Below are positions 1 to 64,000 of a DNA stretch of 64,000 nt, piece after piece. The translations under genes and the position numbers were made by a program. Origin of the DNA: a virus (taxonomy: Duplodnaviria; Heunggongvirae; Uroviricota; Caudoviricetes); the IMG/VR virus record IMGVR_UViG_3300037466_002980, positions 128,001 to 192,000 of that record. The stretch is one strand, 5' to 3'. The notes beneath the pieces were generated by a model. It was not told the DNA's origin, searched no databases, and saw nothing but the letters and a program-made list of their open reading frames with translations. How positions within the stretch are numbered: the first letter of the stretch is position 1; each line of letters begins with the position of its first letter.

Positions 1-1
1 C

Positions 2-211
2 GGCGGATATTATTCTGCTCCACCAACGGTAACTGTTGTTACATCAACTGGTTCCGGTGCTAATATTCAAGCAGTATTGACAAACGGTGCCGTTACCGGT
101 TTTAATATTGTAAGTGGTGGAACAAGTTATGCAGGTACAGATACATTTACATTATCTGCACCAACTGGTTCTGTTTCTACAGCAACAGCTTCCGCAACAT
201 ATTTCGCTTAA
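2..211 (+). CDS. 3' end of a virion structural protein (partial, runs off left edge)
   Basis: Frame 2 reads GGYYSAPPTVTVVTSTGSGA...SGGTSYAG...YFA*, a G-x-G-Y-x-x-A-P-T-V repeat seen in T4-like baseplate/tail proteins; followed by a terminator. Confidence 0.65.
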   Translation, partial: GGYYSAPPTVTVVTSTGSGANIQAVLTNGAVTGFNIVSGGTSYAGTDTFTLSAPTGSVSTATASATYFA

Positions 212-230
212 TCGAAATTTTGTGGACAAT

Positions 231-256
231 AAAAAAGGGGCAATTGCCCCTTTTTT
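231..256. terminator. Bidirectional intrinsic terminator
   Basis: AAAAAAGGGGC-AATT-GCCCCTTTTTT between convergent genes. Confidence 0.85.
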
Positions 257-262
257 GTTTAT

Positions 263-562
263 CTACGTGTCTTTTAATATTTTCCGAAGGATAAATTCAT
301 CAAACTTACTATAGGTATTTAATTTCTTCTCTAACCTAATCATGAGATCGAAATCAATGTCTTTACATCTTGCTTCCTCTTGAACCTTAACTAAAATGCC
401 TTTCAAAAGAAAGGCAGTGTATTCAAGATCATCATGAAATGTAATTGTTACACCTTGTCCATTATCAGATACACATACCGAAGAATTTCTGAAACCGTTG
501 GTTGCAAGAACATATTCAAGTGCTAAAATTTCTTTTGGTGATACAGAAAATTCTTTCTTCAT
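263..562 (-). CDS. Hypothetical protein (F-x3-D-x3-F-x-L-K family)
   Basis: Start moved to MKKEF because the longer ORF overlaps a tRNA; contains FHDDLEYTAFLLKG. Confidence 0.6.
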   Translation of the reverse strand: MKKEFSVSPKEILALEYVLATNGFRNSSVCVSDNGQGVTITFHDDLEYTAFLLKGILVKVQEEARCKDIDFDLMIRLEKKLNTYSKFDEFILRKILKDT

Positions 563-573
563 AATAATACCTA

Positions 574-648
574 TGGCATCGCTAGCGGGAATTGAACCCA
601 CATCTGAGTTTTAGGAGAACCCTATTCTATCCGTTGAACTATAGCGAT
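574..648 (-). tRNA. tRNA-Arg(CCT)
   Basis: Cloverleaf, anticodon loop CTCCTAA, encoded CCA. Confidence 0.9.
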
Positions 649-824
649 AAAATTATCTCTTTCGAGAAAAATCATTCTCTCGAAATCTTTCTTTATCCCA
701 ATATTTTCTTTTTTCGTCTCTTCTTTCTTTTCTATAATGACGTTCAAATCTCTTTCTTTCTTCGTATTCATCTTCTACGTCATCATTATATTCGTATTCG
801 TCATACGTATATCTTTTATTCATA

Positions 825-1064
825 TCACACCTGAATTTTATTTAACTCCTGTTGTAATCCGGAAAATCCACCCGGAATATATCTTCCATCTAAGAAAATT
901 TGAGGTACTGTCTTTACCTTACTATTAATTCTCTCTTCAAGCAATTTTAAGGTAGAACCTGTATCTACGTCAAAATATTCATATTGAATGTTTCTAGATT
1001 TGCATAAAGAAATAGCTTGCTTACAATAGGCACACCATTCGGCGCCGTAAATTTCAATCTTCAT
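825..1064 (-). CDS. Glutaredoxin
   Basis: WCAYC active site, TVPQIF and GG motifs. Confidence 0.9.
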   Translation of the reverse strand: MKIEIYGAEWCAYCKQAISLCKSRNIQYEYFDVDTGSTLKLLEERINSKVKTVPQIFLDGRYIPGGFSGLQQELNKIQV

Positions 1065-1125
1065 AGTGTCTCTCCATTGGAATTATTACTTATCATGTTT
1101 GTTATAGAAATAAAACATAGAGAGA

Positions 1126-1338
1126 TCATTCTATAATATTCATAAATTCTAAAGTACCATCGGGTAATTCGAATAATCCGATAGTGCTTATTTTTCTGTT
1201 TGAAAAAGGATTATTCTTTGGCATTTCATTGACTTTCATTACAATAACATTCTTTCTATATGTTTCTGTAATTCTAATTATTGTGCCTTTGAATCCTTTA
1301 AAATTTAGGGTGTTCCCTTCTTTGAAATATGATGCCAT
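1126..1338 (-). CDS. Hypothetical protein
   Basis: 70 aa ORF co-oriented with neighbours. Confidence 0.55.
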   Translation of the reverse strand: MASYFKEGNTLNFKGFKGTIIRITETYRKNVIVMKVNEMPKNNPFSNRKISTIGLFELPDGTLEFMNIIE

Positions 1339-1353
1339 GTTGTTTCTCTAAAA

Positions 1354-1428
1354 TGGAGGAACCAATGAGAATCAAACTCATATCTGCCGATTCGGACTCG
1401 ACGATTCTTTTCGTTGAACTATGGTTCC
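1354..1428 (-). tRNA. tRNA-Arg(CCG), atypical D/T loops
   Basis: GGAACCA/TGGTTCC acceptor, loop GTCCGAA, CCA. Confidence 0.75.
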
Positions 1429-1429
1429 A

Positions 1430-1512
1430 TGGTGCCGAAAGTGAGACTCGAACTCACGAAGATTACTCGGTTGCTTACGAAACAACTGCAATTGCCACTA
1501 TGCGATTTCGGC
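1430..1512 (-). tRNA. tRNA-Thr(CGT), enlarged variable region
   Basis: GCCGAAA acceptor, loop TTCGTAA, T arm GTGAG-TTCGAGT-CTCAC, CCA. Confidence 0.85.
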
Positions 1513-1522
1513 TCTGTTTTAT

Positions 1523-1771
1523 TTATTGTTTCTGCGAAGGATAAACTATTGTATCGAGATCTACAACGTCTTTTCCTAGTGCATCGCGAAATTTATCTAA
1601 CGCCCATTTCAAATCCTCAAGACTTTCAAATTCCATCTTAACAGGATTCTCAGTTTGTCCTTCAATTTCGCCCTTTAAATTATAATATACTTCTTTTATC
1701 GAATATAATGTAGTTTCTTCATCTTCATTATATTTTACAGTTTCTTTACAAACTCTATAATTCCAAGACAT
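1523..1771 (-). CDS. Hypothetical phage protein
   Basis: MSWNYRV...YSIKEVYY, 82 aa ORF. Confidence 0.65.
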   Translation of the reverse strand: MSWNYRVCKETVKYNEDEETTLYSIKEVYYNLKGEIEGQTENPVKMEFESLEDLKWALDKFRDALGKDVVDLDTIVYPSQKQ

Positions 1772-1921
1772 TACGATACCTTCATTAATTCAATGTGTAC
1801 TTGCAATAATCTTTCAAATTCTGATTTTGAAATTTTATTATCTCGAATTCCATTATATAAGAATTTAATTCTTCCGCTTTCATCCATAAACTTAAAATTA
1901 GGAAATTTTTCAATATCTTTA

Positions 1922-2410
1922 TCATTCATTTGGAAATTCCTTTAAAATTCGTTCTCTAACCTTCATTAAAACAATTCCTAAACGATTTTCACCTTTCCAG
2001 GTTGCCATATCGTGTGCTCTCGGGTCTTCTTCGGCAAGGCCGATTCCCCAGATATCATCGACTGGACTAGCTTCCACAATAATTGTATCTCCAGTTGCCA
2101 ATAATGCAGACTTAGGGATTTCATTCTGAATAAACTTTTGATATAATCCGTCAACCATTATATCAATATTTTCTCGATCCCATTCTTCTCTATTAAAATT
2201 TCTTACTTGTCTTCCAAGAGATTTCTGCACACTTGGATCAGTAGTTTCTAAAATCAATTGAGCAACTTCTGTATCATTAAAAAGCATAGCCTTTCGATAC
2301 ATCATGTATTGTTCACCACAAGAGAATGTAATTTCATTCCATGTGAATTTGCTAGGATACCAATTGGAGAAAGGACTTCTATTTCTCCAGAAAAATGTAA
2401 ATTTTGACAT
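1922..2410 (-). CDS. NADAR (YbiA-like) family protein
   Basis: FSNWY, EQYMMYRKA, KSLGRQV, EASPVDDIWGIG, GENRLG motifs. Confidence 0.92.
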   Translation of the reverse strand: MSKFTFFWRNRSPFSNWYPSKFTWNEITFSCGEQYMMYRKAMLFNDTEVAQLILETTDPSVQKSLGRQVRNFNREEWDRENIDIMVDGLYQKFIQNEIPKSALLATGDTIIVEASPVDDIWGIGLAEEDPRAHDMATWKGENRLGIVLMKVRERILKEFPNE

Positions 2411-2425
2411 GATTTTATTTTAAGT

Positions 2426-2502
2426 TGGTCCGGATGGCAGGATTCAAACCCACATCGTTCACTTTAGAAGAGTGATGCCTTGTTCAATTAGACCACACCC
2501 GG
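2426..2502 (-). tRNA. tRNA-Arg(TCT)
   Basis: TCACT-CTTCTAA-AGTGA anticodon arm, CCA. Confidence 0.85.
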
Positions 2503-2641
2503 ATTGATTTTTAATTTTTAGATTGTTTACGCCAGGCAAATGCTGCGCCAATAAGTCCCGGAAGGACAACAAAAACAAGAACTGAAACGAAAATTTCCAT
2601 TATTTTTCCTTTGTGTGAATTTGGTAGGTAATTTCAATAAT

Positions 2642-2716
2642 TGGTGCGTCTGGAAAGGATCGAACTTTCTGCCCTTACTATGTCAAAGTAATGCTCTTCC
2701 AATGAGCTACAGACGC
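2642..2716 (-). tRNA. tRNA-Val(GAC)
   Basis: TTACT-TTGACAT-AGTAA arm, CCA. Confidence 0.9.
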
Positions 2717-3099
2717 TAAATTCTTTTCTTATTGCCCCATGTGGGTGTCATTCTATGACAATTTGGACATAAAAATCTCCAATTTGATGGTAACTCATTA
2801 TTGTTATTACCATCAATATGATCTATATCTAAGATAAGTTTTTCACCCAACCATTCTGATATATTGCAGATCGAACATTTATAACCATCTCTTTTTTCGA
2901 GAAATTTAGAAACTATTGGTTTATTTGCCTTTGAAGAAATTTTACCTTCAAGTATTGCTGGTAATGTTATGGTTTCATACCTGTATTTCCATTGACAAAT
3001 ATTATTACAATATTTATTTTTACCTCCCCGGCACCAATCATTGTTCTTACCACATGCTAGACAGGAATATTGCCTTTTTCCCTTATAACCACTCGGCAT
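2716..3099 (-). CDS. HNH endonuclease
   Basis: CSIC...LDIDHIDGNNNN...NWRFLCPNCH. Confidence 0.9.
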   Translation of the reverse strand: MPSGYKGKRQYSCLACGKNNDWCRGGKNKYCNNICQWKYRYETITLPAILEGKISSKANKPIVSKFLEKRDGYKCSICNISEWLGEKLILDIDHIDGNNNNELPSNWRFLCPNCHRMTPTWGNKKRI

Positions 3100-3100
3100 A

Positions 3101-3331
3101 TTATCTAATTCTTGTTATTAAATATCTATCTTTAATGTTATTGTGATAAAAATGCCCCGGAGATCTATCTTTACTCCATTTTTCAAATGTTGTTCTAGTT
3201 ATTCCTTTTATTGAATAAACCTTACCATTTGATAAACACATAGTAAGAATTTTATTCGGACGATTATAGATGAGGTCAGTTATCCAGGTTGATTCAACTG
3301 GTTTCTCTCCTAGGAATTCCACTGCTCTCAT
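3101..3331 (-). CDS. KTSC-domain protein
   Basis: VESTWI-x3-Y...NGKVY...SPGHFYHNNIK matches the KTSC pattern. Confidence 0.75.
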   Translation of the reverse strand: MRAVEFLGEKPVESTWITDLIYNRPNKILTMCLSNGKVYSIKGITRTTFEKWSKDRSPGHFYHNNIKDRYLITRIR

Positions 3332-3806
3332 TTCTTATATATTCAATAAATTTAAAGTTATAAGGTGTTGTACCACCTTCGGTAACTGTATTTACCTTCC
3401 ATATGTTCTTATCTATCTTCGGAAAGTATGCATCAGCCATTGCTTCTGCATCAATTTCTGTGATAATTAGCTTATCAGCATATTCTATAGTCTGTTCATA
3501 AATCGACGAACCACCAATTACAACTATTTCATTATAACAATGTTCGATAGATAAAGCTGATTCAATATTTTCAGCACGTATTACACCATGCCCGAGCAAT
3601 TCTTTTCGGCTTACTACCACACTTCGTCTTCCAGATAATGGTTTTCCAATACTTTCGAAAGTATTTCTACCCATTACTATCACTTTACCCATAGTGTAGG
3701 TTTTAAAATGTTGCATATCTTCGGGAATTTTCCAAAGTAATTTATTGGCAAATCCTATTTCGTTATTTCTACCTATGGCAGCAATGAGTGTAATCATTTT
3801 GGCCAC
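3294..3806 (-). CDS. folA: Dihydrofolate reductase
   Basis: IAAIGRNNEIG, LLWKIPEDMQHFK, VMGRNTFES, LSGR, VIGG motifs. Confidence 0.95.
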   Translation of the reverse strand: MAKMITLIAAIGRNNEIGFANKLLWKIPEDMQHFKTYTMGKVIVMGRNTFESIGKPLSGRRSVVVSRKELLGHGVIRAENIESALSIEHCYNEIVVIGGSSIYEQTIEYADKLIITEIDAEAMADAYFPKIDKNIWKVNTVTEGGTTPYNFKFIEYIRNESSGIPRRETS

Positions 3807-3991
3807 CTATCATTTTTAATAGAATCGGATTTTAAATGACTAAGAACCATTTTCTTAACAGGTCCTAATCTTTCTATAAATTCACCGGGTTTTGCATTTC
3901 TAGTACCATGTAACATTCGATGGATGTTAGCATCTTCTACTAACTTTCTCAATATATCACATGCATCTTTTTGAATAGATTTGTTTTTCAT
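3794..3991 (-). CDS. Hypothetical protein
   Basis: Start trimmed to MKNKSIQ, downstream of tRNA-Ser. Confidence 0.5.
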   Translation of the reverse strand: MKNKSIQKDACDILRKLVEDANIHRMLHGTRNAKPGEFIERLGPVKKMVLSHLKSDSIKNDRWPK

Positions 3992-3997
3992 AAAATC

Positions 3998-4088
3998 TGG
4001 CGGAAACGGGGAGAGTCGAACTCCCAAGGCGCTATTAACACTCGGCTGTTTTCAAGACAGTTTTCGTCACCAATCGATTTGCATTTCC
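3998..4088 (-). tRNA. tRNA-Ser(TGA)
   Basis: Loop CTTGAAA, long variable arm, G73, CCA. Confidence 0.9.
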
Positions 4089-4164
4089 TAAAAATTCAGA
4101 GCTGGTGCGCTCCCTTCTTACGGGTCATCTAATCCTTTTGAATTAGAAAAGCATCTCTGTTAAA

Positions 4165-4264
4165 TGGTATCCCCACTGGGGTTCGAACCCAGAACGTGCG
4201 CTAATCTGGCGCCACGAAGTGCCACTTTATAAGAGTGGTGTTTTACCAATTAAACTACAGGGAC
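4165..4264 (-). tRNA. tRNA-Ile(TAT) with very large two-hairpin variable region
   Basis: CCACT-CTTATAA-AGTGG arm, about 29 nt insert, T arm CTGGG-TTCGAAC-CCCAG, ACCA. Confidence 0.75.
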
Positions 4265-4578
4265 AATTAAGATTATTCTTTTGTAGGAAGAACCTTATCT
4301 TTGATTACTCCCCAAAGTTTCATCCAAAATGGGGAAAATATTGCACCAACTATAATACCAAAAATAAAATCCATATTTTACCTCTTATTTAGGTAGCTGA
4401 CCTGGTGTTGTATTAGTAGCTTTTGTTGGTTCCTCACTTACGGTCTGTGACGGACCTGGAACTACATTACCACTATTCTTAGTCTTCTTTACAATAAAAT
4501 AAACAACCACAGCAATTAAAACTACCACTACACCTGATGTTAACATAACTTTCTCCTAATTAGAATTATATTTATCTC

Positions 4579-4652
4579 TGGAGCGGGATAGGGGAATCGA
4601 ACCCCTGTCTTGGACTTGGAAGGACCTCGTTCTACCATTAAACTAATCCCGC
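4579..4652 (-). tRNA. tRNA-Gly(TCC)
   Basis: GCGGGA acceptor, loop CTTCCAA, U73, CCA. Confidence 0.9.
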
Positions 4653-4776
4653 AATTTATCTAATATATTTCCCATAATGTTTTCCAATCTTCCCATAAAA
4701 TTGGACATTAGAGGAGATATTTCGTTCTGATTATTGATATTTCCCAACTGTAACTAATATCAATAGAACGCAATTC

Positions 4777-5052
4777 TTAACCAGCAAATCCTTTAATTCC
4801 TGTATTTTTAAAAGATTCGCTTCTTTCTTTAATTTTCTGTTCAGAAATAATTTTATTGGATTGATCGATTAAAAATTCTCCTAATTCTTTTAATTGTTTC
4901 GGAGTAATAAACATCTCATCGATGCCACGTCGACCTTCATCAACATAATTCCTTTCAAATTTCATATATACTAATTTAGAGTATTTATCACTCTCGTTTA
5001 CAGTGATCTCTGTATAGAAGCTTTCGTTTGCATCGATTCTAAATTTAGACAT
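4777..5052 (-). CDS. Hypothetical protein
   Basis: 91 aa ORF between tRNAs. Confidence 0.6.
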   Translation of the reverse strand: MSKFRIDANESFYTEITVNESDKYSKLVYMKFERNYVDEGRRGIDEMFITPKQLKELGEFLIDQSNKIISEQKIKERSESFKNTGIKGFAG

Positions 5053-5068
5053 ATAAAACTTTCATATT

Positions 5069-5144
5069 TGGTGCCGGAGAAAGGATTCGAACCCTCGACC
5101 TTCTCATTACAAGTGAGTTGCTCTACCAACTGAGCTACACCGGC
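5069..5144 (-). tRNA. tRNA-Thr(TGT)
   Basis: Canonical cloverleaf, loop CTTGTAA. Confidence 0.95.
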
Positions 5145-5192
5145 GTAACAATATTTATTATACGATATTAAAAATAATAAATCAAATTGTTT

Positions 5193-6011
5193 TCAACTTG
5201 AACAGACGGTTGCTTTTTGTTTTCTAATACTCTTTGTCGGAGAAGGCCACATTGTTTTAGAGAATTGTACATTAAACAATAATGGAAAGTTAATTCCTGT
5301 ATCTGCCTCAACCTTCTCAAACGGAACAATAAAACTATTCAAATTTGCATTAGAAGCTTGATTTAGAAATTCAGTCACAATTGCTTCGTGTGTTGTCATA
5401 TCAAAAATAATCTTATAGAATGCATGAGGTACAGTCACACCATTACCTATTGTCTTATCGTTCTTATTATAAATTGGTCCAACATAGATAAGCAATGAAT
5501 GTTGACGATTTGATGCCCATGCTCTTGTTTGATCTTCAAGATCTTTCCAAATTCCACGATTAAATCCCGGAACTTGTGGAGCCATATTACTCAATAAGAA
5601 ACTTTCACGTTCTACGTCGACATCCCAACTCATATCTTCATCATTTGCCTGGTGTCCAATATCATATCCCGAATGCGAATAATCTTTAGGTGTGGAATAT
5701 GCAGGTAAACTTGTATCGGCACGAAATGCATTCGAACGTCTTACACATCCAACAGTATGTTCTGGTGTAAGAACATACGATACCCACACAGGAATTTTAG
5801 AATTATTATCATGTTCTAACATATATGCTTTTCTGCAAACTAATGTTGTGTTTGTTCTGTTTGATGTAGGTTTTCCAAAAGGAACCTGACCATTGCATTC
5901 TGTACTGAATAACGGTCCAGATAATGCAGCATTTGTTTCTTTCTGTGTCAATACAAGAAAAGTTATGACAGCAGAAACCATTAAAACCATATAAATTACA
6001 ATTCTTTTCAT
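5193..6011 (-). CDS. DNA/RNA non-specific endonuclease (NucA/EndoG-like) with N-terminal signal or anchor
   Basis: GYDIGH, FLLSNMAPQ, FNRGIW-x2-LE, VPHAFYK. Confidence 0.9.
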   Translation of the reverse strand: MKRIVIYMVLMVSAVITFLVLTQKETNAALSGPLFSTECNGQVPFGKPTSNRTNTTLVCRKAYMLEHDNNSKIPVWVSYVLTPEHTVGCVRRSNAFRADTSLPAYSTPKDYSHSGYDIGHQANDEDMSWDVDVERESFLLSNMAPQVPGFNRGIWKDLEDQTRAWASNRQHSLLIYVGPIYNKNDKTIGNGVTVPHAFYKIIFDMTTHEAIVTEFLNQASNANLNSFIVPFEKVEADTGINFPLLFNVQFSKTMWPSPTKSIRKQKATVCSS

Positions 6012-6069
6012 TATATTCCAATCTACTAAATTTTTAAATAAATATAGGAGTTCGTCTGAAAGGTCCTAT

Positions 6070-7140
6070 ATGAAAAATCCAAATATTCTTTTTATTCTTA
6101 AGCGTCGGGATGATTATAATCCAATTAAACATAGTCCAAAAGGACTAAGCACTGGATTATTTAATTCAGCAACCTTCATGTCTGATATGTTAACTAAGAA
6201 TGATGTCGAATCTCATTTAGAAGTTGCTATTGATAATAATTGTATTGATAGATTAGTAACATTACATAAACCAACGCATGTTATTATTGAAGCACTCTGG
6301 GTTGTTCCCACTAAGTTTGTAATTTTAACAAAATTACACCCAAATGTCAAATGGATAATTCGGTTACATTCCGAACTACCATTTCTTGCAGGCGAAGGCA
6401 TTGCAATGGATTGGATTGCAGAATATTCTTCATTTAAAAATATCTCTATAGGTGTAAATGCACCAAGAATGTTAAGTGAAACAAGAACCTATCTTCAATT
6501 AAGAAATAATTGGACACAAGAAGAAACAGAAAATAGAGTTTTTTACATGCCGAACTATTATCCGCAAGAATATAAATATAAAGAATACAACATAGATAAA
6601 GATTATATCAATATTGGATGTTTTGGTGCAATTCGACCACTCAAAAACCATATGGTTCAAGCATTGGCGGCAGTCAAGTTTGCAGAACATATCGGAAAGA
6701 AATTAAGATTTTGTATTAATGAAGGACGAATCGAAATGAACGGTAGTCCTGTTCAATCAAACCTACGTGATTTCTTTCAAGAATTATATCATAGAGGCCA
6801 TAAGTTGATTCATATCGAATGGACACCCAGACAGGAATTCCTAAAAATATGTGAATCAATGGATATTGGTTTACAGGTATCATTTAGTGAAACATTTAAT
6901 ATTGTAGGTGCTGATATTATTTCACAAGGAGTTCCCTTAGTTGGATCATTAGAGATACCGTGGTTTGATAAAACCTATGCAGCAGATGCAGTGAATAGTG
7001 ATGATATATACAAATCTTTATTGTTAACACATCATTGGCCACAGCACAATGTTGAAATTAATCAACAGAATTTAAAGAAATATACCGATAATACCGAACA
7101 AGTTTGGTTAAGATACTTTTTAGAGGATAAAACACAATGA
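6070..7140 (+). CDS. GT-B fold glycosyltransferase
   Basis: GCFGAIRPLKNH and QVSFSETFNIV (E-x-F) motifs. Confidence 0.7.
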   Translation: MKNPNILFILKRRDDYNPIKHSPKGLSTGLFNSATFMSDMLTKNDVESHLEVAIDNNCIDRLVTLHKPTHVIIEALWVVPTKFVILTKLHPNVKWIIRLHSELPFLAGEGIAMDWIAEYSSFKNISIGVNAPRMLSETRTYLQLRNNWTQEETENRVFYMPNYYPQEYKYKEYNIDKDYINIGCFGAIRPLKNHMVQALAAVKFAEHIGKKLRFCINEGRIEMNGSPVQSNLRDFFQELYHRGHKLIHIEWTPRQEFLKICESMDIGLQVSFSETFNIVGADIISQGVPLVGSLEIPWFDKTYAADAVNSDDIYKSLLLTHHWPQHNVEINQQNLKKYTDNTEQVWLRYFLEDKTQ

Positions 7141-7337
7141 GAATTAATAATTATTTACTTAGAATGTTTAGATATATTGAGGGAGAACTATTTAGCGAGG
7201 ATATAATTTTTGAAAGTATAGAATCTGCTATCAGACATGGAGAAAGACAAGATTGTCATAGTTTCAAAATTTACAATCACAACGGAAATATTTGCCACGA
7301 ATATAGAAAACACCACCACAAACCCACATATTCATAA
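7137..7337 (+). CDS. Hypothetical protein
   Basis: ATGA overlap with the upstream gene. Confidence 0.55.
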   Translation: MRINNYLLRMFRYIEGELFSEDIIFESIESAIRHGERQDCHSFKIYNHNGNICHEYRKHHHKPTYS

Positions 7338-7341
7338 TTTC

Positions 7342-10300
7342 TTATGTTATGTCGGGAAATATCATAAACAGTTTGGGTTTATTCCTTATCATAACTTTTC
7401 CACCTAGTACTGATATATACTTCTTCGATACATTTGTTACCTCAGGTAAAGAATATTCCGAAGAAGTATATTCCCGAACATCAGAGGAGATACCATCGAG
7501 TGCATCTGCTGTTTCATCTATTGATGCAGTATCCGAAGAATATCCACATGTATCTGTTGCTATTGCAATTTCAGTCTTTGATTCGGTATATGTAACAGTT
7601 TCAAATGTTGAATCTGTTGGCACACCTATTTCGTTTATAGTTACATGATAGTTTACACTTACAGAGGAGCTATCAACTGCATTAATTGTTTCATTGATAG
7701 AAACAGATATTCCCACTGAATTACTATCGGTTGCATTTGCTGTTTCGGTAATGGATACAGAAAATTGATCATTAACAGTTACAATATCAGTTGCTGCGAC
7801 AGCTTCAATTATTGATGCAGATATTTGATCACCAGCCGATACCGCATCAACTGCTGTTACTGTTTCGATTATTGAAGTTGATGTTAATGTAGTGGCAGAA
7901 CTATTATCAATTACAGAAACAATTTCAGTTACCGTATCCGACGTAATCCAAGTTCCTGTATCTGTTTCAGTTGCTATCGTTGATTCAGTTATAGAATCAG
8001 ATAAAACATTATTTGTATTTTCAGAATCTAAAGCATTGGCTGTTTCAGTAATAGAGGCATTAGCTATCCAGGCACTAGAATTTATATCTGTAGCCGTTAC
8101 CAACTCAGTGACAGAATCAGCAGTTACCCAATTTCCAATATTGTTATCTGTTGCACTTGTGGTTTCTGTAATTTCAAGGAAAATACCTAAGATATTATCA
8201 TCTGTAGCATTTGCAGTTTCTGTTATAGATACATTTGTTATCCAATTACCTGTATCGGTTTCAGTTGCTGCACCAGTTTCTGTTATTGATGCTAAAGCAA
8301 TCCAAGTTGCGGAATCAATTTCAGTTGCAGTACCGGATTCAGATATACTTGAACTTGTTATCCAATTGCCTGTGTCGGTTTCGGTAGCAATGCTTGATTC
8401 AGTTATGCTTGAACTTGTTATCCAATTACCTATATCAGTTTCGGTTGCTGCACCAGTTTCTGTTATTGATGCTAAAGCAATCCAAGTTGCTGTATCTGTT
8501 TCAGTGGCAGTACCTGTTTCAGTTACTGATACTGATATTAAATCACCAGCCGATGTAGTATCGGTGGCCGAGACTGATTCAGTTATAGAAACTGAGGTTA
8601 TATTACCTGCTGATACCGTATCAGTTGCCGATGCAGATTCAGTTATGGTTGCTGATTCGATATCACCCGCAGATACCGTATCAGTCACTGATGCGACTTC
8701 TGTCAAGGTAACATTTGTTACCCAATTACCTACATCGGTTTCTGTAGCAGCACCTGTTTCTGTTATTGATGTTACTGCAATCCAAGTTGCAGAACCAGTT
8801 TCAGTTGCAGAACCTGTTTCTGTAATAGAAACAGATATTTGATCTCCTGCTGATACTATATCAGTTGCTGATGCAGATTCAGCTATAGAAACAGATATTT
8901 GATCTCCTGCTGATACTGTATCAGTTGCTGATACAGATTCTGCAATAGAACTTGAAGTGATATTACCTGCAGATATACTTTCAATTGCTGTGGTCGCTTC
9001 CGTAATAGAAGTCGTTGTTACATTACCAGCCGATGCTGTATCGGTTGTAGAAGCGATTTCTATAACTGAACCGCCTGCCGTCCATATAGATGATTCACTA
9101 TCAATAGCAGAGCCTGTTTCTGTAATAGAAACAGATATTTGATCTCCTGCTGATACTGTATCAGTTGCACTTGCACTTTCGGTTATGCTCGAACTTGTTA
9201 TCCAATTGCCTGTATCGGTTTCTGTAGCTGTTCCACTTTCTGTTATTGATGCTAAAGCAATCCAGGTTGCTGTATCAGTTTCGGAGGCAGTTGTAGCTTC
9301 TGTAATTGAAGCGGTGGTTAAATCACCAGCTATCACATTATCAGTTGCTGTGGTTGCTTCGGTTATAGTGGAACTGGTTATCCAATTTCCCGTATCAGTT
9401 TCGGTTGCTGTGGTTGTTTCTGTAACAGAGGCACCAACTGTCCATATAACAGAGAAGGTTTCAGTAGCGGTACCTGTTTCTGTTACCGATCCGGCTGTAA
9501 TTCGACTACCTGTATCAGTTTCAGTTGCTGATGCTGATTCAGTTATGTTCGAATTTGTTATCCAATTACCTGTATCGGTTTCGGTTGCATTAGCAGTTTC
9601 GGTTATGCTCGAACTTGTTATCCAATTGCCTGTATCTGTTTCAGTTGCTGATGCTGATTCTATCAAGGTAGCACTTGTTATCCAATTGCCTGTATCAGTT
9701 TCTGTGGCAGCACCTGTTTCTGTTATAGTTGCAGATGTAACATTGCCAGCCGATACGGTATCAATGGCAACACTCGTCTCTGTAATAGGAGCACCAATTG
9801 TCCATACAACAGAGAAGGAATCAGCTGCACTTGCTGTTTCGGTTATAATTGCTGATTCGATATCACCCGCAGATACTGTATCAGTTGCACTTGCACTTTC
9901 GGTTATGCTCGAACTTGTTATCCAATTGCCTGTATCGGTTTCTGTAGCTGTTCCACTTTCTGTTATTGAAGCTAATGCTGTCCATAATACCGATTCGCTA
10001 TCAGTGGCAGCACCTGTTTCAGTTACCGAACCAGCTGTAATTCGACTACCCGTATCTGTTTCAGTTGCTGATGCTGATTCTGTCAAGGTAGCACTTGTTA
10101 TCCAATTACCTGTATCTGTTTCTGTAGCAGTACCTGTTTCTGTTATAGTTGCCGATGTTGTCCATTTTACAGTATCAGTTTCAGTAGCTGTTCCACTTTC
10201 TGTTATTGATGCTAAAGCAATCCAAGTTGCTGTATCTGTTTCAGTGGCAGTACCTGTTTCAGTTACTGATCCAGCTGTAACTCGACTGCCTGTATCAGTT

Positions 10301-13300
10301 TCGGTTGCTGTACCTGCTTCAGTTATACTTGAATTTGTTATCCAATTCCCTGTGTTAGTTTCGGTTGCGGTACCAGATTCAGTTATGGAGGTTAATGCTG
10401 TCCATAATGCCGATTCGCTATCGGTAGCAGTACCTGTTTCAGTTACTGATCCAGCTGTAACTCGACTGCCTGTATCAGTTTCGGTTGCTGTACCTGCTTC
10501 AGTTATACTTGAATTTGTTATCCAATTCCCTGTGTTAGTTTCAGTGGCAGTACCTGTTTCAGTTACTGATGCTAAAGCAATCCAAGTGGCTGTATCTGTT
10601 TCAGTAGCAGTACCCGCTTCAGTTATGCTTGAACTTGTTATCCAATTACCTGTATCAGTTTCTGTAGCAGCACCTGTTTCTGTGATAGATGTTAATGCAA
10701 TCCAAGTTGCTGTATCGGTTTCAGTTGCAGTACCCGATTCAGTTATTGAGACTAATGCTGTCCATAATGCCGATTCGCTATCGGTGGCAGTACCTGTTTC
10801 AGTTACTGAATCCGATGCTGTCCAGGTTACCGTATCGCTATCAGTAGCAGTACCTGTTTCTGTAATAGAACTTGATGTTACATTACCAGCCGATATTGTA
10901 TCGGCCGCAGAAGCAGTTTCTGTAACTGAACCACTTTGAGCTCCTCCAGAAAAACTCCATCCTGTATTACCACTTGTATTTACGTTTCCCGACGCCAACG
11001 GTGCTGACCAAGTAGCTCCGCCGGTTGCATTGCTATCAGCGATATCAAGATATGAAACCGTATTGGTTCCCGATGCATCAGATAATGTCGCCTGTGTACC
11101 AGAAGAACTTGATCTAAGTGTGACCAGGTTTCCTACTGTTCCACTTACCGTAAATCCAGAAACGGTCGTGGTTGTAGAAGCTGGAAAAATAAATCCAGTT
11201 GGACTAACTGTGTTGGTAATATTACTAAAGGTATTCGCACCAGTAACAGTTAATGTTCCTGCTCCATCGTTAGATAATACCGGATAAGAACCTCCACCAC
11301 CTGCAAATGTTTTTGCCGAAGCACTGGTCATAGAAATTGTACCAGTGCTTCCCACTGTTAAATTGGTAGATGTAGAGGCGTCAAATACCGTACCGCTAGC
11401 GGTAACTTGCAGAACTCCGGTTGTGCCTAAAGTCAGTGCTCTAACATTACTATTACTTGTGCTGAAAATACCGCAGGAAAAGGTTTTATTATTTAAATCT
11501 ATCGTACCATTAGTTAATGTCACTGTCTTGGTAGTATCATTAGTGACATTATCTTGTAACTGCCAGGTTCCGCCTACACCATTAAATGTTATAGTCGTAT
11601 TAAGGGTAGAACCTTGTCCACTTAGGGAATGGGTGCCTGATGTTGCTGATAGGACAAATGCCCCCGAACTACACGTCATTCCTGATCCAAAAACCAAATC
11701 ACCATAGATATTTCGTGTACTTGGGTTTGTCACTGAACCAGTAAATCCAGTGAAATCTACTGTCTTGAAATTGCCTGACAGAGAAACAATGTCACTTCCT
11801 GCAGTGAAATAAAGGCTGTATGATGTTGTTTCTGTCGAAGTGGTAGCCAAACTAATTGTGCGCGTTCCAGTGGAACCAGAATAGTTCAATTCGATTCGGG
11901 GTGTTCCGGTTTGGGACGCTGAAGTCATTGAACCAGTGAGGACTGTAGCAGCGTTACCAGTAATAACAATCTTTCCTGTGGTGCCAAACGCCATTATATG
12001 CGTTCCAGAAACAGCCATTAATCCACATGACAGTGTCAAATTATTCAAATTAACTGTACCGTTTGAATGGGTAAATGTTCGGGTCGAACCCATTGTTAGG
12101 TTATCAGCCAACTGCATTGTCATCACCGAACCACCGCCATTTCCACCAGCAGCCATAGTAAGTGGAAAATCTATTAATACACCATTGGTTGTTATCACCT
12201 GTGTAGCAGTTGTTCCTTGAAATGTAGTAGTGTTCGTACCGGCAGTGTAGGTTGCTGTGGCTGACAGTGTAAGATTTCTATAAACGTTTCTAGCCACATT
12301 GGTTACAGTACCCGAAAACCCTGTGAAATCTAAATCATAAAAATGACTTGTTCCACTTGTTGTTACGGTATCAGTTCCTGCCGATATCAACACAGAAATA
12401 GATGATAATTCACTACCACCAGCCGTACCACCAATATTAAAGGTACGTGTACCTGTGGCACCAGAATAATTAGATTCGATAAGTCGTGAACCTGATACAG
12501 ATAGGTTACTTGTTGTACTCATATTAATTACTGTAGTGGCACTACCGGTTACTACAATCCTACCTGTAGTGTTAAATGCTAGAGTACGTGTGTTAGTGGT
12601 GCTACTTGAGAAAACCGAAGCAGTTAAGACTAAATTATTCAAATCAAGTGTACCTGCCGTTAAGGTTGCCGTACGTGTAGAACCTAATGTCATATTGTCG
12701 AGAAGCTGAACAATACCACCGGCACCGGTAACGTTGAACGTAACTGGAAAATCTAATGTCTTACCGTTGGTGGTAACAGTTTGTGCACCTGAAGCTGCGC
12801 CACCAAAGCTCACTGACGCTGTTCCAGAACCAAGTGTTAAACCTGTTGGAAAAGTGAAGTTCTCCCACAGGGTAAACGAGTTAGTATTGGATAAAGTTCC
12901 TGTGCAAGGTGACAAATCAATATTCTTGAAAGCACCAGCCAGCACAAGTGTATCTGAACAAGCCGATAGGTTAACATCAAGCGCATTGGCCTGCGTCAAT
13001 CCCGTACCGGTACTGCCGTGTGCAAAGGTGCGTGTACCCACAGAACCTGTGTAATTAGCCGAAACATTCATCGTTCCCGTGTAGGACCAGTTGGTCAGTC
13101 CCGCAAATGACCAGACAGTAGCGCCGTTTCCTTGCAGAACGATCGCCCCTACGGTACCAAATGCAATTACGCGCGTGACACTAACCGGTTGAGTGTTACC
13201 AAAACCACCTGCACCATCGGAAAAAGTGGTGGTGGTCAAGGTGTGACCATTTAAATCTAGTGTTCCTTGATACAGCGCACAAATTCCAGCTGTTGTGTTA

Positions 13301-15090
13301 GTGAACAGCATGTTGTCTTGCAATACAAATGTACCATTGGCCAGGCTATTAAAGAATAATGGAAAAGGAATTGTCTTGCCGTTGGTGGTGATATTTGTTG
13401 TTGTACCTATCGGGTCATGAAAACCTACCGGAAGTGAACCTGCCGTTAATGTAGCACCAGGTGCAAAAGCAAAATTGCCATTAATACGCAATGTCGTATT
13501 CAATAATGTTCCGGTAAAGGATGCCCATGTCATGTTAACAACATAGCCATTAATGGACAATGTATCACTGCCTCCATCGATTACCAACTGAATCGCTGTA
13601 GCGTCTACATTCGTAGCATTTTGTCCTGTATTGGAACTATTAAATGTGCGTGTACCAGTTGATCCGGTGTAAGTTGACTCTACTGTCGGTGTACCAGAAA
13701 TAGTAATAGTTGAACCATCAGGACAATCCCATATTGTTGCTGCATTACCAGATAGCGAGATCTTACCAGTCGTACCAAAAGTGATGCCGCGAGTATTAGA
13801 ATTATTGGATGAAAAACTAAAACACGTAAGGGTGAAATTGTTTAAGTCCAATGTACCGTTGGTTAATGTGAAAATACCTTGTGTTGCTGAGGAGGTGAGT
13901 GTTACATTACTTAGAAGTTGTGTCGTGCCTCCTACACCTGTATCGGTAATCGGAAACGTGAGTGTCTTGTTCGAACTAAGTGTCTGGGTACCGGACGTTG
14001 CTGCCATAGTTAAAGCAGTGGTGGTTGAAGGCAACGTCATAGCCGATGAACCACCACTGATTTCAAAGTTACCATAGATACTCAAAGGAAAACCAGTAGT
14101 GGAACCTGTAAAGCCCTGGAAACGCAAATCATAAATGAACGAACCTGTGGTAATCGTGAACGCATAAGTTCCAGCTAAAAGACTGAAACTCATAGAATTT
14201 GCTTCACTGCCACCGGTAGTGCCATGTGTCACAGTAATTCCAACGCTACCCGAAGAAGTTAACTGCACTGTTGGTGTTCCAGTACGTGTAAATCCTGTTG
14301 CCACGGCCGCCGACCATACCGTACCAGTACCCGACAAGGAAATCTTACCCGTGCCAAAATTGATGCTGCGTGTGGTGCTATTGCTGCTGGAAAAAACCGA
14401 GCCGGTGAGCGTGAAGGTAGACAACGCAATTGTACCGGCTGACAGCGTTATTGTACCGGTCGACTTCAAGTCACTAAGTAACGTGAAAGTTCCTGCTGTG
14501 CCGTTGAAGGTGATCGGCGAAGCAAGAGAGACTCCTTGAGCATCAATAGTAGCCGAACCTGTGGAACTGAAGGTCAATGCCACAGTGTTAGACCACGTAA
14601 AACCCGTTGCTGGAATGGCGAAGTTACCCGACACGGTGAGTGAGTTCGATCCCGCAAAAGTCATAGCCTGCGATAATCCACTGGCAGTGAAATTAATAAT
14701 TGTACGGGTGGTACCTAACGTTACTGTGAATGCTGTGGTACCGATACCTGAATTTGCATCAAAAATAACGTTATCAGTGGTTGTTGGAACAGAAGCAGCA
14801 CCTGTCCATGCAGAACAGGTAGTAGAGGACTGTGTAACGTTGGAACTCATGTTGTACGTACCGGTACCACCTGTACCCGTACCAAAAGAGCTAATGGTAC
14901 CTAAGTTGCTACCACCAGAAGTCATAACTGTCATGCCGACAGCCAGTGTGCCCGAGGCCACCGCAGTGACAGTTAGCACTCTGCTAGATGCTGAACCTGT
15001 TAACTGAACCGCTGTGGCTGCGGCCGACCAGTTAACAGTGTTGGTGCTGGAAAAGCTTCCGGTTCCTCCGCGCCAATATCTATCTGCCAT
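7342..15090 (-). CDS. Giant (2582 aa) Gly/Thr/Ser-rich fibre or adhesin-like virion protein
   Basis: N-terminal beta-helix-like repeats (LTxGTLDLNxxTL...GTRT); C-terminal 20-aa tandem repeats. Confidence 0.75.
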   Translation of the reverse strand: MADRYWRGGTGSFSSTNTVNWSAAATAVQLTGSASSRVLTVTAVASGTLAVGMTVMTSGGSNLGTISSFGTGTGGTGTYNMSSNVTQSSTTCSAWTGAASVPTTTDNVIFDANSGIGTTAFTVTLGTTRTIINFTASGLSQAMTFAGSNSLTVSGNFAIPATGFTWSNTVALTFSSTGSATIDAQGVSLASPITFNGTAGTFTLLSDLKSTGTITLSAGTIALSTFTLTGSVFSSSNSTTRSINFGTGKISLSGTGTVWSAAVATGFTRTGTPTVQLTSSGSVGITVTHGTTGGSEANSMSFSLLAGTYAFTITTGSFIYDLRFQGFTGSTTGFPLSIYGNFEISGGSSAMTLPSTTTALTMAATSGTQTLSSNKTLTFPITDTGVGGTTQLLSNVTLTSSATQGIFTLTNGTLDLNNFTLTCFSFSSNNSNTRGITFGTTGKISLSGNAATIWDCPDGSTITISGTPTVESTYTGSTGTRTFNSSNTGQNATNVDATAIQLVIDGGSDTLSINGYVVNMTWASFTGTLLNTTLRINGNFAFAPGATLTAGSLPVGFHDPIGTTTNITTNGKTIPFPLFFNSLANGTFVLQDNMLFTNTTAGICALYQGTLDLNGHTLTTTTFSDGAGGFGNTQPVSVTRVIAFGTVGAIVLQGNGATVWSFAGLTNWSYTGTMNVSANYTGSVGTRTFAHGSTGTGLTQANALDVNLSACSDTLVLAGAFKNIDLSPCTGTLSNTNSFTLWENFTFPTGLTLGSGTASVSFGGAASGAQTVTTNGKTLDFPVTFNVTGAGGIVQLLDNMTLGSTRTATLTAGTLDLNNLVLTASVFSSSTTNTRTLAFNTTGRIVVTGSATTVINMSTTSNLSVSGSRLIESNYSGATGTRTFNIGGTAGGSELSSISVLISAGTDTVTTSGTSHFYDLDFTGFSGTVTNVARNVYRNLTLSATATYTAGTNTTTFQGTTATQVITTNGVLIDFPLTMAAGGNGGGSVMTMQLADNLTMGSTRTFTHSNGTVNLNNLTLSCGLMAVSGTHIMAFGTTGKIVITGNAATVLTGSMTSASQTGTPRIELNYSGSTGTRTISLATTSTETTSYSLYFTAGSDIVSLSGNFKTVDFTGFTGSVTNPSTRNIYGDLVFGSGMTCSSGAFVLSATSGTHSLSGQGSTLNTTITFNGVGGTWQLQDNVTNDTTKTVTLTNGTIDLNNKTFSCGIFSTSNSNVRALTLGTTGVLQVTASGTVFDASTSTNLTVGSTGTISMTSASAKTFAGGGGSYPVLSNDGAGTLTVTGANTFSNITNTVSPTGFIFPASTTTTVSGFTVSGTVGNLVTLRSSSSGTQATLSDASGTNTVSYLDIADSNATGGATWSAPLASGNVNTSGNTGWSFSGGAQSGSVTETASAADTISAGNVTSSSITETGTATDSDTVTWTASDSVTETGTATDSESALWTALVSITESGTATETDTATWIALTSITETGAATETDTGNWITSSSITEAGTATETDTATWIALASVTETGTATETNTGNWITNSSITEAGTATETDTGSRVTAGSVTETGTATDSESALWTALTSITESGTATETNTGNWITNSSITEAGTATETDTGSRVTAGSVTETGTATETDTATWIALASITESGTATETDTVKWTTSATITETGTATETDTGNWITSATLTESASATETDTGSRITAGSVTETGAATDSESVLWTALASITESGTATETDTGNWITSSSITESASATDTVSAGDIESAIITETASAADSFSVVWTIGAPITETSVAIDTVSAGNVTSATITETGAATETDTGNWITSATLIESASATETDTGNWITSSSITETANATETDTGNWITNSNITESASATETDTGSRITAGSVTETGTATETFSVIWTVGASVTETTTATETDTGNWITSSTITEATTATDNVIAGDLTTASITEATTASETDTATWIALASITESGTATETDTGNWITSSSITESASATDTVSAGDQISVSITETGSAIDSESSIWTAGGSVIEIASTTDTASAGNVTTTSITEATTAIESISAGNITSSSIAESVSATDTVSAGDQISVSIAESASATDIVSAGDQISVSITETGSATETGSATWIAVTSITETGAATETDVGNWVTNVTLTEVASVTDTVSAGDIESATITESASATDTVSAGNITSVSITESVSATDTTSAGDLISVSVTETGTATETDTATWIALASITETGAATETDIGNWITSSSITESSIATETDTGNWITSSSISESGTATEIDSATWIALASITETGAATETDTGNWITNVSITETANATDDNILGIFLEITETTSATDNNIGNWVTADSVTELVTATDINSSAWIANASITETANALDSENTNNVLSDSITESTIATETDTGTWITSDTVTEIVSVIDNSSATTLTSTSIIETVTAVDAVSAGDQISASIIEAVAATDIVTVNDQFSVSITETANATDSNSVGISVSINETINAVDSSSVSVNYHVTINEIGVPTDSTFETVTYTESKTEIAIATDTCGYSSDTASIDETADALDGISSDVREYTSSEYSLPEVTNVSKKYISVLGGKVMIRNKPKLFMIFPDIT
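7560..10930 (-). repeat. Degenerate 60-nt (20 aa) coding tandem repeat, roughly 55 units
   Basis: Consensus SITETGTATETDTGNWITSS; 10261-10320 is identical to 10441-10500. Confidence 0.9.
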
Positions 15091-15207
15091 AATTTACACC
15101 TTAATTGGTTTCTTATAGACAGAGATCTATCTATAATCTGGCACAGAAGAAATATAATCTCAATCTAAAAAGTTTACCAGCCCCAACTCAATATGCTATT
15201 ATCTAAA

Positions 15208-15771
15208 TTATAGACTTGCGGTATAGCTTACGTTTAATGTATCACCAGATGTAACCGATTTAGATGCAGCAAAATCTCCTGCGGAATAAAGAACCGCACC
15301 AGTTGCTGCTGTATCACCGGCTGTACCTAATGTTGTAGCCGTAGGAGCCATAACCAACATACAACCTGCAACCGTAGCTGTTCCGTTGATCGAAAAAGAT
15401 ACCGCAGACGATGTCGATATCGAGCCACCCGAAGAAGCTGACCATGCTGGTGTTCCTCTGCTTCCTGTGTATGCTGTTACCTCTGACCAACCGGCATGCG
15501 AAGTATAAGTATCGGTTGAAGCTGCTGAACCAGTTCCTTTCAAGCCCATTCTTAGAACGTTAGTTGATGAAGCAGAAGTCATTAAAGTTAAAAGATAGTT
15601 CTTACCTTGTGTTACAACAGTATTCTGAATATCTTCTGACCATTTAATATTTCCATCAGCCCCGATACAGGTAACCGTATAAACACCCTCAGCATTTGCA
15701 GTTTCTATGAAACTACCACTTCCTCTAACCACAGAAGCATCTACCAATTCAAGTGCATTGCATTTTTCCAT
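15208..15771 (-). CDS. Putative virion structural protein
   Basis: NTVVTQGKNYLL...GDTLNVSYT; late-promoter motif upstream; precedes the giant fibre gene. Confidence 0.65.
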   Translation of the reverse strand: MEKCNALELVDASVVRGSGSFIETANAEGVYTVTCIGADGNIKWSEDIQNTVVTQGKNYLLTLMTSASSTNVLRMGLKGTGSAASTDTYTSHAGWSEVTAYTGSRGTPAWSASSGGSISTSSAVSFSINGTATVAGCMLVMAPTATTLGTAGDTAATGAVLYSAGDFAASKSVTSGDTLNVSYTASL

Positions 15772-15831
15772 TTATTTTCCCTCGAAAGATTTCTTATAAA
15801 TTCTTGTTTTCATAAGCGAAATTACCATTAG

Positions 15832-15839
15832 TATTTATC
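15832..15839 (-). promoter_or_regulatory. T4-like late promoter motif GATAAATA
   Basis: Same motif upstream of other genes at 19003, 24971, 34323, 34799, 38774, 51339, 61751 (minus); AATAAATA at 6037 and 31770 (plus); resembles T4 TATAAATA. Confidence 0.6.
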
Positions 15840-15868
15840 ATCATAGGAATATAAAAGATGAGATCAAT

Positions 15869-15895
15869 AAAAAGCCCCTTTAAAAGGGGCTTTTT
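15869..15895. terminator. Intrinsic terminator after the DUF2828-like gene
   Basis: AAAAAGCCCCTTT-A-AAAGGGGCTTTTT inverted repeat with A/T tracts. Confidence 0.85.
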
Positions 15896-15908
15896 GGAGT
15901 AACTTCTA

Positions 15909-17345
15909 TTAGAAATCGTATCGTTCTATCATGACAGTTTTAAGCATAATGCTTATTGGTGTCATTTCATCACCACCGAGTATCGACTTTACAATACTCG
16001 GACTGAATCCCGATACTAATGCCGCACCAGTCTTATTGTAAGTAACTGGACTATTTCCAGAACGTCCATTAAGATTCCAGAACACAATCTGTGGTGCCTT
16101 ATATCCAGCAGTCGCATAGGACTGTTCGATCATTTCCATGGCACTAACACTCAGGTTAGTTCCACCTGCATGATAATGAGAACCATACACGCTTGGAGTA
16201 CACCCGACAGAAATACAGTTATCAAATTCCATATCCGATAAGATCAATAGCTTTGTTGGCATTTGATCATTTGGCATCTTATTCTTAACAGCGGTATCAA
16301 GAATTAACCTAAACACAGCCTGAATATCGGTATTCATGCCCCAATCAGCTCTCTGCATCTGATTATATCTATCCTGTAAAGATCCTGTTGTCTTTACAAT
16401 AGAAGGCTTACCACTAAAGGTAACAAACGAATCCTTAAAGATTCCGCCCATACGTTCCGATGTATAAAGTCCTAAAGAAATTGCGACATCCATTGCTGTC
16501 ACAGATCCCGATACCTTAACACTAGACATAGAACCAGAAACGTCAACTACCGATAAGATGTTTTCATTAGAACCTTCTAGATAGTTTGGCAATGCCTTCC
16601 ATTGTTCATTTGCAACCGTAGTATCACCATTCACTAAGGAACGAATAACATCATACGGATATGCAACCGAAGCGTTAACCTTTGCATCACCAGAGACTAA
16701 TTTTGCCTTATAGGCAGAATAACCAGTTGCATCATGTTTTGTGAAGGCTTTCTGATAACGTGCAGCGGCAATCGAAGGAACATGTTCATAGTTGATGTTG
16801 CTCCAATCGTTTGCACACATTTTCTGTTCAACAGTATTCGAAAGTCCAACGAGAAGCTTACGGAAGCTCTTTGGAGAATACTTCATATAAGAACGAATCT
16901 TACCTGCGATTGCGCCCTGTCTTGGCATCCATTTTGCACATAAACCATCTTTTGCATTCAATGCTGATACGATCATATGCAGAGCATCATTTTCAAGAGA
17001 TGTACCGAAGGCAATTAAAACATCGTCCCAACGTCCAATTTCGGGAATCTTCACTAGAACCTTAGATGCCAAGGTAGCATCAGTTCTGATCAGATAACCA
17101 AAGAGATCACGGAAAGTTTTTCTTTCACCGCTTCCACCACGGGCATCACGAGTCCACTGTAGGATACGCACAGCAACTTCGGAATCTTCCATTAATGCAC
17201 CCGCGAAGGTGTTGGTAATATCCTTATCACGGCTTGCACCAGCAAGGAAGAAAAGATCGACGTTCTTGTTCAAAGAGGTCGCATTGGTAACAGCACCGTT
17301 AGAGGTAACTGCAGAAGCATTTGTTGTTTCAAATAATGTGGTCAT
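15909..17345 (-). CDS. TROVE-like helical domain plus vWA protein (DUF2828-type)
   Basis: RDARGGSGER, GRWDD, AKWMPR, MIDAS DVSGSM, SDMEFD, VFWNL motifs. Confidence 0.85.
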   Translation of the reverse strand: MTTLFETTNASAVTSNGAVTNATSLNKNVDLFFLAGASRDKDITNTFAGALMEDSEVAVRILQWTRDARGGSGERKTFRDLFGYLIRTDATLASKVLVKIPEIGRWDDVLIAFGTSLENDALHMIVSALNAKDGLCAKWMPRQGAIAGKIRSYMKYSPKSFRKLLVGLSNTVEQKMCANDWSNINYEHVPSIAAARYQKAFTKHDATGYSAYKAKLVSGDAKVNASVAYPYDVIRSLVNGDTTVANEQWKALPNYLEGSNENILSVVDVSGSMSSVKVSGSVTAMDVAISLGLYTSERMGGIFKDSFVTFSGKPSIVKTTGSLQDRYNQMQRADWGMNTDIQAVFRLILDTAVKNKMPNDQMPTKLLILSDMEFDNCISVGCTPSVYGSHYHAGGTNLSVSAMEMIEQSYATAGYKAPQIVFWNLNGRSGNSPVTYNKTGAALVSGFSPSIVKSILGGDEMTPISIMLKTVMIERYDF

Positions 17346-17357
17346 TTTTATTCCTTT

Positions 17358-17403
17358 CAGAATCAGATTGGTTTTATGCTAAAATTATGCGGAAATGATT
17401 CTT
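17358..17403 (-). ncRNA. CAGCA-stem module 1 (degenerate, in the 5' leader of the DUF2828-like gene)
   Basis: AGAATCA-TTTCCGCA...TGATTCT-G. Confidence 0.5.
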
Positions 17404-17413
17404 TAAAATCTAT

Positions 17414-17509
17414 CAGATTAGCTTTTGAACAAATTTTACTTCCTCATTCATGAAGGATTTCCTGGAAAAACCAGGAGAGTCTGATTTATGGATTGCTGTA
17501 ACTAATCTT
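17414..17509 (-). ncRNA. CAGCA-stem module 2
   Basis: AGATTAG-TTACAGCAA...CTAATCT-G; begins at the predicted transcription start. Confidence 0.65.
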
Positions 17510-17517
17510 AATAATTA

Positions 17518-17546
17518 AGTGTAACATTTTCAATGAAACCTGTCAA
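17518..17546 (-). promoter_or_regulatory. sigma70-type promoter
   Basis: TTGACA-17 nt-TACACT. Confidence 0.75.
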
Positions 17547-17562
17547 GAGGACTTTACAGGTT

Positions 17563-18381
17563 TTAATAAGAACCTATTACTGTTTTTCCAGTAAGGTTTT
17601 CTTGATATTTTATTTCTCTTTCGAGAAAATCGACTGCACGTTTCATTAATCTCTTATAATCCTTAGATTTTTCTTTCTCGGGAAAAAGATTAGAAATTCT
17701 ATTAATTTCAAGCTGATGTTTTAATTTATCGAATATTGATCTTTTATCAATTTTTTCTTGATCTTGAAATTCTTTCTTAATAATAGGTACCATTCCATAT
17801 AATGCTTGAACAAATCTAGCATTTATTTCGGATGGTTGAGCAAGATATTCATTGTTATCGAAATACGAAGTATTTGTTTCGCTTCGTTTAGATTGTTTCG
17901 GTGTAGAGTATCTCTTACTTGCATTTGCTTTGAAATTAGATTTAAAATCATCCAAAGCATGTCTTAATTCGTGGGCAATAATGGTACTTAAAAGTTTTGT
18001 TCCGATGTAATCTTTATTTAACACCATTGTTTTACTATCAGAGAACCAAAATCCCATAATATCTTTATTTCCGGGAAGTGTAATAGCCTCTGCCTCATGA
18101 TTTTTTTGGTATTGTCTAATACCGTAATCGGATTGAACTTGAATGTTAATAGGATTTAAAATATATAATGGAGTATCAAAAAGTTCTCCAATAGTACCAA
18201 TTTCTTCAGGAGCATCATAATCTCCTTCAAAATCAAATTCATCGTCTGGTTCAATTTCATCATCTGTCCAAAATTCATTTAGATCCATCTTTGAAAGATA
18301 GTGAGCTATTTCTCGGGCAAGAGAAATAATTGCTCTGTCTTCGTTTACTGATTCTGAAACAAATAATTCAATTAAATGCAT
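17563..18381 (-). CDS. HEXXH zincin-like protein
   Basis: IIAHELRHALD...YLAQPSEINAR. Confidence 0.65.
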   Translation of the reverse strand: MHLIELFVSESVNEDRAIISLAREIAHYLSKMDLNEFWTDDEIEPDDEFDFEGDYDAPEEIGTIGELFDTPLYILNPINIQVQSDYGIRQYQKNHEAEAITLPGNKDIMGFWFSDSKTMVLNKDYIGTKLLSTIIAHELRHALDDFKSNFKANASKRYSTPKQSKRSETNTSYFDNNEYLAQPSEINARFVQALYGMVPIIKKEFQDQEKIDKRSIFDKLKHQLEINRISNLFPEKEKSKDYKRLMKRAVDFLEREIKYQENLTGKTVIGSY

Positions 18382-18382
18382 C

Positions 18383-18985
18383 TTAACCCCAGACTAGATC
18401 TGCACCATTTTTTTGACACCAATCACATAATTTTAAAAGACTATCTATATAACGGTCAACTTGCGAATTCGTTCTTCCACCTACATACATCTTGCCACTA
18501 CGCCCAATTTTATCCATTCCATTGTCGTCTTTATATCTTCTCATTTCTCCACCAAATTCTTGTGGATCAGCGAGTAATGAATTGTTATTGTTTTTCAATT
18601 TTATCAGTTTTCGACGTAATTCTGGAAGCTGACTATTAGGAACTGATCCGACTAATTCTGATGAATCTAATCCTAATGCATTTAGAATTGCCACTGCATT
18701 CATATTTGTGACATTTAATTCTGGATAATCAGAAACCCATGTCTTATTGGTTTTCTTACCATCGCACATTCTGCAAACCCAATCTTGGGCAGGATAATGT
18801 TTTCCTTCATAGTCATATGCATCACTATGTTCCATTCCTGTACCATTACATATATCGCATGGTTCGTCCACGTAACGACCCCATTCCATTCCGGAATAAA
18901 GTCCATCTGGATAATTCGGATCATCTTTAATTAATTTCGCAGCACCGAAATCAACAGATTCGTTTAGAATTTCACTAAGCCTCAT
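18383..18985 (-). CDS. Protein with DnaJ-type CxxCxGxG zinc finger
   Basis: CDICNGTG, CRMCDGKK; start MRLSEILNE after an SD-like GGAG. Confidence 0.65.
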   Translation of the reverse strand: MRLSEILNESVDFGAAKLIKDDPNYPDGLYSGMEWGRYVDEPCDICNGTGMEHSDAYDYEGKHYPAQDWVCRMCDGKKTNKTWVSDYPELNVTNMNAVAILNALGLDSSELVGSVPNSQLPELRRKLIKLKNNNNSLLADPQEFGGEMRRYKDDNGMDKIGRSGKMYVGGRTNSQVDRYIDSLLKLCDWCQKNGADLVWG

Positions 18986-19022
18986 AGCATCTCCGATTAT
19001 GCTATTTATCAAAAAACTAGTG

Positions 19023-20108
19023 TTATTCCTCTTCGGATAGAAGCATTGAGTTAGAGATTACCTTGAAACTAAATTGATCAGTCCAATCCTTGAAGATAAC
19101 ACCTTCTCTTATTACTCCGGGATTATAACCTTGTCCGTCAGCAAAAAATAATAATTGATTTATATTTTCTATTCCTAAGTCATCCATAGAAACATTTTTA
19201 AAAAGAATAGGAATATGTGAAATAATATTTCTATCAATACCTAAAGACATTATTTCTTCAAATATTTCATATCTTTGTTCGGGCGTAAAATATCTATGGT
19301 TATCCATATCGTAGATATCGAAAACAAACAGTTTATGCGAATCAAATCGTTCTCGATTCTGTTCTATGCCCGGGCCTACGAGTTCGCCTTGCACGGCGAT
19401 ATTTTTGCCATATTTAATTAAAGCTTCACGTAGATTACTGTCTATATATGTACGAACAAATTTGTTTTGTTGCGTTTTTTCATTAATTTCTACCTGCCAA
19501 CGTCGTGTGCAAACACCTTCTTCTCCGTTGAAGTAAAAACTAGTGAAAGAAGAACCGTCCATCTTTAGACTAACTTCATATCTAGCATTTTTCTTAAAAT
19601 CAAAGATATATTTATTTAAATTTTGGCAACGTTCCTGAGTAGTCTTTGGAATGAAATTGGGTAATGTACCTGTTACCTGTCCTTCTAATTCTGCCGGGAC
19701 AGGTTTTTCGTATTTCTTAACTTTCAATAAGTCAGTTAGATCACTTCCAGGAAAGAAAAATTCACAAAGCTCTTGCCCTTCATCCTCATCGGAATCAATA
19801 AAATCATCAATAAATAAACCAATTGGAAGTGCAAAACCTTGACTTAATTGTCCACGTAAACGAATTGTTTTTATTCTATATCCTTGTTCGCCTTGAAAGG
19901 TACGAAGACAATTTTTTCTTAGTCTTTCAAATTCAGGTCGTATTGGAAGAAAACTATCAATTTCAAAGAAGGCACATAAATCACCTACCTTAAATTCTCC
20001 AACATTAACAACAACTTGCCAACCATCAATAATAGCCAAACAAATTTTATCAGCACCTTCAATAGGCCGAATATCAGAAATTGTTCGAACTGTTGCTAAT
20101 TTTCTCAT
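19023..20108 (-). CDS. RNA ligase, DRB0094-type (N-terminal OB-like domain)
   Basis: MRKLATVRTI...IEGAD, motif I KMDGSS, QGELVGPGI, FDI, EGVIFK, FKVIS. Confidence 0.9.
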   Translation of the reverse strand: MRKLATVRTISDIRPIEGADKICLAIIDGWQVVVNVGEFKVGDLCAFFEIDSFLPIRPEFERLRKNCLRTFQGEQGYRIKTIRLRGQLSQGFALPIGLFIDDFIDSDEDEGQELCEFFFPGSDLTDLLKVKKYEKPVPAELEGQVTGTLPNFIPKTTQERCQNLNKYIFDFKKNARYEVSLKMDGSSFTSFYFNGEEGVCTRRWQVEINEKTQQNKFVRTYIDSNLREALIKYGKNIAVQGELVGPGIEQNRERFDSHKLFVFDIYDMDNHRYFTPEQRYEIFEEIMSLGIDRNIISHIPILFKNVSMDDLGIENINQLLFFADGQGYNPGVIREGVIFKDWTDQFSFKVISNSMLLSEEE

Positions 20109-20109
20109 T

Positions 20110-20538
20110 TTATAACCTATTTTTTAAGTATTCTTCGTCTTCAGGATATTTTGGATTATGTGCTGTAGCATTCATAGTAGAATATGGAAATTTTAATTTA
20201 AATGATAATAAATCTTCTTCGTTTTCAAATGCAAACATAATCCATCGATTATCGACTTCGTAACTTTTACTCCAGTCACTTTCTTCGCCATAAAATTTTC
20301 TATAATCCTTGCGAACTAATTCATAAAAGACAGTACCAGAAGACATTTCTTCGATATATTTTCTAATTTCAATTCTTCTTGAATTATTAATATTTTCATC
20401 ATGAATATAAAGTATAAAAGGAAAATCATCTGAAGGCCATTTAAATACATATCGTTGCCTTGTACCGCTCCAATATGCATCTTTAAAATACCATTGCGGA
20501 TCGATTTTATCTTCGTCGAGTGAAAGTAATTTTCCCAT
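20110..20538 (-). CDS. Hypothetical protein (F-x3-D-x3-F-x-L-K family)
   Basis: FAFENEEDLLSFKLKF. Confidence 0.6.
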   Translation of the reverse strand: MGKLLSLDEDKIDPQWYFKDAYWSGTRQRYVFKWPSDDFPFILYIHDENINNSRRIEIRKYIEEMSSGTVFYELVRKDYRKFYGEESDWSKSYEVDNRWIMFAFENEEDLLSFKLKFPYSTMNATAHNPKYPEDEEYLKNRL

Positions 20539-20602
20539 ATGATATAGTATAAAAGAAAATACCGCTTAGAGTCAAGCGGTATTTTTAGATTAAGAATTGA
20601 TC

Positions 20603-21535
20603 TTACTTAGTTTTCTTTACCGTAGTAGCCGGTAATTCGTAATAGGACCATTTTCCAGTATTATCTGCATTCACAGAAGCCCATTTCTTATGATAGCCGG
20701 TGGTTTCTTGAAGTGTAACAAGATTATTCTTGAAACAACCTCTCAGTTCTGCCAAGGCTTGAGCATACTTTTCCGACTTATAGGCACGTGTCACAAACAA
20801 TGCTTCGGTTGCAATAGTCGGAACACCCGATCCGCCCATTCCAAGGTTTGAATAATTCAGTTTAGCCGGAACATAAACACTCTTCAATTTCGAAACAAGA
20901 GCATCCGAGAAAGGAAGCAATTTGTAGGTCTTTGGAAGTGATTTTACTTCGTCCATGGGTTGTCCGCCAACCATTAAGAATGCAGCGACTTCACCCGAAT
21001 TAAGTTTCTTCTGTGCATCAGCAAAATCATTCACTTCGACAATCTGGAAATTAATTTCACTTTGAAGACGAATAAATTGTGCTGTAACAATCGATCCTCC
21101 CCATGCGGCTACCTTCTGACCAGCGAGATCAGCAAAAGTATTAAATTCCATTGATTTAGAACCAATACCCATCATGCCACCCGTCTTAATTGGACTAACA
21201 ACTTCAGTTACCACATGGACTTCTTCGGGGTATAGTGAAAATAAAGTTTTAATTCCGCCGAGATCTTCATTTCGTGCTCTATAGAAAAGAACATCAGTTT
21301 GAACGATAACAGCATTAACTTCGTTACCTAACAATTTATCCATGTTATCAACAGATCCTTTTGAGGGGACTTCAATCTGCATGATTTGATCTTTGCAGAC
21401 TTGTTGAAATTCAGTGAACATCCTGTGGTAATTTCCTTTCGGTCCACCAGTAGCAACTCGCAATTGAGTTTGTGCCATTGCCGTGGATGCCGCAAGCAAT
21501 GCGCCAATTAGGGCAACCTTAATCAAATTTTTCAT
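20603..21535 (-). CDS. TAXI/NMT1-like periplasmic solute-binding protein
   Basis: Signal peptide, VATGGPKGNY, SKGSVDN, IVQTDV, LYPEEVHVV. Confidence 0.75.
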   Translation of the reverse strand: MKNLIKVALIGALLAASTAMAQTQLRVATGGPKGNYHRMFTEFQQVCKDQIMQIEVPSKGSVDNMDKLLGNEVNAVIVQTDVLFYRARNEDLGGIKTLFSLYPEEVHVVTEVVSPIKTGGMMGIGSKSMEFNTFADLAGQKVAAWGGSIVTAQFIRLQSEINFQIVEVNDFADAQKKLNSGEVAAFLMVGGQPMDEVKSLPKTYKLLPFSDALVSKLKSVYVPAKLNYSNLGMGGSGVPTIATEALFVTRAYKSEKYAQALAELRGCFKNNLVTLQETTGYHKKWASVNADNTGKWSYYELPATTVKKTK

Positions 21536-21721
21536 GTGTGTCTCTCTTTCAAAAAAGTTTACTGGATTTTTAGGTTCTTCAAATCATTATCAGAAGAATT
21601 AGACGGAACTGTCTGATTATCTTGTGATACCTGAGATGTATGTTGAACGTTTCCAGTTAGAACGAACAACACTAACAGAATTGCTAGAACAAAAATTGTT
21701 CCGATAATTCTATATTTCATT

Positions 21722-22531
21722 TTAGTTTCTCACTTTCTGACTTTCTTTAACCGGAACATCCAATATAACCGGTTCACTAGTTTTTAATTGTGCCATAGTT
21801 GCACTCGTATTGTCAGCCGAATTCACATCGATTGCGGCAGCAACTTCTAATTGAGCGAATGCCGTGTTCATTGATTCAAATACCGCATCGCAGGCAGTAT
21901 CGGCTTTCAGCTTTTCCCATATATCGCCGGTGTCCATTCCAGCGGCTCTGTTTAATTCCATTGCATCTTTGGACATCTCCCAATACGCTTTCATTTCCTC
22001 GAGCTTAGAATTACCTTCGTCAAGTGATTGTTTCGCTTCCTGTAAGGCCTTCTTTTTCTGTTCAACAAGAGCAGCCATTCTCTCATATTGTTTCTGAAAT
22101 TCCAATGCCCTAGAAGGATACTTTAGAGCAAATTTTTCAATCTTACCCTTAAATGTGTCCCTTGCTGCGGCGGCATTTTCAACACTAGTTTTAAACTCTT
22201 GAAATGCTTTGTTCTTAGAAATAAGAAGATTGGTAAGTGTCTCAATGGGGTTCTGTGCAGCGGCCTGTGTTACCTTCTTAATATGATCTGTCTTTTCAGT
22301 TTCAATTAATCGATAACGTAAATTTGACATTTTTAGTGCAAACCAGGGAGCTAATTGAATTAAAGTGAAACCGATTGCGGCAGCAACACCTAATCCTATT
22401 AATCCACCGATTGCAACCATAACAAATGGTGCAACAATTAAACCAACTAAGGCAGCACCACCAACCATGATATACTTTTTCATCCTGTCACGTTTGTCAA
22501 TTAACTCCTGTGATGTTTGTTGCAAATCCAT
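21722..22531 (-). CDS. Membrane-anchored coiled-coil protein
   Basis: Two Gly/Ala-rich hydrophobic segments followed by a long coiled coil. Confidence 0.65.
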   Translation of the reverse strand: MDLQQTSQELIDKRDRMKKYIMVGGAALVGLIVAPFVMVAIGGLIGLGVAAAIGFTLIQLAPWFALKMSNLRYRLIETEKTDHIKKVTQAAAQNPIETLTNLLISKNKAFQEFKTSVENAAAARDTFKGKIEKFALKYPSRALEFQKQYERMAALVEQKKKALQEAKQSLDEGNSKLEEMKAYWEMSKDAMELNRAAGMDTGDIWEKLKADTACDAVFESMNTAFAQLEVAAAIDVNSADNTSATMAQLKTSEPVILDVPVKESQKVRN

Positions 22532-22544
22532 ATAATCCTTTCTA

Positions 22545-22934
22545 TTAGAATAGAGGTAAATTTCCCGTAATCAAATCAATTTTGTCGGAATTATCGGGAC
22601 CAATTCCAACAGCAGTTAATGTCGGTTCTGAAAATTCAGTTAATCCAGCATCCTTGATAAGACAACAAGGAAGACCGGCACTTTTTGCATTATTATATAT
22701 GTCAATAAGTTCTTGGTCTGTTTTAACATAAACGGTTACTTTTTTAAACCTACCAACAATCCATTCTCTTATAAATTCATTAGATAAATCAATTATAAGT
22801 TTATCTTCGTTAATTTGGGCTATAGAAAACAAAGCTCCAACAGCGGCGTGAGCCGCTTGGGAACAATATTTTCCAGTTCTAAGGTGTCTCTCCTTAGGAA
22901 ACTGTTTCATTACAATGACCTGTTTAGAAGACAT
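22545..22934 (-). CDS. pth2: Peptidyl-tRNA hydrolase type 2
   Basis: KQVIV, GK-x3-QAAHA, KKVTV, IKDAGLTEF, TLTAVGIGP, LPL. Confidence 0.92.
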   Translation of the reverse strand: MSSKQVIVMKQFPKERHLRTGKYCSQAAHAAVGALFSIAQINEDKLIIDLSNEFIREWIVGRFKKVTVYVKTDQELIDIYNNAKSAGLPCCLIKDAGLTEFSEPTLTAVGIGPDNSDKIDLITGNLPLF

Positions 22935-23299
22935 TAATTTGAGAAGCTTTTATAAAGAGCACTGGCAGTTACAAAACCAGGCTTCCAATTCCATTCGTCA
23001 AGCACAAGTTGATTGAATAATTGTTCATCAATTTCGAGTGTATCATCAATAGAATGTTCGAGCATGCTGATAGCCTTGGTGTAGCTATCCTCGTGCGAAG
23101 TTGGTGCTGTAGGCACATATTTCATGGTTTTAAATTTTTCAAGATCGGCTGTTTTTGCGATTTTGAAATTTTCTTGTGTAATTTTAAGAACTGCTTCTTT
23201 ATAATCGTTTATGGATTCTTGAAAATCTTTGATATGCTTTTCCTTATTATCTTTAACAATCTTAAGGAGTGCCTCGCGCTTCATTGTAATAGGTTTCAT
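22934..23299 (-). CDS. Hypothetical phage protein
   Basis: 121 aa, stop overlaps the pth2 start. Confidence 0.7.
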   Translation of the reverse strand: MKPITMKREALLKIVKDNKEKHIKDFQESINDYKEAVLKITQENFKIAKTADLEKFKTMKYVPTAPTSHEDSYTKAISMLEHSIDDTLEIDEQLFNQLVLDEWNWKPGFVTASALYKSFSN

Positions 23300-23314
23300 T
23301 TGTATTCCTTTCTA

Positions 23315-23405
23315 TGGAGGGAAGCACCCTAATCGAAAGGGATCCTATTCTCATAGAATCGGCTTATTTCCAATAAGTGATAGACACCAGTCTACTATAC
23401 TTCCC
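23315..23405 (-). tRNA. tRNA-Ser(GGA), atypical
   Basis: Loop TTGGAAA, long variable arm, CCA. Confidence 0.75.
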
Positions 23406-23436
23406 AGACCTATTTTACAATATAATTAATTATGCG

Positions 23437-24039
23437 TCAAGATAATTTTTTGATATCTGGTGATACATGAAATGCGATATCGCGAAGAATTGTTATTAAT
23501 GATAACATTTCTTCATCGGTTGGTTGCTTTGTTAATAAAATTGTAACCGTTCCATCAAATCCACCATATGATGGCGGAACAGCAACACCACAAGCATAAA
23601 CAACCTTATTACCGACTTCGGGAACATATTTGGAACTAATCACTTCGTTCCATGGTGAACAATCGGTTTCATGATTAATTAATCGAACAATTCGTTGATT
23701 AACTTTATCGTCACCTAAATCAAATAATGGTTCCTCGTCACTAATACTTCTATACTTGTTATATTCCTCAAATACTCTATTTACATCCTTGTCAGTTATA
23801 TATCTATAAATGACACGCTGACTATTTTTCTGAATATCTGTTGTGGTTATAACAATACCAACAAAATTAGGAATACGCTGAACATTTCTAGAAATCTGCA
23901 TCTGAGTTTCTTTCTTTATTCCAGTTGATGGTTCTTTTAGATGAAGATAAGAATAGGCCAACGAACTAACCGAAAATAATATTGATGCGATAATTAATAG
24001 ACCAAAAATGTATGTTTGTGATTTACTTGTCATGGTCAC
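23437..24039 (-). CDS. Single-TM protein with C-terminal GAF-like domain (T4 holin T-like; paralog of 24281-24937)
   Basis: N-terminal TM; C-x3-VPPSYG motif shared with the paralog. Confidence 0.45.
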   Translation of the reverse strand: MTMTSKSQTYIFGLLIIASILFSVSSLAYSYLHLKEPSTGIKKETQMQISRNVQRIPNFVGIVITTTDIQKNSQRVIYRYITDKDVNRVFEEYNKYRSISDEEPLFDLGDDKVNQRIVRLINHETDCSPWNEVISSKYVPEVGNKVVYACGVAVPPSYGGFDGTVTILLTKQPTDEEMLSLITILRDIAFHVSPDIKKLS

Positions 24040-24284
24040 CCCAGTAGTTTGGCAATCAAGATATATTCTTCCACCATCTGAATATCTTCATTGATTTTGA
24101 TAAGGATTTTATCAGTACTATGTTTCTTTCCACATCTAAGATTTACCTCTTCCCTAGAGAGCTCTGTTATTTCTTTTCTGATATTATCTATCATTTTAAT
24201 AATATCACGGCCGTGAGAAAGCCCCCTTGTTCGGGACTTCAAAGACTGTTCTAATCTACTCCACTCTAGACTATTTTTAATCAT
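24036..24284 (-). CDS. Hypothetical protein
   Basis: ATGA overlaps on both sides. Confidence 0.65.
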   Translation of the reverse strand: MIKNSLEWSRLEQSLKSRTRGLSHGRDIIKMIDNIRKEITELSREEVNLRCGKKHSTDKILIKINEDIQMVEEYILIAKLLG

Positions 24285-24937
24285 TTCAGTTCTTTATCAT
24301 AAATCATTATTGACAGATTTCTTGTCAATATCCTGATTTGATCAACCTCCTCTGGGGTAGGATCTCTTTTCAAATATATACTAACTATTCCAACTATTTT
24401 TCCATAGTATGGTGGAATACTATTAGAACACACAGTTGAAATATAATCTTTCGATTCCGGCATACTGATACCATTTGCAGTAGTCGAATATTTAGTACAA
24501 ATAAATTCACCATTGATAAGATTAATTATAATTTTATTTTGATTTGCATTATTTGTAAATAGAGGCTGTTCTGATGTTTGAAAATCATACTTAGCGTAGA
24601 TATCCTTCAAATCTTTCACATTAGTAAAAAGATAAGAAACATATTTGGTATTTGTTCTAAAATCAATAACTTCAACAGATATTGAATTAACAATATCTTT
24701 CTGAGTTACAGTTTTTTCAAGTTCTTCAGATGTTTTCTTCGAAAGTTGATGCAACGGAGTGGCGTATTTATCAAATCTATAATTTTTGATACCTAGAGCG
24801 ATATCATTTCTGGCCTGAAAGACAATCCATGCTGAAAACATTACAAAAAACAAAACTGTCATTTGAATAATTTTTGTCCATGTAAGTTTTTCTAAGAATC
24901 TTTGTAAAAGACCAAGCTGTTCAATAAAAGTCGACAT
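24281..24937 (-). CDS. Single-TM protein with C-terminal GAF-like domain (T4 holin T-like)
   Basis: 218 aa, N-terminal TM, CSNSIPPYYG. Confidence 0.45.
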   Translation of the reverse strand: MSTFIEQLGLLQRFLEKLTWTKIIQMTVLFFVMFSAWIVFQARNDIALGIKNYRFDKYATPLHQLSKKTSEELEKTVTQKDIVNSISVEVIDFRTNTKYVSYLFTNVKDLKDIYAKYDFQTSEQPLFTNNANQNKIIINLINGEFICTKYSTTANGISMPESKDYISTVCSNSIPPYYGKIVGIVSIYLKRDPTPEEVDQIRILTRNLSIMIYDKELK

Positions 24938-25006
24938 ACTACTCCTAGGAAATTAATTTTCCTGCAAAAATATTTATCGGAAGTAGTTGGAAACTTTTCT
25001 CGGGAT

Positions 25007-25192
25007 TTAACCCGTATTGGATGTCTTGCCTTGAACTGCTTTCTGTGCAACGTTTCCAGTGATATATGCACCGACTGTTGCAATTACCACCGCAGAATAT
25101 ACACCGTCGCTGATAGAATCTATATAAACAAGAACAGTTGAACTTAGGAGAGTGAGAACTGCAAGAATAAACTTTCTGCTGGCGTAGCGCAT
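25007..25192 (-). CDS. Small two-TM holin-like protein
   Basis: SRKF followed by two hydrophobic helices. Confidence 0.55.
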   Translation of the reverse strand: MRYASRKFILAVLTLLSSTVLVYIDSISDGVYSAVVIATVGAYITGNVAQKAVQGKTSNTG

Positions 25193-25235
25193 ATATCCTC
25201 CGGAATAAATTATATTTATTCCGTTATTGGATATA

Positions 25236-25320
25236 TGGTGTGCCTAACTGGACTCGAACCAGCACATCTTTCGACACCAGACTCTCATTCTGGCTTGGCT
25301 ACCAATTACAACATAGGCAC
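25236..25320 (-). tRNA. tRNA-Leu(GAG)
   Basis: CCAGA-ATGAGAG-TCTGG, long variable arm, ACCA. Confidence 0.9.
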
Positions 25321-25325
25321 AAAAT

Positions 25326-25404
25326 TGGTTGCAGTGCCTCGGAGTCGAACCGAGCTCTTCCTTGGCTTATGAGACCTAGTGTGTCTGCCGGACACCCGCC
25401 TGCT
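25326..25404 (-). tRNA. tRNA(CAT) Met/Ile2-type, irregular acceptor stem
   Basis: Loop CTCATAA, T arm CTCGG-TTCGACT-CCGAG, ACCA. Confidence 0.65.
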
Positions 25405-25413
25405 TCAAAATTA

Positions 25414-25650
25414 TCAAACTTCAGTAAGTCGATTACCAAACTTTAACTGTAGTATGGTTTCATCCTCTTTGTTTTCTGGATAAAATAAAAATTCATCATT
25501 ATTAGATAATATTCTACTACCTGTCATAAAATCACACCAACCAGAATCATTCTCTGATATAGTATGAAATTTATGATTAATCGATGTTTCGTTTAAAAAA
25601 TCGATATCTTCATCTACAATAATTCTTACAAGAAAACAAAGTTTATTCAT
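25414..25650 (-). CDS. Hypothetical protein (F-x3-D-x3-F-x-L-K-like family)
   Basis: ENKEDETILQLKFG. Confidence 0.55.
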   Translation of the reverse strand: MNKLCFLVRIIVDEDIDFLNETSINHKFHTISENDSGWCDFMTGSRILSNNDEFLFYPENKEDETILQLKFGNRLTEV

Positions 25651-25723
25651 GGTGCTCCTAACAAGAATCGAACTTGTGACGCTATCTTACCAAGATAATA
25701 TTATACCATTTAACTATAGGAGC
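25650..25723 (-). tRNA. tRNA-Thr(GGT)
   Basis: TTATC-TTGGTAA-GATAG, ACCA. Confidence 0.9.
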
Positions 25724-25802
25724 TAAAAACTGGGTAGGGCATATTATTATAATATATACCTGTGGACATTGTTAATCAATATCATACCCTTATAATAGTT
25801 AT

Positions 25803-25985
25803 TTATTCTAAATCTGTATTTCTGCTATCTTTAGATCTTAGATAAGATCTGCGGGCAGCTTCTTCTGAGAGTTGAGCATCAATCATCATAGCCTTAAATT
25901 GGGCACGGCTTTCATCGGATCCCTTCATAAGAGCAATCATTCTCTTAATAGGTTTCTTCATCTTGAAGTGCTTATCTGGTGTCAC
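25803..25985 (-). CDS. Hypothetical protein
   Basis: GTGA overlap, SD upstream. Confidence 0.6.
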   Translation of the reverse strand: MTPDKHFKMKKPIKRMIALMKGSDESRAQFKAMMIDAQLSEEAARRSYLRSKDSRNTDLE

Positions 25986-26335
25986 TGTTTTCTTCCTTTA
26001 TCTATCTGTTGCTGTTGATAATTAATGTGTTGCTTCATTGAAGCAACTTGCCTGGTTAAACTAGATGTTTCTTTTAATGCTTTATTAATATCTTTTTTAA
26101 GTGGCTCAATGTCTAATTGTACCTTATTTTCTTTAGACTCTGCGACCTTAACCTTCTTCGGTTCTTCTTCGGTTAAATAAATTCTTATCTCACCCTCTTT
26201 TGGATACCAGATAATATCGTGAATATGCCAAATGTCCTGAAGTAACCAAATCTTATCGTCAATTCGTGGTATATGTGATGAATTATATTCTGTAAATATA
26301 AGATCACCATTGTTATCAATATATAATAATTTCAT
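25982..26335 (-). CDS. Hypothetical protein
   Basis: Start trimmed to MKLLYID, downstream of tRNA-Ala. Confidence 0.6.
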   Translation of the reverse strand: MKLLYIDNNGDLIFTEYNSSHIPRIDDKIWLLQDIWHIHDIIWYPKEGEIRIYLTEEEPKKVKVAESKENKVQLDIEPLKKDINKALKETSSLTRQVASMKQHINYQQQQIDKGRKQ

Positions 26336-26340
26336 CTTTA

Positions 26341-26414
26341 TGGTGGACCGTCGGAGAATCGAACTCCGAATTGAGGCTTGCAAAGCCACTGTTATCCCGT
26401 TTAACTAACAGCCC
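26341..26414 (-). tRNA. tRNA-Ala(TGC)
   Basis: G3:U70, loop TTTGCAA, ACCA. Confidence 0.92.
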
Positions 26415-26432
26415 GTTGTTTTCCTAACTTAT

Positions 26433-26615
26433 TTATTTCTTTCGAGAATTTTGCCAATCTGTCCATTCTTTCCACACAATATGTGGAGATTCTTGAGCTG
26501 GTTCAAAAGCTTCCTCAATTCTATTAATTGCTTTTCTATCGCCAGATCTTATATTTCTACCAACCCCATTTAGAAAGAAATTTTCTTTCAGATATCCACG
26601 GAGGATCTTTTTCAT
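26433..26615 (-). CDS. Hypothetical protein
   Basis: ATGA overlap with the upstream gene. Confidence 0.5.
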   Translation of the reverse strand: MKKILRGYLKENFFLNGVGRNIRSGDRKAINRIEEAFEPAQESPHIVWKEWTDWQNSRKK

Positions 26616-26956
26616 TTTTCAATAATATAGCATTTTCCATTTAGAAATGCAACCTTCTTAGCTTGAAATATTTCTACACCATCACTGATAAAATTAGGTG
26701 AGGAATAAGGATTATAAGTAGCTAGTGATGAACCCTTAATACTCACCCTCTTTGTTATCTTATATTTATTTGCAACAGAATAGGCATGAACATTCTTTTT
26801 CTTTTCTTTTATTACACGCTGACGTCCTTTTTCGTTAACCTTAAAGACTATATCTTCTGCAACAAAACTATTACTTCTTTCAATGACTTTTCCTTTATGC
26901 TTAATGGAAAAACCACCTGTGTGAAGATTTCTATATATGAAAAATTTTGCACTCAT
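26612..26956 (-). CDS. Hypothetical phage protein
   Basis: YRNLH...FKVNEKGRQRV...KNVHA...YNPY; start trimmed to MSAKFF. Confidence 0.7.
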   Translation of the reverse strand: MSAKFFIYRNLHTGGFSIKHKGKVIERSNSFVAEDIVFKVNEKGRQRVIKEKKKNVHAYSVANKYKITKRVSIKGSSLATYNPYSSPNFISDGVEIFQAKKVAFLNGKCYIIEK

Positions 26957-26964
26957 AAAAATTG

Positions 26965-27445
26965 AAGGATACCTCGCTAATCGGACATTTAGCTTCATCT
27001 AGATTCCAACGGTTTCACATTCCAAATCTCGAAATGCTAATTGCCAACCTAATCTAGTTAATTATTGAACATTTTCCCGGTATCGGCAGGGTGCCCCTAT
27101 AAGAAAAGAATATTAACCATACCTCTCATCTATCAACCAGGATATCAAGGATATAATATATTCTACCGGCTGGCACCTTTCTGTTCTGGCCTTTCTCTTC
27201 ATAAAAAATGCTACGGGAGGTAATGCCTTCGCTTTTATTATTTTACGGTAAAAATAGCCAACCACTCCAAACGGATGGAAAATAATAAATGTCTAGCCTT
27301 AAGCGAGGCTAAGTGCAGGAATTTCCAGTCCCTCTAGTCTTGCACCCTAGACTTTAAACGCCATCTCTTTAAGTCGAGCGTTAACTCCGACTACCGTTTC
27401 CCCGGCGAAGGATTGTGGCACCCTTAAGGTGTACCATTCCACAAG
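26965..27445 (-). ncRNA. Candidate large (about 480 nt) structured ncRNA, family unassigned
   Basis: No credible ORF, GC-enriched, multiple hairpins and long-range complementarities, directly downstream of tRNA-Pro. Confidence 0.55.
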
Positions 27446-27449
27446 TTCA

Positions 27450-27527
27450 TGGTCGGAGTACAAGGATTCGAACCTTGGACCCTCTGGTCCCAAACCAGAT
27501 GCGCTAACCAGACTGCGCTACACTCCG
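27450..27527 (-). tRNA. tRNA-Pro(TGG)
   Basis: Canonical; loop TTTGGGA. Confidence 0.95.
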
Positions 27528-27787
27528 TTATATGACTATTTATATCTAAAAATTCTTGCCCGTCAAATGATCTCCACATTTATCAAATAACTAACGTTTT
27601 AGCATACGCCATTTTTTATCTATCTAGAAAGAACGTGTTATGGTCACGGTTTCACCAACGTAGAAATGTCTAACCACGGACCCACGAACCGTGTGGGCTG
27701 ACAGCCAAGTATAAAGCCTTGGTCGCTACCAATGAATTTAACGTGTTCACTGATGCTCACGGTGGATCGTTATAATCAATTTGTATT

Positions 27788-28051
27788 TTAATACCTTAGC
27801 ACCTCAAGTGTCAATTGTTCTCCTAAGACACCAGATATCAATTCTATTGATACAACAAGTTCATGAACTTCTATTAATTTCCATTCGCAATCTGCAAACT
27901 CAAAATATGCATCACAAACAGTATAACTATAAATTCCCTTATTAGGAATCCAATGAATATCGCCTTTATCAATTGCATTTTTTAATACAGGTAATATTTT
28001 CTCTGTGAATCCTAAACAAATAACTTCAGATAAAACTTTCGGCCAGGCCAT
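27788..28051 (-). CDS. Hypothetical protein
   Basis: TAATG overlap. Confidence 0.55.
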   Translation of the reverse strand: MAWPKVLSEVICLGFTEKILPVLKNAIDKGDIHWIPNKGIYSYTVCDAYFEFADCEWKLIEVHELVVSIELISGVLGEQLTLEVLRY

Positions 28052-28227
28052 TATATCTTTCCCGAAATTCTTAGTATAAGATATTCATCTTCATCAAAAT
28101 CACCGTTGCCTTCACAAAATTCACAATCTTCCCATGTTTCGGTGTGACCATTAGGATATAATTTTCCTATCATTACCTGACCGGTACCATGGCAATCTGG
28201 ACAAAGATATTTTATAATTTCATTCAT
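28051..28227 (-). CDS. Small CxxCxGxG zinc-finger protein
   Basis: CPDCHGTG, CEFCEGNG; start trimmed to MNEIIKY. Confidence 0.65.
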   Translation of the reverse strand: MNEIIKYLCPDCHGTGQVMIGKLYPNGHTETWEDCEFCEGNGDFDEDEYLILRISGKI

Positions 28228-28363
28228 AAGGTTACAGTTATCGAAATCCCCGGGCCGTGTGGGCTCTTCGATTAAGCTGGAGGACTTGCACCTCACCCGA
28301 TATATCATTTCTGATAGTGACCATTGCTCCCGCCGGATATCTATATAATAGAAACTATAACAC

Positions 28364-28448
28364 TGGTGCGGATGAAGGGACTCGAACCCATACGCCTTTC
28401 GACACGAGCTTCTAAGACTCGTACGTCTACCAATTTCGCCACATCCGC
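28364..28448 (-). tRNA. tRNA-Leu(TAG)
   Basis: Loop CTTAGAA, long variable arm. Confidence 0.95.
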
Positions 28449-28508
28449 AAAACCTTATTTATTATATCGTATTAAAATGAAATTAACAATGCTATCGACT
28501 TAGATGAT

Positions 28509-28901
28509 TTATCGTTTTAATATCTTACCAAGTTTATTTGCTTTCTTGGCATAGCGAATTGTTGACCAAGTTCCGCTACGAAGCACTTCAATATTTTCTT
28601 TTGGTGCAGCTATCACGGTATCCGATTCATTAACAATGTCTTTGTTTCTATCTAGATATTCTTTAGGTGTCCACAATACATCACCTTTACAGAAAGCTCT
28701 TTTAGACGAATTAATTGGAGGATGAATTATAATTCTAACTAATGGAAAAAATTCTCGAACAATATTATGTGCTTGTTCATCTGCACCAATGCAATCACCA
28801 TGATGAAATTCAATAATATTATTTTCCTGACAAAATAAAACAAACTCCTCCTGTTGGAGTAAAGTCATTCCTATTTGTGTACCGGTGAATCCAATTCTCA
28901 T
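28509..28901 (-). CDS. SLOG/DprA-like superfamily protein
   Basis: IGFTG, HHGDCIGAD, RNKDIV, SGTWSTIRYA. Confidence 0.75.
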   Translation of the reverse strand: MRIGFTGTQIGMTLLQQEEFVLFCQENNIIEFHHGDCIGADEQAHNIVREFFPLVRIIIHPPINSSKRAFCKGDVLWTPKEYLDRNKDIVNESDTVIAAPKENIEVLRSGTWSTIRYAKKANKLGKILKR

Positions 28902-29092
28902 ATCTGAAATTTTAATTTGAATGCTAACGCATCTAATGATGATGCAAAAACAAATATAAGACTGTCATTGGTTCTGATACAGAAATGGTCACCTTTGCAA
29001 TTTCGTCCTAACCAGAATGATATATCCGGTTTCCAATTATAAATTGGAACAATAATTTGATTATTTCTGTCCTCACAGGTTTCTGGTAACAT
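28898..29092 (-). CDS. Hypothetical protein (F-x3-D-x3-F-x-L-K family)
   Basis: FASSLDALAFKLKF. Confidence 0.6.
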   Translation of the reverse strand: MLPETCEDRNNQIIVPIYNWKPDISFWLGRNCKGDHFCIRTNDSLIFVFASSLDALAFKLKFQI

Positions 29093-29367
29093 TATTCGTT
29101 AAAAAGTATTTCATCCCATTTTATTAAAAACATTGTTAGATCTTCTTTTTTCTTAAAGAAAAATTCAACATAATAATCAGTTCCATAACTCTTATATAGA
29201 TATCCGTATTTTCCAAGGGACTGATTACACCATTCTAAAATTTCCTTAATATTTGCCGGTTCTTGACATAAGGTAAATTTTATTTCATATGGAGATTTTA
29301 CAGAACTTATATTCAATTCTGTAATCCAATATTTCTCTGGTGGCAAATCTGATAAAGGAATATCCAT
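29092..29367 (-). CDS. Hypothetical protein (F-x3-D-x3-F-x-L-K family)
   Basis: EILEWC...FKKKEDLTMFLIKW. Confidence 0.65.
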   Translation of the reverse strand: MDIPLSDLPPEKYWITELNISSVKSPYEIKFTLCQEPANIKEILEWCNQSLGKYGYLYKSYGTDYYVEFFFKKKEDLTMFLIKWDEILFNE

Positions 29368-29383
29368 TTCTTTTTCCTAAAAT

Positions 29384-29460
29384 TGGCGCCCTGTGCGGGA
29401 CTCGAACCCGCAGCAACAAGGTGTTAGAAGCCTCCACTCTACCAATTGAGTTAACAGGGC
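29384..29460 (-). tRNA. tRNA, best register gives anticodon CTA (amber suppressor candidate; alternative TCT/Arg)
   Basis: Perfect acceptor, D and T arms; anticodon arm GAGGC-TTCTAAC-ACCTT; GCCA end. Confidence 0.6.
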
Positions 29461-29464
29461 TGAA

Positions 29465-29551
29465 AGTAACCATAGAAGGAATCGAACCTTCCCTCCGACA
29501 TTTGGTATCGCTACCAAGTGGTCAGTTAACCCCAGTTATTACGGTATTACT
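29465..29551 (-). ncRNA. tRNA-like RNA with elongated anticodon arm, no CCA
   Basis: T arm GAAGG-TTCGATT-CCTTC; anticodon arm ends in TTGGTA-GCGA-TACCAA. Confidence 0.55.
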
Positions 29552-29586
29552 CATACGATAAATTTTAAAATATTTTATCTTGATTG

Positions 29587-29904
29587 TCAAGAACCATGCT
29601 TAAACAAGTTCCATCGTTTAAAGAATGACCTTTCTCGTTTTTCATAAACAGGTCTGGTGCAAATCGCGCTCAATCCCATATCGTTATCTGGTTCATGAAA
29701 AATGTAAAAATCGATTCCTCTTAAATCTAATTCATCAGCGATGTTCTTAAGATCGTGCTCATTTTCGGCCGAAAGAAGAACTAAATTCGAAATATGATCG
29801 TTTTTAAATCTTTTCCCAGCTTCATAACAAGCATGACCTATCTGAACAATCTTCTGTTCATTAGAAATATCTTTTCTAATGAAAGTATAGATGTAGGATT
29901 CCAT
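29587..29904 (-). CDS. Pth2-like peptidyl-tRNA hydrolase family protein
   Basis: YTFIRKD, VQIGHA, NLVLL, FHEPD, SAICTRP; TAATG overlap. Confidence 0.65.
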   Translation of the reverse strand: MESYIYTFIRKDISNEQKIVQIGHACYEAGKRFKNDHISNLVLLSAENEHDLKNIADELDLRGIDFYIFHEPDNDMGLSAICTRPVYEKRERSFFKRWNLFKHGS

Positions 29905-30230
29905 TAGAGTTCCTTTCCCCAATGCATGCCTTGACAAATTTCTTTTGCTAATGCTAAGACTTTTTCCTTATCTTCTTCATCAATCCAACTCATTACTGTC
30001 GAATACTTAACATGAAGTAAGGCATAATATGCAGAGGAATAGGCATATTGCCCATTATTGAGCTTTTTCTGATTTGTAATTGGAATAAAAGATTTGCGAA
30101 GGCGCGAAATACAACCTTCTTTACCTTGTTCCTTAACAAGGGCTCTATAAATGCATAGAGCAGCAATATCTTCTTTAGTAATCAATCTCTTGGCAGCAAG
30201 TGCCTTCCAGTTTTGACGAATATCTTTCAT
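29904..30230 (-). CDS. Hypothetical protein
   Basis: Start trimmed to MKDIRQNW after an AAGGA SD. Confidence 0.65.
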   Translation of the reverse strand: MKDIRQNWKALAAKRLITKEDIAALCIYRALVKEQGKEGCISRLRKSFIPITNQKKLNNGQYAYSSAYYALLHVKYSTVMSWIDEEDKEKVLALAKEICQGMHWGKEL

Positions 30231-30318
30231 AATATCTCTTCCTTTAAAAAAATTTAAGTTTCTACAAAATTGCAATGCGAAAATTCTCTTAAATTTCTTA
30301 AGAAGAGTCAAAATAAAC

Positions 30319-30546
30319 CTACATCATAGTGTTTTTCTCCTGTTTGCTTTTGTTAATTTCATCAAATGTATTTTTAACCTGAACTAATGCCAATAAAAAA
30401 TCTTTTTCAGACAATGTATCGACTATTTCGTTTATTGAAATATGATCTATATTAAATGCATACAATTTCCGAAAATTACGTAAAAGAGAGGGATTATGAA
30501 GTCCAAGGATCATCAAATCTTCTTTTAGCTTTTCACGGTTATCCAT
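30319..30546 (-). CDS. Hypothetical protein
   Basis: 75 aa ORF. Confidence 0.5.
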   Translation of the reverse strand: MDNREKLKEDLMILGLHNPSLLRNFRKLYAFNIDHISINEIVDTLSEKDFLLALVQVKNTFDEINKSKQEKNTMM

Positions 30547-30637
30547 AATATATTTATGAATTACGTAGAACCTTCGGTTTCAAAGACTGCTGTGCATATA
30601 CATTATTATACGTAATTCATAAACATATTCATGTTTA

Positions 30638-30735
30638 TGGTAGTGATTTAAAACAGTAAGATTTGAACTTACACACCCTAATAAGGCATCCTGCCGGAAT
30701 GCGTCATACCTATTGCGCCATGTTTTATCAACTAC
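30638..30735 (-). ncRNA. tRNA-like RNA with doubled acceptor stem and truncated anticodon arm
   Basis: D loop with GG, T arm GTAAG-TTCAAAT-CTTAC, outer stem ending CTACCA. Confidence 0.55.
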
Positions 30736-30775
30736 AGAACAAAGTATAAAAGATCTTAATCAGATTTGCAAGTGA

Positions 30776-31630
30776 TTAAAGAATCTCCAAAGATGTTCCA
30801 CATTCGGCACAGAATTTGGCGGTTGCCTTATTAATGTGTCCACACGTGATACATTTTTGTTTTGTTTTCACTGTTACCGCTTCGGCTACCTTCTTTTCTC
30901 CACGATATCCTGTCAATCGAAGAATCATTACATTCGATGTTGTTTCGGCATTAAAACCATATACTTCAGTAAATTTTTGTTCCACTTTAGATCCAGGAAC
31001 AGTAATTCCTGTATCATTCATCGGAATAGATTCTGCCGAATACTTAGCATCGGATAGACTTGCATTAGCAGATAAAGAGGCACTCTTTACTTCAGATGTT
31101 GCATTCATTCCGCGAAGCACGGAACGCGATTTTTCTGAGCTCAATGTCCCTGAAAAATCATCTGATGATGCTATCGCATTCCAAGATCCATAATACGGAC
31201 CTTGATTCCAGTACCAATCTTTCCATGGATAATTGTAATGATAATTGTAATATACATCCTTATAAACTGGCTTTTCTTTTTCAAACCAATATTCGATGCG
31301 AACTACACCATCATCGACTTTAATACCACGTGGCCCATTTTCAATTGCTTCTGTTCTTTCAATGAATTTAAATGCATTTCCTTCTTCCATATTTCCTTTC
31401 TTTAGGAATCTTTTAATTTCTGTGGAAGAATTAGCATCAACAACAATATGTTCTCCGTCAAGTACATCAGTACCATCAATTTGAAGAGAAAATTTCACAC
31501 GTCTGCTATTAAGATTTTTAACAAAGATTGTAAATTCACTTCCAAAGGGAAGTGTTACAATATCTTTATTTTCACGGAGAATTTTGCCGTTATGTTTAAT
31601 GGCAATTGCCAGTTGGTTTGAATACATCAT
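30776..31630 (-). CDS. Hypothetical protein with C-terminal zinc ribbon
   Basis: LPFGSEF...IDGTDV...CITCG...FCAECGT. Confidence 0.75.
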   Translation of the reverse strand: MMYSNQLAIAIKHNGKILRENKDIVTLPFGSEFTIFVKNLNSRRVKFSLQIDGTDVLDGEHIVVDANSSTEIKRFLKKGNMEEGNAFKFIERTEAIENGPRGIKVDDGVVRIEYWFEKEKPVYKDVYYNYHYNYPWKDWYWNQGPYYGSWNAIASSDDFSGTLSSEKSRSVLRGMNATSEVKSASLSANASLSDAKYSAESIPMNDTGITVPGSKVEQKFTEVYGFNAETTSNVMILRLTGYRGEKKVAEAVTVKTKQKCITCGHINKATAKFCAECGTSLEIL

Positions 31631-31727
31631 GTTTTCCTTTCTTACAGATGTCGGACTACACATCTCAATAAAAAGTTAAAGTCCTATAGGTGCCCACTAA
31701 TTGGGCAGTTTTATTTATCACATGTAA

Positions 31728-31756
31728 AGTATAGTGTTAAAATTTACATTTGTCAA
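31728..31756 (-). promoter_or_regulatory. sigma70-type promoter
   Basis: TTGACA-17 nt-TATACT. Confidence 0.75.
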
Positions 31757-31782
31757 ACTTTGAATTTTTAATAAATATATGA

Positions 31783-32445
31783 ATGAGAGCACATGAATTT
31801 ATCAATGAAGATTGGAAACAAAATTTAGCCAGCATCGGTACAGGCGCTGCATTGGCGTTTGGTGGAACTAATGGAATAAATCAAAAAGAAGTTGTTCCTA
31901 TTGCACCAAAACAGGTATCAACTAAACCTACCGTGACAGATAATTCTAATCCTGCGTCAATTTTAAAAAAATTCGCTCTTAAGGCTGGTATAACCGGTAA
32001 GGAATTATCAGCATTAATGTCCCAAGCGGCACATGAAACTTTAGATTTTACCAGAATGATCGAACATGGTTCTAAATCATATTTCCAGAAATATGAAACT
32101 CCAAAAATGGCTAAAGTCTTGGGAAACACAGATAAGAAAGGTAACGTTATTCACGGTGCTGGTGAAAAATTTAAGGGTAGAAGTTTTCTTCAAATCACCG
32201 GAAAATATAATTACGAGTTGATCGGTAAAGAACTAGGTATTCCGTTGGGAGAACATCCAGAAATGCTCGAAGATCCGAAAATCGGAGCAATGGCATCAAT
32301 TTGGTATTGGAAGCATAGAGTAGCACCGAAAATTAATAATTTCGGCGATATAAGAAAAGTAACATATCAGATTAATCCTGGTTTGGCAGGTCTTGCTTCT
32401 AGAGAGAAAAAATTTCAAGCATATAATAATTCAAGAGACTTATAA
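31783..32445 (+). CDS. Glycoside hydrolase family 19 (chitinase/lysozyme-like) protein
   Basis: MSQAAHET, FKGRSFLQITGKYNY, WYW, VT-x2-INPG. Confidence 0.85.
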   Translation: MRAHEFINEDWKQNLASIGTGAALAFGGTNGINQKEVVPIAPKQVSTKPTVTDNSNPASILKKFALKAGITGKELSALMSQAAHETLDFTRMIEHGSKSYFQKYETPKMAKVLGNTDKKGNVIHGAGEKFKGRSFLQITGKYNYELIGKELGIPLGEHPEMLEDPKIGAMASIWYWKHRVAPKINNFGDIRKVTYQINPGLAGLASREKKFQAYNNSRDL

Positions 32446-32469
32446 AAATAGGACCCGAAGGTCCTATTT
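32444..32469. terminator. Terminator at the end of the tmRNA coding piece (also after GH19 gene)
   Basis: Minus strand AAATAGGAC-CTTCGG-GTCCTATTTTT with a UUCG loop. Confidence 0.85.
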
Positions 32470-32638
32470 GGTTATTGAGTAATAAGGTTACCAACCCCAC
32501 TTCACTTCATCACTGTTTAAGCAGCGAGAGCGAAGACAGCGTCATTTGCTGCGTTTATAGTTTTGCTTGATTTACGATCATCGCCTATCGTGTTGTCCAT
32601 TCCCTTACTATTGACCCTGTCGAAACCTTGACTGGCCC
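32470..32638 (-). ncRNA. ssrA: tmRNA coding piece (two-piece permuted tmRNA)
   Basis: 5' GGGCCAG...GGTTTCGAC; tag frame 32552-32517 encodes AANDAVFALAA*. Confidence 0.9.
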
Positions 32639-32639
32639 A

Positions 32640-32837
32640 TCATAAGAAAATTTGATCACCTTGTTTATCACAAAGCATTGTGTAAAAATCCCCAGGTCCG
32701 CCTACATATTTAAACATCCACATGCCCTGATTTGCTTCTCGTTCGGTACGAACTAAGATAATCTTTTCAGTAAACTTAGCACCTTGCAATACAGGTAATA
32801 TGTCTCCGGTCTGGGTTTTTACATAAATCTTCATCAA
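32640..32837 (-). CDS. 65 aa ORF filling the tmRNA intervening segment
   Basis: AAGGA SD right after the CCA; stop lies 1 nt before the coding-piece 5' end. Confidence 0.55.
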   Translation of the reverse strand: MMKIYVKTQTGDILPVLQGAKFTEKIILVRTEREANQGMWMFKYVGGPGDFYTMLCDKQGDQIFL

Positions 32838-32846
32838 ACTTCCTTA

Positions 32847-32910
32847 TGGTGGACCAGGCGGGAGTCGAACCCGCGTCCAGAACCCGTTTCTGTTCACTTC
32901 ATACAACAAT
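32847..32910 (-). ncRNA. ssrA: tmRNA acceptor piece
   Basis: GGAC-GCGGG-TTCGACT-CCCGC-CTGGTCC-ACCA; pairs with GGGCCAG to give G3:U70. Confidence 0.9.
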
Positions 32911-32929
32911 AATTTTTATTATATATTAC

Positions 32930-33598
32930 TTACCATAATAAATCAAAATTACCACGCATCACCTTTTCAACACTAGATGATTTTCCGCTGTTATGATCTT
33001 TAACCATATCATCTTGAAAACGATAGGTTCTTATTTTATCACCTCGCATACCAGATCCAACCTGTTCTTTTCTTATTGCGGTAAGCTCCTTAACTTTTTC
33101 ATATCTATCTTCTAATATTAATCTTTCGATTAATGAACTTTTAGCATCGTCGAGGCTATTTGTTCTAGATCTACTTTGAGAAACTGAAACCTTGCCAGTC
33201 GGTATATGAGTAATACGACAGGAATTTTGATGTTTGTTTCTATGTTGTCCGCCGGCACCAGTTCCACTAAACCATTCAATCTTAAAATCCTCATCTTTAA
33301 TTTCAAGACATTGAATTTCTGGATCAATTACAGCCACGGTAACAGTACTGGTATGAACTCGACCTTTTCGTTCGGTTGGTGGAATGCGCTGAATTCTATG
33401 TCCTCCGCATTCATTATTAAGCATAATTAAATCATTACCACGAACTTCAATAAAAATTTCTCCGGGTACCTGTTTAATTATACGATTAATTCAGCCAACT
33501 CTATCAAAATGTTTTTGATATGCTCTAGCCAGGTCGGCTGCGAATAATTTGCTATCCTCACCACCTTCGGCCGCACGAATTTCAATAATTCTCTTCAT
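32930..33598 (-). CDS. prfA: RF1-type class I release factor lacking domain 1, with in-frame TGA at codon 36
   Basis: AGGAG SD and ATG at 33598; IEIRAAEGGEDS, TGA at 33493-33491, then same frame HRIQRIPPTE, VHTST, GAGGQH, KIRTY. Confidence 0.85.
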
Positions 33599-33639
33599 TG
33601 CAATCTCCTAAGGTTAAAAATTGATTATATGTTATTTCT

Positions 33640-33912
33640 TTATTTTGTGCAAGTGTTCAGAGCAGAACGAAGTTTTTCTTCATAACCTAGATGATTTAAT
33701 CTATCTGCTAGAAGCGCCTGAACCTTAGTTCTCACATCTTCTTCTGTAGTTAAACTATCAAAGTTATCTTTAGGTTGTTCGGGTTCTGCAACACTACATG
33801 GTTTTTCAATTGGAACTTCCACTCTTTGTGTTTCTACCTTAACACCGGGTGGGGTGGTAGCACACGCAGTAAGAAAAAATGCCATTAGAAGGAGAATACT
33901 ATTTTTTACCAT
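33640..33912 (-). CDS. o-spanin-like lipoprotein
   Basis: Lipobox LTAC, Pro-rich, overlaps the upstream TM coiled-coil gene. Confidence 0.75.
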   Translation of the reverse strand: MVKNSILLLMAFFLTACATTPPGVKVETQRVEVPIEKPCSVAEPEQPKDNFDSLTTEEDVRTKVQALLADRLNHLGYEEKLRSALNTCTK

Positions 33913-34306
33913 TTCTTATAATCTCCTCATTTATCAGGTCATTTGCAGAAATGCATTTATCAGAACTTGTTGGTTTAGAACGTAGAATTTCATCTGCCCG
34001 ATTCTTATAATTCTGGGCAGTTTTCTGTGCATTGGCTAATTCGGTCTGATGAGCTTTAATTCTGGTCTCGTTTTCTTTCTTCATCCTATCAATTGATTGA
34101 TTTTGTTCGTCAACAGATCTTTGAAGTGTTTTTATTGATGTATTCGATGTTTCTAAATTTACTTTCATCTGTGCAACGGTTGCTTCTAATTCTTTATTAT
34201 CTGCCTTGAGCATTTTAATTCTAACAGATTGAAAGCCAACAATTGCTACCACAATCAAGAGTAAAACAACATCTTTATATTTTATTAATAGTGATAGAAA
34301 TCCCAT
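33899..34306 (-). CDS. i-spanin-like protein
   Basis: N-terminal TM, coiled coil, C-terminal Cys. Confidence 0.7.
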   Translation of the reverse strand: MGFLSLLIKYKDVVLLLIVVAIVGFQSVRIKMLKADNKELEATVAQMKVNLETSNTSIKTLQRSVDEQNQSIDRMKKENETRIKAHQTELANAQKTAQNYKNRADEILRSKPTSSDKCISANDLINEEIIRNGKK

Positions 34307-34335
34307 AATTATCTCCGTACTTTATTTATCGTTAT

Positions 34336-34794
34336 TTATTCGTATAGATCAAAACTACAGAAAGCATTCGCTTCGCTTGTATCACTGACTATCCAATCTG
34401 AAGTTAATTTAAAACCAGTTGCCTGATATATCGACCATGCTGTTTTCTTTGGGAAGGACCAAACTGATAAAAATTCATGTTCTCTTCCAATATAAATTGC
34501 TTCTTTCAATAACAATACACCAATACCTTTTCCACGATATTCTTCTTCAACCCAGAGACCTCGAGATCTTAACGTATTATCAGTGCATTCATGAACACTA
34601 TTTACTCCCACTAATTGATCATCAATAAAACACCCATAACACCAAAGTTGACACTCAAAATTATTACCATCATATTGTCCCGGAAAGCCTAACATTGCAC
34701 TTCGACTTGTAATTTCTGTCTCGCGTTCCTTCCATAATTTTTCTCTCCAGAAGGGAAATATAGTTTCATAATCAATTGCTTTAAATTCTATCAT
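34336..34794 (-). CDS. GNAT acetyltransferase
   Basis: LWVEEEYRGKGIG acetyl-CoA motif, YQATGF. Confidence 0.85.
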   Translation of the reverse strand: MIEFKAIDYETIFPFWREKLWKERETEITSRSAMLGFPGQYDGNNFECQLWCYGCFIDDQLVGVNSVHECTDNTLRSRGLWVEEEYRGKGIGVLLLKEAIYIGREHEFLSVWSFPKKTAWSIYQATGFKLTSDWIVSDTSEANAFCSFDLYE

Positions 34795-34832
34795 GAGATA
34801 TTTATCGATTAAAATTCTGGCAACTTAAAATC

Positions 34833-34867
34833 AAAAAAAAAGACTATGGAGAAAACCCCATAGTCTT
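34833..34867 (-). terminator. Intrinsic terminator after tRNA-Arg(ACG)
   Basis: AAGACTATGG...CCATAGTCTTTTTTTTT on the minus strand. Confidence 0.8.
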
Positions 34868-34872
34868 AAAAT

Positions 34873-34948
34873 TGGCACCGCCTGGAGGAATCGAACCCAT
34901 CATTCCGGCGTTCGTAGCACCGTGTATTATCCATTATACGAAGGCGGC
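34873..34948 (-). tRNA. tRNA-Arg(ACG)
   Basis: CGGTG-CTACGAA-CGCCG, GCCA. Confidence 0.9.
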
Positions 34949-35071
34949 CTTAATAATTTAAAATTATCGTAATAAAAATTTATACGATCTGTATGGCTCT
35001 AATTAGTTATATTGGAAGTATTTACTCTTTTTAGGTAAAAACTCCCAAATAATTCAACTTTTACAACAAGA

Positions 35072-35929
35072 CTAATCTTTAAAATTAGGCTGTCGTCCTT
35101 GTCCACTCGGAATACAAATACCTTCTATTTTTCCAAAATATTGTGGAAAAAATTCTTGATGTTCAAAAACAAATTGTTCATAGAAATCTTCTATCTCATT
35201 TAAGTTAGAAGCTAACTCTTTATAATTCTTAGAAAGTTTGTTAAACGGAACATTTGCAATATATTTGGGTATTCCAGAAAATATATTTCGAAGATTAGCA
35301 ACATTATTTTGAAATTGTTCATAATAGATTGTTGGAATATTCGGAAATAAAGTTTTAATGATATTCTGTGTTTCTACATATTCCTCAAGTCTCAATGAGA
35401 TTTTTTCAACAGGTATTTCTACTCTTTCTGTTTTATATATAGGATTATGATTTTTATCCTGTAATACAGGATTATGAAAATTTCCAGTTTCCTCGGCAAA
35501 ATGTAATGATAAGACTGAAGTTAAAACATCAGCTCTATCTAATCTAATAAATTGAATATCTTTAATACCATTAATAATTTTAACCGCAGATGGTATATCT
35601 GGTTTGAAGGCTCTAAGATAAATGCCTGCTATTCCATAACGATCTTCATTCGAAAGATCATTTAACCAATCAACTCGTTTTTTCGCTTCATCTAATTTCT
35701 CATTAATTTCTTTTTTAACTATAGATGTTTTTTCATATTCAATATATTCGAAACCCGTAAATGGTTCTCTTTTTAGTTTGTAATTACTTACATTTGATAT
35801 TGGATTGAAGAGTTCGCCGAAATTTAATCTGTCAGTTACTTCTGAAATATAATGACGTACAACATGACTTCCAGATCTCGGTTGAAATATCAATCCAATA
35901 TGCTTTTTAGGTTGAATTTCTGCTTTCAT
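35072..35929 (-). CDS. Sulfotransferase-like protein (Stf0-like)
   Basis: PRSGS 5'-PSB loop, ELFN, R-x7-S 3'-PB motif, IYYE. Confidence 0.65.
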   Translation of the reverse strand: MKAEIQPKKHIGLIFQPRSGSHVVRHYISEVTDRLNFGELFNPISNVSNYKLKREPFTGFEYIEYEKTSIVKKEINEKLDEAKKRVDWLNDLSNEDRYGIAGIYLRAFKPDIPSAVKIINGIKDIQFIRLDRADVLTSVLSLHFAEETGNFHNPVLQDKNHNPIYKTERVEIPVEKISLRLEEYVETQNIIKTLFPNIPTIYYEQFQNNVANLRNIFSGIPKYIANVPFNKLSKNYKELASNLNEIEDFYEQFVFEHQEFFPQYFGKIEGICIPSGQGRQPNFKD

Positions 35930-35930
35930 T

Positions 35931-37526
35931 TTATATGATACAATAACAATTTCCTGGTTTGACGGTGGTACAATGCGAACCTACGTTGCAGGTGCCCGGG
36001 CATGCAAGGCCGCAATTGGTAAGCAATTCGACACCAACTAACGGATCGGTACTCGGAAGTGCAGTTTGATCAAACGTTGAACTTCCAACAATAACTGTTA
36101 ATGTATTATCAATCGTACTTCCATCGAGCATATATGTTTTATATTGAATTGTATATAAATCATAGCCATTCGCACCAATTGGTTCTTCTGTAGGCATTAA
36201 TGTTAGGACACTAAAATCATCTATTGCAAAACTTGGAAGTGGTGCTAAAAATTCGTAAGATTTAACCAATTCTCTTCTAAAAAGTGTCAGTGGTTTCTTT
36301 TCTCCAACTAAGACCAGGACTGTCAAATCTATAGGATATACTCGAATATTTGTATTTCTTTCATTTTGAAAGGTACAGATACTATTATTAGATGAAGAAT
36401 ATCTAGGATCAGATAAATTTAATAGACCTGTTCTATCAGCCCTAAGTACCCAACTTAAATCAATTAATCCATTTATGTCAGATGTAAATGATGGAGATTC
36501 TCCAGTCGGTGTTGCCCAACGGGTTTGATTATAGACAACTGATGCAGAATAAATTGCAGTAGCAACTGAAGTTCCAGCAATATATCCATATGTTCCGCCG
36601 GGTTTCGCTGCCCATATTTTTTCACCCGGTGCCCATGTATCTAAAATACCTTCATTTACAGAAGATTGTGTTAAACTAGTGATAGTTGGATCGGTATAAT
36701 TCGAGAAATTAGAGGGTAGAAAATTTTGATCATAAGATCCAACAGTTATTACTTCTTTCATTGCTGCTGGAGTAACATCCCCAATCGGTATTCCCGAATT
36801 TCCAGATGCAGCAAGAACAACCGCACCTTGTTCAATTAAAAATCGAATCTTATTTTCAATATAATAATTTCTTTCGATAGCCCAACTCAAATTAATAGCA
36901 GCGAAATTTGGCGATGTCAACATATCTGCAAGTATGGCGTCAAATGCTGCCAATAAATCACTTTGTCTTGTGGGTTGATTTTTATCGAAAATCTTAACAA
37001 CCTTTAAATTTGTTGCTGTTATTCCACATGTCTTACCAGCAATGACACTAGCAAGACTAGTTCCGTGCCCTGTTGAATCTGAAAATTCTCCAGTAAAAGA
37101 ATATAGAGTATCAATACTTACACCGTCAAATTCTGGATGAGTTAAATCAATACCACTATCTACCAAATACACAGAAGTATATTCGCCAAATATCGGAACG
37201 TCTGCTGTTTTAGCTGACAAATCAATATAACGTATTGAATAATCTTTCCACCAATTCTTATCATCGGCTATAACAATTGTTTCTGTTCTTGTTGGTGTAG
37301 CCGGTGGTACTGGAATTATATCCAGAAGTTTTAATGTAGATGCATCGTCGTTGATTACAGATTCAACAAGACCTTCTTTTATTAATGGTTGTGTGGTGGA
37401 TTGCACATGATATACCTTTGTAAAGTTATCAAAGGATTTTATAATCGTGCAGTTATTTGCAGAGAGATAATCGTTTATCTCTTTTTCTGTTGCTGTATCA
37501 AAAAAATCTATCAAGTAATTTGTCAT
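35931..37526 (-). CDS. Subtilisin-like (S8) serine protease with Cys-rich C-terminal tail
   Basis: VDSG, HGT, ASGN, GTS catalytic motifs. Confidence 0.9.
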   Translation of the reverse strand: MTNYLIDFFDTATEKEINDYLSANNCTIIKSFDNFTKVYHVQSTTQPLIKEGLVESVINDDASTLKLLDIIPVPPATPTRTETIVIADDKNWWKDYSIRYIDLSAKTADVPIFGEYTSVYLVDSGIDLTHPEFDGVSIDTLYSFTGEFSDSTGHGTSLASVIAGKTCGITATNLKVVKIFDKNQPTRQSDLLAAFDAILADMLTSPNFAAINLSWAIERNYYIENKIRFLIEQGAVVLAASGNSGIPIGDVTPAAMKEVITVGSYDQNFLPSNFSNYTDPTITSLTQSSVNEGILDTWAPGEKIWAAKPGGTYGYIAGTSVATAIYSASVVYNQTRWATPTGESPSFTSDINGLIDLSWVLRADRTGLLNLSDPRYSSSNNSICTFQNERNTNIRVYPIDLTVLVLVGEKKPLTLFRRELVKSYEFLAPLPSFAIDDFSVLTLMPTEEPIGANGYDLYTIQYKTYMLDGSTIDNTLTVIVGSSTFDQTALPSTDPLVGVELLTNCGLACPGTCNVGSHCTTVKPGNCYCII

Positions 37527-37532
37527 GTTTTA

Positions 37533-38495
37533 TTAACTCTCCTGGGGTTCGAGCACACCGGTAATTGGATTCGATAAAATATATTTAGTTATTCTACTAT
37601 GTTTATCTTTTAAATTGTTTCTATAAGGGTGCCGAAATAAGATATCAAATGTTCGTTTACTAGGACGATTGGCATATAAAAGCCTATCCATAGCAGTAAT
37701 TCTTTCGTTAAATTTTGGATTGTCATAATATTCTTTTAGAACTTCAAATCCTGTTAGTTTCTTTGGTTGTGCAATTACCGGAAATCCTGCTAATTTATAA
37801 TAATTAGGTGTAGAATAACCAGATGTAATTTTATGAAGTTCAAATAAAGGAATAAAGGAATAAGCGAGCACCGGATCATGCAAGAAGAAAAAAGGAATTA
37901 TTGTTCGAGTATCGTTGGTAATTGATTCAGAATATCTCTGTAGACCCAAATGGGTATTGGTAACACCCGGATCTCGAAAAATATAATTTCCACTAAAAAG
38001 TATAGTTCCTTTTTGTATAACTTCAGTCATTTTAATATGAGTGCAAATTTGTGGTGAATCACAATCATAGGTATTTGCTATATCTGATAGATTATTTTCA
38101 AGAAACGAAATAACATCAAACTCTTTATATTCAACCTTAATTTTATGCAATTCACTAAATTGATGTAATTCGATTAAATCGTGTTCATTAAACCAAATTC
38201 CATTTGACACATATTTTATCGATACTACATTAAACGGAATCCCCGATAGATGCCAACTCCATATCATTGCCTGACTATCTACACCACCGCTGCAGAATAA
38301 TGTATATGGTGGTGGACAGGATTTTTCAATTGTATGAATTGCTGATATCGAAGCCTCTAGTGGCTGAGTTTCTTCATTAGAAATCTTATGACTAGAAAGA
38401 TCGATGTGTAATATCGAATTATCTATTGACCATTCGTCTTGTAATTCCGATCCCCATCCGTATTTAATCCAATTATCGACACCAAAGGTCTTCAT
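37533..38495 (-). CDS. PP-loop (asparagine synthase C-terminal-like) adenylating enzyme
   Basis: SGGVDS motif. Confidence 0.65.
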   Translation of the reverse strand: MKTFGVDNWIKYGWGSELQDEWSIDNSILHIDLSSHKISNEETQPLEASISAIHTIEKSCPPPYTLFCSGGVDSQAMIWSWHLSGIPFNVVSIKYVSNGIWFNEHDLIELHQFSELHKIKVEYKEFDVISFLENNLSDIANTYDCDSPQICTHIKMTEVIQKGTILFSGNYIFRDPGVTNTHLGLQRYSESITNDTRTIIPFFFLHDPVLAYSFIPLFELHKITSGYSTPNYYKLAGFPVIAQPKKLTGFEVLKEYYDNPKFNERITAMDRLLYANRPSKRTFDILFRHPYRNNLKDKHSRITKYILSNPITGVLEPQES

Positions 38496-38767
38496 TAATT
38501 CTCTTCCTGAGAATTCACGGTTCTAATTATTTCAATTGATTTCCATTTACCTATCGGACAACTAGAAGAAGTTAATGAGGTTTTGGCATGAACAAAACAT
38601 CCACATTTTTTACACTGTTGAGTGGGATGAAATAAGAACTCACACTGTTGGCAAATAGATAATCTTTCGGATTTTATTTCACTGTCGACTAAAATTGCCG
38701 AACGAGCTTTTTCTTTAGCTTCATTCAATGATTCTAATTTTTCTTTAAGATTATTTAAAAATGTCAT
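38495..38767 (-). CDS. Small Cys-rich protein (DUF6171-like)
   Basis: RLSICQQC...CKKCGCF-x3-K...CPIGKW. Confidence 0.7.
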   Translation of the reverse strand: MTFLNNLKEKLESLNEAKEKARSAILVDSEIKSERLSICQQCEFLFHPTQQCKKCGCFVHAKTSLTSSSCPIGKWKSIEIIRTVNSQEEN

Positions 38768-38790
38768 ATTTGCTATTTATCGCAATTTTT

Positions 38791-38866
38791 TGGCAGGGGC
38801 GGCAGGAATCGAACCTAGCTAACCACGGGTCAAAGCCGAGTATGCATACCATTGCATATCACCCCG
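38791..38866 (-). tRNA. tRNA-Gln(TTG)
   Basis: Loop CTTTGAC, GCCA. Confidence 0.85.
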
Positions 38867-38874
38867 ATAAAAGG

Positions 38875-38940
38875 CAGAATGTTTGTTTTCACTGGTTTTG
38901 ATTAAAAGTCAAATAGTTTGAATTTGCTGTAAACATTCTT
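38875..38940 (-). ncRNA. CAGCA-stem module 3, carrying a Lys(UUU)-like anticodon stem-loop
   Basis: AGAATGTT-TACAGCAA...TTTGA-CTTTTAA-TCAAA...AACATTCT-G. Confidence 0.65.
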
Positions 38941-38952
38941 TAAAAATCAAAA

Positions 38953-39049
38953 CAGAATTCTTTTTATACAATGCACCATGTTTATGAGACATGAAACATC
39001 GATAGGAGTCGAACCTACTTTTCCAATATGGATTGCTGTAAGAATTCTT
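38953..39049 (-). ncRNA. CAGCA-stem module 4, carrying a T-arm
   Basis: AGAATTCT-TACAGCAA...GTAGG-TTCGACT-CCTAT...AGAATTCT-G. Confidence 0.65.
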
Positions 39050-39243
39050 AAAAACCTTCTAATATTACCGAGTGGTTGACTAGACACACTCTACGATTTA
39101 TCTTCGAAGATGCAGCTTCGTTGACTCACGGATAATCGCTAAATCCTATGTTGTCAGGTAATATCAGAATAAAAATGGAGCGGTTCCACGGGTCGGACTG
39201 GTTACCGTGCGTCAGGAACGTTGACACTTTTCACTCCAAAACT

Positions 39244-39320
39244 TGGTACGGACAGTGGGATTCGAACCCACACTTTACAGATTTTAAATCAGTTGACTCT
39301 ACCCATTGGCCTATGCCCGC
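39244..39320 (-). tRNA. tRNA-Leu(TAA), short variable arm
   Basis: Loop TTTAAAA, ACCA. Confidence 0.85.
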
Positions 39321-39490
39321 AAATTCTATTTAAAACGTCGAAAAATTTCTTCTCGAACATCATCATAATCAATATCAAGTTCTCTTAATCTATCAAATTC
39401 ATTGGTGGCTTCATAATGCCACATTTTCACAAATGATTCAAATAAATCCAATAAGGCTGAATTTGATAAATCTTCTAATTTCATAAATTC

Positions 39491-39565
39491 TGGTAGGGCT
39501 GGGGAATTTCGAAATCCCGGCCAACGGATTAAAAGTCCGCTGCTCTGCCTCTGAGCTACAACCCC
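39491..39565 (-). tRNA. tRNA-Lys(TTT)
   Basis: GCGGA-CTTTTAA-TCCGT. Confidence 0.92.
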
Positions 39566-39846
39566 AAAATCTCTAAATAATCTTTTAACACTTCATCGGG
39601 AAGATCGGTCCATAATCGAGAAAAATATCGGTGACTTCCTTTACCATTAAAGGGAAATTCGAGATCACAAGAATGAACATGTAATTCTATTTTTGCTCTA
39701 TCTTCATACACATTATATGATGGCCATATTGATTGAAATTTCTTAGAATTAGCCAATAACCAATCATTCTTATATTCGCCATTTCTTCGGCACATTGGTT
39801 GCCAGCCTTGTAATGCTAAGAATAATCTTTCTTCTCGGTATATCAT
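39556..39846 (-). CDS. Hypothetical protein
   Basis: ATGA overlap; 3' end overlaps tRNA-Lys by about 10 nt. Confidence 0.5.
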   Translation of the reverse strand: MIYREERLFLALQGWQPMCRRNGEYKNDWLLANSKKFQSIWPSYNVYEDRAKIELHVHSCDLEFPFNGKGSHRYFSRLWTDLPDEVLKDYLEILGL

Positions 39847-40097
39847 TTTTCAATTAGATGTCCAAATTTCAACTTAAATTGAAGAAACCAAGGTTTATAC
39901 CTTTCTCTTCCATTAAGTTTGAGTTCCCAATACGAAAACATCCATTGAACTGCCCAGCCTGTGCCATTTGCACGCCATCTGGGCCTATTAATTAAATATA
40001 CCTCTTCCTTACCGACATTATCGATTAGAGTTTGAATTATAGATTGCACTTCTGCGTTATCTATATCCGAATCTACAATCTTTAATTTTATCTTCAT
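39843..40097 (-). CDS. Hypothetical protein (F-x-L-K family)
   Basis: Start trimmed to MKIKLK; FLQFKLKFG. Confidence 0.55.
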   Translation of the reverse strand: MKIKLKIVDSDIDNAEVQSIIQTLIDNVGKEEVYLINRPRWRANGTGWAVQWMFSYWELKLNGRERYKPWFLQFKLKFGHLIEK

Positions 40098-40173
40098 TGG
40101 TCTCCGTACCGGGATTTGAACCCGGACCATATCGCCCCGAACGATACATGCAACCAGATAACACTTTACAGAG
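40098..40173 (-). tRNA. tRNA-Pro(CGG)
   Basis: TATCG-TTCGGGG-CGATA, C1:G72, A73. Confidence 0.85.
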
Positions 40174-40178
40174 AAAAA

Positions 40179-40739
40179 TCAGATTAGATTTTCTGTTCGA
40201 AGGATATCAACAATTGAATCCTTTAATGTGACTTCTGTTCTAACGTTTAATTCAAGAACTTCATCGTTGATCTTGTTCTTCATTTTCTTGATATCAAGAA
40301 TTTCTTTCTTAAATTCTTCAATATCCTTGTCGGTAAATACACCTGTCTTCACAGAGTCTTCGTGATAGTAGGCTGCTTCTTTTCTATGACGAATCTTTTC
40401 TAATTTACCTTTGATTACTTCGACTTCTTCTGATTTCGGCGATTCAGACCAAACCTTAAGTTGTGCAATTTTCTTATCCATAAAAGCAAGTTCGGAAAGT
40501 TTTTCATTTACACCCGATATTGCATTAACTCGTCCAATTTCTTCCCTTAAGGCATATTGTGCCTTAAGAAGGTCTTTAGTTCTCTTAACCTTTAATAATG
40601 CTTCTTCACGTGCCTTACCAAGGATTTCCGAAACACTCTGAAATTCGTTTAAATCGATCGTAGATTCGATCTTAATTTCTTTAATTTGATCTTGAATTGC
40701 GACCTGAATTGCGTTTGCTTTGCGAAGTGTTACTTTCAT
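40179..40739 (-). CDS. Coiled-coil protein (possibly DIP1984-like)
   Basis: MKVTLRKANAIQ...INDEVLELNVRTEV. Confidence 0.65.
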   Translation of the reverse strand: MKVTLRKANAIQVAIQDQIKEIKIESTIDLNEFQSVSEILGKAREEALLKVKRTKDLLKAQYALREEIGRVNAISGVNEKLSELAFMDKKIAQLKVWSESPKSEEVEVIKGKLEKIRHRKEAAYYHEDSVKTGVFTDKDIEEFKKEILDIKKMKNKINDEVLELNVRTEVTLKDSIVDILRTENLI

Positions 40740-40775
40740 TCTAAAACCTTTCTAAATTTGTAATACAGTAAAAAC

Positions 40776-40979
40776 GTATGGTAAGCAAATAGCCGGACAA
40801 AATGCAAAAAACATAGAGACCAAATAATTCTTACCCTAAACAACTTTCAATATACAGAGATTCTAATATTCCCGAAAATCAACAAACATGGCAGAGCCTT
40901 TTAGTTTCGGATCACTAGAATACGAATAGTGTTCAGAACCTAAAACCAAGGTTCTGGTTGCTATTCCTCATCTCCATAC
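40776..40979 (-). promoter_or_regulatory. Structured 5' leader RNA candidate
   Basis: Long-range pairs GTATGG/CCATAC, AATAGC/GCTATT and CCGAAA/TTTCGG enclosing U-rich tracts. Confidence 0.5.
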
Positions 40980-41063
40980 ATTTTCACCGGTTAGTTTTCT
41001 ATGAAAACTAACAAAACTTATTCTATTTTAAAGTACACTATTTCTAATATACTTTAAAATAGT

Positions 41064-41970
41064 AGGACTGAGATTACATCCTTACTGATCGGTACCTCGT
41101 ATATTATTTCAATATCTTGCGGGATATTGATTCTTACGATATCCACTAGGTCTGTTTTCACAGTATCCTAGTCTACCGACAACATCGCCTTTTAAAGTCA
41201 GGCAGTAGACTTGACATGATATTCTACTCTATAATTTCCATTCCGTCTGCCTTGCGAGCAGTTCATTGGTGCTAACCAATTACGAAACATCTATTATAAA
41301 TCAACTTGGCCTTGCGAGCTTTCGTCGAACTTAGTTACCTTACGGTCTAAGTATTAGATGTCTTTCAAATATCACCGAGGCAGTCTTTGCATTTTAATAC
41401 ACGGTTGGAATCGAACCAACTGCTTTCTGTTAGGATACAGACACTCTACCAAATGAGTTACATTGCAACCTACTATGATGTGCTACCTCAGCTGCTATAT
41501 ACCTTGTTAGATACACAATACAGCACACCACGTATCTTTCATCTCGCGGATTACTCGATTGTCTTTCACGATATATGTCAAGAGTCTCGGCGTTTTCGCG
41601 TATCTTGCCATTTACCATTCAAACTGCATTCAAGCCCTTACTTGCGAGGTTCGGACAAGAACACTACCCTTTCTCATACCAATTAACAAATTGGTTTATT
41701 GTGAGGTCAGCACCACCTGTTACTCTCCGCCAACTAACGTTCCCTTTCGGCGTTTAAGTTGGCGTTCTTTCCACAACATTTGCTTTATTGTTACTTCGTC
41801 CGGTCTTATCAGACAAAGCTCCCTCACGGGAGTGAGCAGGCCTGCTTAATGATCCATTACTGGCGGTAGTATGTAGGCTTCCTACCTTTTTCACTCCTTG
41901 CGGAGATCCTTCTTCAATAACCAGCTGGGCGAACCATACTGGTTATTAGGGGTTCAAGCTCCCCGAAATT
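41064..41970 (-). ncRNA. GOLLD-like large ncRNA (about 900 nt)
   Basis: Many GNRA-capped hairpins (GCAA, GAAA, GTAA), internal GAGTAACAGGTGGTGCTG, 3' GGATGTAATCTCAGTCC, inside a phage tRNA cluster; family assignment is from recall and 5' boundary is approximate. Confidence 0.65.
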
Positions 41971-41972
41971 CT

Positions 41973-42308
41973 TTACTTATATCTATACTGTTCTCTTATT
42001 CTTGTTTGTACTTCAGCATTATTATTTTTCTTCTTCATCCATTCATGAACAATGGGTGCCCAAATACTAATATGATTCCATGCATTTCCACCTTCACGAA
42101 CTAATCCGAGGTTTTCAAATGCTAAATCGTGACGACCATTTGCTTCCTCGTATTGTTTTCTTAATTTTTTCTGTCTAGTTTCACTAAGTTCGCTGGGATG
42201 AATGGATAATTTAACTCTTTCTTCGCGATCACCATAACGTCCATTCCATGACCAATCATAATTTTTATCTTTTGTTTTTTGTTTTTTGTTCATAGTGTTA
42301 ATCAACAA
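41973..42308 (-). CDS. Hypothetical protein
   Basis: ORF directly after a sigma70 promoter. Confidence 0.55.
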   Translation of the reverse strand: MLINTMNKKQKTKDKNYDWSWNGRYGDREERVKLSIHPSELSETRQKKLRKQYEEANGRHDLAFENLGLVREGGNAWNHISIWAPIVHEWMKKKNNNAEVQTRIREQYRYK

Positions 42309-42316
42309 CAGACTCT

Positions 42317-42345
42317 AGTTTATAAAATTTTAGTTTACATGTCAA
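42317..42345 (-). promoter_or_regulatory. sigma70-type promoter
   Basis: TTGACA-17 nt-TAAACT. Confidence 0.65.
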
Positions 42346-42357
42346 CTTGATTTTTAA

Positions 42358-43149
42358 TTAATTAAATCCCAATTCTTTTCTAATCTTAGTTGCTGAAATA
42401 GACATGATACTTTCATCGAAAATTTCTTCTTCGATTTTATATCCAACATTTCGACCATATGTGATATTAACAATATTAGGTACTCTAATAATTTCAAATT
42501 GTCCTTGATAAATCGGATCTAAATCTTTCTTGATAAATTCTCTTGATTGGTCAAAAGAAAATGGATTACTTTCATTCCAATGTTGGCAATCACGAATCAT
42601 AATTGCAACCTGTCCTGTCTTAGCAATTGCTCTTTCAAATAAATTTCTATGACCTTTATGCCAAGGTTGCCATCTGCCGAGCATTTGAACTGTTTCTTTT
42701 TTCCAATCAAAAACAGGACGGCGTTTATCTTCTATAAGATGATGTCCAATAAATGAAGACCAAACTTCAGAATTTTGTTCAGTAATTCGAAAATCATACG
42801 AATCCGGATTGACAAACATCTTATTTGTATCTTCAAATCTTCCTTTTTCGATAGTATCGAGCCAAATAAACCAGTCTGCATTGAAATGATGTCTCATTTC
42901 AATCAATGGTGCAACAAAATCACAAATAACAAAGTCTGTGTTTTCTTGTTCAGCAAGTTCGGACATTCTCTTACTTTGACGGATTCTGCCTTCATAGGAA
43001 AAATCAAAATCATCAAACTTTGTTCTTATCTCGTCAGCGTTGAACCACGAAACTGTCTTATTATTTGTTTCGAGATATTCTTTTAATTTTCCGGCTAAAG
43101 TTGTCTTCCCGGCACCGGGTAAACCCATAATTAATATTTTCTTAGGCAT
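42358..43149 (-). CDS. Adenylylsulfate (APS) kinase-like domain fused to a HIGH-type nucleotidyltransferase-like domain
   Basis: GLPGAGKTT, NADEIR, DFSYEGR; then LGRWQPWHKGH and ISATKIR. Confidence 0.8.
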   Translation of the reverse strand: MPKKILIMGLPGAGKTTLAGKLKEYLETNNKTVSWFNADEIRTKFDDFDFSYEGRIRQSKRMSELAEQENTDFVICDFVAPLIEMRHHFNADWFIWLDTIEKGRFEDTNKMFVNPDSYDFRITEQNSEVWSSFIGHHLIEDKRRPVFDWKKETVQMLGRWQPWHKGHRNLFERAIAKTGQVAIMIRDCQHWNESNPFSFDQSREFIKKDLDPIYQGQFEIIRVPNIVNITYGRNVGYKIEEEIFDESIMSISATKIRKELGFN

Positions 43150-43507
43150 TTAAATTCCTTTTTTCCCACTTTTCACGTGCCTTCTTAATATCATACTGAA
43201 TTGCAGCAGCACAAGAAAATTGCATTCCTATTTGAAAATTACAATGATTTAATTTAAATGGTTTCAGTACTCTATCACCATTCCACCAACGACGTTCGGT
43301 TTTTATAAGTCCTTTTTCTTCGAGTTCATTTCGAAGTCTTGTAAATTCTGGATGATCAATACTAGAGTGGCAACTATAATCGCCTTTACCTTGAAGTAAT
43401 AAAATTATATCTTCTTCTGTCTTTTCTTTCTTTTCTTTAATGTAATTACCACTATAATGGATTTCTACTGATTTAAGAAATTGTTCGTCAATATAAAATT
43501 GTTTCAT
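43142..43507 (-). CDS. Hypothetical protein
   Basis: 121 aa, overlaps the next start. Confidence 0.65.
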   Translation of the reverse strand: MKQFYIDEQFLKSVEIHYSGNYIKEKKEKTEEDIILLLQGKGDYSCHSSIDHPEFTRLRNELEEKGLIKTERRWWNGDRVLKPFKLNHCNFQIGMQFSCAAAIQYDIKKAREKWEKRNLNA

Positions 43508-43520
43508 AATGTTCTATAAA

Positions 43521-43609
43521 TGGCGGAAAGTATAGGATTCGAACCTATGCATCCATTTTCTGAACGACAGTTTAGCAAACTGCTGCCTTAACCACTCGGC
43601 CAACTTTCC
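43521..43609 (-). tRNA. tRNA-Ser(GCT)
   Basis: Loop TTGCTAA, long variable arm. Confidence 0.95.
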
Positions 43610-43612
43610 AAA

Positions 43613-43912
43613 TTAATTGTTATCCGATTTAGCAATTGCGCTCATAAGACATAATGCATTTATTCGCAATTCTTTTGTTTTTCTATTATCGGGATTTCCA
43701 AATACACCCTTAACGAGCGTGTTCTTATTTAATTGATTTTGAAACAAATATGCAATTGCCAGCGATTCCGGATCATTATAATCAAAAAATTTCATTGACA
43801 TTTGCTTCTTATGTTTTAACATGTAAATGGCATGACAAGCATACCTTGCTTTATTGGAAAATACCAATTCGGCTGCTTTTCTATATAATTCACTTTGTTT
43901 CATATCTATCAA
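43613..43912 (-). CDS. Hypothetical protein
   Basis: 99 aa ORF between tRNAs. Confidence 0.55.
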   Translation of the reverse strand: MIDMKQSELYRKAAELVFSNKARYACHAIYMLKHKKQMSMKFFDYNDPESLAIAYLFQNQLNKNTLVKGVFGNPDNRKTKELRINALCLMSAIAKSDNN

Positions 43913-43956
43913 TATTTGAATCTATATTATACCGTCTTAAATTTGAAATAGCAATT

Positions 43957-44031
43957 TGGCAAGGGCTGATGTATTCGAAACATCTACAATCACGCTCAGA
44001 ACGTGACGCGTCGCCATTCCGCCTAGCCCCA
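43957..44031 (-). tRNA. tRNA-Gln(CTG)
   Basis: TCACG-TTCTGAG-CGTGA, GCCA. Confidence 0.85.
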
Positions 44032-44040
44032 ATAAATCTA

Positions 44041-44115
44041 TGGACCCGCTTAGAGGAATCAAACCTCTATCTTAAGTTTCGAAGACTTTTATATTATTCA
44101 TTATACGAAAGCGGG
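44041..44115 (-). tRNA. tRNA-Arg(TCG)
   Basis: Loop CTTCGAA, CCA. Confidence 0.8.
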
Positions 44116-44122
44116 AAAAATC

Positions 44123-44198
44123 TGGTGGAACACATGGGAGTCGAACCCACCTAATCTACCTTATGAGAGTAGTGCATCAGCCGCTCTGCCAATGTTCC
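44123..44198 (-). tRNA. tRNA(CAT) Met/Ile2
   Basis: CTACT-CTCATAA-GGTAG. Confidence 0.9.
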
Positions 44199-44203
44199 GA
44201 AAA

Positions 44204-44255
44204 CAGGTTACGTTTCTTTTTACCAAAATAGAATTAAATTGCCGAATGTAACCTT
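44204..44255 (-). ncRNA. CAGCA-stem module 5 (minimal)
   Basis: AGGTTAC-ATTCGGCAA...GTAACCT-G. Confidence 0.55.
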
Positions 44256-44260
44256 TAAAA

Positions 44261-44336
44261 TGGTGCTGCCTCGTGGAATCGAACCACGTTCACATGCTCT
44301 TCAGGCACGCGCTATGACCACATCAGCTAAAGCAGC
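44261..44336 (-). tRNA. tRNA-Phe(GAA)
   Basis: CGTGC-CTGAAGA-GCATG. Confidence 0.9.
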
Positions 44337-44337
44337 A

Positions 44338-44607
44338 TTAATCTTTAAAGACATGTATTTCTTCTCTTTTCTTCTTTAATTTAACTTCTTGTTCATCATA
44401 ATGATGTTCGAGATAAAGAATTAAACCTTCGTCAAACGTCCAATTATTTTGTTTACAGAAATTACTAAACATTAGGAAATCTTTTGAATATGCTTCCGGC
44501 ACATAAATTTTTGATTGTTTTAGTAATTCTAAAAATTCAGTTGGCGGAGTTCTTTTAAGATGACGGAAAACTTTCTCATCTGCATTATTTGAACCATTCT
44601 GGAACAT
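44338..44607 (-). CDS. Hypothetical protein
   Basis: Start trimmed to MFQNGSN. Confidence 0.5.
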   Translation of the reverse strand: MFQNGSNNADEKVFRHLKRTPPTEFLELLKQSKIYVPEAYSKDFLMFSNFCKQNNWTFDEGLILYLEHHYDEQEVKLKKKREEIHVFKD

Positions 44608-45046
44608 CTCTTTCCTTCCACGATGCAATTTCTTGCTTATATTTTTTATAATAATTTCTATAACTTTGAATAGGATCATCTGTCTTAACATCCCCCGGCA
44701 TTGCTAATCTAAAAGGTGTTTTACCGATTGCAGGCAATGCAGGAACAGGTAATATTTGAATAACATCAAATGCCTTATGATTGATAGATTTCTTATATCT
44801 ATATTGATATTCTTTATTTAATTCTGTTGCTAAATCTCTTAACCATAACCAATTATCAAGTGATTCCCTAACCCAAATTGCACTAGGATGATTTTTATGT
44901 GTTATCTTGTAACCTATATCATTTCCCGATAATCTAACTGCTGTACTCAATAATTGAGCATATTCGGTAATCATCTTCACTACATGTTTATCTACATGGT
45001 AGGTTGCATTTAGATAATGATTATTGTCTAAATAAAAAATATTCAT
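44585..45046 (-). CDS. Pyrimidine dimer DNA glycosylase-like (Pyr_excise family) protein
   Basis: MNIFYLD, DKHVVKM-x2-E-x-AQLLST, THKNHP, YRNYY. Confidence 0.8.
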   Translation of the reverse strand: MNIFYLDNNHYLNATYHVDKHVVKMITEYAQLLSTAVRLSGNDIGYKITHKNHPSAIWVRESLDNWLWLRDLATELNKEYQYRYKKSINHKAFDVIQILPVPALPAIGKTPFRLAMPGDVKTDDPIQSYRNYYKKYKQEIASWKERDVPEWFK

Positions 45047-45240
45047 TCTATGTCTTTAGGACTAACTAAAATCCATCTAACATTTCCGGATGAATCTGAA
45101 AATTCTAATTCAATGCCATATTCGTTAATCTCCGAAATGGATCCTTCAACGCAATCAGAAACTAATTTCTTAATTGCAATTTGATCTTCTTCGGGAAGTC
45201 CATTAAGCAACTCCGGCGATGCTTGTTTTAGTTTTACCAT
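45043..45240 (-). CDS. Hypothetical protein
   Basis: Start trimmed to avoid tRNA-Gly. Confidence 0.5.
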   Translation of the reverse strand: MVKLKQASPELLNGLPEEDQIAIKKLVSDCVEGSISEINEYGIELEFSDSSGNVRWILVSPKDIE

Positions 45241-45256
45241 ATGTACTTGATTAATT

Positions 45257-45330
45257 TGGAGCGGGTAACGAGAATCGAACTCGTACGATAACCATGGCAA
45301 GGTCACAGGCAACCATTACATCATACCCGC
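45257..45330 (-). tRNA. tRNA-Gly(GCC)
   Basis: Loop TTGCCAT, U73. Confidence 0.9.
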
Positions 45331-45331
45331 A

Positions 45332-45571
45332 TTATTCTACTAATTTGTTTACTTCTTCGAAACTAATCTCTTGTAATGTTCTTTCGTTTAACCCTCGTCT
45401 GGGGTTAGAACACATCCAACAACTACATGGTTTTGGTGTATCTACAACCATTCCGAGTTGCCTTCCCGGATCTAACTCATTATTAATATGGTGCAAATCT
45501 TTACCCCAATAGAAACGACGTTTTTTCTTTAATCTTTCTATATGAGCTCTTCTTTCAGATCTATCTCTCAT
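45332..45571 (-). CDS. Small basic protein with CSCxxCxNPR motif
   Basis: TPKPCSCWMCSNPRR; AGGAG SD. Confidence 0.7.
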   Translation of the reverse strand: MRDRSERRAHIERLKKKRRFYWGKDLHHINNELDPGRQLGMVVDTPKPCSCWMCSNPRRGLNERTLQEISFEEVNKLVE

Positions 45572-45581
45572 ATTATTCTCC

Positions 45582-45672
45582 TGGAGGAAGAAGGACGTAT
45601 CGAACGCCTACCGAAAAATATCGATACCTCTGTTTTCGAAACAGCGATGGGGACCTCCCCACAACATCTTCC
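45582..45672 (-). tRNA. tRNA-Ser(CGA), atypical D arm
   Basis: Loop TTCGAAA, long variable arm, CCA. Confidence 0.75.
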
Positions 45673-45681
45673 GATAAAATC

Positions 45682-45755
45682 TGGTAGGTCATGACAGAAT
45701 CGAACTGCCGTCATTGCCTTGTAAAAGCAAGGTTCTCCCATTAAACTAATGACCC
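45682..45755 (-). tRNA. tRNA-Val(TAC)
   Basis: TTGCT-TTTACAA-GGCAA. Confidence 0.9.
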
Positions 45756-45770
45756 AATTTAATACTGTTT

Positions 45771-45799
45771 ATTCTAAATTATTTCAGAATGATTGTCAA
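45771..45799 (-). promoter_or_regulatory. sigma70-type promoter inside the tRNA array
   Basis: TTGACA-17 nt-TAGAAT. Confidence 0.7.
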
Positions 45800-45800
45800 G

Positions 45801-45877
45801 TGGTACCCCTGGTAAGATTCGAACCTACAACCAACAACTTTTGAGGATGTCCGCACTACCAATTAGCGTACAGGGGC
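45801..45877 (-). tRNA. tRNA-Leu(CAA), short variable arm
   Basis: Loop CTCAAAA, ACCA. Confidence 0.8.
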
Positions 45878-45886
45878 ATTTTTATT

Positions 45887-45974
45887 TGGAGTGCCGTACT
45901 GGATTCTAACCAGTGTGGGATTTTAATCCATCAGTTTTGCAGACTGCTGCCTTCGTACGCTCGACCAACGGCAC
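45887..45974 (-). tRNA. tRNA-Cys(GCA), long variable arm
   Basis: Loop CTGCAAA, U73. Confidence 0.85.
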
Positions 45975-45980
45975 ATTATT

Positions 45981-46074
45981 TGGTGGGTGTTGTGGGTTAT
46001 CGAACCACGACCCCTATTATCCATATTCACTGGTAGTGATAGATAACAGTGCTCTCCCTCTGAGCTAAACTCCC
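45981..46074 (-). ncRNA. tRNA-like RNA with a greatly elongated anticodon arm and CCA
   Basis: Canonical D arm, ACCA end; CTGTTATCTAT/ATGGATAATAG stem plus CACT-ACC-AGTG. Confidence 0.6.
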
Positions 46075-46298
46075 AATATTAGAATAAAATTCTATATCTA
46101 TATTGAATTCCACCTCGAATATATATTGCACTTGATGAACTCTTATCCTTTTGATAATTTCCATCATTTGTTATAGTAGGAAATAGATCCGAGGTAAGAT
46201 AAAATTTACCGTGTTCGAATTGCATTGAAGAACATCCGGTAGATAGTACACCGAACAGTACAATAGATAATAGGCGTTTCATTACATTATTTATTATC

Positions 46299-46374
46299 TG
46301 GGCGGTCATTACGGTTACGATCCGTTCTTACCTGTTTCACAGACAGGGGTGGTAGCCACTCCACTAAATGCCGC
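46299..46374 (-). tRNA. tRNA-His(GTG)
   Basis: CCTGT-CTGTGAA-ACAGG, G-1:C73. Confidence 0.85.
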
Positions 46375-46386
46375 ATAAATTCAAAA

Positions 46387-46508
46387 CAGGTTCGCATTTT
46401 TTAAGTTCTACCGCTAAACTAATGTGGCGACCAACTCACATCCGGGATTCGAACCCGGGCCTTCCTTTTACAATAAAGATATAATTTAAATTTGCTGAAA
46501 CGAACCTA
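46387..46508 (-). ncRNA. CAGCA-stem module 6 with circularly permuted tRNA domain (YrlA-like)
   Basis: AGGTTCG-TTTCAGCAA, T arm CCGGG-TTCGAAT-CCCGG, closed acceptor, D arm GTTT-AGCGGTA-GAAC, CGAACCT-G. Confidence 0.75.
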
Positions 46509-46512
46509 ATGG

Positions 46513-46932
46513 TCAATTCTTTTTTAATTCCTCAATCAATTCTTCTACATTGTAGAATACACCACTGGCAAATTGATACATGACATCCCAACGTTCGGGA
46601 TTGTCTAATAGGATATAACCAGGTTTTCCACAACCGATAACGTATCCTAATTCTAAATGTGCAGATTTTCCTGCAGGTAATGCTAGAACTGCGATATCAT
46701 TTCTGTCAAGGTGAAATTTATCGAAATTATAGACATGCTTCGCTGCATATCCTTGTAGAGCAGTTTTGTAATCATGCCCCTTTGCTTTCTCGTGATCTCT
46801 CCAACAGTCATCTGCATTCTCGGAAGCTGACCACCAATCATCAAATACTTCGTGTCCTGCATTTCGCAATTTATTAGCGATATTAACAATTTCTGTATTT
46901 CTTAATGAACCGATTAAATAAATGTTTGCCAT
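46513..46932 (-). CDS. Nucleoside 2-deoxyribosyltransferase-like protein
   Basis: IYLIGS, LRNAGHEVFD, GKSAHLELGY. Confidence 0.7.
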   Translation of the reverse strand: MANIYLIGSLRNTEIVNIANKLRNAGHEVFDDWWSASENADDCWRDHEKAKGHDYKTALQGYAAKHVYNFDKFHLDRNDIAVLALPAGKSAHLELGYVIGCGKPGYILLDNPERWDVMYQFASGVFYNVEELIEELKKN

Positions 46933-47089
46933 AATGTAATACTTTAAAACAAATACTTATTTAATGCAAGATTCTTCATTTAGAATTACGAACATATTCA
47001 ATATATTGTTAGAAATTCTGTGATGGGGTTCACTTACGCCGGTACAATCCGGTTCCCATAACCCTCTGGGTAAACATAACAATATAATC

Positions 47090-47167
47090 TGGTACCCAAG
47101 GTGGGATTCGAACCCACACTGTACGGTTTCTAAAACCGGTGTCTCCTGCCAATTGCACTACTTGGGC
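47090..47167 (-). tRNA. tRNA-Leu(TAG), short variable arm
   Basis: Loop TTTAGAA, ACCA. Confidence 0.85.
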
Positions 47168-47233
47168 ATAAGGAATAGTAACAGATTCGTTCACATACGG
47201 CTCCCGCCTCCACTGTATATTCCTGTAAAATAT

Positions 47234-47320
47234 TTCAAATAGAATGGTTGTAGTGGACTCGAACCACCTCTCCCGCTTGAATGGCGAGTATCCTGCCCCT
47301 AGACGAACAACATATTTGAA
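47234..47320 (-). ncRNA. Glu-like tRNA variant with shortened acceptor inside an 8-bp outer stem
   Basis: D arm GTCT-AGGGGCA-GGAT, CTCGC-CATTCAA-GCGGG, T loop TTCGAGT, TTCAAATA/TATTTGAA flanks. Confidence 0.55.
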
Positions 47321-47446
47321 TTCTTAAGTATGATTACTCATACTGTCCATTGTCACTTCATTGACCTACTTTGATTGTGTTCCTTGCCATCGGTCGACGT
47401 TCGTTTCGCGACTCAGTTGGAAATAGACTAGCCATACTTAAGAAAT

Positions 47447-47520
47447 TGGCATCCCGGGAAGGACTCGAACCCTCACAAACAGTTTTGGAGACTGTGGTGC
47501 TGCCATTACACTACCGAGAT
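47447..47520 (-). tRNA. tRNA-Trp(CCA)
   Basis: ACAGT-CTCCAAA-ACTGT, G73. Confidence 0.93.
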
Positions 47521-47526
47521 AAAAAT

Positions 47527-47602
47527 TGGCTCCGGTGACTGGGATCGAACCAATGACCAACGGATTAACAATCCGCCGCTCTACCTACTGAGCTACACCG
47601 GA
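47527..47602 (-). tRNA. tRNA-Asn(GTT)
   Basis: Canonical, loop TTGTTAA. Confidence 0.93.
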
Positions 47603-48106
47603 ATAAAAACATATTCTTTCAAATATTTCTATTGCATTTTCTTTTAAAATCCATTCTCCTGATTCATTTGTTATATTTGGATGTTGAAGTATTTGTTTTT
47701 CAACATCCTTTCTATTAAGAACAAAATCATATTTTTCAATCTTAAATCTTCGAAATGGATCATATGTCTGATATTGATTTAATCTTGTATTTAAATCAAG
47801 AGTCATTCCGATTTTGTAATGATCTTGATATATCGGATTAGAAATTATATATACCAATCCAGAATCGATATCGTTAAATTTTGCACCATATTGATAATTA
47901 ACCTTCAATAATGTTAATCCGGCTAATCGTCTTGCAAATCTATATTGATTTTTTCTTATTAAACCTTTATTTTTCTTATTAAATATTTTTCCATATATTT
48001 TTATATATTCATTAAGAATATTATCATTTATTTGAAATATATCTTTAGGAATCACAGAATTCGCTATCATTTCGTCGATAACAATTCTCTCAAATTCCTT
48101 CAACAT
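47585..48106 (-). CDS. GIY-YIG superfamily (T5orf172-like) protein
   Basis: GLVYII...YKIGMT...RL-x2-YQT...EW. Confidence 0.75.
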   Translation of the reverse strand: MLKEFERIVIDEMIANSVIPKDIFQINDNILNEYIKIYGKIFNKKNKGLIRKNQYRFARRLAGLTLLKVNYQYGAKFNDIDSGLVYIISNPIYQDHYKIGMTLDLNTRLNQYQTYDPFRRFKIEKYDFVLNRKDVEKQILQHPNITNESGEWILKENAIEIFERICFYSGVAQ

Positions 48107-48412
48107 TTAAACCTTACCTTTTAGAAAATTTGCTGTATCATCTTCATCGATTTCACTGTAGACAGGAATATCTGGATCTCTTCTTCCACCTAACCAACGA
48201 TATATTTTTGTCTGATAGAGTGAACTTTTACTTAAAGCAGCATCTAATGCTATTTTATGTCCATCTCTCATAATTTCGATTTTTCGATTACCACTATCAT
48301 TTTCATAACAATGAATATAATACTCCGTAGTATAATATCCATTTGATACCTTATGATTAAATGTTTTTACATGAACAAATTTTTCTTTTTTCTTAAACCA
48401 AGGAAAAATCAT
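48107..48412 (-). CDS. Hypothetical protein (tandem paralog)
   Basis: Shares W-x2-G-R-x-DPDIP-x-Y-x-EIDE-x-DTAN-x-LKGKV with the next gene. Confidence 0.7.
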   Translation of the reverse strand: MIFPWFKKKEKFVHVKTFNHKVSNGYYTTEYYIHCYENDSGNRKIEIMRDGHKIALDAALSKSSLYQTKIYRWLGGRRDPDIPVYSEIDEDDTANFLKGKV

Positions 48413-48729
48413 ACCTTACCTTTCAGATAATTAGCAGTATCCTCTTCATCAATTTCATCATATTGTGGAATATCGGGATCTTTTCTTCCCAATTCCCACC
48501 GTCTAATTTTTTCATGATATATGGTTCGTTGATTTGCAATATATGCAAGATCTACTTTCTTTTCGTACGTCGAAGAAAATTCAACCTGTCTGTTATCTTT
48601 ATTAGATTGAAGTAAATTATAGTAAAAGGTAATATCAACTTCACCATCATGTGTGTTGAGTTTAAAATTTTCAGAAATTATTTTTACTAATTTCCATTTT
48701 TCTTTTTCAAATCTTTTAAATATCGACAT
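48409..48729 (-). CDS. Hypothetical protein (tandem paralog)
   Basis: Same C-terminal motif as 48107-48412. Confidence 0.7.
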   Translation of the reverse strand: MSIFKRFEKEKWKLVKIISENFKLNTHDGEVDITFYYNLLQSNKDNRQVEFSSTYEKKVDLAYIANQRTIYHEKIRRWELGRKDPDIPQYDEIDEEDTANYLKGKV

Positions 48730-48734
48730 ATTTT

Positions 48735-48808
48735 TGGTGCGGGTACCGGGAATCGAACTCGAGACTTCTGTTTGGAAGACAAATGTTATACCACTTAACT
48801 ATACACGC
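48735..48808 (-). tRNA. tRNA-Gly(TCC), A73
   Basis: Loop CTTCCAA. Confidence 0.85.
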
Positions 48809-49139
48809 ATTAATTTAGAATGTCAACTATGATTAATTTGCTTTCTTTCGCCACCTATTCCGTCGAAACGGTTTGGACTTACACCATGCTGATAGGCTAT
48901 TGCATTATTGCCGGAAGAATTTGAACCATTATCCTGAGCGAAATACTCTGTCGATAGTAATCAGCTATCCTAGCAAATCAAAAAATAATTATAGTCACAT
49001 GGAAGATTTGATATCATGGCGTCCCAAGTATCATCACATTACCACTTACGTCTTCACTATGTAGAACTTCTCCAACACGTAGAGCTTCACACATAGGAGT
49101 AGAACCATATGACTCACTAGGAGCTACCTAATAGAAAAC

Positions 49140-49262
49140 TGGTCTCGCCTGAGGGAATCGAACCCCCTCCTCTCCCTTCTGATGGAATTGAAATTTAGTG
49201 CTGAACGAATTCTTAGACAGAATTGCTTTCGTTTAGCGTGCTAGCCGTTACACCAAGGCGAA
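49140..49262 (-). ncRNA. CCA-ended tRNA body whose anticodon arm is replaced by a CAGCA-stem module (module 8)
   Basis: Acceptor TTCGCCT/AGGCGAG-ACCA, D arm, T loop TTCGATT; insert AATTCT-G-TCTA-AGAATT-CGTTCAGCA. Confidence 0.7.
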
Positions 49263-49342
49263 AAATATGGCAGGCCCTCATGAATCCGAGTATAAGGTTT
49301 TGGACATCATAGTGACATCGGGAGCGCCTATAAAATCATTAC

Positions 49343-49418
49343 TGGTAGGGGCACTGGGACTCGAACCCAAGAACTCACGGTTTAAGAGACCGGTACGTTA
49401 CCATTACGCCATACCCCC
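49343..49418 (-). tRNA. tRNA-Lys(CTT)
   Basis: Loop CTCTTAA. Confidence 0.9.
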
Positions 49419-49488
49419 AAATCGAAATAGCGGCTTTCAAGACCGGTTTCAATAAATTTTGCAAATTTAATATATTTCGATCAAAAAT

Positions 49489-49567
49489 TGGCGTCCCTAC
49501 GGGGATTCGAACCCACGCTTTTTACCTTGAAAGGGTAACGTCCTCAAACCATATAGACGATAGAGAC
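49489..49567 (-). tRNA. tRNA-Glu(TTC)
   Basis: TTACC-CTTTCAA-GGTAA. Confidence 0.9.
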
Positions 49568-49578
49568 AAGAAAAATAT

Positions 49579-49653
49579 TGGCATCCCGTAGGGGTTTCGA
49601 TCCTTCTCATTAGTTTGAAGGACTAACGGCCACGGCCAGCTGCCTCACGGGAT
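49579..49653 (-). tRNA. tRNA-Glu(TTC), atypical (C33)
   Basis: TTAGT-CCTTCAA-ACTAA, GCCA. Confidence 0.65.
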
Positions 49654-49654
49654 A

Positions 49655-49954
49655 TTAAGGAATATAATCGAAAGGTCTATGATACTGATCTTTTCGATTA
49701 TCCATATAATTCATTATAAAAATTTGTGGAATTATGTGCATTCCTGGATCAAGTCGAAGTTTGAAAAATTCTAAACAGTCGTTCTCTTTTAATTCAACCT
49801 CAAAAATATTTCCATCAAAAATTCTAGCCAGAGAGTTATATCGAAATTCTATTTTCTTAACACCTAATCTTATTCTTGTTTTTTCGTAATCCGGCCAGTC
49901 ATCGGCGGGATAATTAACCGAAATTTCAATACCGATATATAAAATTCTAGACAT
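49655..49954 (-). CDS. Hypothetical protein (F-x-L-K/R family)
   Basis: ENDCLEFFKLRL. Confidence 0.55.
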   Translation of the reverse strand: MSRILYIGIEISVNYPADDWPDYEKTRIRLGVKKIEFRYNSLARIFDGNIFEVELKENDCLEFFKLRLDPGMHIIPQIFIMNYMDNRKDQYHRPFDYIP

Positions 49955-49968
49955 GGTTGAATTATTAA

Positions 49969-50043
49969 TGGTGCTCCCGAAAGGAATCGAACCTTACGTC
50001 TTCGCGTTATCAGCACGCTGCTCTGCCATTGAGCTACAGGAGC
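49969..50043 (-). tRNA. tRNA-Ile(GAT)
   Basis: Loop CTGATAA. Confidence 0.93.
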
Positions 50044-50058
50044 AAAATTAAAATAGGA

Positions 50059-50196
50059 CAGGATCACTTTTTACGTTGCTCTACCAAACTGAGCTATTGC
50101 TTCGTTAAATGTAACAAAAATACACTTAACGAAGCAAGTGGGATTTGAACCCACGACCTACGGCTTGACATGCTAATGATTGCTGCAGGGATCCTT
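50059..50196 (-). ncRNA. CAGCA-stem module 7 with circularly permuted tRNA domain (YrlA-like)
   Basis: AGGATC-CCTGCAGCAA, T arm GTGGG-TTCAAAT-CCCAC, closed acceptor TTGCTTCGTTAA/TTAACGAAGCAA, D arm GCTC-AGTTTGGTA-GAGC, GATCCT-G. Confidence 0.8.
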
Positions 50197-50203
50197 TAAA
50201 AAC

Positions 50204-50278
50204 TGGTCAGGGAGCACAGAATCGAACTGTGTCTACGAGGCTCCAAAGCTCGGCGGCTAACCATTACCATACACCCTG
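50204..50278 (-). tRNA. tRNA-Pro(TGG)
   Basis: Loop TTTGGAG, C1:G72, A73. Confidence 0.85.
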
Positions 50279-50375
50279 AAAAACTTTGGTAGATTATATA
50301 CGCCATCATACCGGGGCAATTATCTAATGTAATAATGCAGATTGGAATAGGAAGTCTTTCTATATTACATCTAAC

Positions 50376-50453
50376 TGGAGCTCCCAGAAGGAATCAAACC
50401 TTCATCCACGGACTACAAAACCGTTATAATCTAATCCATTATACTATAGGAGC
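50376..50453 (-). tRNA. tRNA-Thr(TGT)
   Basis: Loop TTTGTAG, CCA. Confidence 0.8.
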
Positions 50454-50460
50454 AAAAAGT

Positions 50461-50536
50461 TGGCGCCGCCAAGGAGGATCGAACTCCTACTACAACCGTG
50501 ACAGGGTCGCGTGCAGTACCACTACACTATGGCGGC
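50461..50536 (-). tRNA. tRNA-Asp(GTC)
   Basis: Loop CTGTCAC, G73. Confidence 0.92.
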
Positions 50537-50712
50537 AAATTGGTCTAGGTATCCAGTATATTTCTATAGTAACCAGGTAACCCAGATGAAATTAGACAAG
50601 CTTCACACTTGATTGAACGTTCCATTCGCTTACTGCAACGTCTAAGCTTCGCTCGGTTTCTCTCGCGCCTTTAACATTCTAGCAAGCGCGGCTATGTACA
50701 CAGAGAGAAATT

Positions 50713-50788
50713 TGGTGGACCAGGAGGGAATCGAACCCTACTTACAATTTCCTTGCAAGGGAAACCAGTAACCCCATTACTCAAGCCC
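50713..50788 (-). tRNA. tRNA-Ala(TGC)
   Basis: G3:U70, loop CTTGCAA. Confidence 0.85.
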
Positions 50789-50795
50789 ATAATTC

Positions 50796-50880
50796 TGGTG
50801 GAGTAGCTAGGAATCGAACCTAGATGATCAGTGATGACAGTTTTACAGACTGCCCCGCCTCCATAACGGTCTACTACTCC
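50796..50880 (-). tRNA. tRNA-Tyr(GTA)
   Basis: Loop CTGTAAA, long variable arm. Confidence 0.92.
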
Positions 50881-51085
50881 AAAACACTCTTTCGAATGTT
50901 GATATTAAAATACACCATTTTTGATATATTTTAATATCCTAGATTTTTACCACCTACGTTATCTCCATAGGCTTCTCATCTTCTAGTACGCCCTCATTAA
51001 TAGCTAGATGTTTTTACGGTGCCTGGCAGGATCGCGTTTCCTATACACACCGTCCATAATACGTCCTTAGACTTAACATGGAAAT

Positions 51086-51114
51086 AAAAAAGCCGCTTAG
51101 TTTCCTAGCGGCTT
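51086..51114 (-). terminator. Intrinsic terminator (attenuator) upstream of the tRNA array
   Basis: AAGCCGCTAG-GAAA-CTAAGCGGC-TTTTTT. Confidence 0.85.
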
Positions 51115-51174
51115 CCTTATATAAACTTTCTAGATTTACTTTATGTATTTCTAGTCTCCTTATATAAGGAAGCC
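51110..51174 (-). promoter_or_regulatory. Antiterminator hairpin
   Basis: Perfect 15-bp GGCTTCCTTATATAA/TTATATAAGGAAGCC stem plus inner CTAGA/TCTAG; 3' arm overlaps the terminator 5' arm. Confidence 0.75.
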
Positions 51175-51290
51175 TTGGTAGGGTTTTGTTCAATCTCTGT
51201 ACTATTACCTGCCCAATAAAATCCACAGAGATGCATACGATCTAACATCGCATCTACTGTCGGTTTATTAAAACGGTTAATGTAATTCAT
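51141..51290 (-). CDS. Putative 49-aa attenuator leader peptide (below the ORF-track cutoff)
   Basis: AGGA SD; MNYINRFNKPTVDAMLDRMHLCGFYWAGNSTEIEQNPTKASLYKETRNT*. Confidence 0.7.
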   Translation of the reverse strand: MNYINRFNKPTVDAMLDRMHLCGFYWAGNSTEIEQNPTKASLYKETRNT

Positions 51291-51349
51291 TTTATTCCTA
51301 AAAACTCTCTACTGCACAGACCCATTCTATGCAATGTTTATTTATCTCA

Positions 51350-51378
51350 ATTGTAGCAAACGTTTTAATCTACGTCAA
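51350..51378 (-). promoter_or_regulatory. sigma70-type promoter for the leader and tRNA array
   Basis: TTGACG-17 nt-TACAAT; a GATAAATA late motif follows at 51339-51346. Confidence 0.75.
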
Positions 51379-51712
51379 CTATATCAAGATGATTTACAAT
51401 TAATTCTGGCTACTTAAAAGTTATAGAAAATCTGCTAAGTTACAACGGTTATCTTCTGTAAACAGATATATATTCGCCTTCAATTTTATTTATCATCGAC
51501 GATTTTACACATACTTAATATAGGTGTCAAATCGCATCTTTTATTGTTTTAGATAGGTGCCGATCCACTATCAATTTATATCGGATGTTAAGTTTTCTTC
51601 TATTCATCACCATAAAACAATATCGCAATTATATATAATTAATTCAGTGTGTCAAGTGGTTTATCAATTTCCAATATTTATCAATGTGATAAATAATAGA
51701 AAATGAGGTAAT

Positions 51713-52369
51713 ATGAATAATTTCTATGTGTATGCTTATATCCGAAGTAAAGATAGCAAAACTGCGAAAGCAGGCACACCATATTATATTGGAAAAGGAA
51801 CTGAAAATCGAAGGTTTCGAAAACATGTCAACATATCAATACCTAACAAAAATTTTATTCTTATAATTGAAAATGATCTTACTGAAATTGGTGCATTAGC
51901 TATAGAACGTAGATTAATTAAATGGTGGGGAAGAAAGAATACAGGAACAGGCATTCTTCTAAATAGAACAGATGGTGGTGAAGGAATCTCTGGTTATAAG
52001 CATACAGAAAATGCTAAAAATAGAATCGGTCAGGCATCTATAGGCAGAAATAAGGGACCAAAAATACTCTCAAACGAAACAAAAAGAAAAATATCGACTT
52101 CATTGAAAGGAAAGAAAAAGCCACCAAGGACAAAAGAACATGCTTTGAAAATATCAGAAGCACTCAAAGGAAAAATTTGCAATGACCTCGAAATTGAACA
52201 ACTAAACAAAATGGTTGAAAAAATTAAGGTTCCTGTTCAAATCTTCGGAAAACAATATTCATCGATAACCGAAGCATCCTTGGCCTTAAATATACATCAT
52301 GAAACGATAAGATATAGATTAAAATCCAAAAATTATCCAGAATATATACAAGAGAAAAAAAATGCCTAG
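51713..52369 (+). CDS. GIY-YIG homing endonuclease-like protein with NUMOD3 repeats
   Basis: YVYAY...YYIGKG...R, E-x2-LI, LLNRTDGGEG, ETKRKIS repeats. Confidence 0.85.
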   Translation: MNNFYVYAYIRSKDSKTAKAGTPYYIGKGTENRRFRKHVNISIPNKNFILIIENDLTEIGALAIERRLIKWWGRKNTGTGILLNRTDGGEGISGYKHTENAKNRIGQASIGRNKGPKILSNETKRKISTSLKGKKKPPRTKEHALKISEALKGKICNDLEIEQLNKMVEKIKVPVQIFGKQYSSITEASLALNIHHETIRYRLKSKNYPEYIQEKKNA

Positions 52370-53615
52370 AATATCCTTATGGAATCCTCAAAAAACAAAT
52401 GATTATAATTTCATCGATAAAACAATCGGTGAAAATTTCAGAATTGCTGGATTAGGAATTCTTGTTCATATGTATCAAGGTCCTACAACTGATTCAAACG
52501 GAAACACAAATACATCTTTAACAACCATTCAAGATGTTCTTTTCCTACAAAACAACAATAGAAAATATGATCCAAACGTTATTGAATTAAAGGGTCATTA
52601 CACTCCGCAAGATGTTAATTTTGATTTATCACAATTTGGAGTCTTCTTAAGTTCTGATGTTATCCGAATCCAATTTCATTTTAATGATATGATAGATGCA
52701 TTAGGAAGAAAACTCATTGCAGGTGATGTCTTAGAACTACCAAATATGTTTGATACTCCTATTTTCGATAATGCCGTTGGAATTAATCAATATTATGTTA
52801 TTCAGGATGCATTATATGCTGCTGGAGGCTATGGCCAAAAATGGTATCCACACTTATGGTTGGTAAGAGCAAAACTTCTACAAGCATCTCCGGAATACAA
52901 AGAAATCCTTAATCAAGCATCAACAGGACAAACTGCTGGTGGTGCAGGTCAAAGTATTGGAATTATGCCAGAGGGATTTACAGATACAACAGATTCAAAT
53001 GGAAATCCAGGTATAGGAGAAAATCCGAATATTACGAATTCATTAAACTTGTTCTGCCAAATTATTGGTCTCACTGATGAAATTATCAAAGAAGCTGAGT
53101 GCAATGCATTTTTTGATCCTAAATTCTTTGAGAGTGCAAATTTATATATATACATTGATTCAAACACCGGTTATCCAGTAATCGGAAGTAATTATTTCAG
53201 TGGTGACGGTGCACCACCTAATTATTCTACCGACCTAAATGATGATCTAGTTCCTAGTGGACCATTGGTTGGTGCAGGCATTAGTTTTCCGACCGATATG
53301 CAAGATGGACAATATTATTTAAGAATTGATTATTATCCAGAAAGATTATTTCAAAAGCAAGGAAATTGTTTTAAATTAATTGAGGTAAACGTTTTGAAAA
53401 ATTGGACTGCATACAACAGAGTATTGGATACATTTATCGATAATATCAATGATACAACTCTTTCAGATGGAACTGTTGTTCCAGAAAAACAAGCTGTTTC
53501 GACAATTGTTAAACAGAAGGTTGATCTGTATGCTGAGAGAAAGAAACAAACAACCGATAACGAAGCTGCTAGATCTAAGATTGCCGATGATAGAGCTGCC
53601 AATCGCGGTTATTAA
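52362..53615 (+). CDS. Neck/head-closure protein (T4 gp14-like)
   Basis: IQDVLFLQNNNRKYD, LSQFG, GDVLELP; adjacent to the gp15-like gene. Confidence 0.65.
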   Translation: MPRISLWNPQKTNDYNFIDKTIGENFRIAGLGILVHMYQGPTTDSNGNTNTSLTTIQDVLFLQNNNRKYDPNVIELKGHYTPQDVNFDLSQFGVFLSSDVIRIQFHFNDMIDALGRKLIAGDVLELPNMFDTPIFDNAVGINQYYVIQDALYAAGGYGQKWYPHLWLVRAKLLQASPEYKEILNQASTGQTAGGAGQSIGIMPEGFTDTTDSNGNPGIGENPNITNSLNLFCQIIGLTDEIIKEAECNAFFDPKFFESANLYIYIDSNTGYPVIGSNYFSGDGAPPNYSTDLNDDLVPSGPLVGAGISFPTDMQDGQYYLRIDYYPERLFQKQGNCFKLIEVNVLKNWTAYNRVLDTFIDNINDTTLSDGTVVPEKQAVSTIVKQKVDLYAERKKQTTDNEAARSKIADDRAANRGY

Positions 53616-53629
53616 AGGAACTTTTAAAA

Positions 53630-55078
53630 TTGGATTTCTTTTACGATTCTCAAATAAGACGATATCTTGTTCAATTTATGAGAATTTTCTCTGATATGAA
53701 AATTCGAATTGGACCGGATGCCAATGGACTTTTTTCTATACAGAGAGTTCCAATTTTATATGGTGATCCATCATGGATGGTTTCACAATTAATTAAAGGA
53801 GCAAGTCAAAATACATTGCTTCCTTCTCCAATGTTTAGTGTATGGATTGAAAATATTAAACACGAACCAAAGAGAAGACAAGATCCACAATATGTTGGTA
53901 AGGTTTCTACAGTAGAAAGAAGTTATAATTATCAAACAGATACCTACGGACAGGACCCTGGTGTACGACAAGATGTTGAAAGATACATGCCTGTACCATA
54001 CGATATGTTTTTTAGATTAGATGTATGGACAACAAATACAACCATTAAATTACAAATTTTTGAACAGATTTGTATGATATTTAATCCTTCATTACAACTC
54101 CAACAAAATAGTAATCTTTTAGATTGGACAAGTATTTTTGAGGTTTGGCTAGAAGATGTTATTTGGACAAATAGAAGTATTCCACAAGGTTCCGATGATA
54201 CTCGTGATGTGATGAGCTTTAAATTTAAGATACAAGGATGGATTAATCCTCCAGCCAAATTAAAACGAAGTGGTCTAATCGCAGAAATAGTTACGCAGGT
54301 TTTTAACACCAGTGAAGTCCAGAGTATTCGTGATAGTATCGAAGAAGGTATCGAATACGATCCATTTAGTTGTTTAGATCAAATTCCAATTCAAATTATT
54401 ACAACCGAAGGGGATTATAAGATTTCGGTTGCGAAGGGAAATTCCTCTGATCTAATTACTCTCTTAAACGAAAATGGAGAAATAGATCCAACACTAAGTT
54501 GGCCAGATTTAATCCAAAAATACGGACAGATCACACCTAATATTACAAAAATAAGATTGAAATTAGATCCGAATATTGAGGTAGATACTTCTGATATTAT
54601 TGGAACAATAAGTCAAGATCCTAATCATCAAAACATTTTATTCTTTACACCCGATATAGATACATTACCACCTACGACACTTACACCTATCACAACAATT
54701 ATTGATCCTGTTGAAGTTACACCGGGAAATGGATTACCTGCTGCTACCGCTGGACAACGTTATCTATTAACATCAGCCGACAGTGCGGGTGAAGAACCTG
54801 CAATTCCTCCAAATGTATCAACAAGTCCATGGGGACAGATGCTGATTGCCTATCCAAATGACATTATCGAATATAATGGTATAAATTGGTTTGTTGCTTT
54901 TGATTCAAGAAATTCTATTGGAAAAAATTATGTTATAAATAATGCAAACGGTAGTCAATATATGTTTGACGGTAAAGACTGGACATATACCTATTATGGC
55001 ATGTATAATCCAGGCTACTGGAGAATTGATAATATCATTTCTGCACCAAACGGAACTACAGTTAACAATTACGAATAA
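53630..55078 (+). CDS. Tail completion/sheath stabiliser (T4 gp15-like)
   Basis: FFYDSQIRRY, VPILYG, MPVPY, LQIFEQI-x3-FNP. Confidence 0.8.
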   Translation: MDFFYDSQIRRYLVQFMRIFSDMKIRIGPDANGLFSIQRVPILYGDPSWMVSQLIKGASQNTLLPSPMFSVWIENIKHEPKRRQDPQYVGKVSTVERSYNYQTDTYGQDPGVRQDVERYMPVPYDMFFRLDVWTTNTTIKLQIFEQICMIFNPSLQLQQNSNLLDWTSIFEVWLEDVIWTNRSIPQGSDDTRDVMSFKFKIQGWINPPAKLKRSGLIAEIVTQVFNTSEVQSIRDSIEEGIEYDPFSCLDQIPIQIITTEGDYKISVAKGNSSDLITLLNENGEIDPTLSWPDLIQKYGQITPNITKIRLKLDPNIEVDTSDIIGTISQDPNHQNILFFTPDIDTLPPTTLTPITTIIDPVEVTPGNGLPAATAGQRYLLTSADSAGEEPAIPPNVSTSPWGQMLIAYPNDIIEYNGINWFVAFDSRNSIGKNYVINNANGSQYMFDGKDWTYTYYGMYNPGYWRIDNIISAPNGTTVNNYE

Positions 55079-55082
55079 CTAA

Positions 55083-55535
55083 ATGACCAATTTCAATACT
55101 TCACAAAAAATAGGAGTGGGAACAATTTTTGTTTCGACCAAAACTCAACGCATACTTCTGAATCTTAGAGCACCCCATAAAACACATTCGATGTGTTGGT
55201 CATTATGGGGCGGTATGGTGGAACAAGGTGAACAACCTAAGGAAGCACTTCTCCGAGAATTATCAGAGGAAATGGGATCTATTCCGGATATTGAACGAAT
55301 TTATCCCTTTGATATCTATCATAGCAAGGATAAACATTTTCGATATTATACTTTCGTATGTGTCGTTGAAGAGGAATTTATTCCGGAATTAAATATTGAA
55401 AGTGCTGGTTATGCATGGATTGACTTAGGACAATGGCCAAAACCAATGCATCAAGGGGCTAAAATTAGTTTCTGCAATCTCAAAGCAATTGAAAAGATAA
55501 AATTAATTATCAATCAACATTCGAATTCTCAATAA
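55083..55535 (+). CDS. NUDIX hydrolase
   Basis: GG-x2-E-x-GE-x4-ALLRELSEEMG Nudix box. Confidence 0.92.
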   Translation: MTNFNTSQKIGVGTIFVSTKTQRILLNLRAPHKTHSMCWSLWGGMVEQGEQPKEALLRELSEEMGSIPDIERIYPFDIYHSKDKHFRYYTFVCVVEEEFIPELNIESAGYAWIDLGQWPKPMHQGAKISFCNLKAIEKIKLIINQHSNSQ

Positions 55536-56013
55536 GATATACAGGTTTATCTAATTCTTGCTGAACAAACTTAACCAGATTTGACGGAGTAGCTGATACC
55601 GAAATATCTATTCCAGCTTTTTCGTACACCGCCTGCACATATCTTGCACATTCCCAAAGATTATCATCAATATCTAAATCTAGAAAAGACTCAATTGCTT
55701 GTATCTGAGAATATTTTTCACCGATTATAGACATTGCATATTCTTCGATATCAGGTGTCCAATTAATTTCCATCGGAACATGATAAAAGTCTCCTAATTT
55801 AGATAAAGGAAAAATTCTCACTAACGGAACCACAGCTTCCAAACAAAATACTCGTCCACCGGTTACCCATGCTATTCCAACATGCGAATATTCTGATTTT
55901 GTAAAAATTCTAACTGCTTGAACTTTTATATCGTGCCAAGATTTCCAACCAGCATGAGAGAATGCTAGGAGATCACCAGATTTGATATTAGTTCGTATAT
56001 CAGAATATTTCAT
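55510..56013 (-). CDS. Permuted papain-like (NlpC/P60, YiiX/YebB-like) protein
   Basis: IKSGDLL, SEYSHVGI, LEA, downstream ECA-x-YV, TP. Confidence 0.75.
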   Translation of the reverse strand: MKYSDIRTNIKSGDLLAFSHAGWKSWHDIKVQAVRIFTKSEYSHVGIAWVTGGRVFCLEAVVPLVRIFPLSKLGDFYHVPMEINWTPDIEEYAMSIIGEKYSQIQAIESFLDLDIDDNLWECARYVQAVYEKAGIDISVSATPSNLVKFVQQELDKPVYLIENSNVD

Positions 56014-56906
56014 TACTGTTTAGGAACCCACAATCCACCACCGGACGCTGTAGCACCGAATCCAAAATTAACGTAATTGGTCCCCGAATATGAAAATTCA
56101 TCAAGAAGTGTAGCTGATGAAACAGAGGATAATTTAATATCATATGCTGTTCCGGCAAAAACACTATTAAAACTCATTCCGGCAGAATAAAGTGCTATAT
56201 ATTGATTTTCAGAAGCATCTCTATACAAACCACTTCCTGCACCTTGTGGTCCACCAACATTTAATATTGGACCCAAATTGGTTATCGCTGCAGATACAGT
56301 GGTATCGCCCGATGATGTTTGATTTTTAGCTCTCGAGATAAACCAAGATGAAGTGTTGGCCAATGAAAACCACGGAGCCGATTGTCCGGCGGCCTGTGAA
56401 AACATTGCATAGCAAGGATATCCAGAAGGAATGGCAGCATCTCGGGTAGTTTCGATAGTTGAACCTGTAAATCCTCGAAAACTACCAGTGGTGGTCCAAG
56501 AAATCATAATAATATTCTTTGCTGTGGCATAGATATAAAAATAACCACCATTGGTTGCATCCCATGAACCGGATCCTGTGGTACATGCATTGGTTCCAGC
56601 ATGAGTACTTGCATTCCATGTTTCAGCAATAAAGCATAAGAAGGTAGAAATACCGTTTAATTGTATGCCCCAATATTTATATGTAACTCCATCCTGTGCT
56701 AAAGTACGTAGCATCTGCCAATTTGTTCCTGCAGAGGCATCCCAAACTGACCAACCAGCAGCAACCGTTGAAGTAATAGAAGTATTAGACTGAACACAAG
56801 ATGCACTAAGACTGGCAACGTTTGTTGTACCAGTTAAAATAGATATAATATCTGATAACACCTGTGCCTGCGTTGATCCAGCTTTGTAATTATAAACAGC
56901 ATACAT
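56013..56906 (-). CDS. Virion structural protein (paralog of 57197-58096)
   Basis: Identical N-terminus MYAVYNYKAGSTQAQVLSDI and shared GLWVPK end. Confidence 0.65.
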   Translation of the reverse strand: MYAVYNYKAGSTQAQVLSDIISILTGTTNVASLSASCVQSNTSITSTVAAGWSVWDASAGTNWQMLRTLAQDGVTYKYWGIQLNGISTFLCFIAETWNASTHAGTNACTTGSGSWDATNGGYFYIYATAKNIIMISWTTTGSFRGFTGSTIETTRDAAIPSGYPCYAMFSQAAGQSAPWFSLANTSSWFISRAKNQTSSGDTTVSAAITNLGPILNVGGPQGAGSGLYRDASENQYIALYSAGMSFNSVFAGTAYDIKLSSVSSATLLDEFSYSGTNYVNFGFGATASGGGLWVPKQ

Positions 56907-56921
56907 AATTTAAATCCTTAA

Positions 56922-57200
56922 TTAGAACGATGTTATCGATCCCCAAATAAACTGAGAATTAGATGATACAGTCGTACCTCCCTTAGCTGGACCAAATGTA
57001 CCACCATTAAATCCGCTATTTAATATTGATGTAATGGCAGTTGATTGAATGATAGTTCCACCAAGAGAATCGCCAGCTTGAAATCGTTGACGATATGTAT
57101 TAAATGATATTAATGTACCACTTACTGTCAAATTAATTCCAGTAGATTCTCTGGGTCCTGCCGCGGGTTGAACTGTAGTGGTGTAAACAAGAACTGTCAT
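56922..57200 (-). CDS. Hypothetical structural protein
   Basis: Thr/Gly/Ser-rich, in the structural operon. Confidence 0.55.
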   Translation of the reverse strand: MTVLVYTTTVQPAAGPRESTGINLTVSGTLISFNTYRQRFQAGDSLGGTIIQSTAITSILNSGFNGGTFGPAKGGTTVSSNSQFIWGSITSF

Positions 57201-58096
57201 TTCTTAGGTACCCAAAGTCCGGAAGAGGCTGTTGTAACACCATTTCCAAAATTTACATAATTAACACCACTAATTACAATTTCATCTAAAATATTAACTC
57301 CGGAAAGAATAGTAACTGCTTTTAAATCATAACCAGAACCTAACCATGTGCCGTTATACACAGCACCGGTGCTATTCATAGCTACATATTGAGTTTCAGA
57401 CGCATCTCTATAATATCCACCACCTACCGAAGTCGCATTACCTACTGCTGTCACAACTCCATATCCCATAGACGATGCAGTCGAAGATGTAAGAGTATCG
57501 CCGGTTGTTGAAACATTCTTAACTCTTGGAATTTGCATACCAGATGTAGATCCAAGAAGAGATAAATTAATACCAATACCGGTTCCGAGTGTGTCTAAAA
57601 TCCAACATGGATATGTAGATGGTATTGTATCTCTTGTAATTTCAAATAAGGAACCAGTAAGGCCTTTATATCCAGTGGCCGATAACCATGATAAGAATAC
57701 AATATTTTTCGGAGTGGCATAGATATAAAAGAATCCACCATTGGTTGCATCCCAGGCCCCCGTTGATGAAGTACATGTATTGGTTCCGACGTGAGTACTA
57801 CTATTAAAACTTTCATATGCCGTCATTGTGAACGCTGTGGTTGTAGTCATCTGAACGCCCCAATATTTAAACGTGGTAGCGTCTTGATTGAGTACTCTTA
57901 AAACTTGCTGGTTGGTACCGGCAGAAGCATCATATACTGACCAACCAGCTGCTTCTGTTGAAACAATAGAGGAGTTGACTTGAACACAAGATGCACTAAG
58001 TGAAGATACTAACGTAGTTCCTGTAAGGATAGCTACAATATCTGATAACACCTGTGCTTGTGTTGATCCTGCCTTATAATTATAAACAGCATACAT
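57197..58096 (-). CDS. Virion structural protein (paralog of 56013-56906)
   Basis: Shares termini and internal motifs with 56013-56906. Confidence 0.65.
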   Translation of the reverse strand: MYAVYNYKAGSTQAQVLSDIVAILTGTTLVSSLSASCVQVNSSIVSTEAAGWSVYDASAGTNQQVLRVLNQDATTFKYWGVQMTTTTAFTMTAYESFNSSTHVGTNTCTSSTGAWDATNGGFFYIYATPKNIVFLSWLSATGYKGLTGSLFEITRDTIPSTYPCWILDTLGTGIGINLSLLGSTSGMQIPRVKNVSTTGDTLTSSTASSMGYGVVTAVGNATSVGGGYYRDASETQYVAMNSTGAVYNGTWLGSGYDLKAVTILSGVNILDEIVISGVNYVNFGNGVTTASSGLWVPKK

Positions 58097-58102
58097 GATA
58101 TA

Positions 58103-58291
58103 TTATGTTCCACCTATATTAATTTCAGTTAATCCGTTAATTGTTCCATCAACTTCAATATAACCGTTATTATGAATAATTACATTTCTAAATTCAGTAT
58201 CAAATGTAATATCCATCGATGTTACGCGATTACAAAAATCATGAAAACTTTCACCTTCGTTTTGTTGAATTTTATATGCTCTAATTGTCAT
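58103..58291 (-). CDS. Hypothetical protein
   Basis: AAGGA SD, in operon. Confidence 0.55.
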   Translation of the reverse strand: MTIRAYKIQQNEGESFHDFCNRVTSMDITFDTEFRNVIIHNNGYIEVDGTINGLTEINIGGT

Positions 58292-58301
58292 GATATATTC
58301 C

Positions 58302-58631
58302 TTAAATCATTATTTCTACACTAAATCCAGCATTATTGGTACTTGACCCCGATATTCCTGCTGTAAAATAATCCGTTGATACAACAGATAATGATAAGCC
58401 GGTTGTCGATCCGGTAGATTGTCCCGCTAATATGGTAACTGTAGTAAATGAAACTCCATTTTTATATAAGGTAATTGTTGTATTCACAGAGACCGCACCG
58501 GCAGCCCATGCATAGATAGCACTAAGAAGACCTGTTGCATTTGGATAAATCGGCAATCCGGTATTAACTGTTCCAGAAACTCCAGGGAATACACCAAGAA
58601 ATGTTACCTTTCTGTTTACATTATATGTCAT
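58302..58631 (-). CDS. Small beta-rich structural protein
   Basis: ATGA overlap at MTYNV. Confidence 0.55.
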   Translation of the reverse strand: MTYNVNRKVTFLGVFPGVSGTVNTGLPIYPNATGLLSAIYAWAAGAVSVNTTITLYKNGVSFTTVTILAGQSTGSTTGLSLSVVSTDYFTAGISGSSTNNAGFSVEIMI

Positions 58632-59881
58632 ACAATACTCCAATAACCTAATTGGTTACTATATACAAATGAATAGGATGGTCTTGATGTTGAAGAAGTA
58701 ACAACAGTAGAAGAACCATCGATTGTCTTACCATTGCCATCGATTGTCATTGTGTTTGCATCGGTTGTTATTTTTTTAATTGTATGAAATTCTCCATCCA
58801 CCGGAGAAGCTGGAAATCTAACTGTTGTATTTCCACCGCTTGTATCAACTGAATAGAAAGCACTTGTTGAAGATATAGTTGTTCCGCCGACACTATATGT
58901 TATAGCAGTTCCTACTGATATAGGAGTTCCACTCGTTGTTGCAATTGTTACATTTTTGGTGGTATTATCGGTTGTAATAGTAACATTGTTTCCTGCTACC
59001 AACGTTAATGTTTGAGTAGTAGAAGCTGCCGTTACTGTTGTTTGGCCAGATACAGCTATTGATGAAAAGAGATTTTGATCACCGGTATTTGTACCCGATA
59101 GGTTCGAACCGGTAACTGTTCCGGTTGCTGCCACCGAAGTAGGTGTAATATTTCCCAATGTTAATGTTATTGCTGGCGTAGTTGTTGGGTTTGATACTGT
59201 TCCCGAAACACCATTAGCTGTAGTAACAGAAACACTAGTAACCGTTCCTCCTCCACCATTTGATGCACTTGTGATCCTACCTTTTGAATCAATTGTGATA
59301 TTCGCATTTGTATAGGATCCAGCAACTACAGCAGTATTCGCTAAGGTTGTTACAAAACTTCCCGTACCTGTGCCCGTTACATCACCAGTTAAAGTAATAG
59401 TTTGATCACCAGTATTTGTACCAGATAGATTTGAACCAGTAACTGTTCCGGTGGCAGCAACAGAGGTTGGTGTTATATTGCCAAGGGTTAATGTTATTGC
59501 TGGCGTGGTTGTTGGGTTAGCTACTGATCCTGAAACTCCATTTGCAGTGGTAACAGAAACATTAGTTACTGTTCCTCCACTACCTATACCGCTTGACGCA
59601 CTTGTAATTCTGCCTTTTGAATCAATTGTGATATTTGCAGATGTGTAAACACCGGGTGTAACACTCGTATCAGATAATGTCGCTGCAAAACTTCCTGTTC
59701 CGGATCCAGTAACATCACCGGTTAAAGTAATAGTCTGATCTCCGGTATTTGTTCCAGTCAAATTCGAACCGCTAACTGTTCCAGTTGCGGTTATTGTTCC
59801 ACGTACATCGAGCGAAACGTCTGTTCCATCTTGCCTGGATATTTCGACTATGCCGTCTTGCGAGGATACCTTATATGACAT
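58628..59881 (-). CDS. Tail fibre-like protein
   Basis: Repeated NLSGTNTGDQTITLTGDVTG and GSYTxANITIDSKGRITSA. Confidence 0.75.
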   Translation of the reverse strand: MSYKVSSQDGIVEISRQDGTDVSLDVRGTITATGTVSGSNLTGTNTGDQTITLTGDVTGSGTGSFAATLSDTSVTPGVYTSANITIDSKGRITSASSGIGSGGTVTNVSVTTANGVSGSVANPTTTPAITLTLGNITPTSVAATGTVTGSNLSGTNTGDQTITLTGDVTGTGTGSFVTTLANTAVVAGSYTNANITIDSKGRITSASNGGGGTVTSVSVTTANGVSGTVSNPTTTPAITLTLGNITPTSVAATGTVTGSNLSGTNTGDQNLFSSIAVSGQTTVTAASTTQTLTLVAGNNVTITTDNTTKNVTIATTSGTPISVGTAITYSVGGTTISSTSAFYSVDTSGGNTTVRFPASPVDGEFHTIKKITTDANTMTIDGNGKTIDGSSTVVTSSTSRPSYSFVYSNQLGYWSIV

Positions 59882-59920
59882 AATTTTGTTTTATTTTATA
59901 TTTATATAGAAAATCCATTA

Positions 59921-61729
59921 TTAAATAGTTGTACTAAACAATCCACCTGTACCAGTGACACCACCTGTTCCAAGAGTTGTGCCGTTCTCTAGCAAGAAGG
60001 ATAGTTCACGAACATTATATGCTGATCCGGTAATAGTTCCCGAACTTAGCGACATATAATTTTCAACAAAACTATTTCCTTCTACATAGAAAATATAATT
60101 CCCACCACTACAAGTACATGGTTGGGAAAATGTTATACCACCCTGCATACGAACATGTGACTGTCCATAAACCGCTACCAATCCGTCGATTGTTGAGATG
60201 TTAATAGTTGGACTAAACACATCCAACATAGCGTTGTTTAAAACAGAAAAAACGGTAGCACCAGTGCCTGTAAAGGTACACCCAGTTGTTTTAAGGTAGA
60301 CTCCGGGGCCGTCAGCTAAGATTATGTTTCCGCCGGTATTATTAAGTGTAATGCCTTGAATAGATGTAGGAGTGCTACCAGCGTATGAGCTAAACTGACC
60401 ATTGATGATTGTTGATAGCGTTCCGGTAATGATAAGTTCTGAATTAGCACTTGCTCCTACAGCAACTGGAACGGTTACGCTTTCGTTGTAAGTTCCGTTT
60501 CCGATACTGACAGTAACTCCCCATCCGTTGAAGTCAAGTCTTGAAACTATTAACATCGCGTGTGAGATTGTTAAGAATGCACCAGCAGAACTATTTGTCA
60601 GACCATTATTTGAATCAGAACCATCGGTGCGCACGTAATATGTTCTGGCAGCGGTTAATATTTCTCTGCCACCGGTTGCTCCGTTGAAACTCGAAGATGC
60701 ATCAAGTGTTCCTGTTATCGTACCTGGCATTGTAACAGGTGAATAGAGAGAAGAGCCACGAATGAGAGTATATGCTGTACCTGTTGGTGATCCCGAGGTT
60801 GTCACGTTGAAGCTGACCATCGAAAGGTCACTAGCTTCGATCAAGGCTACACTGAAGTTGTTCGTTCCCGAGAACACAATGTTACCTGTGATTTCGGCTC
60901 TAGAAGCATTAGAAAGCTCCAACCACGAGTGAGGAGTGCTAAATGCATTGCTTTGAATCGTTATGTTCGAGATAACACCCAGTGATCCGTCAAACAGTTG
61001 AACGGCAGTACCATTAGTAGGAAGATTGAAAATAACAGAATCGCACTCAAAGATTGATCCATCGTACGCTGCGATTGCAACACTCGAAGCATTAATTTGT
61101 AAGTTGTAAATCGCCCAAACGTTTGAGAAATATAAGTTGAATCCACCATTAATAACAACGTTCGACGGAGTGACATTGTTACCTTGAATTGAAACATTAA
61201 ACCAATCTTGACCTGTACAGAGTACCTGATTTAATTCGTTGGTTTCGGTATATGTTCCATCGGCGAGTTGGATGGTAACTGTAGCAAGAGATCCAATTGT
61301 TAATGTGTAAACAGTGGTAATTGCTTTATTAATTGTTGCAAAAGGCGTTGCAGGAGATAAACCATTATTGGAATCACTTCCACTTGGGTCGACATAATAG
61401 GTAACGTTAGTTTCAAGTTGTCCTCCGCCTCCGGTTCCGTTTGCTGCACTTGTAATTCGTCCTTTAGCATCAACTGTGATGTTAGCTGAAGTATATGAGC
61501 CTGCAGTAACTCCACTCGATGAAAGTATTGTTGCGAAACTTCCTGTACCTGACCCGGTTACATCACCGGTTAATGTAATAGTCTGATCTCCAGTGTTGGT
61601 GCCAGTTAAATTGGAACCAACAATTGTGCCAGTTGCATTAATAGATCCTTCAACATCAACTAAAATACCTGTTCCATCAGATTTTGCAAATATTAAAGAT
61701 CCGTCTTGAACTACAATTTTATGCGCCAT
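59921..61729 (-). CDS. Tail fibre/spike with two pectin-lyase-like beta-helix units
   Basis: Same shaft repeat, then YYV-x3-GSDSNNGL...TI-x2-A...GTY-x-E twice. Confidence 0.75.
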   Translation of the reverse strand: MAHKIVVQDGSLIFAKSDGTGILVDVEGSINATGTIVGSNLTGTNTGDQTITLTGDVTGSGTGSFATILSSSGVTAGSYTSANITVDAKGRITSAANGTGGGGQLETNVTYYVDPSGSDSNNGLSPATPFATINKAITTVYTLTIGSLATVTIQLADGTYTETNELNQVLCTGQDWFNVSIQGNNVTPSNVVINGGFNLYFSNVWAIYNLQINASSVAIAAYDGSIFECDSVIFNLPTNGTAVQLFDGSLGVISNITIQSNAFSTPHSWLELSNASRAEITGNIVFSGTNNFSVALIEASDLSMVSFNVTTSGSPTGTAYTLIRGSSLYSPVTMPGTITGTLDASSSFNGATGGREILTAARTYYVRTDGSDSNNGLTNSSAGAFLTISHAMLIVSRLDFNGWGVTVSIGNGTYNESVTVPVAVGASANSELIITGTLSTIINGQFSSYAGSTPTSIQGITLNNTGGNIILADGPGVYLKTTGCTFTGTGATVFSVLNNAMLDVFSPTINISTIDGLVAVYGQSHVRMQGGITFSQPCTCSGGNYIFYVEGNSFVENYMSLSSGTITGSAYNVRELSFLLENGTTLGTGGVTGTGGLFSTTI

Positions 61730-61798
61730 ACCTTTCCTATCAATTTCTTATATTTATCAAGAAATTGTCATTAAAAACAAATTGGAAAGTTTTTCAAT

Positions 61799-61823
61799 AA
61801 AAAAGGCCCGAATAAATCGGGCC
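61799..61823 (-). terminator. Terminator after the major capsid gene
   Basis: GGCCCGA-TTTAT-TCGGGCC-TTTTTT. Confidence 0.85.
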
Positions 61824-61852
61824 CCAAACCTACTAAAAGTTCTAACTAAGGA

Positions 61853-63025
61853 TTAATAGAACTTCAATGTTGCGCTATTGATACCAACTTTCGAAAGGTA
61901 GTCAGCTGCGTTACCGAACGAGTTAGCGGTATTGGTAAGTTCCAAGTATCCGTAACGTGTCATAAATGAAACAACTGGTTCGAAAGTCTGTGGATCCATA
62001 ACAGGACCAACGCTCATTAATGGAATGTATGGGCAGTAGTAAGCTGCTGCGTCTGTTTCTGTTGGTCCTTTGTAACCAATAAGGACTGGATCTCCATCGC
62101 TTGCGTATTGGTTAACGTAAACACGCATGGTGCTATTGAGTGTACCGACAAATTTTGTATTTGTTGGTGCTTCAAATGTACCTTCTGTGGTACGAGCAAA
62201 ACTCGATGTTGTAGCAGACTGAAGAATTGTTAATGCTGTTGGCGAAACAACTGCCCAGTTAGCTGCACCACGACGTGTACGTGCTGCGATAAGGTTAGCT
62301 TGTTGGTTGATCATAACTGCAAGAGCGGCCATTTCATCACCAACGTATGTTGCTGTACCAGAAACAGCGGCTTGGTCAAATGTTGTTGGAGCAACAGGGA
62401 CTAAACTACCGAGCTTGAAAAGCATTTCCTGGTCAATTTCAACTGTAATTTCTTGTGCAAGTGCTTGCATAATTTCTGCTTCGATGTCAATACCATGAAT
62501 AGCGTTAGCATCTTGTGCAGCTTCGAAAGTCCAACGTGCCGATAGCTTACGTGTTTTAGCTTCGACAGTTTCCTTTAGAATCTGAATGCTTAACTTGTTA
62601 CCTGGTACGCCTTCTAATCTAGCTGTGCTTGCGGCAGCTGGATCAGCAGCATTTTCGTTACCCGAATATGCTTTAGCAATATCAAATGGACTCAATGCTT
62701 CAGTACCTGCTGTAATTCCAGCGGCAGTATTAGCATAACGAACACGCAATGTATGGATCTGTCCAACAGGTCCTGTCATTGGCTGAACACCCATGATTTC
62801 ATTTGCAATGACGGTTGGCATAACACGTCGAATTAGCGGTAACATAACTTTGTTAAGTACAGCGATATTACCTGCTTGTGTAGCTCCTGCGGTAGCCGAT
62901 TCAGCTAAGTATTTACGAGTGTTTTCAAACACTACGTCCATGCTTTGACGGCGGGTTCCCGAAAGGCCTTCTAGAAGGGCTTCTTTAGTAGCGGCCCAGT
63001 TTGATTCAAATAGCTTAGTTGCCAT
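61853..63025 (-). CDS. Major capsid protein (T4 gp23-like)
   Basis: LIRRVMP, GVQPMTGP, VEAKTRKL-x-ARWT-x-E-x-AQD, EI-x2-EID-x-E, YCPYIPL, TRYG. Confidence 0.97.
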   Translation of the reverse strand: MATKLFESNWAATKEALLEGLSGTRRQSMDVVFENTRKYLAESATAGATQAGNIAVLNKVMLPLIRRVMPTVIANEIMGVQPMTGPVGQIHTLRVRYANTAAGITAGTEALSPFDIAKAYSGNENAADPAAASTARLEGVPGNKLSIQILKETVEAKTRKLSARWTFEAAQDANAIHGIDIEAEIMQALAQEITVEIDQEMLFKLGSLVPVAPTTFDQAAVSGTATYVGDEMAALAVMINQQANLIAARTRRGAANWAVVSPTALTILQSATTSSFARTTEGTFEAPTNTKFVGTLNSTMRVYVNQYASDGDPVLIGYKGPTETDAAAYYCPYIPLMSVGPVMDPQTFEPVVSFMTRYGYLELTNTANSFGNAADYLSKVGINSATLKFY

Positions 63026-63041
63026 TATTAATTCTCCTAAA

Positions 63042-64000
63042 TTACTTTCTAATTCCGGCTAAGGATAAAATTTTCTGAAGATCAACGACTTCTTCCTGAT
63101 CTTCGCTTCGAGTGTTATCCACTCTATTACCTGTTCTTTCAGACAATGTTGCTTCGTTCAACTGTGGTTTTTGTGTCACAGGTTTACGTTCGATTGCTTC
63201 ATTAAGAACGCTTGGTAGATACTTGTTATATGCTACCTGTAAATTCTTTGTCTGAACTGATTCAAGCAATTCTTTCATCACTGCCTTCTTGTCTTTAGAC
63301 AATGGGGCGAGTAATTCGTTCATGGCTTTTTCTCTTTCTACGAGGTCCTGTGTAACCTTAAGTTTAGTATCAAGACTTTCCATTACGCTTCTTGACTTCT
63401 TAACTGATTCGTTAAGATTTTTCAATTCAGCTTCTTTCTGTTCTAATACTTTCTGAAGTTTTCTAATTTCAGTACCTTCGTTTAAATACGAAGCCATAAA
63501 TTCACCAGCGTAAGCTTCAAACATCTTACGACCGAATTCGTTTTCACGGGCAATACGAATATCATCCTTGAATTGTCCAATTTCAGTACGTAATGCTTTT
63601 TCGATGTTGGCTTCAACAATCTGAGCTGCACGCTTGATAAATTGTGTCTTTGTTTCTTGTAGTTTCTGTTTACCTTCAGTAACCATCTTGACTTTCTGTT
63701 CTGCGAGAGATTTCTTGTCTTCGCGGAAATCACGAATTTCTTCAGCAAGTTGTTTCAAAAGGAAGTTTTCAAGTTTCTTAAAATTTTCCTTCATTAACTT
63801 CTTTTCGCCATGAAATTCTTTCATTTCCTTTGCGACGGCTTCTGTGATGAACTTGTTTAACATTCCTGTGTGTTCAAGTAGCCTATTCTTATAAGCAACT
63901 TTTTCTTCGACAAGTTTCCTCTTGTCTTCGGCGAATTCTTCGAGTTCGACGCGAACTTTATCTGTTAAGAAACGATCCATGGACTGGACGAGAACTCCCT
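63042..64000 (-). CDS. Prohead core scaffold protein (gp22-like), 5' end outside the window
   Basis: Glu/Lys-rich coiled coil, FGRKMFEA, ends LAGI; directly upstream of the capsid gene. Confidence 0.8.
   Translation of the reverse strand, partial: GVLVQSMDRFLTDKVRVELEEFAEDKRKLVEEKVAYKNRLLEHTGMLNKFITEAVAKEMKEFHGEKKLMKENFKKLENFLLKQLAEEIRDFREDKKSLAEQKVKMVTEGKQKLQETKTQFIKRAAQIVEANIEKALRTEIGQFKDDIRIARENEFGRKMFEAYAGEFMASYLNEGTEIRKLQKVLEQKEAELKNLNESVKKSRSVMESLDTKLKVTQDLVEREKAMNELLAPLSKDKKAVMKELLESVQTKNLQVAYNKYLPSVLNEAIERKPVTQKPQLNEATLSERTGNRVDNTRSEDQEEVVDLQKILSLAGIRK

Follow-up and report, generated by a model that had tools for sequence, protein, structure and literature searches.

A conserved in-frame UGA followed by an RNA hairpin in a short RF1-type release-factor gene of a 363-kb phage

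Can a phage release-factor gene be functional when a stop codon interrupts its reading frame, and if so, what would such a stop be for? The question is raised by a gene in a 64,000-nucleotide stretch (hereafter the window) comprising bases 128001-192000 of the complete 362,810-bp virus record IMGVR_UViG_3300037466_002980, which has direct terminal repeats and 36% G+C. The original prediction, based on the sequence alone, was that an RF1-type gene at 32930-33598 carries an in-frame UGA at a Trp-equivalent position, and that programmed readthrough makes the factor only when host RF2 activity is low, so that the gene would be a second translation-stress sensor distinct from the prfB +1 frameshift. 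Every element of the observation is confirmed by our analysis. The interpretation is partly supported: in-frame decoding of the UGA is strongly supported, whereas the low-RF2 logic remains a plausible inference from RF2/tRNA competition.

An RF1-type gene interrupted by one UGA

The gene and its surroundings, all on the minus strand, are organized as follows (window coordinates).
33624..33651 (-), promoter-like site (TGCACA-16-TATAAT) just upstream of the gene, a consensus match only (10 of 12 positions)
33605..33609 (-), Shine-Dalgarno sequence AGGAG, 6 nt before the ATG at 33598-33596
32930..33598 (-), short RF1-type release-factor gene of 222 codons, corresponding to domains 2-4 of RF1 without domain 1, ending in TAA at 32932-32930
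33494..33598 (-), codons 1-35, the start of domain 2 including the EGGxD helix tip
33491..33493 (-), in-frame UGA, codon 36, in the context GGC UGA A (the gate)
33421..33483 (-), predicted extended RNA hairpin of roughly 62 nt starting 7 nt after the UGA, within codons 39-59
32517..32908 (-), permuted (two-piece) tmRNA gene, 22 nt downstream (Rfam RF04321, 122 bits; ARAGORN tag AANDAVFALAA)
47447..47520 (-), phage tRNA-Trp(CCA)

The table-11 list of open reading frames shows only a 164-aa tail (32930..33424) and a 35-aa head (33491..33598). Read through the TGA, the product matches Pfam PCRF (residues 4-88) and RF-1 (residues 94-202). Its best NCBIfam match is prfA (TIGR00019 / NF001859), but only over model positions 107-333 of 347 and at 194 bits against an equivalog cut-off of 400; domain 1 is therefore absent and the four-domain architecture of bacterial RF1 is not present. 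A match to PrfH (TIGR03072) reached 44.9 bits against a cut-off of 166.65, and only over the GGQ domain. The product aligns over residues 2-219 with Thermotoga maritima RF1 at E 3e-43, and the TGA falls on the Trp of 'RKGW'. Gln70, which replaces the Val of RF2, and Pro73-Pro74-Thr75 align with QRVPVT of the T. maritima protein. An AlphaFold model (pLDDT 87.5) superposes best on ribosome-bound T. thermophilus RF1 (TM 0.90), whereas RF2 chains give 0.76-0.86. Gln70 and the PPT motif are invariant among 81 genes (see below), and Gly116-Gly117-Gln118 are invariant in the same 81 genes and in 42 aligned proteins.

The conservation of the TGA in homologs had been named beforehand as one of the points on which the prediction would stand or fall. 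A scan of IMG/VR returned 80 loci at 60-72% protein identity, out of 253 confirmed. All 80, plus the gene in the window, have exactly one in-frame stop; it is always TGA and always at the homologous codon. In contrast, all 189 other Trp codons in these genes are TGG, including Trp109 in 81 of 81. SD-like motifs lie before the start in relatives as well. Six copies in bacterial genome assemblies, at 43-71% G+C, also keep the TGA. Among the bacterial-genome copies are those in the cultured Alphaproteobacteria Jiella sp. LLJ827, Thalassospira xianhensis MCCC 1A02616 and Gemmobacter caeni DSM 21823 (loci L153, L154 and L159), presumably in prophages, which makes the device directly testable. The Gemmobacter copy has lost the PxT motif (PLG).

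Codons 1-35 and 37-222 show invariant residues carried by up to six synonymous codons across the 81 genes (Leu18 and Arg8 use six codons each), so that both flanks are under protein-level selection and are translated in this frame. A broken gene or a sequencing error, which a single stop in an otherwise intact gene and its truncated gene calls might suggest, is refuted by these data. Translational bypassing of the T4 gene 60 type is likewise rejected, because codons 37-60 remain under protein-level selection. No conserved start codon follows the gate, and gene callers pick scattered V, L or M starts that give 164-183-aa fragments on long contigs. Public gene calls of this family are truncated to this size on contigs of up to 369 kb, whereas roughly 105 full-length 222-aa calls carry W at position 36, all of them on contigs of about 1-6 kb (one 197-aa call on a 1.1-kb contig also keeps the W). 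This suggests that metagenomic gene callers switch to code 4 on short contigs, an annotation artefact; these genes are at present either truncated or read through, probably under the wrong genetic code.

A gene-specific stop in a standard-code genome, followed by a hairpin

The phage uses the standard code. Of 423 ORF-genes in the genome, 265 end in TAA, 122 in TGA and 36 in TAG, and the same frame stays open after TGA no more often than after TAA (6.6% against 11.7%). The complete genome of a relative (G001, 369 kb) was compared with every ORF of this genome read through TGA or TAG. After removal of alignments that lie inside a longer ORF of another frame, the release-factor gene is the only case of a conserved in-frame TGA found in this comparison. 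A code-4 phage, in which TGA means Trp, would have many such genes and a tRNA(UCA), and this genome has neither. A search for other genes with early in-frame stops gave nothing convincing, and the Pth2 gene of this phage has no early stop.

A dedicated opal-suppressor tRNA, phage-encoded but unrecognised or host-encoded, could also open the gate, which would then act as a timing switch tied to tRNA expression and not to RF2 level. ARAGORN found 46 tRNA/tmRNA genes over the complete genome, none with anticodon UCA. Rfam found no tRNA(UCA) either over the window, which holds 43 of the 46 (42 tRNAs plus the tmRNA). One tRNA seen by Rfam but not by ARAGORN, at 4168-4264 (-), has anticodon UAU (Ile) and a roughly 25-nt insertion in the variable region. 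No tRNA(UCA) was found in the tRNA clusters of relatives G001-G004. However, a fifth relative of 343 kb (G005, the record of locus L044), whose RF gene has the same UGA gate, has two tandem 77-nt tRNA(UCA) genes (L097:794-870 and L097:930-1006). They are ordinary cloverleaves with discriminator A and resemble neither tRNA-Trp nor tRNA-Sec. In addition, the RF gene always lies inside or beside the phage tRNA or tmRNA arrays on the same strand. This phage does carry a suppressor tRNA, although for UAG: a tRNA with anticodon CUA at 29384-29460 (-), labelled 'Pyl' by ARAGORN and present in G001 too, for which no convincing in-frame TAG target was found in this genome. An efficient opal suppressor would also read through the 122 genes that end in TGA; this reading is considered unlikely.

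RNAalifold with default settings gave no consensus structure, and the hairpin appeared only through per-sequence folds, register statistics and sliding z-scores. Folds of 68 distinct genes share one register, in which a 20-pair helix plus a 5-pair apical helix begins 7 nt after the UGA. In the alignment, 68% of cells form standard pairs, against 32-53% for slid registers and 62.7 +/- 0.5% for shuffles, and the covariation score is 0.240 against 0.173 for shuffles (0 of 500 shuffles reach either value). Because the structure was derived from these same sequences, the slid control is partly favourable by construction. The independent test is a sliding window of 72 nt with dinucleotide shuffles over 37 genes, in which only +9..+80 from the UGA is strongly structured (mean z -3.83, 92% of genes below -2), every other position in the gene lying between -0.1 and -1.4. 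The phage's own hairpin folds at -17.4 kcal/mol (z -2.08). It is weak or absent in some high-GC prophage copies (L153, L157, L159) and inconsistent in the distant huge-phage clade. The base after the gate is A in 55, G in 17, C in 9 and U in none of the 81 genes, against T at 26% of genuine TGA stops of this genome, although constraints on the next amino acid may contribute to that.

A UGA followed closely by a conserved hairpin could also indicate selenocysteine insertion through a bacterial SECIS element. This is very unlikely: the homologous residue is Trp (bacterial RF1 and one relative) or Leu/Phe in other clades and never Cys, the apical loop varies in sequence and lies about 37 nt from the UGA, no Sec-type tRNA is present, and the gate is exchangeable with frameshift sites, as shown below.

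Other gates in relatives and the proposed mechanism

Related short RF1-type genes carry other gates at or near the same place (L numbers denote individual loci).
Huge phages LR745206, LR756502, LR756504 and LR756501, and IMG/VR loci L118-L123 and L129 (short PPT-type genes): one or two in-frame TGAs about 6-23 codons further on
L124-L128, L130 and L131 (about 1095-1116 in each locus): a prfB-like site, GGAGGGGU-CUU followed by UAG in some and by UGA in others, at the position equivalent to codon 36, with the rest of the gene in the +1 frame
L158, a copy in a Hahella MAG (2090-2140): TGG at codon 36 and CUU-UAG-C five codons later
LR756511 (L084): no gate

Of about 107 short PxT-type genes examined, only LR756511 has no gate; one further genome copy (L155) is cut off by its contig end in the gate region. 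Selection therefore acts on having a predicted low-efficiency recoding step early in the gene, and the residue at codon 36 is most likely Trp.

Taken together, the best explanation appears to be programmed UGA readthrough in competition with host RF2, a reading in which we have moderate confidence. In this view, most ribosomes probably terminate at the UGA through host RF2 and release a 35-residue fragment, whereas a fraction decode it with a near-cognate tRNA, most likely Trp-tRNA(CCA) of the host or the phage, and go on to make the 222-residue factor. Only RF2 reads UGA, and with its RF1-type codon-reading residues the factor is expected to act at UAA and UAG and not at its own gate, so that its yield would be set by the balance between RF2 activity and UGA-reading tRNA. 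The phage tRNA-Trp has a U11:A24 pair as in the Hirsh suppressor, but this is only a weak hint, since relative G004 has U11-G24. The hairpin sits where readthrough and frameshift stimulators usually sit, although hairpin-stimulated readthrough is not known to be established in bacteria. The sequence analysis itself demonstrates the gate, its conservation, its uniqueness in the genome, the hairpin, and the RF1-type motifs and predicted fold; that readthrough occurs and yields full-length product, that Trp is inserted, that the hairpin stimulates it, that the factor releases peptides at UAA and UAG but not at UGA, and that the purpose is to couple its synthesis to low RF2 capacity or to the rise of phage tRNA are all inferred.

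The purpose could be sensing of low RF2 capacity, coupling to the phage tRNA array, or simply limiting the dose of a potentially harmful extra release factor. The last possibility would look the same in sequence, and it fits the finding that any of several low-efficiency recoding devices occupies the same spot in relatives. However, a weak ribosome-binding site or promoter would do the same job and would not be expected to stay fixed as TGA in 81 of 81 diverged genes with a dedicated hairpin and a strong AGGAG site, so that a plain expression limiter without a sensing role is considered unlikely.

The two tRNA(UCA) genes of relative G005 complicate the low-RF2 logic, and a pure RF2-sensor logic also does not predict that relatives with identical PPT and Gln motifs use UAG, an RF1-cognate stop, or UGA interchangeably at their frameshift gates. 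This would be explained most simply if the factor read both codons. The short factor, with its invariant Pro-Pro-Thr, which is not known as the usual bacterial form, and no domain 1, would then read UGA as well as UAG and UAA, and the UGA, UAG and frameshift gates across the family would all be true prfB-like negative feedback loops. Large phages would thus carry a self-limiting, omnipotent release factor that does not use the domain-1 contacts of the host factors. This reading is not excluded but is doubtful, since the Gln70 and Pro..Thr determinants are those that exclude G at the second stop position, and the fold model is closer to RF1 than to RF2.

Comparison with known systems and neighbouring features

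Recoding inside release-factor genes is the textbook case of translational autoregulation, but it is known only for bacterial RF2 and for giant viruses of amoebae; our literature search found no paper describing an internally UGA-gated RF1-type gene in phages. As in bacterial prfB, an in-frame UGA lies early in a class-I release-factor gene, so that the yield of full-length factor would depend on how well that stop is recognised. In contrast to prfB, the same frame continues in 81 of 81 genes, the context is GGN UGA without a CUU codon or an SD-like element 3 nt upstream (these features are present in L124-L128, L130, L131 and L158), and the stimulator candidate is a downstream hairpin. Because the gene is RF1-type, its own product should not read the UGA, which would make this cross-regulation by host RF2 and not feedback. 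In 8160 bacterial prfB motifs the stop is TGA in 98.6% and never TAG (preprint 10.1101/2024.09.24.614795), whereas the phage family uses both.

The release-factor gene of Mimivirus (R726) and Megavirus (mg280) also needs readthrough of a conserved UGA, with Trp-tRNA carrying a Hirsh-like adenine in the D arm as the proposed reader (Jeudy et al. 2012, PMC3521657). That factor is eRF1/aRF1-like, sits in a virus of amoebae, and also needs a frameshift, whereas the factor described here is bacterial RF1-type without domain 1, would need a single readthrough, and has a hairpin; there is no sequence relation between the two genes. The A1 protein of RNA phage Q-beta is made by UGA readthrough with tRNA-Trp, and A after UGA reportedly makes the stop leaky (Engelberg-Kulka 1981). 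Readthrough stimulated by hairpins or pseudoknots occurs in animal and plant viruses (review PMC13517186). These cases share a leaky UGA decoded by a near-cognate tRNA, with purine or C after the stop and a structure about 8 nt downstream, but they extend a protein beyond its normal end to make a second product. Here the stop lies inside the only functional product, at a conserved Trp, and would gate synthesis instead of diversifying it. Finally, stop-codon-recoded phages carry RF1 or RF2 genes beside tRNA genes, and suppressor tRNAs occur in large phages (Borges et al., preprint 10.1101/2021.08.26.457843; Al-Shayeb et al. 2020, PMC7162821). Those RF genes are described as standard-code genes serving a genome-wide code change, whereas this phage keeps TGA as a stop in 122 genes, has no tRNA(UCA), and has one conserved in-frame TGA, in the RF gene itself. 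If the main reading is correct, this large, widespread family would be a natural example of structure-associated stop-codon readthrough in a bacterial system, and possibly a device by which a phage reads the host's termination capacity or its own tRNA supply.

The neighbourhood of RF gene and permuted tmRNA recurs in the closest subclade (L002, L004, L005, L006, L013 and L014). The tmRNA also scores as betaproteobacterial tmRNA, which hints at a proteobacterial host and at a small termination and rescue module. The window also holds a GOLLD RNA at 41065-41531 (-) (Rfam RF02032, 199 bits), with a tRNA-like element inside it at 41401-41463.

Follow-up and report, generated by a model that had tools for sequence, protein, structure and literature searches.

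In the attenuators of the amino-acid operons (trpL, hisL, pheL, leuL, thrL and ilvL/ivbL), a short promoter-proximal ORF is translated, and a terminator lies before the regulated genes. The antiterminator shares a segment with this terminator, the position of the ribosome decides which helix is formed, and the stop codon is located within the switch. The phage leader described here has the same arrangement. However, the leaders of amino-acid operons carry one to three regulatory amino acids in runs, whereas the phage leader contains every amino acid, mostly once or a few times, ahead of the antiterminator arm, and shows no enrichment in codons of particular amino acids, the feature by which a leader is assigned to the attenuators. 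A sequence-only reading of this DNA had already drawn this contrast, noting trp/his/thr-type geometry without an enrichment in one to three amino acids, and it is borne out here. Further, amino-acid operon attenuators control biosynthetic enzymes, whereas the phage-borne leader precedes tRNA genes. Only two competing helices are evident in it, and the absence of translation should give read-through rather than the super-attenuation of trp; since no clear, conserved pause or protector helix is evident, unlike in trp, a start-codon mutant should read through.

Other attenuators respond to the state of translation in different ways. In pyrBI and pyrE, a ribosome following closely behind RNA polymerase blocks the terminator, and read-through results. 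As in these systems, the outcome at the phage leader would be set by how closely the lead ribosome trails the polymerase, but in the opposite sense, a close-following ribosome being expected to favour termination. The bmrB-bmrCD and ermK attenuators sense translation inhibition through a leader ORF. Leader-ORF attenuators sensing drug-stalled ribosomes have also been described for vmlR (PMC9226507) and yxjB (PMC6851288). In all four, as proposed for the phage leader, stalling at any upstream point of a short leader ORF favours formation of the antiterminator and switches on the downstream genes, and it is the state of translation rather than one metabolite that is sensed. They differ in that the drug stalls ribosomes at particular motifs and that resistance genes are controlled, and none has been reported with a complete amino-acid set or with tRNA genes as target. 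T-box riboswitches likewise couple tRNA charging to terminator read-through via an antiterminator, but they bind one specific uncharged tRNA directly, without translation, and the phage leader matches no T-box.

The window, that is, the whole stretch of 64,000 nucleotides that was analysed, corresponds to bases 128001-192000 of a single contig of 362,810 bp with 36% G+C, and its DNA occurs in metagenomes (DNA assemblies) from soil and rhizosphere. A virion protein encoded at 52362-53615 shares 40% identity with Pseudomonas phage PA5oct and 35% with Agrobacterium phage Atu_ph07, which identifies the phage as a jumbo phage of that broad group. The minus strand of the window carries 43 tRNA genes covering all 20 amino acids, together with a permuted tmRNA and a GOLLD RNA (Table 1). 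All 43 tRNA genes are located downstream of the leader terminator and on the leader strand, the first one, tRNA-Tyr, starting 209 nt downstream. The terminator at 34867-34840, the sole strong minus-strand terminator within the array past the leader, is probably the end of a long tRNA/ncRNA transcription unit. One of the tRNAs has a CUA anticodon, with read-through of TAG or recoding of some phage genes as a possibility; the leader ORFs themselves end with TAA in most cases. A homing-endonuclease gene is present between the leader promoters and the virion gene, and a very large ORF is found further along the minus strand.

Table 1. Features of the leader element, the tRNA array and their surroundings, numbered from the first base of the window.
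Feature	Position	Strand	Remarks
Homing-endonuclease gene (NUMOD3/NUMOD1, phrog_314)	51713..52369	+	
Distal sigma-70-like promoter, TTGACA-16-TATAAT	51628..51655	-	12/12; promoter scan
Middle sigma-70-like promoter, TTGACA-17-TAAAAT	51502..51530	-	11/12; region also matched in relatives by blastn
Proximal promoter-like site, TTGACG-17-TACAAT	51350..51378	-	TG-extended
Shine-Dalgarno (SD) AGGA	51296..51299	-	5 nt 5' of ATG; GGA or AGGA at same place in relatives
Leader ORF	51141..51290	-	49 codons + TAA; 20th residue type reached at codon 35
Antiterminator hairpin, 5' arm, GGCTTCCTTATATAA	51160..51174	-	codons 39-44
Inner 5-bp stem and apical loop	51130..51154	-	51154-51150 paired with 51134-51130
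Antiterminator hairpin, 3' arm	51110..51124	-	perfect 15-nt complement of 5' arm
Intrinsic terminator	51086..51114	-	G+C-rich 8-bp stem, 9-nt loop, T6
Structured spacer between terminator and tRNA-Tyr	50878..51085	-	208 nt; fold z-score -5.9
First tRNA block (Tyr, Ala, Asp, Thr, Pro, Ile, Glu, Lys)	49343..50877	-	no strong promoter separating block from terminator
First strong internal promoter, TTGACA-17-TATAGT	48798..48826	-	11/12
GOLLD RNA, full-length, inside tRNA array	41065..41531	-	Rfam RF02032, 198.9 bits
Intrinsic terminator	34840..34867	-	12-bp stem + T7; just 3' of tRNA-Arg(ACG)
Permuted (two-piece type) tmRNA gene	32426..32939	-	ARAGORN; Rfam RF04321, 122 bits
tRNA with CUA anticodon (amber suppressor)	29384..29460	-	ARAGORN label 'Pyl'
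Very large ORF	7342..15090	-	2,582 aa

With regard to the leader element itself, the sequence-only reading had described the proximal promoter, a peptide with all 20 residue types by residue 35, a perfect 15-bp pairing of codons 39-44 with a segment overlapping the 5' arm of a terminator, and a stop codon in the apical loop of the resulting hairpin. All of these parts are present at the positions listed in Table 1, the TAA stop at 51143-51141 falling within the apical loop of the long hairpin. The 49-codon ORF and its SD are there as well, but the ORF had been thought to be missed by the ORF listing, in which it does appear. The distal and middle promoters, which form a tandem, are stronger than the proximal site. 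The two helices meet at AAGCC (51114-51110), which makes up both the last 5 nt of the antiterminator 3' arm and the base of the terminator 5' arm; GGCTT starts both the hairpin 5' arm and the terminator 3' arm, and both copies compete for AAGCC. Beyond the terminator, the spacer displays conserved blocks and paired segments in 15 relatives; among its helices are a long closing one rich in A/T and a hairpin enclosed by GTGTG...GCAC. No Rfam family was matched by this spacer, which may represent an undescribed RNA or a precursor-processing module.

Relatives were collected by three routes. The neighbouring virion protein, used as query, retrieved 80 IMG/VR loci, 5 of which aligned to the leader region; further viral and metagenome loci came from scanning DNA for patterns of the terminator and of the hairpin arms, and filtering for complete leaders (an ORF with its stop in the hairpin loop, followed by a T-tract) left 41 distinct loci. 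A profile search of 1.84 billion protein cluster representatives yielded 68 family members with mutual identity of 50% or less. Altogether, the combination of leader ORF, long hairpin, terminator and downstream tRNA array recurs in more than 100 distinct metagenomic phage sequences. The leader peptides of the family comprise 42-66 residues and share only 27-41% identity with the window peptide. Their N-terminal half diverges almost freely, the usual motifs are absent from the L093/L169 and L098/L149/L158/L170/L187 subfamilies, and one divergent subfamily has a hydrophobic N-terminus. In three relatives (L135, L160 and L204), a 12-nt unit encoding C-A-G-Y is present three times in tandem inside the ORF, and all 20 amino acids are retained.

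The surroundings of the leader are more constant. Every locus of sufficient length carries tRNA genes downstream on the leader strand; the first of them usually lies 120-370 nt past the T-tract and is most frequently tRNA-Tyr. Nearly all relatives possess one to three TTGACA-type promoters in tandem, 30-210 nt upstream of the leader ATG; their spacing is often about 92 nt, which suggests a duplicated promoter module. Some relatives (L298, L301 and L302) have a T5orf172-type endonuclease gene inserted immediately 3' of the leader terminator, where it would share regulation with the tRNAs.

The family has so far been found only in uncultured jumbo phages from soil, sediment and freshwater. Among 185,579 prokaryote species genomes scanned for the DNA pattern, no member was found, only chance hits lacking the combination of ORF and terminator, and blastn and tblastn searches with the region and the peptide against 50,697 GenBank phage records gave no usable match. 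There is no paralog of the leader within this phage genome. The 49-residue product matches no family in Pfam and none in PHROG, and comparison of the leader with Rfam gave nothing at the gathering score or at a relaxed E-value, the hits being at chance level (for example Phe_leader, 17 bits against a cutoff of 55 bits).

The leader frame is open in all 41 complete loci and in the 68 representatives, its indels occur in multiples of three, and the start codon and SD are retained in all complete members. The Pro in alignment column 67 is 97% conserved as a residue but 57% at its third codon position. The same pattern is seen in several Ala and Gly columns and in the conserved residues G-Y-W and Q-D-P, whose third positions are free. 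Conservation of the amino acid with a variable third position is a coding signature, and the leader ORF can be regarded, from these alignments, as translated and under coding constraint. The situation is different inside the hairpin arm, where the codons Ala GCT, Ser TCC and Lys AAG are invariant at every position in the 41 sequences, which points to a constraint on the RNA. In three variants (L112, L139 and P0051), from at least three independent contigs, a 1-nt frameshift just 5' of the hairpin arm causes the arm to be read in another frame, with a different C-terminal peptide as result; the RNA is nevertheless retained, the ORF stays open and the stop is still inside the hairpin loop. The frameshifted L139 peptide still contains all 20 amino acids. 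Among the relatives, the leader stop invariably falls within the loop, 28-34 nt upstream of the terminator.

Covariation was observed in both helices. In the antiterminator, 92% of the alignment cells are paired (51 sequences) and compensatory double changes occur at 9 of the 15 outer pairs; none of 500 shuffles matches this pairing, which is far poorer in any shifted register. Covariation includes the inner stem, where CTGG/CCAG is replaced by CTAG/CTAG. In the terminator, 98% of cells are paired (40 sequences), with compensatory changes at 3 pairs. At the shared segment, covariation extends to three strands: L297 carries A instead of the shared G, accompanied by a change of C to T in both competing strands, and in L295 and L298 a T replaces the shared C, with its hairpin partner changed to A and a G-U pair on the terminator side. 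These are among eight loci found by the protein profile and not by a DNA pattern, and they therefore provide an independent test of the helix model. A C/A mismatch is conserved in the hairpin of most relatives. On the whole leader, RNAalifold favoured local mini-hairpins and an extended terminator over the long hairpin, and for this reason the latter was assessed by explicit pair counts instead of the RNAalifold consensus. Most members also have hairpins inside the ORF, at no fixed place; one of them, which pairs the V-G-F with the Q-D-P-I codons, is absent from the window. Judged by their covariation, both predicted helices exist and compete for one shared segment.

The completeness of the amino-acid set was examined against several expectations. 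The sequence-only reading had proposed computing how often a 35-mer drawn from the amino-acid usage of this phage contains all 20 types, and the probability is about 0.0011. Genome-wide, one of 2,557 ORFs of at least 35 residues reaches all 20 types within 35 residues, where about 2-3 are expected, and the next-shortest prefixes with the full set measure 37, 38 and 39. In this genome alone, the observation is thus not beyond chance; the pattern across the family is. All 20 amino acids are present in the 41 peptides from complete loci, in 58 of the 68 representatives and in 95 of the 105 distinct peptides of 45-66 residues. For the representatives, the expected number is 2.4 +/- 1.6 under the composition of the phage proteome, 3.9 +/- 1.9 under that of the family itself, and 18.9 +/- 3.2, with a maximum of 30, in 2,000 shuffles within alignment columns; as rates, random composition gives about 4-6% and column shuffling about 28% of complete peptides, against about 90% observed. 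When shuffling was restricted to 50 close clades, 74.8 +/- 3.0 complete peptides were expected among the 105, and none of 500 shuffles reached 95.

A stall sensor would require all 20 types to be placed before the 5' arm, and in 93 of the 105 peptides the set is complete before the first codon of this arm. Rare residues shift position instead of disappearing. L092 has C-L-R in place of the R-L-C motif; L085 has His in place of the usual Arg and carries Arg at another position; the window peptide lacks the usual Asp and Phe positions and has both residues elsewhere; and in the L098/L149 subfamily, Trp and Cys occupy positions different from those of other members. About 10% of members are without one or two amino acids, some of them coming from truncated or low-coverage contigs. 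In 34 of the 105 peptides, the only Ile is at most 3 codons from the arm, and a ribosome stalled there may partly cover it. With regard to codons, both boxes are covered for Leu and for Ser in 38 of 41 leaders each, which is probably a mere result of residue counts; Arg AGR codons are rarely sampled, and many isoacceptor classes are not. Given that Arg AGR is seldom covered, the leader appears to sample amino-acid types rather than all isoacceptors. The shuffles and the relocated residues indicate selection for a full amino-acid set located ahead of the arm.

In the window, the folding energies are -28.4 kcal/mol for the long hairpin and -13.7 kcal/mol for the terminator, and it is the hairpin, not the terminator, that is present in the minimum-free-energy fold of the full leader. 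The effect of a ribosome was modelled by masking a 27-nt footprint at successive positions, followed by equilibrium folding. With the mask at P-site codons 0-30, the full antiterminator is formed with at most 3 terminator pairs; codon 35 is borderline, 14 of the 15 antiterminator pairs being formed along with 4 of the 8 in the terminator; once the mask reaches codons 38-44, none of the 15 antiterminator pairs is left and all 8 terminator pairs are present. The predicted switch boundary thus lies at about codons 35-38, which coincides with completion of the amino-acid set at codon 35. With a ribosome on the stop codon, both arms are outside the footprint and the hairpin re-forms in the model, so that termination would need tight timing or steric exclusion. 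This masked folding switches cleanly in the window, but for many relatives the predicted states are noisy. For 16 of the 41 relatives, the terminator is already formed at minimum free energy in naked full-length RNA, at the cost of 4-5 bp of the hairpin, which implies that the switch would have to be kinetic and co-transcriptional, as in classical attenuators. The two helices compete over 5 nt only and are nearly iso-energetic.

Taken together, the element is probably a ribosome-mediated transcription attenuator, in which an ORF containing all 20 amino acids serves as a test track: it would detect when any aminoacyl-tRNA runs short and control at least the first tRNA block. This is the attenuator that the sequence-only reading had proposed, and it gains support from the conservation or covariation of promoter, translated leader, coverage before the arm, competing helices and tRNA array in more than 100 relatives; the look upstream of tRNA arrays in related phages which that reading had suggested turned up the divergent short ORFs with complete coverage and covarying stems that it anticipated. 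In the proposed mechanism, host-type promoters would start the transcript and the leader would be translated at once. A lead ribosome keeping pace would be at about codons 37-49 when the 3' arm emerges and would block the long hairpin, so that the shared AAGCC is left to pair with the downstream strand, completing the terminator and ending transcription ahead of the tRNA genes. Were the ribosome held at an earlier codon by scarcity of any aminoacyl-tRNA, or had no ribosome been loaded, the free 5' arm would capture the 3' arm first, leaving the terminator stem incomplete and letting the polymerase enter the structured spacer and the tRNA array. As every amino acid has a tRNA in the array, the circuit would be a negative feedback on decoding capacity. 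We infer from the sequences the direction of the switch, its kinetics, and a shortage of tRNA or amino acid as its natural signal.

The placement of the element is constant, between strong promoters and the tRNA array, and in the window no strong promoter is present between 51086 and tRNA-Tyr. Besides the internal promoter at 48826 (Table 1), further strong ones start at 45799 and 42345 on the minus strand. As a consequence, only about 8 tRNAs would be strictly gated by read-through, and the remainder would gain added transcription; the caveat, raised from the sequence alone, that only the first block may be controlled is in line with these promoters.

The same architecture of hairpin and terminator would be found in a general gauge of translation-transcription coupling or of ribosome availability, responding to antibiotics or a global slowdown, for which the 20 amino acids merely make the track representative of average decoding speed. 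Such a gauge is an unlikely reading, but it accommodates the unsampled Arg AGR codons and isoacceptor classes as well as the fine balance of the helices, which any delay would flip. It needs no complete set, yet coverage is about 90% as against about 28% in the column shuffles, and single copies of rare residues (Trp, Cys and His) are kept and relocated.

Two further explanations make the completeness of the peptide or its translation incidental. That a small functional phage protein happens to be encoded upstream of the array, next to an ordinary terminator, with the long hairpin stabilising the 3' end of the mRNA, would fit the conserved G-Y-W and Q-D-P with free third positions and the hydrophobic N-terminus of one divergent subfamily. 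We find this improbable, as the peptide has no Pfam or PHROG match, its N-terminal half is almost unconstrained except for coverage, its C-terminal tail is conserved as RNA and replaced in the frameshifted variants, and neither the selection for all 20 types before the arm nor the three-way covariation would be explained. Conversely, the length and perfection of the hairpin, the conserved structured spacer that follows it and the need of tRNA precursors for processing would suit an RNA element acting independently of translation at the 5' end of the tRNA precursor, either an RNase III or other processing site or a protein-bound switch, with an incidental ORF. This is highly improbable in view of the ORF, start codon and SD in all complete members, the triplet indels and the coding signature, and of the constant location of the stop in the loop, 28-34 nt upstream of the terminator, and the coverage under selection.

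Returning to the attenuator that senses all 20 amino acids, the sequence-only reading knew of no such arrangement, and our full-text literature search likewise turned up neither an all-amino-acid leader nor a phage tRNA array controlled by attenuation. Current ideas on phage tRNAs are that they compensate for codon usage or that they replace tRNAs destroyed by host defences (PMC10264068, PMC11555353). In connection with the latter, the leader might serve counter-defence as an alarm for failure of any tRNA: depletion of tRNAs by an anticodon nuclease, a tRNA-targeting immune effector or phage-induced decay of host RNA would stall the lead ribosome, let the antiterminator form and bring out a complete set of replacement tRNAs, with self-shut-off once decoding recovers. 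We put this forward tentatively, and the link of the leader to anticodon nucleases or defence is speculation.

It has long been asked why phages have large or complete tRNA sets and how these are controlled, a question which would become directly testable by simple reporter and in vitro assays if a sensor of all 20 amino acids gates the tRNA array. If true, leader-peptide attenuation would be extended from single metabolites to the whole alphabet of translation, with selection on which residues a peptide contains rather than on their order, in a family that is large (68 clusters at 50% identity or less). The counter-defence alarm, if it exists, would give phage tRNA arrays their first described regulatory logic, and would also be the first attenuator under selection for sampling every amino acid.
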